From Vezdaea acicularis (Eukaryota), in contig JAPEUI010000106.1 of assembly GCA_026025075.1 (NCBI GenBank), forward strand, positions 1 to 53,243: a DNA stretch of 53,243 nucleotides, in the 5' to 3' direction. Below the pieces are notes generated by a model. That model saw nothing but the letters and a program-made list of their open reading frames with translations. It did not search any database and was not told where the DNA came from. The position numbers and the translations under genes are program-made. Positions 1-53,243 of the stretch are shown piece by piece. The first letter of the stretch is position 1. Each line of letters starts with the position of its first letter.

Positions 1-904
1 GTAGAAAGTGAGAAGTCCTGGTTTGTGGAATCAAGACGGGCCTCGACTCGACCTGCCCAGTACTGATGAGAAATGGCAAGGGTGCATATCAGGCACGCGC
101 ATTTCTATGACGGGAGAGAGGTGATGCAACTGAAGACGCCGCGAACAAGCTTCTCTAGGGTTACAATCAGATCGATATCCATTCCCTAGCGGATTGGTAA
201 GTGGTACCAGATCCTCAGGCACAGCGACTATTCCCCGTCCCAGGAAGTCGAATAGCTTGCCGGTACCTTACCGCGAGGCAAAGCTCGGATACTTCGGAGG
301 CAAGAAGCAGGAACGGAGACCCTGCAGCCAGTCCCGTCACCTCATTTTCGGGACAAAAAATCTGAAGCACTCAGGTACGAAGTGTAGTAACGTTGTACCT
401 GGTTGCAGAGCGTTGCCGGAGTGTGGCGCGAGGCACGGCCCTACGGCAAGCGAGTGCCAGGCGTGATGACCAACCATTCAGGGGCGTATTAGGAACCACG
501 CATCGGGATCTCAAAGCAGGCACGCAGAGCTCCGTAATTGACCAAGCGGCAACCTTAGCTCTTCGAGAGGGTGTTGCATTGGGAATGCTCGTAGGCTACT
601 GCTTGAGTTACGTTGCAGATGGCGGGTTCGGAGCGAGGAGAGATGCCTGAGGCACAGCAAGCGAGCCCCCAATCAATCCTCAAACAGCGTAGGACGGACC
701 GCGCCGCGGCCTTGAAACACAAGTACCGACCGCGCGAAAAATAGTAGGGCGCGTTTCGGATCATGTCAGGTACACGCGCTACCGTCTCCATGGACGCTTG
801 ATGGTACTTTGGAAACATTATTATTGACAGGCATATAATTTACGGTGAACATAGCGGAGTCTGCAAAGACTGAAAAAGAGCACACCCAAATTCAATCCTC
901 ATCG

Positions 905-1750
905 CTACTCGTGCTTATCAAAGACGTCATCACTACTTGTTGCGACACTCCGCCGAGCTGCAATGGTAAGACCTTCCGCGATCTCGTTCCAGAAGTTGTA
1001 GGCCATGTAAGTAGGGAAGATCAACCAGGGCGCCCTAGATCGAAGGTTAGACCCACTGAACACCACGCACTCCCCGATATGACTTACTGGGGAAGTAGAA
1101 AGTAGACGGTCAGATCGAAAAGATTATTATGGCCGATGTTCGCCCAGCCGCTGTAATACTCGATAGCCCCTAAGCCGCGTTAGCTTCTCCATCCTATCCA
1201 TCATGTCCTTGCGTGGCATACAGTATATTACCGTCTTACTGAGCGTCATGACGGCCACAGAAAACCCTAATAGCGCAGCAATGCCACCTAATTCTCCTTT
1301 GACCTCTCTGCTCTCCGCAAGCCATCCAACTCGGCTCTTCGCAGGCGCCCCTCGTCCCTTCTTCGCGCTGCTAACCCCATACTTATACACGAGAAATAGA
1401 TACGCGATGTACATGGCCGTCTCGACCACATTGAGTGCTGACTGCGCCATAGGCCAGCCATCGCCCCTCTCGAGTGCTGGGAAGCCGTAGACGTAGTCGA
1501 CACGCGCGTAAATGCTGTAGGGCGTCCAGATTGGGGAATGCCATTTTCCTCCAGTCATTGAGTGGGGGCGCAAGGACATATAGCAGAAGTCCCATATAAC
1601 GAGAGGAATCTCGATCAGGAGCCAGATAAGGGTCAACTTTGAAGGCGTGTGCGCCCATACTGTCTTGCGCGAAGGCGTGCGAGTGACGGCTTTCGAGGGC
1701 GAGAATGTTGGAGGAGGGAAGTTCGAGGGATGGTTGCGTGTGGAGACCAT
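905..1750 (-). CDS. EXPERA/emopamil-binding-like multi-pass membrane protein (3 exons)
   Basis: ORF 1127..1750 carries hydrophobic helices and WD..Y..LRPHSM.GG.W...W.PY..YA.VDYVYG. GT-AG introns at 1170-1221 and 1035-1087 continue the frame as WAIEYYSGWANIGHN...PWLIFP..., ending at TAG 905-907. Confidence 0.7.
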
Positions 1751-2394
1751 TCTTATGGATTATTCGATAACACGGTTGAGGTTGGTATCCTTTGATCGGC
1801 GGATGGTGAGAACGTGTCTGGCGTATGCTAGTATGAGGTGGCGTGAACTGGCAGCTGAAGCCACCGCCGTGTACTTATGGGAATACGCTCTTTGTCGCAA
1901 TGGTCGCAGACCGAATCCAAGCATGTAAGACCATGAAGCACCTATACTGCGCGAGAAAGTCGTAGATAGTATCTAAATCTCTAATGCGCGCGTCCTCATC
2001 CTGCGAAAAAATCGTGGAGATTCCTCAGCGAGGTGGTACCATTCGGAATGATCGCCGCGATCCCCAGATCTAGAGTGCCGAGCCAATCACAGCCGACAGC
2101 GTTGACTTTGGGTCATCACCTCCGCGTGCCGTCAGGTGCCGTTTTGAGCCCGCGAGTAAACGCATGAATCCATGCTTGAGGTGAGATTCATCTTGTCTTT
2201 CTGTGAGAAGGTCCTTGTCGATTCACTAAACGAAATAGGGTCGAGTTGGCCAAGATGAGATCGAGCACCAATCACGACGCAGATGTGACCCAGACATGCT
2301 TAGGCGAGCACAATGCGAGGGCATATATGACGGAATAACGCTGCCAAAAATTGTCAACAGGCTATATACATTCTTATAATTCACGTAGCATACT

Positions 2395-3835
2395 CTAAGT
2401 TTTCTGGAACAAGATTTGGATGATAGTGGAATGACCGGAGGTATACACAGGTTGTTGAGTCCAACCGCGTGGAACTGCGTCGGCATAGAAGCTGGTATCG
2501 TTTCCAGATGAGACAAGGAGTCCGTTGCTTGACTAATTTCAAATTGGTCACTGAACGAGGTTCGATGCGTTAGAGAACCGCAAAGACTTACCGAAAATAC
2601 ATCTCCTAATACAGTTCTCCCGCAAGTAAAGACGCCGCTCGCAATGGCGCAATTGCCTTTGCTAGAAGTAAGAGTGAAGCCAGACCCAAAGGGAGCCGCC
2701 GTGTATGTCGCGCATGTTCCGCTCGTGAACCATTTTCCGGTGCTGATCAGGCAGCCTCCTGTGTCAATCTTCAAGTAGCCCTTGCCAAAGAAGGGATCCC
2801 CTGTCGGCCTCGAACTATCAGTTGTCGAGGTAGTCGAAGCGGTCATCGTTGTGGTGGGAGATGTTGTCGGTGGAGGATTATATCCATCTCCACCCTTCGG
2901 AAGGTACTTCACGCCAGTAGCAGGGCATGTAGACTTCGACCCGTCTATAGAAGTATAATGTTAGAGGGCTGAGGATTATGGAGACACTTAGAAGAGGCAC
3001 GTACCAGGATCTGTCGGAACGTAGCTGCCGCTTTGGACGTTTCCTTGGACGTTGTAATAATACCAAACCTCATTAAGAGCCCCAGAACGGCACCCAAGGG
3101 TCACCGGGTGCCCTGTAACTTGAGTAAGAGCAGCTTGAATATCCGCAGAAGTATACGTTTGAGAATTGCTGGGAGTGATCCCGGCTGCCGCAAGAGCCTA
3201 CAATATCTTGTTAGAGAAGAAAGAGCTAGATATGGAAGACATACCTGATAGGAGTCAAGGCCCTTGAAGAGACTGACAGTCTTCATAAAGAAATCTACCA
3301 CTTCTTCCTGGGGCTGGTAATCAGTGTAACAGCTAGGATCAAGGGTGTTTATGCATGTGCCATGTTTTCCCCATTCATGCTCCCAGAAGCTTGCGTCATT
3401 GCCCTTGTAGTCCTTCCAATAGATATTCATGTCATTGAGCAGAGCATCCTGCCCAGCGGCACGGATGATATCGGAAATGTTTGTATAAGCGCGAGAGGCA
3501 TCGCAATTCGCCTGGTATGTACCATCACAATTGTCTGGCCTGCATCGTTATCAGCTTTTAGCTTGCCATGTAGGCATTCTAGCATACCACAAGCCATGGA
3601 TAGTCCATGAGTTATTAGGACCCGTTGAGGGGCTTGCGTCCCAAAACTGAGTTTGGAGAAGCAAGCCTCCTGGAGCATTGTAACAACAGGTTCCTGCTGC
3701 TGAGCTACTACAACTTAATGGTCCCCCCGCAGGGCAGGTCGGTGATTGGGCTCTTGCGCTGTGGTATGCCGGGCCCATGGCAATCTGGGTGGAACCCATA
3801 AAGAACTTCGCGAGGGTTCTCAGTGATGGTATCAT
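2395..3835 (-). CDS. Ribonuclease T2 family protein with Ser/Thr linker and C-terminal extension (Rny1-like; 5 exons)
   Basis: Catalytic motifs CAS I (WTIHGLW|PDNC) and CAS II (FWEHEWGKHGTC). GT-AG introns at 3540-3587, 3198-3244, 2945-3004 and 2533-2591. ATG 3835 (MIPSLRT), TAG 2395-2397. Confidence 0.92.
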
Positions 3836-4955
3836 ATTACTGGACGGGATCTTGTCGGATAATTTGAGAGCTGGGGAGGGAACAGCCGCTGGAAGGGAGG
3901 AGGCGGCCGCATCTTGTACTTGCGCTCTCAGTTGAAAACCGAGCTCCTTAAGCCAACGCATAGCTCTACCAGGAAGGGTCCTGATATGGCTGATACTCAA
4001 GACAGAGCACGGACTAATCCTTTCAATATGGTTGGCACCTGGCGCAATGGCCCAAACAAAGGTTGATGAAGCTAGCAGCTGACAAGCGATTGGAGTACGC
4101 TTGTGGAACAGTACGGACTCGAGTCGTCACAGTGCCAGGAACCTTGGGGCTATTCACTTCAAACATTCCCATAACCTTCCTGATTTATGCAAGGTCGCAG
4201 AAATCAGAAGATACCTATGGGCGCGGAAGTGTCGCGCTGTGAGTGGAGTTGGTTCGGTGAGACCCATTTCCAGCTAGACATCTAGGGTCAGCGGGGATTC
4301 CGAAACCTTGATCCCTAGGCCGTTACCTTTTCCATCCTAATCGAACACCGAGGCTGGTTGGCATTCCGTGACAGCAGGCATGCGAGCTAAGTTGTACAGC
4401 TCGAGGAAGTAAAAATTTAAAAGAAGGAACCTTGGGTCCCAATGCTGGAAGTTGCAACATCCTGCATAATGCATAAGGCACTGTCGGTGTCATGTCATGG
4501 AAGCTTGCCCGGTACGATCGGAGCATCGGTAAATATTTCGCCGACTGTCCAAAAAGATACATCAGTCGGATACTGTTGTGATGGAGCCATCGGTCTCCTC
4601 TTCTCCGATCATCACCATGTCTCGGTCATAACTTTCCAAGCACGAAACATTCATGGTGAGACAGACCTAAACCTCGCATATGTACGTTCGTCCAGCTGGG
4701 CTTAGTAGTTCTCAAGGTATCAGCCATAGCCTTGCCAATGATCGGAGCTTCGTTTCACCGACTCATCTGATGGCTCTTATAAGAAGCATTCAATTGCCAT
4801 TTCTTTGATACTAAGATAAGTCTACACAGTATCAGACATTTCCTGAGCTCTCTCTACTAGCAAAATAGAAATCGCTTGGCTTAAAGACCGTCTTTTCTTC
4901 TATATCAAGACAACTTGCTTGAATACATGTTTATCCAAGCGCAATTTACTTCGAG

Positions 4956-6185
4956 ATGACATCCGTGAAGCCTAAGATTGCCATCGTAGGCGCTGGCCCT
5001 GCGGGGCTAACCCTAGCCAGGCTCCTCTATCTGAAAGACATCCCCTGTACGATCTTTGAGCGCGAAGCCAGCCGGCATGACCGCTCTCAAGGCGGGACAC
5101 TCGATCTGCACACTTCAACCGGCCAACGCGCCCTTTTTGAGGCCGGTCTTCGCAAGGGCTTGGAGGCTATTATGCGGCCCGAAGGCGAGGACATGGTTAT
5201 CTTAGACAAGCACGGCGGCAAGCACTGGGAAGATTCGGGCAACGACCATGAAGCACCTCCTGATGGAGGCAAGGAAGACCATGGAGGACCCCCAGCAGAC
5301 CGCGGCGAGGGTCGTGAGAGTCGCCCGGAAGTAGATCGAATAGCTCTACGAGAGCTCCTGCTCGATTCTTTGCCGGAGGGGCTGATTAAGTGGGACCACA
5401 AACTTATAGCAATCTCAGTCGACACAGCTTGTAGATACTCCCTTGAATTCAAAGACCACCCCGGAGAGGGACCCTTCGATCTCCTCGTTGGTGCTGACGG
5501 CGCCTGGTCACGTACCCGTACAATGGTCTCCACCGTCAAACCAATTTACTCGGGCATCAGCGGCGTGGAGGTGCGCCACAACGACGTGGACGCTACATAT
5601 CCGCATTTGAGCGCCTATGTAGGGCGCGGCTCCAGCTCTGCTATGTCGGACAACAAGGCCCTAATGGCGCAACGCAATGGCCACGGGATAATCCGTACCT
5701 ACGCAATGATGCGCACCCCAGAGAATTGGGTGAAAGAATGCGGCATCGATTTCACAAACGAGAACGAGACGAAGGAGAAGATGCTAGCCTACTTCTCGGA
5801 CTGGACCAACACGCAAAAAGATCTGATCCGCCTCGCGGAGCCGGAAATCGCCCCGCGCGCGCTTTATATGCTACCGCTGGGATTCAAATGGGATCATAGG
5901 AAAGGAGTCACATTGATAGGGGATGCGGCACATCTGATGACGCCGTTTGCAGGTGAAGGAGTGAACCTGGGGATGGCAGATGCGCTGGAGCTAAGTTATA
6001 TGATCACAGTCGGAATAGAGGGCTTAGATGAGAGGGTGAAGAAATACGAAGAAGACATGTATGTAAGGGCCGCAGAGAAGGCGGAAGAGAGCTGGAACAA
6101 TCTAAACTTGTTCTTTATGGATGATGCTCCAAAGGAGTTTGTAGAAGCATTTAAGAAGATGATACAAGGGCCGCCGCCTCAGTGA
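4956..6185 (+). CDS. FAD-dependent monooxygenase, TetX-like group A flavoprotein (intronless)
   Basis: GAGPAG Rossmann motif, QGGTLDLH, RPEVDR, DLLVGADGAWS (DG motif) and VTLIGDAAHLMTPFAGEGVN (GD motif); these match the TetX/tetracycline-destructase-like family. Confidence 0.88.
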   Translation: MTSVKPKIAIVGAGPAGLTLARLLYLKDIPCTIFEREASRHDRSQGGTLDLHTSTGQRALFEAGLRKGLEAIMRPEGEDMVILDKHGGKHWEDSGNDHEAPPDGGKEDHGGPPADRGEGRESRPEVDRIALRELLLDSLPEGLIKWDHKLIAISVDTACRYSLEFKDHPGEGPFDLLVGADGAWSRTRTMVSTVKPIYSGISGVEVRHNDVDATYPHLSAYVGRGSSSAMSDNKALMAQRNGHGIIRTYAMMRTPENWVKECGIDFTNENETKEKMLAYFSDWTNTQKDLIRLAEPEIAPRALYMLPLGFKWDHRKGVTLIGDAAHLMTPFAGEGVNLGMADALELSYMITVGIEGLDERVKKYEEDMYVRAAEKAEESWNNLNLFFMDDAPKEFVEAFKKMIQGPPPQ

Positions 6186-6375
6186 TAGTATAGAATAAAG
6201 GCGTTACGATGGAGATTAGCCGCAAAATGTGATCCCTATTGGTAAGGCTCAGATATAGTGTAGGAATCAGGGATGACAAGTCTGCATGTTAGAAGCTCAA
6301 TATCCCAAAAAAACCCAGTCTAATTGATTTTTGATATATTGGGTTTTATTTACTGCAGATGCGTGATGCTGCCGC

Positions 6376-8554
6376 CTACAAAAAGACCTCTAGGTTGATC
6401 TCTAGCGTACTGACTGCATATTTGAGTTCAAACTTTTCCAGCACAGACGGATGTAAGCTAGAGTGACTCGATTAGCAAAACACATTTAATGTCAGAACCA
6501 AATGCTTACATTCCGAATTGACCAATGACGGCTTCTTTTCCACCCAGTCTAACATGTACTCTCGCTGCATGCCCCGGGAAGAACGTTTTATCGTCTAGCT
6601 CCGTTATCCAATACCCATCTATCTGGCCTTCTAAACCCTCTTCATGATTCAAGAACGCACTCTTCAGCATGAGCATTACCCGATCCAATAGCCCATGTAC
6701 CACTTCGAACCCGCTGCTTTTGCCATACCACGCCGCGGCGAAATGTCTCTCGTTTCGACTTTTACGCTCGAGTTCCGGAGCCTTGAACGCGACGTCCGAG
6801 ACCTCGAAGACTTTGATTGGGACGCTATGATGTTTGTTCTCTCTGATCGTTTTCAGCAGCCCAGGAAGAAGGGACGTGCGGACGACTTGATACTCCGTTG
6901 TCTTGGGATTCGCAAGCCGTACCGCGGTTTTTCCGTCGTCATGGCGATTGAGCCATGCAAAGTTTTCGTCATGTGAACATAATATCAAGGGCATAACTTC
7001 ACTCCAACCGGCCATCGCGGCTTCTAAACGGACAATATCGCCAAGCTTATTGATAGGTAACGGCTGTGCAACTGTACCAGACTCGGATGGAAAGTAACGC
7101 GGGAGTTTGTTGAACCCATATGCAACAGCCACATCTTCCATAATGTCACACTGATGCAAAACATCAGCGCGGGTTGGCGGTATGAAAATGTCTATCAGAT
7201 CTGGAGAAGTATTCGAGGGGCGAGCATTATAGCACATCTTCTGGAGGAGCGTGCAGACTGTGGGGGCATCAAGTTCAAGACCACAACAGGAGTTGATGTA
7301 CGAGAGTTCAGCGTGCGTAGCACGAGGCGTTAGGTCGGGAGCTTGACGCGATTCGTGGTTGTGTGGCGATATGATGTTCATTGGTTCAATGCTAAATATC
7401 AAAGGTGAGCTATGGACGAACTGAACAGGACGCAGAACTTCCTAGAACTTACGTGAATTGCTGGGAAGTGTACTGGGAGAACATAGCGACAAGAATACAG
7501 TTCACTATTTCCACCTTTGTCCGATCGAGACCCGTGATATCGATGAATACGTTTTTGGTGTTTAGAGTTATCTTTGAGTGATCGCCGTTGATGATTGGTG
7601 GCATAGAGCAAACAACCTTATTTGAATCATAGATGACAGGGTATACTGGCGAGTCTCTAATGATAGGAAGGAATTTACTGAGGTGCTTGTCCTTCTCGTA
7701 AAAAGACATTATCTCTACCGCGCTCATTTTTTTCTTTTGATTTAGAGGTATGAAGTGGATTTCTTCCGGTGGAAGAGCGTCATATGTGAACGGCCCTTTT
7801 ATTGTGTCCAAATCATGCGTACCAATCGCTACCAAGGTCCTCTGGCGCGCGAGGTTTTGGTGTAGCTTATCTTGTAAAGCAATGAAGGACGCATACCGCT
7901 CTGGTGTAAATTTAACATTACGAAGGATTGCGCCGGAGCAATACGGCCGAACTCTCATCGTCTAGAACCACTGATCAGTCTCATAAATAGATTTTGGGTA
8001 GCTACGGCCACACTTCTTCCTTGATAATGAGAGATTGGAGCTTGCCATCTTGGGGAGGCACAAGCCGATAATCTGGAGATGTTGCCTTTCCGCGGAAGAT
8101 GTTGAGCATGAGAGCAATACCCTCGAAACAAAGCATGTCATATCTAACCCAAAGTATGAGCTTCTAGCCGCTCACTCTTTTCCCAATTGGTCCCACCTAT
8201 TGGCGGGTATCTCAATCTTGAGTTGTGGAGGTTCCTGCTTCCCATCTACAATAGGACGGTCCGCGTTTGAAGTCTAATAAACTTAGTACATTTTCATTGT
8301 ATGATAAAAATAAATTCTTTACATCTTCATCGAGTTCAATGCCTTGTACAATCTAAATTAGCATTATGTTTGAAAAGCGAGGGTAGGAAGTCCATACCAA
8401 ACTCAAAACAGAGTTCATCGAACTCTTCGGTAGTAAAGCTGAGCGTTTGTGTCAGAAGCTTACACAAAGCCCGATAGGTTAGATAGTATGGCTGAACTCA
8501 CTCTTGGCCTAAAGCTTTGAAAAGCTCAGCCTTATCAACAGCTATGGTAGGCAT
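6376..8554 (-). CDS. FRS1: Phenylalanine--tRNA ligase beta subunit, cytosolic (8 exons)
   Basis: Spliced N-terminus [54 protein letters not shown]3/4 motif [48 protein letters not shown]-terminus [20 protein letters not shown] with TAG 6376-6378. Seven GT-AG introns. Confidence 0.96.
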
Positions 8555-9379
8555 ATTGGACTATCTCTGCCCCGCAGTTGGCACTTTGCGAGATGAAAAC
8601 GGCGATGATTCCTTAATGATGGCGGGGCTACTTGGAAAAAAGTCTGAAGCGCCAAAGCGGCGCACACCGCGCTTGCCCGACCTGTTATAATTGACTTGTA
8701 TCCGCACAAATTAACTTGAATATGCAAGTCTCGAAGTGAGGTCCGAATGATTCACCTCGTCAAGCCACAGGCGCCAGCCACGCTAAGTCTCGCTTCTTCT
8801 TAGGCGCTTGGGCCGGGTTGCCCTGCCGCTTCTGCTGGGTCAAAACCTTGCCATAGAACAACCCACCAACAGCTCTCAAATCACTCCGTTAGAGCCTCCA
8901 TACCTTTTGATTTCACTGTTAAGGGCGTCTATCACGAAGCAACGACCTCTTTCCCTCATTCAGCTTGAGGCATCTTTCCGTAGGTACGTATTGAGTGTTT
9001 TCGCCTCAAGGCGCAAAAGCCATCGCATGTTGCCCGCTTCCATGTATTCGCAGAACTTTATGCCAGCCTTTTATAGCCACTGGCCTGGATGATCATACGT
9101 CATGTTCTCGGAATGCCTGATACATGATCTCGATTATTGACAATGCTTATTAGAGCTCCTACGTCTCCGTGCATTGGAACTCGGTACACTTTGCTAGATT
9201 CATCATTCCCGAAGTCATTGCGCCGATTAGCATTGTCTCATTACTATCTGCACTGAATCCACAACTGCACCTAAACCAAGGGCTTCCTTCGGATAATTGC
9301 GACACGATTCCATTATCTAAGTCGCAATTACCAGACCTCTTCACGTGCTAAAAGCTACAAGGATTACAATCGCCTCAGC

Positions 9380-11602
9380 ATGGATGATCAGAACCAGCAA
9401 GATGCATTATTCCCTATTGCAGTTCTAATTGACGAGTTAAAAGTGAGCTACTGTTTATAGAGTAAGGCATATATCCCGTGATGCTAATATGCCTTAGCAT
9501 GACGATGTCCTTCTCAGACTTAATGCTATTCATCGCCTTTCAACCATCGCTTTGGCGCTTGGACCAGAACGCACAAGGGACGAGCTTATCCCCTTCTTAG
9601 ATGGTCAGTGAGGGTTTGAGTTCCTATAATTCATGAGTTTGGAACTAATCGTACAATTTAGAGTCTGTCGAGGATGAGGACGAAGTTTTAACAGCGTTGA
9701 GCGAGGAGCTTGGGAACTTCATCGATTATGTGGGAGGTCCAGAGTACGGGCACGTGCTTTTATCTCCTCTGGAGAATCTGGCCGCTATTGAAGAGCCGCT
9801 TGTGAGAGACAAGGTGAGTGGTCCCGCAGGAGAGCACTGATCATGTCAGAACTGACTGGGTCTAAGGCCGTCGAGTCTCTAAACAAGATATGCGAGCAAC
9901 TCTCACAGCAACAAGTTGAAAAGTACTTTATCCCTCTGACGATTAATCTTTCGAAAGCCGACTGGTTTACATCGAAGATATCTGCGACTGGCCTTTATAA
10001 TGTTCCATACAGCAAGGCGACGCCGCCGTCTCAAGAAGGACTTCGGCAGCAATTTGGGGTACTCGTGCATGATGATACGCCAATGGTACGAAGGCAAGCT
10101 GCGACAAATATGGGAAAGTTCGTAAAGGAGATGCCTGCATCGATCGTGATTGAGGAGATGATACCATTGTTTCAACATCTTGCTAGTGACGACCAAGATA
10201 GCGTCCGACTCCTCACCGTTGACATCCTGATCGCTATTGCCGAGGTGGTACCGAAGGAGCAGCAGTCGAGTCATGGAGTATTACTGACTTCCCTGAGAAA
10301 TCTGTTTAGTGATAAGAGCTGGAGGGTCAGATATATGGTGGCTGATAGGTTTGAGAAGGTTTGTCAACTCTCAGATAAGCCAACAGCATGCATCTAATGT
10401 TCTCAGATCGCAAGAGCAGTCGATGAAGAGGTCGTTACGCGAGACCTTGTCCCAGCTTTTGTCAAGCTTCTCAAAGATTCGGAAGCAGAAGTAAGGACGG
10501 CAATTGCTGGTCAGATTCCAGGGTTCTGTAGCTTGCTAGATCGGGAAACTCTACTTAATGAGATCATGACGCCTGTCGAGGATCTAGTCTCAGATACCTC
10601 ACAGCACGTCCGAGCTGCTCTTGGGACGCAAATAAGTGGCTTAGCGCCTATCCTAGGGAAAGAAGAGTATGTTTGATCACTTCGACATTTTGTTGGATGG
10701 TAAGGTTGACAGTGCATATAGAACGATCGCCCATCTCCTCCCTATGTTCTTGCAGATGCTTAAAGACGACTTCCCCGATGTTCGACTACATATTATCTCT
10801 AAACTTGAGCTCGTAAACAAAGGTAGGCTTGAACTTACCCAAGCTCTCGGACTTTAATTGACCTTGGGCATAGTAATTGGCATTGATCTCCTTTCTCAAT
10901 CACTTCTTCCTGCAATCATCCAATTGGCCGAGGACAAGCAATGGCGCGTCAGGCTGGCGATTATCGAATACATCCCCCTACTAGCGAGCCAGCTTGGCGT
11001 GAACTTCTTCGACGAGAAGCTTAGCAATCTCTGCATGAGCTGGCTTGGCGACACTGTCTTTTCGATACGCGAGGCTGCTACTCAGAATCTCAAGAAATTG
11101 ACCGAAGTATTTGGTGTTGAATGGGCAAATGATGCCATTATACCAAAGGTCATGGCAATGGGCCAGCACCAGAACTACCTTTACCGCATGACAACATGCT
11201 TCGCCATTTCTGTAAGTCAAGTGCACGTTACCTAACAGGTTAGGACTAACTAAGGTTAAGACTCTTGCTCCTGCAATCGATTTAGAGGTCATCGAAAAAT
11301 CAATCCTACCTATGATGGATCGGCTGGTCGCAGACGACATCCCAAATATTCGATTCAACGTCGCAAAATCCTACGCAGTCCTCATTGATGTACTCAAGCG
11401 ACTCCCTACCGACGGGACAATCACAGGCATGGAGAAGTCAGGCGAAACTCTACCACCATCCCCTAAGGGCCAAGAGCTCATTGATCAGCACATCCTCCCC
11501 AATCTCGAAAAGCTACAGCAGGACGACGACGTGGACGTACGGTACTTTGCTACCACCGCAGCCGGGTCTGTTGCAGAGCCGATGATGAAAATGGAATCAT
11601 AG
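9380..11602 (+). CDS. TPD3: Protein phosphatase 2A scaffold (A/PR65) subunit, HEAT repeats (8 exons)
   Basis: [106 protein letters not shown]. Seven GT-AG introns (first begins 9443, last 11212-11260). Confidence 0.97.
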
Positions 11603-12152
11603 ATCATGGTTGTGGGAATATTTTTAAATAAAGGGTGTTAGCGTCTAATAACAAGCTGTTTACAAACGAGGTTTCACCGGTCCAGGCATCTGAAGTGCTC
11701 TTCTTGTCGGTTTGGTTGGTTTTGCTACAACATTTTCCAGACCCGTCCATGGAAGGGGATGGGCTTTGTTCTCTAGATTTAGTGGAGCAACAAGAATGAT
11801 TGCATTGTGTTTGACCGGCATGCAATTAAATTAAATTAAAGCTTGCCCAGCCTACTTGTCTGGGGTGAACGGCTTGCTTTGCTGGATGATGATTCTAGCC
11901 CAGCCATTTCCAACCCGCATAGCTTCGACTCATGTCGCCTCAAGCTATACCAACCCAAGCCAATAGTTCCAAGCAAAGACATCCCCAATTTCCAAAGCGT
12001 AGCGTGCATAACAGAATTCCATCCAAGACGAACAGTAAGGGGTGACCAGCCCGGGATATCTCCGCAATAGCCAAACCATCATAAACAGTAACCAGCCCAT
12101 AATGTTCATTTCTGACTAGAAGTCTTCAGCAAGACCACAATCTATCAGTCGA

Positions 12153-12662
12153 CTAAAGCATCCTCATCGCCGTCCCATAGCGTACTTTCGGCCGTCTTGC
12201 AATCTCAAGCCTTTCCTTCGCGTCACAAACGCGCTGAGCGTTGCGTAGCCGCCGTTTCATGTCCTCACGAACCCTCTGCTCTTTAAACGCTTGGGCGACA
12301 AGGTCGGCAAGTAGTGAGCGTTGAGGCTTTTGCGTACTAGAGGAGGCATCGCCAGATTCCGAACTTCTTGTAAGAAGTTTGAAAGTGTCATAGTTGAGGC
12401 TTGAGGCATCAGAGGGTTCATCTTCTTGGATGGGAGCTTCAGAATATGGCTCGGGAAGAATGTTTGTTAATTTGATGGATGTAAATGATTCTGTAGACGG
12501 TTCGGGAGAGGGCTCGGTAGAGGGCTCGCTGGCGGTCGGAGTGGAGGTAGAAGTGGAGGAGGACTGCATGCCAAGCCCCAAGAGAGCAGCAATCTTGGAG
12601 TAGCGGAGTGACGGTCGACGAGTCACCGCGAGCGGTAGGATGTTGATAGGTGCTTCAGACAT
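12153..12662 (-). CDS. Hypothetical Ser/Pro/Glu-rich protein, 169 aa (orphan candidate)
   Basis: ATG in good context (AAGCC-ATG-T), low-complexity EPST repeats and a basic helical C-terminus. A candidate 5'UTR intron lies at 12706-12754 (GTAAGT...CATAG). No recognisable domain. Confidence 0.45.
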   Translation of the reverse strand: MSEAPINILPLAVTRRPSLRYSKIAALLGLGMQSSSTSTSTPTASEPSTEPSPEPSTESFTSIKLTNILPEPYSEAPIQEDEPSDASSLNYDTFKLLTRSSESGDASSSTQKPQRSLLADLVAQAFKEQRVREDMKRRLRNAQRVCDAKERLEIARRPKVRYGTAMRML

Positions 12663-13134
12663 GGCTTCGTGATGTCTGGGTGAGGGAGTAGTTTATCTGA
12701 GGCGTCTATGTGTAATAGGTATGCGTTGTATATCGAGATAAGGTTGCAACTTACGTATGCTATACGTAGAGTATAAGTATGTGTACGTGAACTAGGAGGC
12801 TTTTCGTACTTGTGAACCACTAAAGGCGTGTATGGCCTATTTTACGACGTCCGTATGATGTGATGATCGTGTAGTTATGAGTGCTGCTTCATAAGACTTA
12901 GGAATATTGTATGGTTCAATGTCTGTATGCGGAAGGATTTAAGGATCCAGAAAGTTTGAATGACTCGAGAGAGAGGCACCTCCTTATATAGTCATGTCTA
13001 TCACATGTCAGACCAGAACAAAATACGCCAGAACCCATATACGTGACTCACCGAAAGGGATATCCACTGTCATATGTGGATGGTATCTTGTACCATGGTT
13101 GTAACAGATTCAGGCGGAGCACTCGCAGCTAGAT

Positions 13135-14029
13135 TTAGCCATTTCTCGCACCTTGCCTCCGAAAACAAAGGCAGCATACGCCGCCCCCCTCTTTGCCAGC
13201 AAACTTAAAAGTGCGGAACCCTTCCACTTTCCCTACACATATTAAATTCCCATATGTCCCGGCCTCGAACCATGTTTTCAGCTCATCTGCTGTCCAATTA
13301 CAGCTCGCTACTAGCAGTATCCCATCCCTTTTGACCAACGTCTCCACTTTACTGGGATAGGCCTCGAATATGCGCTTATTTTTGCCTGGAAGGGTTGCTG
13401 AGGAAAGGGAAATAGCATCGAACGTCCCTTTGTCTAGAACGACGTCGAATCCACCATGTGGCATCCATTCTCCTGGTTCCTGAGTCATGATATCCCAGGT
13501 GTAGAATTCTGGCTTTTGGATCTCGAGCCTGTCCACCTCGCCATCTTCCCCTAATATACTCGTTTTCCTTACATCAAGCTGCTCCACCTCGGTAATAATC
13601 CTTGCGAGCTCCACCGCTTCTTCAACATAGTCCACACCCACCATCATCCCATGCCATCCTGCATCTCTCAATTGCTGGAGTAAATGGCCATTGCCCATGC
13701 CGACGTCGAGAAACGTGCTTGGCTCGCAACGGCATCCTTCCTTGGTGAGAAGCTGCTTGTTGAGCCCAAATTCTTGGATAGACTTGTCAAGGTAGGAAAT
13801 CATGCGTTGACTGGTGTTGTGCTCGGAGAACCATTCTGTGCCGGTATGCTCAGGGGTGGGGTCTTCTGTGTAGTGACCGAGGTCGGAGGAATAAGTTGTG
13901 GACCAACTAGAGTGGAGTTAGCGAGCTGTTAGGAAGATACTAAGGTAGAATAGAGAGAGAAAGGTACTATTCTTTTGAACCGATCTCGCTTGGGTCGAGA
14001 GTAGGAGTGAGGCTTGGAGAAGTAGACAT
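13135..14029 (-). CDS. EFM4: eEF1A protein-lysine N-methyltransferase (Efm4/See1/METTL10 family; 2 exons)
   Basis: Exon 1 MSTSPSLTPTLDPSEIGSKEY joins via intron 13907-13967 to WSTTY...GTEWFSE. SAM motifs FLDVGMGNGHLL, GVDY and FDVVLDKGTFDAISL; also SCNWT and FKFAGKEG. Confidence 0.9.
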
Positions 14030-14367
14030 TGTAGGCGGGGCGGTAGTGCAGTTGCACTAATGAAGTTTACTCGTGCCTCGGTTGATGATGCAGGGCACTC
14101 AGGTGAGCTATCACAAGTGGATCTCTGAAATGAAAGTAACGTAATTAGGTGAGGTGAGTTATACAGGGCAAAGCAATTCGCCAAGTAGTATTCGATCTAT
14201 TGATTCACGCTATGCAAAGCCCAAATTCAAGCTCCTCGATCTCTTGCGCCTTTAAAAATGCACCTACCAATGCCACGCCAGCCATGCCCAAAGCCCACGC
14301 TCCAGACAATAACAGTCCGCGCAGGATATGCTCCAGGTCCTTCCCTCCCAGTATTAGCTAATTAATG

Positions 14368-17300
14368 TTAGGCTTTCATAGTAGCCAGGTATGAGTCGAG
14401 GTTATATTCTTCTTCGTATTGGCGATCATCCCATAATTCGCCGATATCATCCAAGAAGGCCTTCTTGCCCTTCTCCTTCAACTCGCCATTGATGTCAATC
14501 ATGCTCTCCTCATTGCCGGTTTCAGCCGGTTTTTCGATACCTTGGGCGGTTTCGCCCAAATTGAAGAGGTCTAGGATTTGGTCTGTTTCCATCGTACCTA
14601 GACCTGCATTTTGTTGGTTAACGACTGTGCTAGCGACATCAATCTTAAAACGTTGGAGACTAGTTTCGTTAGCGCATGGTGCTCTAGGTGCTCTCGCATC
14701 CGTTTTTAGCTTACCTCAAAATCTTCTCCTCCAGGGTACCCCGAGTCACAAGGCGATACACATTGACGACCTTCTTCTGGCCAATACGATGTGCACGATC
14801 CATGGCTTGCATGTCTTTTTGGGGATTCCAATCATGCTCAACGAAGATGACCGTATCCGCACCTGTAAGATTTAGACCAAGACCACCAACACTGGTCGTA
14901 AGTAGTAAGACGTCAAAGCTAGGGTCACCGTTGAATTTATTGACGATGTCTTGACGCTTATTGGCTTCGACGCTACCGTCAAGCCGCAAATATTGGGCTG
15001 AAGGAAGCATCTTCTTTAAGACGTCATTTTGTACGATATCCAGCATCTCCTTCATTTGACAGAAGATTAAAGCTCGATGCTGGCTGACATAATTGATCTC
15101 GCCATGTGGTGCTTCGACACCAATGCCGCAATCAACAAGCAGATCTCGCAGAGCCATCAACTTTGGGGCGTGAATAGGATCCGTTATCTTGCTATGATCT
15201 TTGGCTAGTAACTTCTGGATTTCCGCGTATTGTTTGTGAGTTTCCTTCATCACAAGAGCAGGCGAGTTGCACAGTTTGCGCATATATTGCAATGCCTGGA
15301 AGATATGCTGTTTGGCCTCCTTGTCACCGCTCGTAGCTTGCTCTGCAATATTCTTGGCCTCTTTCTTTGCGAAGTCTTCAAAGAGCTTCTTTTGCAGCTC
15401 ACTAAGATCACAGTAGTAGTTCTGAAGGATTTTGGGTGGCAAGTCGTCAAGCACCTCTTCCTTAAGCCTACGAAGAAGGAAGGGAAGCACCTGTTTATGC
15501 AGAGCCTCAATAGCCAAGGCTCCTGCTTCCTGTTCCTTGGAAGAGGACTTTTGGAACCTACTTGCCGCAATAGGCTTTGAAAAGCGCTCAGAGAAGACCT
15601 TCTCTGTTCCAAGGAAGCCGGGCATCAAGAAGTCGAATAGAGACCAGAGTTCTAGGACGTTGTTTTGAATAGGCGTACCTGATAAGATCAAGCGATGGTT
15701 ACTAGAAAGACGCTTGACAGACATAGAAATCTTTGCCTTGGGGTTCTTGATCAAATGGCCTTCATCAAGGACACAGTAATTCCAATTAAACGAGGCAAAG
15801 ATGTCGATATCGTTTCGGCAGATATCATAGGAGGTAATGACGATATCAGTTTTGCCCAGCTCAGGTCGAAGGCGGGACCGGTCGACTGGACTACCAACAT
15901 ACGCCAGGCAACTCAAGAATGGAGCATATGTCTTTATCTCTTGTTGCCAGTGCCCAGAAAGCGTCGGAGGGCAAACGATCAATGATGGAAGTTTTCGAAC
16001 GTCAGGAGAACTGGTTTTCGCATACTCTTCAGCGCGCATGTGATGGTCGCTAGCCACAATACACAACGTCTGTAGGGTCTTTCCAAGGCCCATATCATCG
16101 CAAAGGATCCCGTGAAGATGATATCGGTTGAGAAAAGCCAGCCAATTGACTCCTTCCTGCTGATAAGAGCGCAATTCTGCTTTGATGGCCACTGGAATCT
16201 CGAATGGCTCGACTTTCGAGGGATCGAGCATCTGAGATATGAATTTGCGTTCTCGCTCCCGGCCTTTTAACAAGTCCTCAGACATTCCAGGTGGGTCGGG
16301 TATGCCAGCTTCCAGGGGGACCAATTTCACTAAGGTTGCGAAGGAGGTAGTTGCAATCAGCCGAACATCATTGTCAGCATCGCTCATCCGCCCTAAAACA
16401 GGGACGATAAGGAAGATGACATATGGTAATATGCGATCTTCCATAACATGAATCAAATGATAGATACATTCGATTGCTCCTTGCCTCGAGAAGAGATCGA
16501 GAGCGTTATTGATGGCGGGTAGAATCTTCTCCACAAAGATCGTCATGGCTACGTTGGATATAACACTGCATATTGTGGCAAAGCACTTAGCAGCAGCATA
16601 TCGAAACACGGAAAGCTTGCAGCTAAGCGCCTTGATGATTAGCGGGAATTGATCGATGACAAAAGCATGCAGGCTAGGATCGAGCTTCGGCGCTAATGTT
16701 CTAATCACGGAAAGTCCATCAACGACCTCTTGTCCGAGCGTTGAGTCGGAGCTTGTGATGTTTGTAGGTATATCTGCGTCGAACGTGCGATGTAGAGGCA
16801 ATTCAATAATAGATCGCAATGTCGGTATCTTCTCTAGAGCTTCACCTTTGAAGATGTGGAGCAATTGCTCCAGAGCTTCTTTCGAACCTCTGCGCTGGAT
16901 CTTTGCCGCTCTGGCATCTTGGTCAAATTTGGCCTGATCTGGGTGATCAGCTCTATCTTCTTCTTTTCGCAATGAGAGAACTGCCGTTTCGTGACTCGCG
17001 TTGTATAAGAATTCTGGAGTCTCTGAAGTATCTTGGCAGGTAAACTTAACGAGATTTGAAACAATTTTCTCGACAATTTTATTACGGCCAGCTAATACCA
17101 GCTGTTCAATCAATGAAGCGATAGCGTGTGCTGAGCGTCTCTGGAGCTCGATATTTTCCTCAGTCTTGACACTATCCATGATACCTTTGATCAGGTGACT
17201 AGGCCTAGGCGGAATCTCCTTGAAAGCAACCATTGCTCCAGCTGCTGCAGCGATGACTCGAATATCTTGAACATCTTTGAACTTTTTCGCTTCATCAATC

Positions 17301-20253
17301 GCTTGTACGGCGCATTGGCGCGCATCGGTAAGGGCTTGTGCTGAAAGCATCCGCTGCGCCGGGGCTAGGGATTTCTTCAATCGCTCGAAGTCTTCAGTAA
17401 TGAACTTGTCGGCAAACGCAAGAGAGAAAGCGTCCGGCCCAGCGTCTGGATCACCTTGAACTACTGGTACAAGCATGGGTATTTTGCTGGACGGAACCTT
17501 CCCAATGTCTCGGAATGTGTTCGCTAATGACTGGCATTGAGATCGTACGATTTGCACAAAGCTGACCATCTCACGATAGATTGGAGGTCGCTCGTTTTCC
17601 ACAGCAGAATGTAGTGGGAGCGCAAATGAGGCGCTTACAGCATCGTGTTCCATTAGCGCTATTGCAAACTGTTCTAACAGAATCGAGACGGTAAGTTGGG
17701 TTGTCGAAAAGGGCGAATCCACGTGGGGTAATAATAATGAATCGAAAGTCGCACGACAACTGACTCGTGGCCAAAGACTCATGGCCTTACCAATACCCTG
17801 TGCTGCGTATATTCTCGAGCGGATCAATATATCAGCTCCGACTAGGTCAACATCTCCGGACATCATAGGGCCGTCCACGTTATGAGATGGCGGAAGTTCG
17901 TCTTTTTTCTCGAATTTTTTGCGTCGTTTCGCTACGTGCTCTCCGGTAGAGGGAGAAACCTTCCTCAGTGGTTGAGCTGGTGGAGCATACATCTGCCCAG
18001 AGGGTCGCATGATCAGTGATCGGTCCATGGGGAAAGGAAAGCGCGAAACCCCGATTGGATGTAAAGTAAGCGTGATTAAATCTGCAACATGGGGACCGAA
18101 CTCCTCTGCAAAGCGGTTGGGATCTTTGCCCCCTAGCGATTCCGCAAGTGCAACCCAGACCTGTAATGATAGCTTTAGAACGGTGTCGTTACGCTCCATC
18201 AGAAGGTTCTGAAAGAGAAGTCGCAAGATGCGCCCATTGACCCAGCCCTTGGTACCATCCCCTTCGATTTGCAGAAAGGTGAGAAGTGCTCTAAGAACTG
18301 CGGATCGAACACTTGTTATTGTGTGCCTCAGGAACGGATAAAGTCGAGGTACGAGCATGGCAAATGAATGTTCTGTATCGACTGATGCGTTCTTCTTCAT
18401 GGCCTCGAGGACTTCCGGGAAAGAACACAGCTTGGCGAGAAGGTCCATGACAGACCCAGTGCTAGCGCTAAGATCATCTCTTAGTTCTGCAAGACAGTCC
18501 CAGACAATTGTGATAAGGCTATTCAAGGCGTGTGGTCGGAGATCAACAAACTCCTTCGCAATGGGTACTAGGGTAGCCGCACTGACTGCCCGAACGTCGT
18601 CATCTATATCCCCCAAACCTTTCATTACAGCCTGTATGACCCCATCAATGAGATCGTTGTCTTGCAAGAGGAGATCATTCCTGATAGCAACAAGGTACTT
18701 AAGTCCTAGCATCCCACCATGGCAAACTTCCCAAATCCGTTTCGTAAAAGCGCGGTCAGACTCTTCTTGAATTACCAGACGGTAGAGGATGCGATAGACG
18801 GAGCTGACTGATTGAGGCGGCAGATGAACTAGTAATGCTCCAAGAGTCTGTCCGATCGTTTCTCGAATAGGGGCAACGACGTTATCAGAAACATAATCCC
18901 CAAATCTGTCCAACATGAAGACGCAGCATAGACGGCATGCCAAATCGTCCAGCCATCTCCTATTCAGCTCATCGTTTTGGTGTTTGGTTTTCCCTCGAAC
19001 ACGGCCTGCGCCAGCTCCATGCACACGGACAACTTCCCTAATCCCCATAGCTGCGCCATGCCGAGTCTCCCAATTGGGATCAAAAAGATCTACGGTGAGA
19101 AACTCGCATACGTGCTCGTATGGCCACCGGCTTCCTTCATCGCCTGTCTCAACCTCGAGTAAGGACTTTTCAGCTATCGCAGGCCCTTTGAATTCTGATA
19201 CGACTTTGGTATCATCATCACCATTCGTCCTGTCGGTAGAAAAATAGTCCAAAATCTGGCCTGAGGGATCATCTGAGTTGGGCTCTGCCTTGATAGCATA
19301 CGGCTCGGGTACTAAAGGTGTTTGGGGTGTTTCTGTGCTAGGACGCCGTGTCGACAGGTCTACAATTCTAACCTTGTTAGGCCCAGCTTTTGCTTGCAGC
19401 TTGTGTTTTCTCTTCAGCGCGTTAAGTTGTCTTTTGCTGAGACCAGTTTCATCAGACGGTGTCGGTGGCACATCATGAGGCGACATGGTAGAGTACATAG
19501 GAGATGTAAAGCTATTCTGTTGAGAGAGTGTACTTGACGAGGTGTCGAGTTTTGGTGTGGGGAGGCCTCTCAATTTAGGGTTGATGGAAAGATCTGCTTC
19601 ATTGTAAAGATCATCTTCTAAATACTCTCCTGCAAGGCCTAGTCTCTGTTTTAAATTTCTCTTCTGCTCAGCAAGTCGTTCAGCCGGACTGAGCGAAGCT
19701 AAGTGCCAATCATACTCCCTACCAGCACTGCCCAAGAGCTTCTTGCCATACTGCAGGATAGAAGCGATGTCTAAGGAGTCAAGTTGTAAGAGGTCTTCTG
19801 CATCGAAAGCGGCCGAAGAGTCCCTCCTTTCTTCCTTGACCGAGGGGCCATTTGCGGCAGTCCCGTCACCTTCGGCGTTCACGAAAGCCTCGTCAGAATT
19901 AGGGTCATATTTCTCAGCATTCTCGATTATGCCCCCTAGAGCTTTGGCCGCTGCTATTCGAGTGTCCCATTGCTTGACACTTAAGAAAGGAATGACCCTG
20001 GTCAGGAGATTGAACAGCTCGTCCGGGTGTGACTTTTGAACATCAGCCAATTGCTGAGCAGCAGTATTCTTAATGACCTGCGAGCCTCCGGTGTCCAAGA
20101 GGCTGACGTAAAATCAGAATCCGTACTCATCCTCACAGAAGCTGTGAGCAGGGGTATAAACTTACGTGACCAAACGATCGAGCCTATCACGTGACACAAA
20201 TTAGTCGGGCATCCCACGGGTTTTGTGCACATGGAAGCTCACCTCGAAGCCAT
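14368..20253 (-). CDS. MOT1: TBP-associated Snf2-family ATPase Mot1/BTAF1 (4 exons, two N-terminal microexons)
   Basis: MASR|LDRLVT|LLDTGGSQ (exons 20243-20253 and 20166-20183), HEAT region, DRFGDYVSDNVVAPIRE, GILCDDMGLGKTLQT, LDEGH, QAMDRAHRIGQKKVV. A last intron near 14660-14714 leads to LQRFKIDVAS...; TAA at 14368. Confidence 0.97.
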
Positions 20254-20969
20254 GGCTCACAACAATCTAGGCGAAGTTTACGCTCATAATGTAGGCTCGG
20301 GTGCTATTATGAGCCCCGTGCCAAGTTTGGTGGATTAAAATTTTACTTAGTTGACTGGGCGGGGTAGTGGCGAGGTGAAAGTAAACAGTCAAAGGAATTG
20401 CGCAAGTCACGTTTCGGGCAAGGTGGCTTTGGGCAAGGAAAACCAAAAGTCAGCTAACGCAACGAGGGGGCGTGAATATGGAGGTTTGAGGGTCCTTTTT
20501 GGAATTAAGTGGTGTTGTCGAATCGAATCATGCGGCGGCTCCTTGGCTTGATGGGTTTTGTCGCTTTGCAAATGTATGCGTGGCGTCTGAGTGGAAGCGT
20601 GTCGCCTCTCTGGGTACTTTGGCGACATTTTTTTCTGGCGGGGTTGACGGGTCTTATATTGACCGCGAGCCAGGGGAAACCATCAAGCGAGAGACGAGAC
20701 GAGCGCTAGGCCGCTTTCAGCTCCCGCTTAGATCGCTCGGACTGGAGCCTTGTCTGCTGAGCCCAACTGTGGATGAGGCCAACTACCAACAGCTGGACAT
20801 TTGAGGCATAGTACCACCTTCGTCGACTTTCAACGCCATATCGGACCCGCATCTCGCAACTTTCAGATCTCCTCAATCTTTACGCTTTCCCCACATTCAT
20901 GCTTAACCGGTAGCGTCCCACATCCATTCCCGCTGGCCTGTGCCAACGGAAGGACCGCCGCATTTCCGT

Positions 20970-23900
20970 ATGGCCGCTCCAGTTTATGGGGTACAACCAG
21001 CTGTAGCAGCTCAATCTCAGAGACCTCCCGTCTACAATGTCGCCTCAAGCAGGCACAACCATGCAGCGCCTCCTGGGACCTTTGCAACAGGGACGAAGAT
21101 CCAAGTGGGTAGCCAGAAGGTAGTGATCGACAGGTACCTGTCCGAGGGGGGATTCGCGCACGTCTACCTCGTCAGGCTACCTCAGCCAATTGATGGAACA
21201 GATGTCGCCGTGCTTAAGAGAGTTGCTGTGCCCGACAAAGAGGCTTTGTCAAATATGCGGACCGAAGTTGAGACTATGAAAAAGCTCAAAGGCCACCGCT
21301 ATATTGTGAGATATATAGATTCTCATGCATCACAGCTCAAGGGTGGGGGGTATGAGGTGTTCTTGTTAATGGAATACTGCGCTGGCGGGGGTTTGATCGA
21401 CTTTATGAATACCCGCTTGCAAAATCGGCTGACCGAGGTAGAGGTCCTGAAGATTATCTCAGACGTGGCCGAAGGCGTGGCATGCATGCACTACCTCAAG
21501 CCAACCCTACTACATCGCGACTTAAAGGTAGAAAATGTCTTGATAGCATTAACGCGGACCTCGACACGCTACAAGCTCTGCGATTTTGGCTCTACTGCTC
21601 CTCCCCGGCCCGCACCCCGCACAGTGGTCGAGTGTAGGCTGATTGAAGAAGACGTGCAAAAACACACAACCCTTCAGTACCGGAGCCCAGAAATGGTGGA
21701 TGTCTATCGGAAGCTTCCTATTGATGAGAAGAGTGATATATGGGCTCTGGGTGTTTTGCTATATAAGCTCTGTTATTACACGACGCCCTTTGAGGATCAA
21801 GGTCAACTTGCGATACTGAACGCCAGCTTCAAGTTTCCGAATTATCCATCTTTCTCTGATCGCATTAAGAAACTTATAGGTAAGTAAAGGCACTCATCAC
21901 TGGGTCAAGTCGACTCCTAACTTCTGTGAAGCGTCTATGCTGAAGGAGGACCCGGATCTACGACCCAATATCTATCAAGTCGTAAAGGAAATCTGCTCTA
22001 TGCGTGGGAAGGAGGTCCCTATCAAAGATGTAATCATATGTCTTGATCTATCACTAATGCAGTACCTAACGTTTACAGATTTATACCGGTCGCTCTCAGT
22101 CGGAGGTACGGTCAAATCAGAAGATGCCCTCTGCTACACCTGTCTCTTCATCTGCTTTAGTGGGCGCTTTCCAAGCTGCGCCTGTGCAGCAACAGCAAGT
22201 GATTCCTGATATCGTACCGATGCGACGAGGAAGACCAACAAGTTCTTCACACCAGCCCGCCAAACAAGCGCCATCCTCACTGCCAGGCAAGACAACGGAT
22301 CCCTTTGCTGCACTTGACTCCAACCCTTCCATGTCCGCTAGACTGACATCCCCCGATGAGCTTTCCTCTCGGTTTCCAACTCTAGATCAATTTACGATCC
22401 TCCATGAGCCGGCTGGCAAATTTGATTTTGATCCTGTGACGCCTATCGTATCTCCCATCTCAAAGGATCTTAGCCAAAGGGTGACAGAAAAACTAGCAGA
22501 TGATGCTTTTGCTCGGCCTTCATCGTCCTCAGGATCTGCACCTACGATGGCAAGAACGCCCGTCTCAACGAACGCCGAGAAAAAGCCAGACTTGCAGTCG
22601 ATTCTAGCCGCGGAAAACCTCCGCCAGAGTCAGGCGCTTCAGGGACCTGTCAGTACAAGATCGGTCAAACCTACGCAGGGCTCAATGGCCTCTTCGGTGC
22701 CCGCGCAAGTCGATAAGACATCCTCTTCATACACCACAGGTACGATATATCGCTTCCCTCCGGCCGAAGCAAGGTCGTCTAGCCAGTCGCGAACCTCCGA
22801 TGATGATGACCCTTCCCGACTTTCTGGTCCATGGACAGGACCGTCACTTTATCTTCGGCCGGATTCCCAGCTTACGAAATCAATATCGCTTGATGATCGA
22901 GGCCCGAAAACGCCAGCCTCATCGAGGCCTTCGCTAGAAGGAAACAGGCCAACATCACATGAGTTAAATAATTCATCACACCGATCAAAATCTGCTAATG
23001 CCCGGCCACGCCCAGGAAGTACCTATCTAGATTCAGGCTATGATCTCTCCCGGGAGCCTGACCTTGTTGAGCAACGAGGCAGATCTTCGGGCAACCAAAA
23101 TGACTACACGGGCAATCATGGTACATCAGTCCCATACTCTGCGGAAGATGCTCCTGATGATACCAAATTCGCTTCCGATGAACAGTACCTTGAGGCGTTA
23201 GAGGAGTACGAGCGATCTAAGCGAAGAGATAAACGTAGTAGCAATGGCTCGAAGCACTCCAAACGCTCAAGCATGCCATCTATGTCGTTATCTGGTACTA
23301 AAACATTGCTTGTTGGCAGGTTCGGCGATGCATTTAGAAGATTTGAGACAAATACTGGGGGTTCAGCACTGAGGACCCCGAGCCCATCCGCAGATAGAGG
23401 GAGAAATGGGCTCAGTCCAATCACTGGATCTGAACGAACTGGCGGGGCAAGTGATGACGGCCATCTTGACGAGGAGGATGAGATGCCACAAGAGATGAAG
23501 AGAGAGTTGGAGCGGAGAAGGCTTTCTCAGGAAGAGAGAAGAGTCGAGGCAGCTGCGGCCGAATATAAGATGAAATTGGCTGATCGAGATAGAAATGTGA
23601 CGGAATCTGGAAAAAGCCGGGCACCTACCACTACTAATCCTGTAGCGTCCATCCAAGAAAAGGTCAAAGATCTGCTAGAGGATAGCAGTAAAGCCTCTTC
23701 AACGAAGCCTTTAGAAGGCTATGGTCATTTTGCAGACTCTGGACGGGCTCTGCAAAGTCGCTCGATGGAGCCAGAAAATACTTTATTATCACGTGGCTCT
23801 GTTCTGAGAAAACCGCTCCCATTACCGAAAGACGAAAAGCCCGTATATCCTACCCATTCTCAACGGACGTCTAGTCTCACCTACGCCAAGACAAGACAGT

Positions 23901-24187
23901 TACCACAAAACATGAATCTGCGGCAAGAATATCAAGAACAACAGAGCACGCGCCCAGATGCACCTCCAAAGCCTAGGCAACTAAGAACAGGTCCATCTGA
24001 TGATACGTCTCGACAACCATCTGCGACATCCCTTCATACGATTAGCAGGCCGCCACAACCCGGCATGGAAACTGGACCTAACCGTGAGGATTGGGAAGCA
24101 GATTTCTCAAAGAGATACCCGAGTTTGTCTGGGTTGGAGATGGTCGAGACGGAGATTGGAAGGAGCCCCCGTCAGCGTAATGGCTAG
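20970..24187 (+). CDS. Ark1/Prk1 (NAK/AAK1)-family Ser/Thr kinase with long disordered tail (3 exons)
   Basis: LSEGGFAHVY, VLKRV, HRDLKVEN, LCDFGS, HTTLQYRSPEM, DEKSDIWALG. Introns at 21880-21931 and 22030-22078. Tail contains DPF and RFP/RYPSL motifs typical of fungal NAK kinases. Confidence 0.92.
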
Positions 24188-24485
24188 ATCGATATGTGCA
24201 ATGAATCGTTGTTTCCTAGATGATGGCATATGGTCGGCGTTTTGTCAATTCCCCGAAAGATGTTCTAGCGTTCGGTTTAGGTCATTACATGCATCGTTAT
24301 TGCTACCCTCGGCGAAGCTAAAATGGAAGCACCAAGCTATGTCGCATATTTGGCAGTATGGCCGAATATGGCAACGGCGGACGTCTTCTTTTCCAAATCA
24401 CTTAGGTTTCTGTAAATAATCTCGTAGAAATCTTGAATGCACGATGCCGGCGTGGTTACGTTGACTCCATGGTTCAAGAGGCGAA

Positions 24486-25213
24486 ATGGTGTCCACAAGG
24501 AGTACCAACTACGATGCACATGATGAAGCACCTGCACCAGATCTCATACAAAAGCCTAGCACAGCACCTACGTCTCCCTCCCAAGTTGCTTCCTCTGAAA
24601 CTGTCACCCCCGCGTCTACCCCAGCCACTGAAGCGCTAATTACTACGCCTGCACCAATGGCACCTGTCTCCGTTGATGCGATTGAAGGTACGCAGAGATC
24701 GCTTTGTGAGGGCGATGTGCAAAACCTTTACTGACATACCTCTCAGAACAGCTCAAAGCCACTATACAGCAGCTTTACAATATCAGCGTCGCGATACACG
24801 GCTATCAGGGCGATGCATCATCCGAGGCACTGATGGGCTATGTGTAAGCCTCTTCAGTCACCAACCCCGCAATCCCACAGATCACAAGCTCCTTCCTAAC
24901 GACTTGCAGAAAGAATCTGGCCGGAACAGTTGCCACACTCCCCGCAAATAGCGCGTCCCTTCCTACCATGATTCCACCCGAGATCATCGCGTATGTGGAC
25001 GATGGACGCAACCCAGATATCTACACAAGAGAATTCGTGGAGCTAGTCCAGAAGAGCAATCAATTCCTCAAGGGGCGCGGAGAAGCGTTCGCAAAGTTTA
25101 GGGATATACTTGCAGAGGATATCATAAAAGGATTCCCAGAACTTCAGGAGGATGTACAAAAGATATTGGACAACGCGAAAGGCACGGTCGAGGAAGGTGG
25201 CAGTTCGACCTAA
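24486..25213 (+). CDS. MED10: Mediator subunit Med10/Nut2 (3 exons; upstream in-frame ATG 24486, family-typical start MAP at 24657)
   Basis: Introns 24688-24746 and 24844-24909 give MAPVSVDAIE|EQLKATIQQLYNISVAIHGY...IPPEIIAYVDDGRNPDIYTREFVE..N..LKG, the Med10 signature. Confidence 0.92.
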
Positions 25214-25764
25214 CACGCTTCGTACGCTAAACAACAATAAATAGCGAATGTTTTGGGTACCACAGAATGTTCTCCTCAGGTATAACGGCGCTTTCGAGCT
25301 TTCGTGATATTGTTCCATCTACTAGATGAGTGTGAGCATACATATTGTAGTTTATGGTTAGAAGAGGCTCTTTGATCTATGGGCGGGACATCTGAAAACT
25401 TTCCGCGAATCGGCTACTATCCTTCAAAAGTAGCAGGGATGTTCTCCGCCCCCACATAATTGGGCAAAGCTCCGTAATAGTTTCTCTAATGACGACGTCC
25501 TTGTTTTCCTCAAATGGCATATGCGAATGAATGATGCGAGTACATTTGACGCACTGCGGACCCAAGCATCATGAGTGGTCATTGACTCGCCGACTAGGCC
25601 TTTTGGAGCCGTATACAACCATAAGTCGCGCGTACGAACAGGGAAGCTCCTACGTCTACGAGGGTTGCTCCTGCTCGTGCCTGAGAGCATCCTCTACGCC
25701 ATATAACTTGATAATTCGACCTACAATACTGCAGATGGCTCTTTGCTGAGGGACATCATCAACC

Positions 25765-28700
25765 ATGTCCCCCATAAAGTCGAAGCTCCTGATGCCATTC
25801 GCTTTCACCTCGCTGCCCGTTACGATCATCACAACACTCACCTACCTCGCACTGCTTATACCTATTATAGTCGTACATGTTACTGTACCGCCTGCTCCGA
25901 GCAATCCAACGCCTGCCAAAGGGATCAACGTTACAGAAGCCTGGGCAGATTTGGAAGAGATCACAAATGGATATCATCCATACAATAGCCGACGAAACGA
26001 TGAGGTCAGGGACTGGCTTCTCCAGAAGATCGGATGGACGCTTGAGAGGAATGGAATAGCTTGGTCGACAGAAGGTGCTGAATCTAAAGTTTACAATATA
26101 TATCACAATAACAGCCAGCTATCCGAACCGGAGTCCAATGGACCAGAGGAGATAGGATCTTATGGCGAGCTCCGTCGGCGCAGACGTCTTTCCTCATTGG
26201 TTACAGTTTTCAATGATATGCAATCGAACGTCACCTTTTCCTCCAATGGGATACTCAGTACCTCTGGTCGAAGCCATGAGCCTGGGCAGAGTGTCTTCTT
26301 TGAAGGAACCAACATCATAGTATATATCAAAGGCTCGGAAGACGACGATGTCGCTTGGTGGGCGGCACGAAAGAGCCTAGCCCCTGAAGCATACCCCAAT
26401 GGTAGAGGCGGTATACTAGTCAATGCCCACTATGACTCCGTCTCATCGGGCTTCGGAGCGACGGATGATGGAATTGGAGTCGTCACAATTCTCCAATTGA
26501 TCAAATATTTCACTTCTGCGGGACAGCAACCCAAGAAGGGTATCGTGCTCCTTCTTAATAATGGGGAAGAAGATTTTCTAAACGGTGCCCGGGCATTTAC
26601 TCAGCATCCCATTTCCAGATTTGCTCACACATTCCTTAACCTTGAGGGCGCAGGGGCTGGTGGCCGAGCAACGCTGTTTCGGAGTACTGACACAGAGGTT
26701 ACCCGGTACTATGGAAAGAGCACGCATCCATTCGGGGCCTGCATTAGCGGAGATGGCTTCAAGAGGGGCTTGGTCCGCAGTCAGACAGATTATGTCGTAT
26801 TTAATGGGGAGCTCGGTCTTCGAGGCCTCGACGTGGCCTTTATGGAACCAAGACAAAGATACCATACAACCGAGGATGATGTCAAGCACACAAGCAAAGA
26901 CTCCTTGTGGCATATGCTATCAGCTTCTTTGACTACTGTTAAAGGGCTCTCATCCGACACGAGCTCTACATTTGACGGTACTGAGACCGACCGTATAAAG
27001 CATGACGAAAAAGTAGCTGCTGGCCATGGCTCTGATGGTGTATGGTTCGACCTCTTCGGCCAGGGATTTATTATATTCGAGCTTCACACCTTTTTTGCTT
27101 GGTCTCTGACTTTACTGATCGCTTCGCCCTTAATCTTGATAGGAGTCGCTGTGATCTTGATCAACCGGAACAAGATGTATCTGTTTTCTCGAAAGGCCTA
27201 TACGCCAGATTCAGATGAGGAGTATGTTTCGATCAGAGGCTGGCGAGGCCTTTTCAGATTCCCCCTGGCTTTTATACTTGCATCAGCGGCAGTCGTTGCC
27301 TTGGCGTTTCTCCTAAGGAAGACAAATCCTTTCATCATCTACAGCAGTCCTTGGGCGGTATGGAGCATGATGCTCTCGATCTGGTTTGGAATATCTTGGT
27401 TCGTGCTTCGTGGTGCAAACGCAGTCAGACCTTCGGCATTACATCGCACTTACGTCTTCCTATGGATTTATCTTATATTCTGGATATTCCTTGTTATAGA
27501 CACAGTCTTCGAGGATCGGCTTCACATAGCAGGTGGATACTTCCTGGTATTCTATTTCGCTGCTGCGGATCTGGCTTTGACCGTATCTTTCCTCGAGTTT
27601 TTTCTTCTGCCTCCGAAGGGCGAACACATAAAGGTTGGAGAGGATCACCACACGCCCCAAAGCTCCAGGTCTGGAAGTGCTCAGCCGCCAGAGCCTGTGG
27701 CGGTTAACGGGACTGATGGCACACAAGAAGATACGGAAGAGCAGGCGACAGAGTCGACTCCGCTCTTTCGTGGACGTCGGCGTACTTTCGCGAACTATAG
27801 ATCGAGCGGGGAGGGCACCGTAGAGGAAGATTCTAGCCTGAGTGACAGGAAGACTGCTGGTGTCTACGGCGACGAGCAGCTTTGGAGCGCCTCTCTTCCC
27901 AAGTGGACGTGGTTGATCCAGTTTCTCCTCATTGCACCTTTCCCTCTCATTCTTGTCTCGCAGATTGGACTACTCTTCATCAGTGCCATAAGTCAAACTG
28001 GTGCCGATGGCAGTAGTCTTCTCTTACCCTACCTCGTCACCTCAATTTTTAGTGTCCTCATTTTACTTCCACTGACGCCTTTCCTCCATCGCTTCACCTA
28101 CCATATCCCATTCTTCCTTTTTCTAGTATTCACTGGTACCCTAATCTACAATCTCATCGCCTTCCCCTTTTCGGACAATAATCGACTGAAAGTCTACTTT
28201 GCGCAAACTGTCAATCTCGAGACAGGAACAAACAACGTCTCGCTCACTGGCATGCAACCTTATGTGCGAGAGATAGTGGACAGTATACCCAGCTCTGCGG
28301 GACAGACTATCGACTGCTCAGAAGATCTCCGTGGCAAGGCGGGCTTACAGAAATGCATTTGGCATGGCATAGCACCCAATGTTGTGCCAGCATATCCTAG
28401 CGGTGTCCCGCCTGAACGCGGGTATACGCATTGGCTTGATTTCAACGCAACACGCACGAAGGGCAAAAACGAAGCGACTATCCAGCTAGTCGGCCGCAAT
28501 ACCCGCGCCTGCAAAATCATGTTCAATGACCCAATCGCTGACTTCCGGGTCGAAGGTGCAGCGGACACGACGGACATGTACACGCCCGTACCAGTGGAAG
28601 GCTCTCGTGAGATCAGGCTCTGGCGGCGTGAGTGGGAGAAGCCATGGAACGTGTGGGTTCGCTGGAGTATCGGCAACGAAGCGGAAGTGGGCGAGGAAGG

Positions 28701-28854
28701 CAGAGATGGGACTGTCGTATGCCTGTGGAGTGACGTGAATGAGAAAGGATTGATCCCGGCTTGGGATGAGGCGCATAGATTCGTGCCTGTCTGGGTAGGA
28801 GTCACGAAATTAACGGATGGGTTAGTGGAAGGAAGTAAAACATTCATGTTATGA
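25765..28854 (+). CDS. PFF1: Vacuolar membrane metalloprotease, peptidase M28 family (Pff1/ERMP1-like), single exon
   Basis: LVNAHYDS, GATDDG, NNGEEDFLNGA, FLNLEGAGAGG, SQTDY and YHT..D zinc-binding motifs, followed by multiple TM helices. Confidence 0.93.
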   Translation: MSPIKSKLLMPFAFTSLPVTIITTLTYLALLIPIIVVHVTVPPAPSNPTPAKGINVTEAWADLEEITNGYHPYNSRRNDEVRDWLLQKIGWTLERNGIAWSTEGAESKVYNIYHNNSQLSEPESNGPEEIGSYGELRRRRRLSSLVTVFNDMQSNVTFSSNGILSTSGRSHEPGQSVFFEGTNIIVYIKGSEDDDVAWWAARKSLAPEAYPNGRGGILVNAHYDSVSSGFGATDDGIGVVTILQLIKYFTSAGQQPKKGIVLLLNNGEEDFLNGARAFTQHPISRFAHTFLNLEGAGAGGRATLFRSTDTEVTRYYGKSTHPFGACISGDGFKRGLVRSQTDYVVFNGELGLRGLDVAFMEPRQRYHTTEDDVKHTSKDSLWHMLSASLTTVKGLSSDTSSTFDGTETDRIKHDEKVAAGHGSDGVWFDLFGQGFIIFELHTFFAWSLTLLIASPLILIGVAVILINRNKMYLFSRKAYTPDSDEEYVSIRGWRGLFRFPLAFILASAAVVALAFLLRKTNPFIIYSSPWAVWSMMLSIWFGISWFVLRGANAVRPSALHRTYVFLWIYLIFWIFLVIDTVFEDRLHIAGGYFLVFYFAAADLALTVSFLEFFLLPPKGEHIKVGEDHHTPQSSRSGSAQPPEPVAVNGTDGTQEDTEEQATESTPLFRGRRRTFANYRSSGEGTVEEDSSLSDRKTAGVYGDEQLWSASLPKWTWLIQFLLIAPFPLILVSQIGLLFISAISQTGADGSSLLLPYLVTSIFSVLILLPLTPFLHRFTYHIPFFLFLVFTGTLIYNLIAFPFSDNNRLKVYFAQTVNLETGTNNVSLTGMQPYVREIVDSIPSSAGQTIDCSEDLRGKAGLQKCIWHGIAPNVVPAYPSGVPPERGYTHWLDFNATRTKGKNEATIQLVGRNTRACKIMFNDPIADFRVEGAADTTDMYTPVPVEGSREIRLWRREWEKPWNVWVRWSIGNEAEVGEEGRDGTVVCLWSDVNEKGLIPAWDEAHRFVPVWVGVTKLTDGLVEGSKTFML

Positions 28855-29123
28855 TAAACAGAGCATAGGAGGGGATGACTTCTTCCGCCTAGTGTACTGG
28901 GGCGGTGGAGTTGAGTATCTTTGGTGGTATTATTCAAACAGTGTACTTCTTCATTATCAGCACAGCGTGTTTGTAATATCGTATCCAATGTCTTGAAATA
29001 GCAATAACTTTCCATAGATATTTAAAACTCCGAACCGCAGTCATATTTTCCCATAATAAAATATTTCCCTTCCGCCCTCTCCCCCTAATATTACCCTTGC
29101 CAGCCCCACCTATATGCTCCAAA

Positions 29124-30516
29124 ATGTCCCTCCCCATCACCACGGCCACCCTTCACCGCACTCGCTTCGTCCTCATCTCCGACACACACAACCACACTTT
29201 CCCGTTACCAGCGGGCGACGTACTGATTCATGCCGGCGACCTTACGAACCAAGGCACCCTTCCAGAACTCACAAAGACAATCAACTGGCTAGATTCTCTC
29301 CCTGGCTACGAGGCCAAGATAGTCATTGCCGGTCCGCTCATTCCCCCCTCCGACTCTTCCCTCTCCTTTCTAATTTTCCTTCGCCCATTCCCTTCTTCAT
29401 TTCATTCAACCTTTCCATTCTCGTTCCAAATCTCTGCTCCATCAAAGAAGCTCCATAGCTAACATCAGCGTAGGGAACCACGATATAACCCTCTCCCCCT
29501 CTTTCTACGCCGAGCACGGTCTAACCTTCCATAACCAATCCCCGCAATCCCCCACCGCCTGTCGCGCAGTGCTCTCCGCTGCTAGCTCCATCACCTACCT
29601 CCAGCACGAAGCCACCACTATCACGCTCACAAGAGCAGAAGGCCCACGCACTCGTTTTAGCATATTTGGCTCCCCGTACGTGCCGCAGACGGGGCACTGG
29701 GCCTTTGGGTATAAGAGCGCGGCTGAAGCAAGAGACTTGTGGGGGAGTGTCCCACTTGGAACAGATATCGTCGTGACACATGGGCCTGCGAAGTGGCATT
29801 TGGACGCTGCAGACGGTGGGGCAGGAAAGGGATGCGAGGCGCTACGGGAAGCGCTATGGAGGATACGGCCTAGGATGAGTGTATGTGGGCATGTACATGA
29901 AGGCCGTGGCGTACAGGTCGTGGACTGGGACTTGGCATGCACGAATGTAAAGTTTAAGGAGACAGAGACAAGGACTGTTCAGGGGGTCAGAGGGGGAAAG
30001 AACGGGATGTATGAGAAGTTTGATTTTACGACCAGGGGGTTGGGACTTGATAATGATGGGGGAGTTGGACCAGGGTCTATGGAGACAAAGCTTGTGGATC
30101 AGACACAGAGCCAGGTGTCGGAGGAACAAGCAGGACATCAGCCTGTTGTTGGCTCTGTCCTCAGCCCGTCTCCTACGATCTCGTATGCGCCCAGCTCGAC
30201 TGCAGACTCTGCGACGCCAGGGAAGATCTATCCTGCACCTCTACGACCCGACCTGTCTCCTCTCCGGTCACCAAAAACGCTGTCCTCCCCAGGTGATGCC
30301 CCAGCAGTCGAGCCGTGTTTCTCGACAGTAGGGCAAGGTGGCTATCCCTCGAATCGGTGCGATATGGCAGCATTGGAGGAGCGGATGGGAAGAAGGCAAA
30401 CGGTGCTTGTTAATGCGAGCATGATGAAGACGAGCTGGCCCTTTAAGGGGCGTTTCAACGGGGCTGTGGTCGTGGATCTGGACTTGCCAGTTTGGGAGGA
30501 GCAGCTGGGAGCTTGA
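29124..30516 (+). CDS. Calcineurin-like metallophosphoesterase (MPPED1/2-like; 2 exons)
   Basis: ISDTH, HAGD, IAG|NHD (joined across intron 29332-29473), VTHGP and CGHVHEGRG motifs. Confidence 0.9.
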
Positions 30517-30996
30517 TGAGAGTTTTGTTTGAGAGTCTTGCGGAGGGGAGGTGAAGGAGCGGGTTAATTGTTAGCTGGGTGCTCTCGTGGAATAAGCAGG
30601 GTATACTTTGTTATAGGAAAGGATAGGAGTGGAAGGTGTTGGATGTCATGGCTGGTGGGATCTGGTGTATACCTCCTTCAGGTGGATTCTTCTTTCATGT
30701 TGGATTCGAGGCGCTCACTTCTTACGGTGCATGTTGATGTCCAATCCGGTTGTCTTCTTCCCGCTCGTATGGTGGAAAGCTCATACCAAGTAGCACAAGC
30801 GAATACGGTGATTGTCGTAAATGCCAAATTAGGGGGACAGTGAAGTGTGAACAGGTTTGAAGATCAAAATTGATTATATTCACCGCTTAGTGAGCACATC
30901 CTACCCTGCAACTCGCAATGGTGCAATGAAAGAACCATATTATGTTCTCTCTTAACTCTCCAGATACGCCGAACGCCTATGGCCTTCCGTTACCCT

Positions 30997-32178
30997 CTAC
31001 TTCATCTTAGCCGCCTCATCCAATTTGCTCAAAACGCCGTTGACCATGACGACTAGATCTTTTCGTTTCTGACGGATCTCCGGATCGCCACCAGTATCGA
31101 CTGCGTCCAACTTGAAGAGGATGTCGCTGAGGATGGTTTCGCTGATGCGCTTGTGCTCAAAATCTCGCTTTGCGGGGTCGGTAGGGGGGTGGCTCGTATA
31201 TTGAATGCACTCAGGTAGAAATTTAACGTTGAAGCGTGAAGAGAGATCGTCAATTGTTTCGGACGCTGTTTTCGGAGCCGTAGGGGATGGTGCCCGAGAA
31301 GAAGATCTTGATGATCCCCCCCTAGACGAGTCTTGAGGCACCTCGAGATTCGGTGCCGCTGCACCCGCCGTATTTGCGCTCGACTTCTTCTTTTTCTTGT
31401 TGCGGTTCCGGTTTCTTTTCCGCTTGACAGGCGCATCACCCTGGTCTGTACCGAACTCGTCTCCATCGCTGCCTGATCCGTCTTCTTCTGAGCCTTCCTC
31501 AACTTCAGCCACCACGATCGAATCCGTTTTCAAACCCATGTCTCGGCAGCTTCGGCTGTCATCTCTCAAATTGCTACCTTTGTAAAAGAGTTGTATTCGT
31601 CGAAGATTCGATACTGAGATTTCTGATCCAAATCTCTCTCGTAAATCACCAACCTTGAGGACTCGATCATCGATGGCATATTTGGGGAAGTGGAGAGGAA
31701 AATTGACGCCGTTATGCTGGACGAGGACAATGTCGTCTTCGGATAGTGGAACTTTGCGAGACTGTGAGACATGCTGATCTTTGTGAAGGTCACCCGATAC
31801 ATCTCGATGATCCACGTCGTCCTCAGTGATATATTCGTAATCCGCGCTCGTGACCTTAGGCATCTCTTCGGAGGATCCAAAGGGTGAATATGGACCGCCT
31901 CGCCACAGGTTTCTCCATCCTGCACTCATTGATACGAAAAGGACCGCAAGAACGGTGAGAAGTGCCACGGGGAATAATTGAGAGTTCTCTTGAGAAGAGG
32001 AGCTTATCAACGACTCCACCGAGTGTCTTGTAGATTGTAGTAGGAGCAGCCAGACGTCGCTAAATCTATCGATGAATGTTGTGGGGGGTTTGGTTGTTGA
32101 GATTTGTGGAAGGTATGCCTTGATCGTATCTAAATAGGACGATACGGTGGCAGATATAGAGGAGCTAGAGAGCGCCAC
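30997..32178 (-). CDS. BAG-family Hsp70 co-chaperone: N-terminal TM segment, ubiquitin-like domain and BAG domain. Start uncertain (GTG 32178 versus ATG 31929)
   Basis: C-terminal BAG (EHKRISETILSDILFKLDAVDTGGDPEIRQKRKDLV...LSKLD), UBL-like segment (FPLHFPKYAIDD..LKVGDLR...LFYKGSNLRDD), basic NLS-like run KRKRNRNRNKKKKK, and hydrophobic LFPVALLTVLAVLFVS just before the first Met. Confidence 0.88.
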   Translation of the reverse strand: MALSSSSISATVSSYLDTIKAYLPQISTTKPPTTFIDRFSDVWLLLLQSTRHSVESLISSSSQENSQLFPVALLTVLAVLFVSMSAGWRNLWRGGPYSPFGSSEEMPKVTSADYEYITEDDVDHRDVSGDLHKDQHVSQSRKVPLSEDDIVLVQHNGVNFPLHFPKYAIDDRVLKVGDLRERFGSEISVSNLRRIQLFYKGSNLRDDSRSCRDMGLKTDSIVVAEVEEGSEEDGSGSDGDEFGTDQGDAPVKRKRNRNRNKKKKKSSANTAGAAAPNLEVPQDSSRGGSSRSSSRAPSPTAPKTASETIDDLSSRFNVKFLPECIQYTSHPPTDPAKRDFEHKRISETILSDILFKLDAVDTGGDPEIRQKRKDLVVMVNGVLSKLDEAAKMK

Positions 32179-33782
32179 GGTGAATGCAATGCCCTGACAG
32201 CCCTCAAAAACGAGGACTCCGGCCGCACAGAAGGTGGTCGAGGACTGCCGAATGACCGAGACTAGACCAGAATGACCAGGAAGATTCCAAAAGGCTGCAG
32301 GGTACCAGTGCGTTCACACTTAGGTTCTTGGTACAGTCAGGTCCAGCATGTGGCTATGGTGAGTCGTGTTACACTGGACGGTTCACAGCCTAGAAAGCGC
32401 TGACCAGAAAAGCTCACCGTATCCACGAAGCGAACGCTCGGTGCACAGCGATGCCTAATCCCAACGAACGTGACGAGGATCGATTCATATCAAAACTTTA
32501 AATTTTCTTTCGGGCTTTTGCAGATTAAAAGGGCTAGCTCCTCCCAAGAACTCTTGGTAGCCAAACTCACACATGTGTCACGATGTTATTTCCCAGATTG
32601 TTCCTCAGGACTTGGAACGATGGACCTCCGCGGCCATAGAAGACACAAATATGACCAGAACTGATGAAATAAATTACTGTGTTAGCAGCAGTGCCGTTCG
32701 ATAGATACCGGGCGCGCAGGATTCAAGATTGTCTATTCTCTAGGTTTCGTGGTTCACGTTGCGTACGCGGATCCGAGGCGAGTCAAGATTGGAGACATAC
32801 AAGATGTCAGGATCATATTCGTCCTGAATGGATTACTTAAGCCTTCGTTGGAGCGTACAGTCATAAATATGGCGTTTGCCTATTGAGTTCTATTCGCCTG
32901 CCGAAAGCTTGACCGAAGTCTGCTTTACCAGGGTTCAAGATAGGCTCAGCTCTGAGAGCCGGGTAGTTGCAGCTTCAAAGAACCCATTGCGCCCGCTCAA
33001 TGCCAACCATTCCCCTTTCTTCACAGTCCCCAAAGTGCCGGGGCTGACCCGATTAGCTGAAATTGCATAATGGTTTTGGAAGTCTTGAAATCTTGAGGTG
33101 TGTACTGTGCAGTGATTGGCCGGGGGGTCTCACCAATCAGGGAACAGTAGTCCGGTACTGACTAGCGAGAGTCTCATTGAATCGCGCCGACTATTATCAG
33201 TAGGCACGTCGACTCCTTTAAGCCTGGCTCCCACAATTCCTCCACTCCGATGTAGAGAACAGTACCTTCGGCCTCAAAAACGTACTCATAGAGCCACTGC
33301 ATGCTGTGGCGCTTCCCGACTAGCCTCCGTCGACCATTCTCTTCACATGAGACCGCTCACATTACCAAGGAGGAAAGACGGGTAGACGCTGCGATCAACC
33401 ACCGACGCTCCCACCCCACATGGCCTCTCCGTGATCATCCAGTACGCTTTCTGTCGCGGGACCGATCGATACGAGACGTGTCTTTATTCGAATTCGCCGT
33501 GTCCAAACTTTGCTTTGGGGGGGGAACCGGTTGTTATTGCCAAGTCGAGGGTGTGACGACTTGCGCCATAAAATAATCTGGAGAGTCGCCGTGTTGTTGA
33601 CATTAGTATATTTCCTGCATATTACCGTCATCTAAAAGCATAGGCGATTTGCTCAGCGACAATAAGCACACTTTGCAGAAATCACTTCCGAGACGATTGC
33701 TAAAGGTGCTCTGGTACGTGCCATCTATCAACCAGTTTCGACCAATTCCGAAAGCGGTCGCTCTATCTCTCGGTCCTCTAGA

Positions 33783-35526
33783 ATGGCTACTATCTCTCAA
33801 TCGCATGCATCAGGAGCGCTGACACCACCAAGGAGCCCAGAGGCTGGGCAAAGGCCTTGGGATCTTCCTGGTACAAAGAATCAAGATGTACGTTGGCTAT
33901 TCATTGGTTCATGAATCTTCATTGTCAAGTTTCGCTAGTTCGGGGATGCAATTTAGCCCTACTGGTGATTGCGAACTTCTGCTAACGATTCAATAGCTGA
34001 GAACTGCTTCGAACTCACAAGTAGATTACAATAACTCGTCAGCTTCAAGACCAGATTACTCGCAGCGTTACCCTCTTTCTCACCAAACCAATGGATCAGC
34101 GCTAAATCAACGTCCCTCTAGATCGGAGCTCTCGCAGCGTGGAGCAGACTATTCTGATTCGACATTCCTTCAACCTAAGCAGGTAGCTGCTTTAGCTCAT
34201 AAAGGCAGCAACATTAGCCGTACTGGTAGTGAGCCAGATAGCCTCCTAGATTTGTACGGATCCAATTCTGCAAACCGAAGTGGGGTAAGCAGCATGGATT
34301 ATGGAGAGCGGAAAGCACCCAATGGCAATGGATACAGTAATAGCGAGGATGATCCTGAATCCTCAAGGTGGATTCACAGGGATAAGTTAGCTCGAATCGA
34401 GAGTCGAGAGCTTCAAGAAGCGGGCATACATATTGGGCGTGAAAGTCGGTCAGCCAGTCGGCAGACGGGAAGAAAAGATCGACCTCCATTCGAGTTACAG
34501 GACGGCAGCAACGATGCTAATAGCGCTGGTGCGCGAGAAGACAAACGTCGGCGTCTAGCCTCGCCCATTGTGATGGACGAGACCGAGGAAGCACCAATGA
34601 CATTTGACCTCAGGTTACCAGAAGAAGCAGCTTCTGACCCATATGAAGAGAACCGCCAACTCCGGGGTCCCACAGCGAAGCAAAGCTACTCACGCATCCC
34701 CCTTTCTACCTCAAGTCCCATACCCGTTCCAGTGGATTATTTAGCAAGAGCTACTCCTTTACAGCGTAATGAAAGTAACGGCTGGGGTGAAGATGAGGGG
34801 ATCCCGTACGGGAAGACGAGGAGTAGGAGTCACAGCGTAGGCAGTCAGGTTCTACTTGACGATGAGGATACAAGCTCGCCAACACCCGGAGGATCGCCTT
34901 CCAAAGCAAGGATTGCGAAGAATGGAACGGCCTCGGGCAATCGTAAGGTCTCAGGCACACGTAATACATCTAACATACAAAAACCGCGTACTCGTTCAGG
35001 GACAAAAAGCCCCTCTCGACCTCCCACTAGAAGTGGTGAGACACCACCTGGAAGCGGAAGCAGCAGTAGGCGTCCTGAAGGTGATCCGCCATGGCTTGCG
35101 CATATGTACAAACCGGACCCTAGGTTACCACCAGATCAGCAGCTCATCCCAACACATGCGAAGAGGCTACAGCAGGAGCAATGGGAGCGTGAGGGTAAGC
35201 TTGGCTCGGCGTATGACCGAGACTTCCATCCTCTCGACCTTCACGAAGAAATGGATCCAAGCATCAGGCGGCAGGATGTCGATGAACCAGAACTAAAGCA
35301 AGGCGATCCGGAATGGCCCTTGAAGAGCCCAAGAAGCCCCGCTCTAAGTAACGGTCGGCCAGGCACTTCCGGCACAGACCATGGAGGTTACAACATAATG
35401 CCCGCCATCCAAAAAGCGCCCCCGGGCGCCCCGACTCCTAAGTCGCCCATGCAGCCAATAAGACTGGATGAGCCTGAAGAGGAGGAAAAGAAGAAAGGCG
35501 GCTGTCTCTGTTGCATAGTAATGTAA
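33783..35526 (+). CDS. teaR: Cell-end marker receptor TeaR/Mod5-like, prenylated (2 exons)
   Basis: Exon 1 MATISQSHASGALTPP..W joins via intron 33888-33996 in frame with ORF 34252. Conserved blocks WIHRDKLARIES.ELQ and RPEGDPPWLA.MYKPDPRLPPDQQ..PTHA; C-terminal CaaX KKKGGCLCCIVM. Confidence 0.85.
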
Positions 35527-36932
35527 TACAGTACAGTAGCGTTGGCAAGGCGCACATACACACGGCATCGACCCTTTCTCACACTACGGCATCATATTCG
35601 GGAAATCGGTGGAGGAGTTCGGGCTTGACGATGTTCATATGCTTTTCAATCACCAAACCTGGGAGTTTACAGCGCGAAACGGTGTTCAGTCCATTTCTTG
35701 GAATCCTTTGCTCCTCTACACAAGGGTACTTCCAGCTCTCTGTTCGTATTCCCCCCCTTTTCCCCACATCTCGCGGGAAGGGAAATTCAGGCCTACTTCT
35801 AGCAGCCATTATATCACAGGTTCTTTTCTTGTGCTGTTGTCATCGTGTTCTTTTATCTTTTTGTTCGAACATCATACCCTCTCCGCAAGCGGTGCAATTT
35901 TTTTAGAACTCTTTTCGGAGGCTGGCTGCATCGACTGGAATGCACATAACCTATTGTATGCCACTGCAATCAGTTGTACGCGGCATTAGTATCTACAAAG
36001 TTGGGTCAAATAGAATCTGGTCATTCTTCGATGGAGCTGCTGAATTGGTTCAATTCGTGAAAACACTCTGAGCTCAGCATAATCACCTCCTGACAGATAC
36101 CAGCTTGAGCAAGTGGTGATGCATTGCCCTCTCCGAAAAAAGAACCCATGCCCTCCAGAAGCGCACAGAATATACCAAAAGCCTTAGAGACAGCATCTAG
36201 TGGCCCCACTCCAGTATTGAAAAGCTCTCAAGGTGCTTCATGCATAAAAGAGCAAAAGCAATCAAACGCCATTCGAAGTACTTAGAGCTGCCAGACACCT
36301 CCCGGTATTCTCAGGACATCAATTCCTCCGCTCTTCTCCTTGTTCCTGTCCCGAGTCATGTACTTAGTGGTTGGGGTACCACTTCCTATTTTCAAGAGAG
36401 GACCGAGGTTCTACTGGCTGGGTGCAGACAAGAGCAGGTATGATACAGTAGAGTTGGGGGGTAGAAATCACTCTGCCAAACAAAGAGCTGAAGGTGAGGA
36501 CGTGGTTGAGTTCCGATTTCGTGGAAGAAGATAGAGCCGACAGCGAGTTTGTAGATGGATGGTCCGAGCATTCGGGTAAATCTGCATCTCAAACGGACAA
36601 GGTCTGTTGGATGATGAGTGAGGTATAAACCGGCAAGAACCGGTCTGATTTGGAACTGCATCAATAGAATTGTGCGATCTAAAAGGGAGTTTCAATACGT
36701 CAACAATCCCACAACCGCATAATCCGAAGGCGAACGAGTTCCGCTCGTTGTAAGAAGATAAGAGAACGCCAGCCTAGACTCCTCCCTAACAAGTGGGCCA
36801 CAAGGACTAACGAGATGGTAGATGACCGTGCTCACGTATAATGCATAGTATAGCCCCACTCTACAGCTTATATGAATCCCGGGACCCTGATGCTCGCTCA
36901 AAGCACCGACAACCGAATCAGTAATCTACTAC

Positions 36933-38969
36933 TTAGACATCGACGCCCGCGTCGCTTGCCTCTCCGATCAGCTCATCATAATCTGCCCCAGCATCGGGGT
37001 CGTCCTCGTGAATAGCAGTTGCGCCCAACATGCCTGCAACTTGTTGATCCTCTTCTTCGTCTTCAGGACCATCTTCGTAGAATCCACCGTTACTAGGAGC
37101 TCTTGGTAGATAGTCGTTATTTGAGATTTCGTCGAGGTAGTGGAGAAGTTGTTTCACTCCATCGTTAGAGAATACGCAAAAGACACCACGTTGGTTCGGT
37201 GTGAATTCTAAGTACTTGGTTAGTATTTAATTTGAATGGGGAAGCTTTGGCAGGTGCATACCTCTAGGTGCCTCCCGACAGAATCTCGTCAAGTCTCCTG
37301 CTTCCCGCAGGAATTGTGGGACTCCCGTTAAGCTCAGATGTGTAAGCTTCGGGCAAGAGATGAGAAGGGTATGTATTGCCTGAAAGTGGGCATTAGCCGA
37401 GCTCAGAAGCAGGGGCAAAAGTTCACGGGTGCGGATCCCAATAGGAACGGTCTTGGATGTAGCATGTGAATAAGGGTAGAAACAACATACCTTGATTGTC
37501 AGATGTGTGCAGTAGCTCAGATGAACTCTTTCTAAGTTGCTTGCCAGCAAGCCGTGACTTGAGCCAAGACGAGCTTTCGCTAGCGCTAAGATGCTTCGGT
37601 CCGTAATATTCTGGCACTTTACTAACCCTATCCTCCGAAGCTTTGGGAGGTTTGCAAGCTGCTGAACTGACTCATCGGTAAGTCTTGTGCAGCATGCCAG
37701 ATCAATATATCTGATTCGGTTGCATGTTTTGATTAGGTGAAGGATGGCTTTGTCTGTGATTAACCCGCAGTGACCAAGGTGCACGTAGTGGAGATTCTTT
37801 CCAAGGCGTGCTATCGAGGTGACCGCAACATCGGTAATATTTCTGCATTTGGCCAAAACAAGATTTCGGAGCCTTGGAGCTAATTCAATGATTTTGCGGA
37901 CTGAAGCGTCAGTGATTCTTTCGCAGCTAGTAAGGTCCAAAATCCGTAGGCTATCGAGTTGACGAGAATGCGTAAGTACAGTGAACGCTTCATCGGTAAT
38001 TAATTCACAGCCCGCTAGTCGGAGTTCCCGTAGATGAGTTGCGCGGCTTAAGAGCGTCGAGACTGAGATATCGTTGATGAGGGCGCATTTGTGTAGGTCT
38101 ATTTCCAACATATTTGAACATTTCTCGGCAAGAGCTACGACTGACAGGTCAGTAAGCAAGTTGCACTCGTTTAATTTAAGCTACAAGGTATTATTTAGTC
38201 GTTTGATCTTATCAACGTAAAGGAGTGCCTGACTTACTCTTTTTAGATGTTTGCACTGTGCCGCTATCCGGCTCATTGATATATCTGTGATCTTCGAGTC
38301 CGAGCTCACATTAAGCCCCTGTAGTCTACGGCAGTATTGAGCAACTAGCAATAGGGTGGCGTCAGTCAACTCATGTATCCCTGATACATCAAGAGCCAGC
38401 AAATGATCATTTCCTTCCACGAGTGCAGAAACGCCTGAGTCCGTAAGGTTTTGACAATTTGTCAAGGTCAATCTCTCGATCTTCTTGCAGCTTTGAACAG
38501 AGTGGAGGGTCCCATCGTTGACTTCGCCAGCAAGGTTTCCAAGATTAAGACGCTTGATCAAGTCTTCGTAGGCAAAGTATGAGTCTGATTTGCTGATGGA
38601 GTTGGTGATGCTCTGCATATTTCTCCAGCTCGTGCATTGCGGCCTATGCCATAGCAGACTTACACTGTGCATCGCCCATGTTCGGGACACTAGCATGCAT
38701 GTCCGTAGATCAGAAGGGCTACTCAACTTTGTGAAAATGCCGATGAGTAACTCAGAGGGCAATTTGTTGACTGGAGGAAGTGGTGGTTCACGATTCCTTC
38801 GAGATACACTCATATCTCGGAAGCCATGAACGCCTAGGGATGATTGAGAATCATTTGGCTGTACCATAACAAACTCGTCATCTTCGTATGGTCTTTCTGG
38901 CGAACTTGACGAAGATGGGCTTTCTGAAGGAGCCTCAGAGCTATGGTGCCTCCGTGTGCCACGGGCCAT
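36933..38969 (-). CDS. GRR1: SCF F-box/LRR protein Grr1/GrrA (4 exons)
   Basis: F-box LPSELLIGIF..L....DL..CMLVSR.WA...V.LLWHRP, IKRLNL, IERLTLTNC, tandem cysteine-containing LRRs (LRNLVLAKC, LRRIGLVKC, LERVHLSYC), and C-terminal EFTPNQRGVFCVFS. Introns at 38181-38237, 37380-37490 and 37208-37261. Confidence 0.95.
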
Positions 38970-39905
38970 TGTGCGTTGATCTAGAATGCCCCCACGAGTA
39001 GAGAAGGCCACTATGAAAGGAAATGTCCTGAGATTGCGAAAAGATTAGGCTCAAGCGTGGCTGCCTGCAAGACCTAAACGTTATTGCTGGCGTAGGCCGG
39101 AGCGTGCAGAAGAGCCCACAATGATGTCTGGCTACTCGTGCTCAAGTCTCTGCCTTGGAATGGAGAGGAATCGAAGTAGGTGGTTTGGGGATGATCGCCG
39201 TAGCCCAAGGTGTAATGGAACAGGGGGGGAGATCGTAGGGTTTTGTAGAGTGAATGGCGCGGGCACCCGATTAGCTATAGTATGTCAACTTCCCCTCTGA
39301 TGTGATTCATAGCTCTGGGCCTTCTCACTTAGATGGGCAAAAGACCAAATCAGTAGGCTTCTTCGAGAACCAGGTCAATATCTTCAAAGCAGGCAATTTG
39401 AAGCTCGGGGAGCTCAGGTCCTTCTGTAAGAGGTTGAGATCTGTAAGCGCTGCGACCCGAGCAGAGCCTTCCCAAGTGTCGCACGATTAGGCTTTGGATC
39501 TTGTTGACATTTCCTGCCGCTTGGTATATCAACAAATTTATCGTATATCTAGAAGATTTGCGCAATGGAGAAGAGGTTCGTGACTTTCATGTTATAAAGC
39601 AATGTTGCTTTGGTTATCATTCACCAAGTTCAAGTGAATGAGGGCGGTTGGTGCTGCCGCCGGGTTGTGTTGATGGGCGAGCTCGCATCCCGTAGGGCCA
39701 GTGTCACAAGCCCATGGGAGCGGCTATAAGTAGAGCAGGCACAACACTATCCAATCGCAAGCTCCTTTTCAGTGCATACCTCACCCGTCCCGTAAAAACG
39801 ATAGTTCGATGATTGTCACTAAAGCAGATCATAAGTTACATTTATGCTTACAAGTCATGCACCTTTAAACACAATGCATACGTGCAGTATATGTCGGTCG
39901 CACTT

Positions 39906-41811
39906 CTACATAACCTCATCCCTTTTACCTCCCCTCGCCCATTCTCTGAGAACGTTCTTCTTCAGTTTACCTGTGCTAGTCTTTGGCAACTCCTTTACGA
40001 TTTCCACCTCACGGGGCACCATAAACCTACTGATATCGCTCTCGTGCTTTGCCCAGTCAATGACATCTTGCCCTTTCAGAGAGGTTTTGTCAGTGGTGAT
40101 GAACGCTTTTGGGCGTTCCCCCCATTGGGAATCTGCCACGGCTACTACTGCAGCCTCCAAGATATCCGGATTGGTCATCAACATACCCTCAAGGGCAACA
40201 GAAGAAACATTCTCGCCGCCGCTGATGATGATGTCCTTCGCTCGGTCCATTATTTGAGCTGAGCCATCGGGATGCCATACCGCTAAATCGCCAGAATGTA
40301 AGACGCCGCCAGCAAATAGCTTTCTCGTTGCCTCCACATCTTTATAGTACCCTTTGGCACAGATGTTTCCCATAAATACGATCTCGCCAATTTCCTTGCC
40401 ATCCCTTTTCACATCGATGATTGTGCCTTCTGGCACGTCCGTCTTAATTACTCTAATGTTGAGACTCGTGATAAAGCCATGTCCTTGCCTCGCCATCTTT
40501 GCGTACTTCTTTCTCACCGGTAGCGTGTCCCATTCTGGCAAGTAATAACCCTTGGTGATGGGTCCATAGGTTTCCGTAAGACCATAGACGTGGACTGGCT
40601 GCAAGTTAAGCTTTGTCATCTGCTCGAAGAGATATGCTGATGGTGGGCTTGCCGCGACTGTAACTCTAACTGGCTCTGGCAAGACTTCTGCTTCTTTAGC
40701 ATTACACAAGAGGGTGTTGACTGTTGGCGCTGCATTATAATGTGTGATTTTCTCCTCTTTAAGTAAGCGCCAGATTTCGGGATAGTCGATTTTACGGAGG
40801 CAGTAATGCGTCCCTCGTACAGCCGTTACAGCCCAGGGATACGTCCATCCTACTTTCGCGTCAGTGTTCCATTTAATGCCGAGACCTTCAAATGATCATA
40901 CCCATTGCATGGAACATTGGTAAAGTCCAGAGATATCTACATCTCCCTACGTGGTAATTTAGTCCCGACTCAATCACCCCTGCAAGCGCAGCAAGGTAAG
41001 TGCCACGATGAGTATACACGACGCCCTTGGGTCTTGCCGTGGTTCCACTTGTGTATGCCAAAGCAATGTCGCTTTCCTCATCACTAGCTTGGGCATCTAG
41101 ACCATCCCAGCCCAAATCACCTTGCTCCTTGTCGTAGCGGAGGCCCTCAAGGACTGTGTCATCGAACGGTCCGCTTAGTTCACCTTCAGTGGCATCAGTG
41201 TCCAGATCCACAATAAAGCGGATATTTGGATGATCTTTCCGGAAACCATCTAAAAGTGGGACGAATTCGGCATCGACGATGATAGCTTCAACCCCTGCAT
41301 GATCGAAAATGTATGTAATATCATCTTTCTTCAGTCGGTAATTTATAGCTGAGTTGCGCAGTCAGTATTCAGATATGAGGTCATTTGTCGTAATCATCTA
41401 CCAACAATGCAAGCGCCTGCTGCAGGTATACCGAAAATTGATTCAAGGAATGCCGGAGTATTCGGGCATAATATCCCGACTTTCTTGAGTCCTTGTTTTT
41501 TCAGATAGTATGCTAACCCCCTGGCACGGTCTGCTGCCTCTTGATACGAGCGCTGCAATATTTTACCGTTCGCGGTAACATGATATATGGCTTCGGCCTT
41601 TCAGGTACCGTTAGAGTCGCACGACCAAGTTCGGCAAGAGTACTGTACCTACATCTGGCTCAATAGCTGCAGCACGCGGCAGAAAGAATGTTGGGGATAG
41701 GGTATGGATATGATTTCGGTGTTTATATTCGGGATTGGTAAGGTCTGGTGGAGTGGACGAGGGCAGAAAGTGAGCTGCAAGCTTTGCGAGACGCGAGGAT
41801 ACGCCAGACAT
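39906..41811 (-). CDS. AMP-binding acyl-CoA synthetase/ligase (acyl-activating enzyme), probably peroxisomal (4 exons)
   Basis: LSPTFFLPRAA, AYTSGTTARPKG (A3), TLPMFHAMGW, VYGLTETYGP, HSGDLA, DRAKDIIISGGEN, LPKTSTGK (A10). Three GT-AG introns; N-terminal RLAKLAAHF fits PTS2. Confidence 0.93.
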
Positions 41812-41988
41812 AATGCTCCTAGCAGCGAGACTTGAGCCTTATTACCGGTTATATAACTAATTCCTTGTACCGTAGCCGCAAATGTCTCATATTAAGTCAA
41901 GATGAGCCATCTGAGAAAGTTGCAAGGATCAAAGACGTTCAGTAAGTGCATATCTACGTCTGGTCAGAAGAGGCTCTGCGCCTATATT

Positions 41989-42029
41989 GTGGGGTACCTC
42001 GGCTCGGCATAAATATGCAGAGCCGAAGG
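41989..42029. promoter_or_regulatory. Candidate CreA site (GTGGGG) abutting a FarA/FarB-type site (CCTCGG) inside an imperfect inverted repeat, upstream of the acyl-CoA synthetase
   Basis: GTGGGG at 41989-41994 and CCTCGG at 41997-42002, within the palindrome CCTCGGCTCGGCAT-AAAT-ATGCAGAGCCGAAGG. A TATA-like TTATATAA lies at 41849-41856. Confidence 0.4.
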
Positions 42030-42262
42030 TCCGCATATCGTCATTGGGTCCCAGCTGTTCACCACAATCAAGACCTAATACTTTTGGCATGGATTTTTCA
42101 ATGGCTATGTAAATGGTTACAGGTTCGTGAAGCTGTTTGCTAAGATCGATACCTGTCAAGGATTCCTATAACCACCCAATCCACATTAATCCATAGCTCC
42201 TTGTTAGCCCCCAGTTTCGAGGTAAGTTGAGAACTGTGTAGCAGTGTTAGGTAGATACATAT

Positions 42263-43244
42263 TTAGTATCCATACGAAGCAAGTTGTTTCTTCGTCTTCG
42301 AGTCGATTTTTGAGCTCTTCTGAGCATCGGCGAGATATTTCCGGGCAGTCTTCTTGCGGGCATAGTACGCTGCGCCTTTGACTTTTCTCCTCTCCTCGAG
42401 TCTATGATTCCCGAAAGTCAGCACTCTTCTCCGACGTGCAGAATATGGCCGTGACATTAAGTCAAGAGTCCGGAGATCTCGTTATACATACCTTGCAACC
42501 ACATCTTGATACTTCCAGCCAACTTCATGACTCAGACGCCCCACAGTACAGTATTTCCTTCCAGGCTTCAATCTCAAGATTCTCAAGGCTTGTGGTACTA
42601 CCATCCTCTTCTGCTTATCGTATGGGGGTGGGACGCCTTCGAATACCTTCAAGCGGTTCATAGCAGCGGTACCTCGAGGGGTTTTATGGGGGATCATGCC
42701 GCGTACAGTCTTATAGAAGATACGAGATGGTGCACGAAAGTGAAAGGGGCCTAATCGCTAGGTTAACCTCCCGCGTTTGTATATGAGAAGGTAGCTCGAA
42801 TGAAACTGATATATCTTTGCTGGACTGCTCACCTCCTCGAGTAGGATTGTATCGTGTCATCTTTCGAAGGTAGGCATGGTACTTTACTATATTACCAACC
42901 CACGTCAGCTGCCGTACACATATGCTTCCAGGGCTCATATTTCTGGTTCCGCTCGCAGAAGTGCGAGTCTAGCATGTTCGAGAGTACGCACATTTCGCTC
43001 GGAAAAATTCGCCAGAGATATTCAGTGCCTCACACCGAACCACAACAATCTTCTGCCCATTCAGCAATTGCTTGGCCACAGTACTCGCTAGTCGTCCGAG
43101 AAGATGCCCTTTGCCATCGATTACAACCTGTCAATCTCCACATCAGTCTTCGCGCTCTAGCGTTTGGCGGTAGAGTATCCAATATTTATGAGAAGTTGAC
43201 GTTGAGGGAGCGAAGCCACTTACGACATTCTCGAAGGTGGACAT
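42263..43244 (-). CDS. RPL16: 60S ribosomal protein L16 (uL13/L13a; 5 exons)
   Basis: [50 protein letters not shown]|..[40 protein letters not shown]...[23 protein letters not shown]...LASYGY. Four GT-AG introns. Confidence 0.97.
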
Positions 43245-44126
43245 ATTGACCAAGTATCACTTCAAGGCCACAAGAACTACGAACCAGTAAAGGCCGAAAT
43301 CTCCTCTACCTTCGGAGATTTGGGGAGGTGTCGATGTTGGCGATTATTGTTGCAGCGTTCGTCGTTAGTGAGCAGTTGGTGCGCACACAGTAGAGTTTGT
43401 GATCTTCGCTTCGCCAAAAAGGGTTTAGCCCCGCCAAGAGATTCAGCAGTCCTTGCCCTATCCTCGTTGTTGATAATTCGTCTGCGTTGCTCAGTCACTA
43501 TAGGATTCTCCCAAGTTCCTGAAAGCTAGATCCCGAAACTGGCAATTCCAATATCAATATGTTACATAGCAGATGGCAGAAGGAAAGGCTCTTCATGCTG
43601 GATTTAGCGAGGTTCCCATCTACCAAGATCGTATGAAAAGGTACTTCGGGGATCCGGGCGGAGGGCTTCGCTTTACAGAGTCGAAGTAAATACCAAATCT
43701 CCGGGATCTATGAAAATCTTTGAAGAAACTCAGGTTCAGAGGAGAATTTTTCTATATATACTTCCAAACAGTTTGAGTAGACAGTATATCACCCCACCTC
43801 CCATATGTTACTCGGTACAGTAGACTCGAGGAGTTGACTTTGGGGTTGTACACCAAATGGAGGGCGCGAGAATCACATTGTCGGGCCTATTAAATCATCC
43901 CCTTACATGGCAAACGTAAAATCAAAATTTACTCCCGCACAAAAAACTCCTTTAGTTGACTCCCAGTACATCAAATATTCCTGCCAAGTTTCGAGTCTGA
44001 ATTGTTAGGAGCTGGAGAACTTGTAACCTTCCTGTCCAGCGCCTTCCATGTACGGTGCTTCCCAAAGCGGGAAAGTGGGCAACCAGGCTGCAGGCTCGGC
44101 AAAATTCTTGGCGCTCTCTGTCCGCC

Positions 44127-44134
44127 TATATAAA
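44127..44134 (+). promoter_or_regulatory. TATA box of the U1 snRNA gene
   Basis: TATATAAA about 50 nt upstream of ATACTTACCT, followed by a pyrimidine tract. Confidence 0.6.
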
Positions 44135-44179
44135 CCCATTCGCCCTCCCAGTTTTCCTTTTCTTTTCTCTTTCTTCTTC

Positions 44180-44328
44180 ATACTTACCTTGTTGCGAGGC
44201 CCATGATCAAGAAGATGGGTCCTCAAGATGAGAGACCTGCATTGCACATCGCGGAGTCGATCGTCTTCGAGTGGTCTTCGGATCCCTCGGCGGCGGAATT
44301 TTTGATGGTCATCTCTTCGTATGAAGAA
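44180..44328 (+). ncRNA. U1: U1 spliceosomal snRNA
   Basis: 5' end ATACTTACCT (44180-44189). Stem-loop I GGCCCAT-GATCAAGAAG-ATGGGTC (U1-70K loop). Stem-loop II with ATTGCAC (44241-44247, U1A loop). Stem III GGTC-TTCG-GATC. Sm site AATTTTTG (44297-44304), then a 3' hairpin TCTTC-GTAT-GAAGA. The 3' end is approximate. Confidence 0.93.
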
Positions 44329-45002
44329 TCTTTTCATTGATTCGTCGCTTTACGCGGCGGCTTGAAGAAGAGGTAGTCATAAACGGCACCGATTGTATGC
44401 TAGCAGTATGAAAAGCCATGGAACCATAACAATTGCTTGCGTTCTCTGGTCGGATATGGGAAAATTGATGTATGCTGTACGAAGAGGCGTATTGCTCTGA
44501 AGGATTCTGCCCTCTCGAAGCTGACCAACTTTGGTGTTCGGGTTTTGTTCTGTAAGACCAAGCGCATGTGCTTAGTCTCCAAGAATCTGCTGGCCCCCAA
44601 AGATCGCCAAGCTTGCTTATTGGACAATGCCTGTAGCAATATCTAAGCTTGTTCACGAAGCATTGAGAAGTTTCCCACTCCCTACCGTACAAATGGAATT
44701 CGAATTCCCCAGAGCACCTCTGATCGACCGGTGTCCTGCGGCGTCCAGATATCACCTTGGCCTGCAGAGGATTTGCCGGCACGCATTCCAAATCGATTGG
44801 CGAGCAATTTGTCAGCCCCCGATGGCGTCACGAAGCAACAAGAAGGCTGCGGCTCGTGAAGGCGTCACCTAGGTTTAAGCTTCGTTACCGAGCATACATA
44901 AGGAACGTCATATCTGCAACGAAGCATCAATTCTCTTTCTTCCGACACCCAAGCTTTCGAGCGACACAATTGCCCAGCATTTCTTTCCTACGAAGACTTT
45001 TC

Positions 45003-45399
45003 ATGTCATCCGCAAGCTCGCCAACCGCCATGTCTGCAGCAAGTGCGAAAGCCCAGGCCATCATCGACGATAATGCCGTCGCTGTCTTTAGCAAGAGCTA
45101 CTGTCCCTACTGCAGAGCTACCAAAACTCTCCTGACACAGATGGGAGCGAAGTACTACACCATTGAACTTGACCAAGAAGGTGAGTTGTCACGAGCCTCC
45201 GAGCGTGCCTTGGAACATACACTGAACACAAACCTCTTTAGATGACGGCGCCGATATCCAAAACGCCCTCGAGAATATAACACATCAACGATCCGTTCCC
45301 AATATCTTCATCTCGAAGAAGCACATCGGCGGCAATTCTGACCTACAAGCGATCAAGAACAAGCTGCCAGAGCTGTTGAAAGATGCAGGCGCTCTCTAG
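45003..45399 (+). CDS. Dithiol glutaredoxin (CPYC), Grx1/Grx2-like (2 exons; in-frame ATGs at 45003 and 45030)
   Basis: VFSKSYCPYC. Intron 45181-45241 leads to DDGADIQNALE...QRSVPNIFISKKHIGGNSDLQ; TAG 45397-45399. Confidence 0.95.
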
Positions 45400-45560
45400 G
45401 GAGACGTGGCAACCATTCAATAGCTCACGAGTCAAATAGGGAAGCAGGGGTTGAGGTGGTTATCACAGTGCTTGCAAGTGTATGTACACTACTGTACAAT
45501 AGCCGTGGCAACTAGCCAGCTTTAGCAAAATCCACAAATACACCCCAGATTTTGGACGTC

Positions 45561-46697
45561 CTATATGACTTGCGTAGCGACTGTGCCGATAGGCCTCTCC
45601 ACAAAATCCATAATACCCTCCACAATACTTTTTCGTGCTCCCTCGCTAGAGACCGTCTTCCCAGCCAAATACCCTAGCCAGATCTGCCTTGAGATCCTCT
45701 CATCTTGCAACTCGCCGATCTTCTCTAAGCCCTTGCCCTCCCCATCATCGAATAGTACTTCCAATCCACCCTTAGTCCCTCTTACCAGTAGCAGCGTCTT
45801 CCCCTTCGGAACGCTCTTCCTTCCCCCACTAAAAATATTCTTGAAGTCCTGCATAGTCACGCCAAACTGCTTATCATCATACTCCTTCTCCCCAGCTGCC
45901 TGCGCCCTCTGGACCCTCCCCGAAATTCCCCTCACCCAACCATCCCTCAAATGATTGAAATCTGTATTACGAGTCGGCACAATCCTGACCACACTCCTCA
46001 GGCCCTCCTTCCTCAAGACCTTATCCCAGATCCTCTCGCCCTCCTCGGGATCCAGCAACATGCCCTTAAGCTTCTCCTTCTCGCCCTTGATCAGCGTCGT
46101 GGCCACCCCATCAATCTGCCGCACCATCGCTTGTTGCAGTGCCGCGATATCTTCTGTCGCCACGTACAAGCCTATGACGTACACCTGTATGCTCAGGAAG
46201 CTAACAGTGCGGATCCCCAGCCCTACAAGTTGGTATTCTAGCGCCTCGCCCTTGACATCCGTCTCGCCCGCGATCTCAATTGTGCGCGGGAAAGTCGGGA
46301 CTGTGCTTGTGCCCGTGGGAACCTCATCGTCATGGGTCGTTTCGACAGGCGTGCTGCCAGGGAGCTTGCTTAGAGGATCGTTCCTCCGTGCGTCGGTCTT
46401 TTGGACTGGCGGAGGAGCGAAGTTGAAGGCCACGTAGATCGTTACGATGCCAGTGGCGACGGCACTGAGGCCGTAGATCCACATGCGGGTTACTTCGGAG
46501 TTGCGCTCTTCGAGCTGGCGGGTGCGCTCTTCAGGACTGAGGGGCAGTCTGACATGTTCGAGGCATTGATTGGACGTTGTGAAGGCATAGCTAGAGGAGC
46601 GGCGGGGAAGGCGCGAACGGAATTTGGGGGCAGCGGACTGGCGGAGGTATTGCATTAGTGGGTACTGGAGCACTCGGGATGAAGGTGGGCGAAACAT
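45561..46697 (-). CDS. Mitochondrial chalcone-isomerase-fold protein (Aim18/Aim46-like), single exon
   Basis: Arg/Ser-rich presequence, one TM helix, then YQLVGLGIRTVSFLSIQVYVIGLY, RIVPTRNTDFNHLRDGWVR and WLGYLAGK.VSS..AR.S. Confidence 0.88.
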   Translation of the reverse strand: MFRPPSSRVLQYPLMQYLRQSAAPKFRSRLPRRSSSYAFTTSNQCLEHVRLPLSPEERTRQLEERNSEVTRMWIYGLSAVATGIVTIYVAFNFAPPPVQKTDARRNDPLSKLPGSTPVETTHDDEVPTGTSTVPTFPRTIEIAGETDVKGEALEYQLVGLGIRTVSFLSIQVYVIGLYVATEDIAALQQAMVRQIDGVATTLIKGEKEKLKGMLLDPEEGERIWDKVLRKEGLRSVVRIVPTRNTDFNHLRDGWVRGISGRVQRAQAAGEKEYDDKQFGVTMQDFKNIFSGGRKSVPKGKTLLLVRGTKGGLEVLFDDGEGKGLEKIGELQDERISRQIWLGYLAGKTVSSEGARKSIVEGIMDFVERPIGTVATQVI

Positions 46698-46931
46698 GGT
46701 TGATTGATGGGCATTCAGGATGTGAGGAGGGAGGTCAGTTGAAGCTGGCGTATGACGCCTTGGAAATATGCTGGTCCGAAGCGAGAGGTACGGTGCACCG
46801 CGCTAGTCTACATGCATGGTATTGTAGTTATTTACCCTCCCTAAATCATTAAAGGAGCTCTAGAGAATTTAAATAGCTCGAGCCTTGTAGGAAACTAGCC
46901 CGTGAAGTACTAATTATTGGTAACTATAGCG

Positions 46932-47381
46932 CTACTGACGAGAATCACGGGACATTTTTTCGGCCTTAGCCATATCCTTCTTGAACTGCTCTGTGCACGC
47001 CACTCTCCCCCACTTATCCACGCCATAAAACCTACAGAAATAGAAGTAGTCCTGCGGAGGGTCACAGCTCCAATGATATCCTCTCTCCCCTTGTCTCGTA
47101 GCCTTGTCACAAGTGGAAAAAGGCGAGCATAGCACCCTTTCACCTGGGTACTTCTTTAGCAACTTCTTGATCATGTCATCGCCGCGAACGCGCAGGCCTC
47201 GCTTCTCCCATTTGAATAGCCCACTGTCGAAGTTGGCGCCTAACTCCTCTTCTGTAATTCCGAATGCGAGGCTGAGTTCGCCGTCGCACCGGGCGGCGTA
47301 GAGGCTACGTGGGGCAGGGTTGCCTTCCTCATCTTTCCAGCCGCTCTGCAATTTCGGGTCCTTCGGCGTGGCTTCAGGCAT
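46932..47381 (-). CDS. Hypothetical protein, 149 aa (orphan candidate)
   Basis: Intact single-exon ORF with good start context (CTCGCC-ATG) and a globular-looking composition (W, C, Y, F). It fills the gap between two conserved genes. No domain recognised. Confidence 0.5.
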   Translation of the reverse strand: MPEATPKDPKLQSGWKDEEGNPAPRSLYAARCDGELSLAFGITEEELGANFDSGLFKWEKRGLRVRGDDMIKKLLKKYPGERVLCSPFSTCDKATRQGERGYHWSCDPPQDYFYFCRFYGVDKWGRVACTEQFKKDMAKAEKMSRDSRQ

Positions 47382-47797
47382 GGCGAGATCAGCAAGCTTA
47401 TGGTCTTAATTTTGGATGAGAGTCTTTGTGATTTAGCTCTAAGAACGCCGAGATGATGTGAAGGAGTGACAGGATTCGAACCGTTGGTATGAGAGAGAGG
47501 GTACGAGAGGTGTGAGAATGGAGAATCAAGGGAACTCCCCTCGAAGAACAAATCTGGCGGTTCTTGTAGGATTTACTGAATCCAAGCTTGAGAAATCTGC
47601 CATAGTGAATCACTCATTCACTATGGCAGGAGCGTGGTCATGCAACCAAACCGAAGAAGCTATCTGAAGTACATGATCAATTATCTTGTATATCTCCACA
47701 GCAGTCAGCTTTTAGCACATGTAATAGGAGAGAGCCCGCTTCGTGAACGATCATGCCAACCGCTAGAAATGCTAAACTCCATATATGAACACAAATT

Positions 47798-50614
47798 CTA
47801 TTTCGGCTCCGACCAATCAACCTGATCCGTTACCTGACCAAGGCCTTCTGCCGTGTAGCTTATCTTCAGTCGTAGCCTTAGTGGGGGCTGTTTTCTGTCA
47901 GAACTGGAACTCTAGAGCTAAACAGATTTACTCACATTCTTGCTTCCTGATACTCTCATTTGCTGGGTAGCTTCCTGACCTCCATCTAGCTCACTGTTGC
48001 TTATAGGTTGTAGCTGTAGCTTCTGCGTTTTTGGAACAGCAGCCTGTAATTGAACAGATGATATTCGATTGAAGTTGCTGTTGTTTCTAAATTTGGCTAG
48101 CGCTTGTACCATTCCTTCCGCATTCCGCTGCAGCTGAATAGTAATGTTGAGGTCGTTCTTGTTGTAGACATGATGAGGAGTAGGGCCAGAGACAGGCGGA
48201 TTTGATGCTGCAGGGGAAGACATTCCACCAAAGAGATCGGCGGATGAGGATCCGTAACTCTGCTGTGGTGGTGGCGTTGCTGCGGCACCTGAAGAACCAA
48301 ATAGGTCCATAATAGCATTTGCATTTGAGCTATATGGCGCAGCCCCTGGTTTAGACGTCTGAGGAGGCGGCGAGGTCGTAGAGAAGCCATCTCCTAGGAT
48401 ATCGGCCAGGAGGTCGGCATTGTTACTCGACCCATTGGTGTTGGCTACTAGGTCTGTAGGAGGAAGGTCGCCACCACCCATCAAATCTAGGAGGAGGTCT
48501 GATTCGGTCTGTTTTGTGACCTTGGCTTTCTTGCCAGGAATGACAGACTTTCGTTTTGGGATCTTCTCTCCGAGCACCCTTTGCTCCTCCCGGATCTCCG
48601 GGGGAGGCATTTTTTCAAGGACACCTCTCCGAATTTCGTCATACGCAAAAAGATTTCCATACTCGACAGCCCGCTGCTGAATCTCAACATCCAGACTGGT
48701 GGAGTTTGCAGAGAGCAATCGCCGAACTCGGTCGATTTGTGCGGGCTCCGACAAACGAGTGGTCAATTTCATTAGGGCAGTGATGATGTACTCCGTAACG
48801 ATCTGATTCGCATAAGCACTGTTAAGAATGGTTGAGAACAAGTCCACCAGGTCATGCTCGTGGACCTGTTGGACAAGCTCTTCTTCCTCGTACGTTCCGC
48901 CTCGTAAGAGAGCGTCACCGTATTCGCCAATAACCCAGGAGCCAGCCAGGGTGAGTCCTTCCTGAGTTATGTCGGATTTTAGACTAGTGTAAAGCTTTTG
49001 TACTGAATAAGTCTGAAGATCTGGGGTTGTAGCGATGAGACGGACGAATGATGACAGTATTTGTTCCTTTACGTAGTTACCAGCCTGTCAAGGTGTCAGT
49101 CCTAGTCCTCGAGTTTTGTCATGTGGAATGGAAAGAACTTGCCAGCTTCAAGACTCGAAGCATTGTGTCAATATGCCAGCGTTTGGTAGGCGCAAACCTA
49201 TCAGCAGCAACACCAATCTGGCTCGTCATGATCGGCTTGAATTCATTGTCTGCAACCTCTAAGAAGGCTAGTAATTCTCGGATCAGTACCCTGACATTTC
49301 CCTCATTGATCAGGGTAAAACTAAGGTCAAGAGCTCTTCTTCGGATACTAATATCTGGATCCCTCAGACAGTCTAGGATTGTGTTCCGATGTCTTTGAAC
49401 TGCATTCGGTTCTACCGCAACGACTTTGATGAGGGTGTTGAGAGCAACATATCGGATGTTATTGTCTTTGTTTGAGAGAAACTTCCCCAAAATATTGACT
49501 CCAAGGACTCGAAGACCAGAGTCGGCTTCAATTTCGAGGATAGTAAGGACTGCTTCGTAGAGAATAGAGTTTCCAACATTCTTTGATGAATCGGTATTCG
49601 TAGCAACCTGGGCCAGAATATCATTGATCTGCTCACTGGTTTGAGCATCTCCTCTCCCCAAGACTCTGAGGAGCTGTAAGATTTTGACTTGGAGGAACGG
49701 ATCTGTGATACCTGAGACATCGTGTTCCGGAGCGTACCCAGAGCTTGTCAGCCCTTTCAAAGTCCGCACCAGGCCGGTTACGAGTGGTCTAAACATCTCC
49801 ACTATTCCTTCCTCTCCACCTTCTGCCTCATCAGCCTCACACATGCTAGTGACTAGCGTCAAGCCGCAGAGGAGAACTCCATGATTTCGATCGGAGAGCA
49901 ATGCTTTTGCCTTTTCTAGAAAGTGTTCCTGGAGGTCTGGTACCTTTCGACATATCCGCATAGCGCAAAGAGCTGCTTTACGGCGAATATAGGGGTTGGC
50001 TGTTGCAAGCAGGGTTTCAATTTCGGAGAACAGATCTCTCGACATCTCGACCGAGGCAATGTTTCCCAATGTGCAAAGGGCTAGGCCAACAACGTACTGA
50101 TTTGAATGGTTTAAATCGCTAATATCAAAGCACATGAGCAGAATTTCACTATGAGGAGAAGGAAACTCTCACTTCTTGAGGGAGTTTGTGACCAGGGTCA
50201 AGACCTCTTGATTCTCGTCCAACAACAACATTGTCCCAAGGTATCCTAAACGCTTGTCCGCAAAGCGCGGAGAAGCTAATAGCTTGAGACATTCTATTTG
50301 ACCAAAATGTGTCCTCTCCCCCAAGGTAAAGAGGTAGAGAAGCTTCGCAACATTGTTCCTCCTGCGTTCAAAAAGATCAGCTATGCCCGCTTGTAATCGT
50401 TGGAGCCTTATATAAGGGTTACCGTACCGTATGTTGGAGTCCCCGCTTTCTTCCCTAAAGCTAGCCCTGATCGCAGCACTCTCTTTTTGAACTACGGCCC
50501 GCTCATCGGCAATTGTCTTCGAAGCTCGAACGTTGCGGATGAATTGCTTCACTGGGGATTGATCAGCCGAAAGTAATATATGGGAGCAGGCACTTAAATC
50601 TCACAGGAGCTCAT
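47798..50614 (-). CDS. APL4: AP-1 adaptor complex gamma subunit (6 exons)
   Basis: [21 protein letters not shown]..., [39 protein letters not shown], and GAE ear ([13 protein letters not shown]...LRLRLKISY). Introns at about 50553-50604, 50362-50427, about 50119-50172, 49085-49142 (GC-AG) and about 47888-47935. TAG 47798-47800. Confidence 0.96.
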
Positions 50615-51363
50615 GGCGATTTCCCCTCGAATGAATATAGGTCAGAATCGACTCTACGCGCTAGCACGAAGGAAAATCACAACCATCTGGCGCAATCATA
50701 GCCCGTATCGTTCGACATGTACTTCGTGAAATTTAACCGTCTCATGAGCATTGATACTTTCATAGGGCTAAAAATCCCGAAAGCGAAAACGGACGCGAGA
50801 GCCAAGCCCCATGGCGCTGTCCAGGCATGTCCCACATGCACTCCGAGTAGCGCAGACTCAGCGCCTGCCATCACTAACCTTAAACTGGGAACCGCAAAGA
50901 ACAGGGCATGCGAACTACAAAGCATCTTGCGTCAAACTCGTATTGGCCATAGCCAGAAGATCGGTCGCATCTCCGTATCACACGCGGCAGCTCATCCGAT
51001 AACTCCGTCAATAGCCAGTTAGATTGTCGTGCGTGACCAGTTCTGCCTTCGTAAACCTTTGGAAGAGTCGGTGCTTTTCGGAGCCGACTCTGACGTAAGA
51101 GACGTCAGAACGGAGCTCCGAGCTTCTCCAGCTGGAACAATTTCTCCCATATATTCCACTGCCAACTCAGCCCCGACTCACCGCACAGACTTTCTTCATT
51201 TTCACCTATAATGTGTCGTAGCAGCAGGCTGCGTCTGTAGACAGTGCACTATTTGGGATGACAGATATTCTCTTATCTGACCCGGCGTAGAGAGCCCAAG
51301 GAAGATCGCAAATCGCCTCTTTATCGTTGAGAAACCGTGACTTGACGGCAACTCTGGCGCAAC

Positions 51364-53112
51364 ATGGCAACCTCAGCGGTTCATCAGGGAAACGGCCATG
51401 GAGACAACATACTGCGGCCGCGAGCTATGAAATTTGCCAATGCGCAAATACTCAGAACGCAGAGTGACGAGAATGGCTTGAAACCTGGTAACGGTATCAT
51501 CACACCCGCTCAATCGAGGTGAGAGCACAGACGTGAAGGGCATTCAATGCGACTATAGCTGATTGAATACAGCGGACGATCTACTCCCGTGCCCCAGGAT
51601 GCTCCACCCTCTGTCAAATCAATATCTTCCGCTCGAAAGCAGATTCGAGACCAGCGGAGGCATCGATTGTTCCCAACGGTTGAATACTTCCCCCGAGTAT
51701 CACACTTCGACCCGGAGAGCGAGTACCAAGACTTCCGAGGCTTCTTCTCCCTCTTCTGGATCGGACTTGCTATTATGGTCATCACTTCCATGCTCCGCAA
51801 TATAAAAGATACCGGATATCCCATGCGATCGAAAATATGGGCGTTGTTCACCATCGACCTTTGGCAGCTAGCATTGGCAGACCTCGCGATGGTGGCAAGT
51901 ACAGCTCTGGCTTTACCATTGCACTACCTATATAGGAGGAGCAACGGCCTCCTCAGGTGGAAGAACGGCGGTATGGCCTTTCAGAGCATTTTCCAAGCCG
52001 GCTGGCTCGTCTTTTGGGTTGCCCTCCCCTTTATACTCGACTGGACATGGACAGCTCAAGTTTATTTCACTTTGCACATACTCACGCTTCTCATGAAAAT
52101 GCATTCCTATTCCTTCTATAACGGCCATCTGAACGAAACACAAAGACGACTCTACGATCTGGATAACCCTGCCGGTGCCTCTACAGCCTCAGCATACCGC
52201 TACCCTAGCTCACGCACCGGGGTACGTGAAGGGGGAACGGAAGACGCTGACTTCGAGGAGAAGGAAAAGGAGAAGGAGGAGGATGATGATGATGATGACA
52301 AGAAGAACGACGTCGACGAAAAGGAGCGTATTGCCTCGCTAAGAGAGGACCTGGCTATGGAGCTCACGTCCCCCCTCGGCCATGTCACCTATCCCCAAAA
52401 CCTCAATGTACCCAACTATGTCGACTACATCCTCTGCCCCACCCTCTGCTACGAGCTCGAATACCCGCGGACAGCGTCAGTCCGTTGGACGCAGGTTCTC
52501 TTCAAAACACTCGCCGTCTTCGGATGCATCTTCCTCCTCACCATCATCTCAGAAGAGTTCATCCTGCCCGTTATGGCGGAATCCGCCCTGCGGCTCGAAG
52601 ACGTGCACTCGCTGACCGAACGGGCGCTCATCCTCGCCGAAAGCATCAGCATGATCCTCTTCCCCTTCATGATTACCTTCCTCCTCGTCTTCCTCGTCAT
52701 CTTCGAATACGTCCTGGGCGCCTTCGCGGAAATCACCCGCTTCGCCGACCGCCAGTTCTACGCCGACTGGTGGAACAGCGTCGACTGGCTCGAGTTCTCC
52801 CGCGAGTGGAACATCCCCGTCCACCACTTCTTCCGCCGCCACGTCTACGGCGCCTCCCGCCCCCACCTCTCCCGCCCCACCGCCACCCTCGTCACTTTCC
52901 TCATCTCCGCCGTCGGCCACGAACTCGTCATGGCCTGCATCACCAAGAAAATGCGCGGCTACGGCTTCCTCGCCCAGATGACCCAGCTCCCCATCGTCAT
53001 GCTCCAGCGAACCCCCTGGGTCCGCGGCAAGCGCGTCTTCAATAATGTCTGCTTCTGGTGCTCCATGATTCTGGGTCTCAGCATGATGTGCTCGCTCTAT
53101 GTCTTGGTCTGA
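51364..53112 (+). CDS. ARE2: Sterol O-acyltransferase (ACAT/Are2, MBOAT family; 2 exons)
   Basis: Exon 1 MATSAVHQGNGH..LRPR joins via intron 51519-51572 to SGRSTP. Motifs DFRGF, MKMHSYSFYNG, YP.N......DY..CPTLCYELEYPR, FYADWWN, EWNIPVHHF and catalytic SAVGHELV. Confidence 0.93.
52255..52300 (+). repeat. Coding trinucleotide microsatellite ((GAG/AAG)n then (GAT)5GAC) encoding EEKEKEKEEDDDDDD
   Basis: gaggagaaggaaaaggagaaggaggaggatgatgatgatgatgac in the cytosolic loop of ARE2. Confidence 0.7.
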
Positions 53113-53243
53113 AGGACGCCTCGCTTTCGGCTTGTCGTCTTGTCGTTTCTTTTTCTTTTTTCGCTCATGTTTCTCGTCTATGCTCGGGAAGGGGCTGCTT
53201 TTGTTTTTGGGTTGGGATGAATTATATGAGATGGGTATATGGA

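Follow-up and report, generated by a model that had tools for sequence, protein, structure and literature searches.

The window, a 53,243-nucleotide stretch of Vezdaea acicularis contig JAPEUI010000106.1 (assembly GCA_026025075.1), carries on its minus strand what we take to be a gene without introns that encodes an Hsp70 co-chaperone of the BAG-1/Bag102 type, composed of a ubiquitin-like (UBL) domain, a basic linker and a BAG domain (Table 1). The frame is open from stop to stop over 438 codons (32313 to 30997) and is preceded by two in-frame stops, TGA at 32316-32314 and TAA at 32322-32320. Its first ATG, at 31929, lies in the context gtatca ATG a, immediately after a transmembrane-like hydrophobic stretch. 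Upstream of it lies a GTG at 32178 (ttcacc GTG gcg), which has an A at −3 and a G at +4.

These two codons were the subject of the original prediction, which proposed that the GTG starts a longer, membrane-anchored protein and the ATG a soluble one. The ideal Kozak context that it ascribed to the GTG, the weak context of the ATG and the lack of an in-frame ATG from the upstream stop to 31929 are all borne out on the minus strand. Its figure of 83 open codons is correct for the distance from the GTG to the first ATG but falls short of the whole open run before that ATG, which comprises 128 codons. Searching the minus strand from 32346 to 31930, we found no ATG in any frame. The ATG closest to the GTG on its 5′ side, at 32349, is 171 nt away; the nine-codon ORF that it opens would be either a uORF, if transcribed, or upstream of the transcription start site (TSS). 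Within the gene, Met106 (31863) is not conserved among orthologues.

Table 1 Features of the BAG locus, with positions in the window
Feature	Positions	Strand	Basis or remark
Upstream in-frame ATG with nine-codon ORF MLDLTVPRT, ending at TAA 32322-32320	32320..32349	−	uORF or 5′ of TSS
Immediate leader with GAGGGCTGTCAGGGC	32179..32211	−	Resembles a nucleotide-conserved block, CAGCAGGGCT..AGGAAATCAGACAAG, 5′ of the start in Leotiomycete-like orthologues
Proposed GUG start of the long isoform	32176..32178	−	Codon 46 of the open frame; ttcACC GUG Gcg
N-terminal extension, 82 codons after the GUG	31930..32175	−	Without ATG in any frame
Predicted single transmembrane helix, residues 68–86, LFPVALLTVLAVLFVSMSA	31921..31977	−	Kyte–Doolittle, structure model, alignment
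First AUG, encoding Met84 of the long form; putative start of the soluble form of 310 aa	31927..31929	−	Codon 129; Met invariant in 35/35 aligned sequences
Second in-frame AUG, Met106, MPKVTS	31861..31863	−	Starts the 288-aa product on record for the contig
Ubiquitin-like (beta-grasp) domain, residues 149–226	31501..31734	−	Predicted fold; Pfam match in orthologues
Basic cluster KRKRNRNRNKKKKK, residues 252–265, in disordered linker	31384..31425	−	Conserved in alignment
BAG domain, three-helix bundle, residues 305–391	31006..31266	−	PF02179, profile matches, pLDDT 93–97
Stop codon TAG	30997..30999	−	3′ end of the frame

Predicted architecture of the protein

In the 393-aa form, Pfam recognizes the BAG domain (PF02179, E 2.4e-19, residues 309–389), and profile matches include the Rad23 UBL and the BAG chains of BAG1, BAG3, BAG4 and BAG5. 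For the UBL domain, the window's own sequence gave no Pfam match at E<=0.1, whereas PF00240 was matched in 31 of 35 orthologues. The predicted structure of the window protein contains a UBL fold with pLDDT values of 96–98. A Foldseek search with this model returned AtBAG1 (4hwi_B) as the best match, with NEDD8 aligning at a TM score of 0.84 and an rmsd of 1.5 Å; across NEDD8 and ubiquitin, TM scores were 0.84–0.87. The UBL plus BAG architecture named in the original prediction is thus supported by Pfam for the BAG domain, and by the predicted fold together with PF00240 in orthologues for the UBL. From domain homology, we infer that the protein would be a nucleotide exchange factor for Hsp70, contacting its nucleotide-binding domain.

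The hydrophobic stretch LFPVALLTVLAVLFVS runs right up to the Met at 31929 and reaches a Kyte–Doolittle 19-residue mean of 2.36. In the predicted structure of the window protein, residues 68–86 form a helix, and the hydrophobic block was found in all 35 aligned sequences. The predicted transmembrane helix is flanked by an acidic residue on its N-terminal side and by Arg residues on its C-terminal side, so that the positive-inside rule suggests a cytosolic C terminus. Judged by this charge distribution only, the topology would be Bag102-like, with a lumenal N terminus. The basic cluster KRKRNRNRNKKKKK in the linker is possibly a nuclear localization signal.

A near-cognate codon is conserved at the proposed long-form start

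We compared the window with 80 orthologous metagenome loci, which collapsed to 55 distinct loci, or 56 with the window. The sample covers Pezizomycotina outside the Sordariomycetes. A quick IQ-TREE tree served only to group loci with named classes, and the placement of the window within it is unsure because of its long branch; Leotiomycete-like loci are 37–40% identical to the window protein. The 56 loci divide into 38 with a near-cognate start, 9 with an ATG start (L011, L034, L040, L045, L079, L055, L026, L031 and L033, left out of the near-cognate count), 5 at a contig edge (L021, L035, L037, L039 and L057, left out of the start count) and 4 whose start codon assignment is not settled and which were also left out (L027, L036, L063 and L072, the last with the candidate acc CTG gct). 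One locus, L038, combines a GTG with an ATG located three codons before it and figures in the near-cognate as well as the ATG set. Where a locus offered two candidate starts, we took the one that matched the alignment.

Of the 56 distinct loci, the window among them, 38 therefore carry a near-cognate codon at one and the same alignment position, in keeping with the suggestion that the extension begins at such codons in other Pezizomycotina. Opposite 32178 in the alignment, 34 of these 38 loci have GTG and the remaining 4 have CTG; GTG accounts for only 28% of the Val codons that these genes use. Each of the bases A at −3, G at +4 and C at +5 is present in 38/38 loci, positions +1 to +8 being conditioned on the regular expression (V/L/M/I-A-S/T/N/P) by which the aligned start was chosen. 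Position −4 is A or C throughout (38/38), and conservation collapses upstream of −8. Of the 38 loci, 33 lack any in-frame ATG from the upstream stop to the aligned start; the other 5 do contain one, which is absent from their closest relatives where these were sampled. The nucleotide-conserved block 5′ of the start in Leotiomycete-like orthologues is not coding, since an in-frame stop lies between the block and the start codon in L009, L015 and L024.

The original prediction had also named dN/dS below 1 as a signature to look for in the extension. Among 18 orthologue pairs, values for the extension ranged from 0.05 to 0.55, with a median of 0.29, compared with a median of 0.81 for the same frame 5′ of the start (15 finite pairs) and 0.03–0.27 for the downstream coding sequence (CDS). 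By this measure, the extension is under purifying selection across orthologues. The window itself is too diverged to yield a usable value, as both of its pairs were saturated.

ATG is depleted between the two proposed starts

Out-of-frame ATGs are scarce in the extension, with 3 in 9,342 nt, compared with 375 in 35,997 nt of the CDS that follows. When the codons of the extension were shuffled, the mean was 23.0 ATGs (s.d. 4.1), and the minimum over 1000 shuffles was 11. The depletion persisted in a 21-locus subset holding one or two loci per clade, in which we counted 2 ATGs; shuffling gave 12.9 on average, and not one of 2000 shuffles gave a count as low. Met codons follow the same pattern, being absent from the extension and present at 1.1 per 100 codons downstream.

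The avoidance extends to synonymous sites. Within the extension, NAY codons end in T in only 3 of 80 cases when a G-initial codon follows, compared with 75 of 285 when the next codon does not begin with G (Fisher 2e-6, a nominal P value that, like the others, overstates independence because the loci are related); in the CDS, the share is 345 of 738. That ATGs are avoided in all frames, synonymous sites included, points towards selection that lets ribosomes get to the following AUG. At that AUG, directly after the helix, the Met is invariant. The idea of two isoforms is thus supported independently by the strong depletion of ATG between the starts and by this invariant Met.

Lineages with an ATG at the long-form start

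Ten distinct loci have an ATG at or near the long-form start, and in all ten position −3 is a pyrimidine and position +4 is a base other than G. The ATG replaces the near-cognate codon in nine of them, and the tenth, L038, keeps its GTG three codons downstream. In the 7 of these 10 loci that were scored, the extension contains 1 out-of-frame ATG in 1,704 nt. Read across the alignment, the first start seems to be kept suboptimal in every lineage, either as a near-cognate codon in a good context or as an AUG in a weak one. This swap between near-cognate/strong context and AUG/weak context would constitute a natural experiment on how the leakiness of a start site is maintained.

A model of dual initiation and its alternatives

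The GUG start and the membrane anchor appear to be conserved in this fungal BAG gene, with an AUG just after the anchor that can give a soluble form. We consider it probable, at roughly 0.7, that the gene uses dual initiation by leaky scanning, with the GUG at 32178 giving a membrane-anchored form and the AUG at 31929 a soluble one. On this model, a single mRNA would present two in-frame starts, and a fraction of scanning ribosomes would initiate at the GUG. Their product would be a protein of 393 aa and about 43 kDa, the first 83 residues of which would comprise a poorly conserved segment and one transmembrane helix. Its N terminus would lie in the lumen and its UBL–BAG part would face the cytosol or nucleoplasm, as in Schizosaccharomyces pombe Bag102. 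Ribosomes that pass the GUG would encounter no AUG in any frame before 31929, where they would produce a soluble UBL–BAG protein of 310 aa and about 34 kDa; use of this AUG would also be partial because of its weak context. Use of both starts by ribosomes, the relative amounts of the two proteins, their topology and their localization are what we infer from the sequence comparisons.

Should the GUG be the sole functionally relevant start, the gene would make one anchored protein and the AUG 31929 product would be a tolerated by-product. Conservation of the extension, the helix and the GUG would fit such a gene equally, and the post-helix Met may be kept for structure, within an MSxW juxtamembrane motif. 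However, near-cognate initiation is partial as a rule, so that an abundant AUG product would be expected. Moreover, ATG avoidance in all frames and at synonymous sites favours ribosomes reaching the next AUG, and the lineages in which an AUG comes first retain a weak context, which together make a gene with one functional start unlikely. Two isoforms could also come from two transcripts, with alternative TSSs 5′ of and within the extension and no leaky scanning, and alternative TSS use is indeed common in fungi. This we judge quite improbable: the ATG depletion spans the whole extension from the GUG, which would be needless if a short mRNA began inside it, and the first start is suboptimal in every lineage. 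Alternatively, the long form may start at the AUG of an upstream exon, with MLDLT from ATG 32349 spliced to an acceptor at 32245, 32203 or 32194. These three combinations of GT..AG are in frame, but all use the donor GTACCA, which is off the fungal donor consensus GTRNGT, and none contains a CTRAY branch motif, just as the original prediction had described the donor as weak and the branch site as unclear. Among orthologues, the residues encoded 5′ of the GTG are not conserved, in-frame stops lie 3–8 codons 5′ of the start in L067, L077, L009, L015, L024, L058, L012 and L049, and L067 has no AG between this stop and the GTG. An upstream exon, which would also leave the exclusive use of GTG/CTG and the Kozak-like context unexplained, has only a slim chance of being right.

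The simplest reading of current annotation would be translation from AUG 31929 only (or from 31863, the start of the product on record), with the upstream open frame as untranslated leader. At least 18 public orthologue gene models start at the post-helix Met; the Leotiomycete models of Coleophoma and Phlyctema begin at this same residue. One public model, from Curvularia, has a different predicted exon in place of the real N terminus. Such models, however, probably require an ATG start, and the longer form appears to have been missed by most of them. Further evidence against an untranslated leader comes from the frame itself, which is conserved as an open frame across classes, its dN/dS lying well under 1, from the hydrophobic helix in 35/35 sequences, and from the Eurotiales orthologues, which encode the same extension from an ATG. 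Botrytis cinerea BcBAG1 has been described as a 298-aa cytoplasmic protein, although, according to the excerpted text of PMC6467101, this localization came from an overexpressed GFP fusion of the annotated CDS. Overall, we regard translation from a downstream AUG only as very improbable.

Dual initiation by leaky scanning at the GUG and the AUG could be part of a broader scheme. We lean slightly towards the view that, in at least three Pezizomycotina classes, a single BAG gene acts as a translational two-way switch, in which a deliberately leaky first start adds an anchor to the ER or nuclear envelope and the invariant AUG gives the soluble form. The first start would then be a GUG/CUG in perfect context or, after repeated swaps, an AUG in poor context, and one gene would do the work of the fission yeast Bag101 and Bag102 pair. 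If so, changes in start-codon stringency, for instance during stress, could shift the balance of isoforms, and the fungal BAG studies published so far, like most gene models, would have captured just half of what the gene produces. The CUG of human BAG-1L would then be a parallel case of non-AUG control over where BAG co-chaperones localize, either convergent or very old.

Comparison with known systems

A membrane-anchored BAG protein is known from Saccharomyces cerevisiae in the form of Snl1. S. pombe has another, Bag102, which has an N-terminal transmembrane segment, resides in the nuclear/ER membrane and directs its C terminus to the cytosol or nucleus (excerpted text of PMC3907333). As published there, Bag102 shares with the product predicted here a single N-terminal transmembrane segment followed by (UBL and) BAG, the likeness resting on that description. 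Bag102 differs in being encoded by its own gene, beside soluble Bag101, and in having its transmembrane segment within the first 31 residues, whereas here one gene would encode both forms with about 67 residues predicted ahead of the helix. The same excerpts of PMC3907333 report no non-AUG start for Bag102.

Human BAG-1 provides the mechanistic parallel. The original prediction cited a CUG start for its long isoform, and the excerpted text of PMC6821271 indeed describes a CUG start for BAG-1L, downstream AUGs for BAG-1M and BAG-1S, and isoforms produced by leaky scanning. According to this source, human BAG-1, like the fungal gene as modelled here, combines UBL and BAG domains, has in-frame alternative starts on one mRNA with the near-cognate codon first, and uses leaky scanning to make an N-terminal extension that changes localization. 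By contrast, the extension of BAG-1L carries a nuclear localization signal, its start contexts are suboptimal, and an IRES and a G-quadruplex are involved (excerpts of PMC6821271), whereas the fungal gene has a predicted transmembrane helix in its extension and a near-cognate codon in an optimal context. We regard the similarity between BAG-1L and the fungal extension as probably convergent.

In the same subphylum, Pezizomycotina cpc-1 has a conserved near-cognate N-terminal extension (Ivanov et al. 2017, PMC5487733). The resemblance extends to the conservation of near-cognate codons that have A at −3 and G at +4, to an extension under purifying selection and to the idea of extra isoforms. However, in cpc-1 several near-cognate codons are interspersed with uORFs, and no targeting role has been assigned to its extension (PMC5487733), whereas the BAG gene combines a single conserved GUG/CUG with a predicted transmembrane anchor and ATG depletion up to a conserved AUG. 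The original prediction further mentioned a proposed non-AUG extension in a Neurospora BAG-domain gene. The word 'BAG' does not occur in the text or the 10 supplements of Ivanov et al. 2017 (PMC5487733), a paper on cpc-1, and no BAG-domain paper was among the matches listed in a literature search on Neurospora near-cognate starts. A search for non-AUG starts in fungal BAG genes found no paper describing one, and a search for alternative-initiation isoforms of BAG in filamentous fungi returned only human BAG-1 among the matches listed.

BcBAG1, the single UBL–BAG gene of a Leotiomycete, probably belongs to the orthologue family studied here. The protein described in the excerpted text of PMC6467101 corresponds to the short form only, and its mutant shows ER-stress and unfolded protein response (UPR) phenotypes, which an ER-anchored isoform, if present, would directly rationalize. 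More generally, non-AUG starts that add targeting signals are already known, but well-supported, deeply conserved fungal cases are few and generally missed by annotation pipelines. The comparative signal reported here, which is unusually clear, predicts that the sole UBL–BAG co-chaperone of many filamentous fungi has a membrane-bound isoform.

RNA folding around the start

We also calculated folding energies around the long-form start. For positions +7..+66, the mean z score of the minimum free energy (MFE) was −0.86 (n=38), compared with −0.39 for upstream and +0.22 for internal segments. In the window, the fold 3′ of the start had a z score of −1.88, with 12 of 200 shuffles equally good, a weak hint of a downstream hairpin.

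A candidate GUG start in a BAG co-chaperone frame

One minus-strand open frame in the window encodes a BAG co-chaperone (see table). The original prediction held that this gene probably initiates at GTG 32178 to add a membrane-anchored N-terminal extension, with a soluble form from ATG 31929, and every detail of the underlying sequence observation holds: the open frame, the GTG, both contexts, the ATG and the hydrophobic segment. That segment, LFPVALLTVLAVLFVS, immediately precedes ATG 31929 and is the top hydrophobic peak in the protein (KD 2.36, 19 residues). No ATG occurs in any frame from 32346 to 31930 on this strand of the window. RNA folding just downstream of the start tends to greater stability (mean z −0.86; window z −1.88), but too weakly to count as evidence.

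Coordinates of features in the window (nt) and in the long-form protein (residues)
Feature	Position	Detail
BAG open frame	32313 to TAG 30999-30997	minus strand
In-frame stops close 5′	TGA 32316-32314; TAA 32322-32320	minus strand
ATG closest 5′ of the GTG	32349	in frame; stop reached after nine codons
Candidate GTG start	32178	83 codons 5′ of ATG 31929; context ttcaccGTGgcg
Earliest in-frame ATG	31929	context gtatcaATGa
First Met of recorded product P0002	31863	contig's public protein record, 288 aa; later Met
Divergent open frame	33997-35526	plus strand; 509 codons, Ser/Pro/Arg-rich; ~1.7 kb from BAG open frame; end ...GGCLCCIVM resembles a C-terminal CaaX prenylation box
Convergent open frame	29374-30516	plus strand; 380 codons, towards BAG gene 3′ end; ~480 nt from BAG stop
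Helix	residues 68-86	AlphaFold2 model
Beta-grasp	residues 149-226	AlphaFold2 model, pLDDT 96-98
Disordered basic linker	between beta-grasp and three-helix bundle	AlphaFold2 model
Three-helix bundle	residues 305-391	AlphaFold2 model, pLDDT 93-97

A protein search returned many Pezizomycotina homologues, several of which align with the window across the N-terminal extension and hydrophobic segment. From metagenome contigs we collected 80 orthologous loci, which reduce to 55 distinct sequences, or 56 once the window is added. The start was picked by the residue pattern V/L/M/I-A-S/T/N/P, which sets neither the codon nor the upstream bases. Of the 56 loci, 38 (window included) have a near-cognate start codon aligned to 32178 (GTG in 34, CTG in 4), the outcome that the originally proposed check on orthologues looked for, and all 38 carry A at −3, G at +4, C at +5 and either A or C at −4. 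In the rest of these genes just 28% of Val codons are GTG, and the information content of the start alignment is at background upstream of −8. When named public proteins were included in a quick tree, GTG loci fell with Leotiomycetes, several Dothideomycetes orders and Teloschistales-like Lecanoromycetes, and CTG starts were found at three separate places.

Alternatively, a spliced upstream exon could supply the AUG of the window's long form from ATG 32349, which can be joined in frame by just three GT..AG splices. Each of them relies on the donor GTACCA, however, and none contains CTRAY, the branch motif consensus; taken with the orthologue evidence, this makes such an exon unlikely. In 33 of the 38 loci the stretch from the upstream stop to the start is free of in-frame ATGs; the exceptions in the other five are absent from the nearest relatives where these were sampled. 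Eight loci have an in-frame stop just 3–8 codons 5′ of the start, and the metagenome locus L067 has no AG between its upstream in-frame stop and the GTG, so that an acceptor for an upstream coding exon is impossible there. The ATG closest upstream of the start lies at a median distance of 192 nt (30 loci with sufficient upstream sequence).

A non-coding block of ~35 nt (CAGCAGGGCT..AGGAAATCAGACAAG) is conserved 5′ of the start in Leotiomycete-like loci, with similar motifs in the window (GAGGGCTGTCAGGGC; 32179-32211, minus strand) and in Pleosporales-like loci (GGCAGGGCG); in some loci, in-frame stops follow the block. It could be a TSS or leader mark, or a 5′UTR intron acceptor.

Constraint on the extension and ATG avoidance

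Substitution patterns indicate that the extension (82 codons between GTG 32178 and ATG 31929) is coding. Its dN/dS ranges from 0.05 to 0.55 (median 0.29) in the 18 orthologue pairs with finite estimates, below 1 as the originally proposed test required; values for the downstream CDS are 0.03–0.27, and the median for the same frame over the 150 nt 5′ of the start, where alignments are poor, is 0.81 (15 finite pairs). Both pairs containing the window are saturated, and the coding argument for its own extension is therefore by homology.

The post-helix Met, encoded at 31929 or its aligned counterpart, is invariant (35/35 aligned sequences). From the near-cognate start to this Met, 9,342 nt in total hold 3 out-of-frame ATGs (0.32 per kb), against 375 in the 35,997 nt of CDS further downstream in these genes (10.4 per kb). 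Codon-shuffled extensions contained a mean of 23.0 ATGs (s.d. 4.1, minimum 11 across 1,000 shuffles), against the 3 observed, and a 21-locus subset with one or two loci per clade had 2 against a shuffle mean of 12.9, with 0 of 2,000 shuffles as low. Extensions contain no Met codons, compared with 1.1 per 100 codons downstream. The avoidance reaches synonymous sites. Within the extension, Asn, Asp, His and Tyr codons have a final T 3 times out of 80 where the next codon begins with G and 75 times out of 285 elsewhere (Fisher, 2e-6); the corresponding count for the CDS is 345 of 738. ATG depletion together with an invariant Met is what one would expect if ribosomes that miss the first start need a clear path to the following AUG.

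Judged from sequence, some ribosomes most likely initiate at GUG 32178, which would yield a 393-aa membrane-anchored form, and others reach AUG 31929 by leaky scanning, which would yield a 310-aa soluble form. Translation of the extension from the GUG is highly probable, and we put the full dual-isoform model at about 0.7. Strong comparative evidence supports the interpretation originally offered, a non-AUG extension and two forms.

Domain architecture

The architecture of a ubiquitin-like domain (UBL) plus BAG was correctly called. A Pfam scan of the window's own sequence matched the BAG domain (E = 2.4e-19) and found no ubiquitin domain; the UBL assignment holds because PF00240 is present in 31 of 35 orthologues (E ≤ 0.01), the family profile matches both the Rad23 UBL and chains of BAG1, BAG3, BAG4 and BAG5, and an AlphaFold2 model built from the 35 aligned sequences (mean pLDDT 72.7) and its Foldseek results agree. 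Arabidopsis BAG1 in complex with Hsp70 (4hwi_B) ranks first among the PDB matches, ahead of NEDD8, ubiquitin and SUMO (TM 0.8–0.87, r.m.s.d. 1.4–2 Å). A conserved Lys/Arg cluster in the UBL–BAG linker (KRKRNRNRNKKKKK; 31384-31425, minus strand; family consensus KKKRNR..KKK.K) is a possible nuclear localisation signal common to both predicted isoforms.

Known systems and public gene models

Human BAG-1L starts at a CUG, bearing out the parallel originally drawn, and leaky scanning produces the BAG-1 isoforms, whose localisation differs (PMC6821271). Published work also describes S. pombe Bag102, with an N-terminal transmembrane segment, as a nuclear/ER membrane protein whose C terminus faces the cytosolic or nuclear side, and its paralogue Bag101 as soluble (PMC3907333); Botrytis BcBAG1 as cytoplasmic, 298 aa long and with ER-stress and UPR phenotypes (PMC6467101); and conserved near-cognate extensions of Pezizomycotina cpc-1, for which A at −3 and G at +4 are likewise stressed (PMC5487733). 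The text and 10 supplements of the cpc-1 paper do not mention BAG. Among the matches listed in a literature search, none dealt with a non-AUG start in a BAG gene of fungi, and these sources gave no support for the suggested Neurospora precedent. A non-AUG extension of this gene would be a new instance of an already known type of system, and a GUG-started BAG extension matters for annotation and fungal proteostasis.

At least 18 public gene models of the family begin at the post-helix Met, and the Curvularia model P0089 has another N terminus in place of that seen in its close relative L067. Some models (P0089, P0003, P0060, P0071) reach an ATG through a long upstream extension or by using another first exon. 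P0071 carries the label Quercus suber yet clearly belongs to the fungal BAG family, so contamination is probable.

Lineages with an ATG at the long-form start

In ten distinct loci an ATG lies at the long-form start or close to it: Eurotiales-like L040, L045 and L079; a Leotiomycete-like subclade (L011, L034, L026, L031 and L033); L055; and L038, which retains a GTG three codons downstream. In all ten, position −3 of the ATG is a pyrimidine and position +4 is never G, a weak context where other lineages have a near-cognate codon, so the first start appears to be kept leaky in both designs. Their extensions contain 1 out-of-frame ATG in 1,704 nt (seven loci scored).

In the Leotiomycete-like subclade the long form begins MS(L)IPRLPDSLQSY, and each of the five loci carries a short uORF at a greater distance 5′ (MYY/MFF/MFI plus stop in four, six codons in L011). 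L026, L031 and L033 have two introns in the N-terminal part and retain the old 'gacaagGTGGC' element ~20–25 nt upstream of the ATG; this element has since moved out of frame and begins a 16–17-codon ORF that overlaps the ATG.
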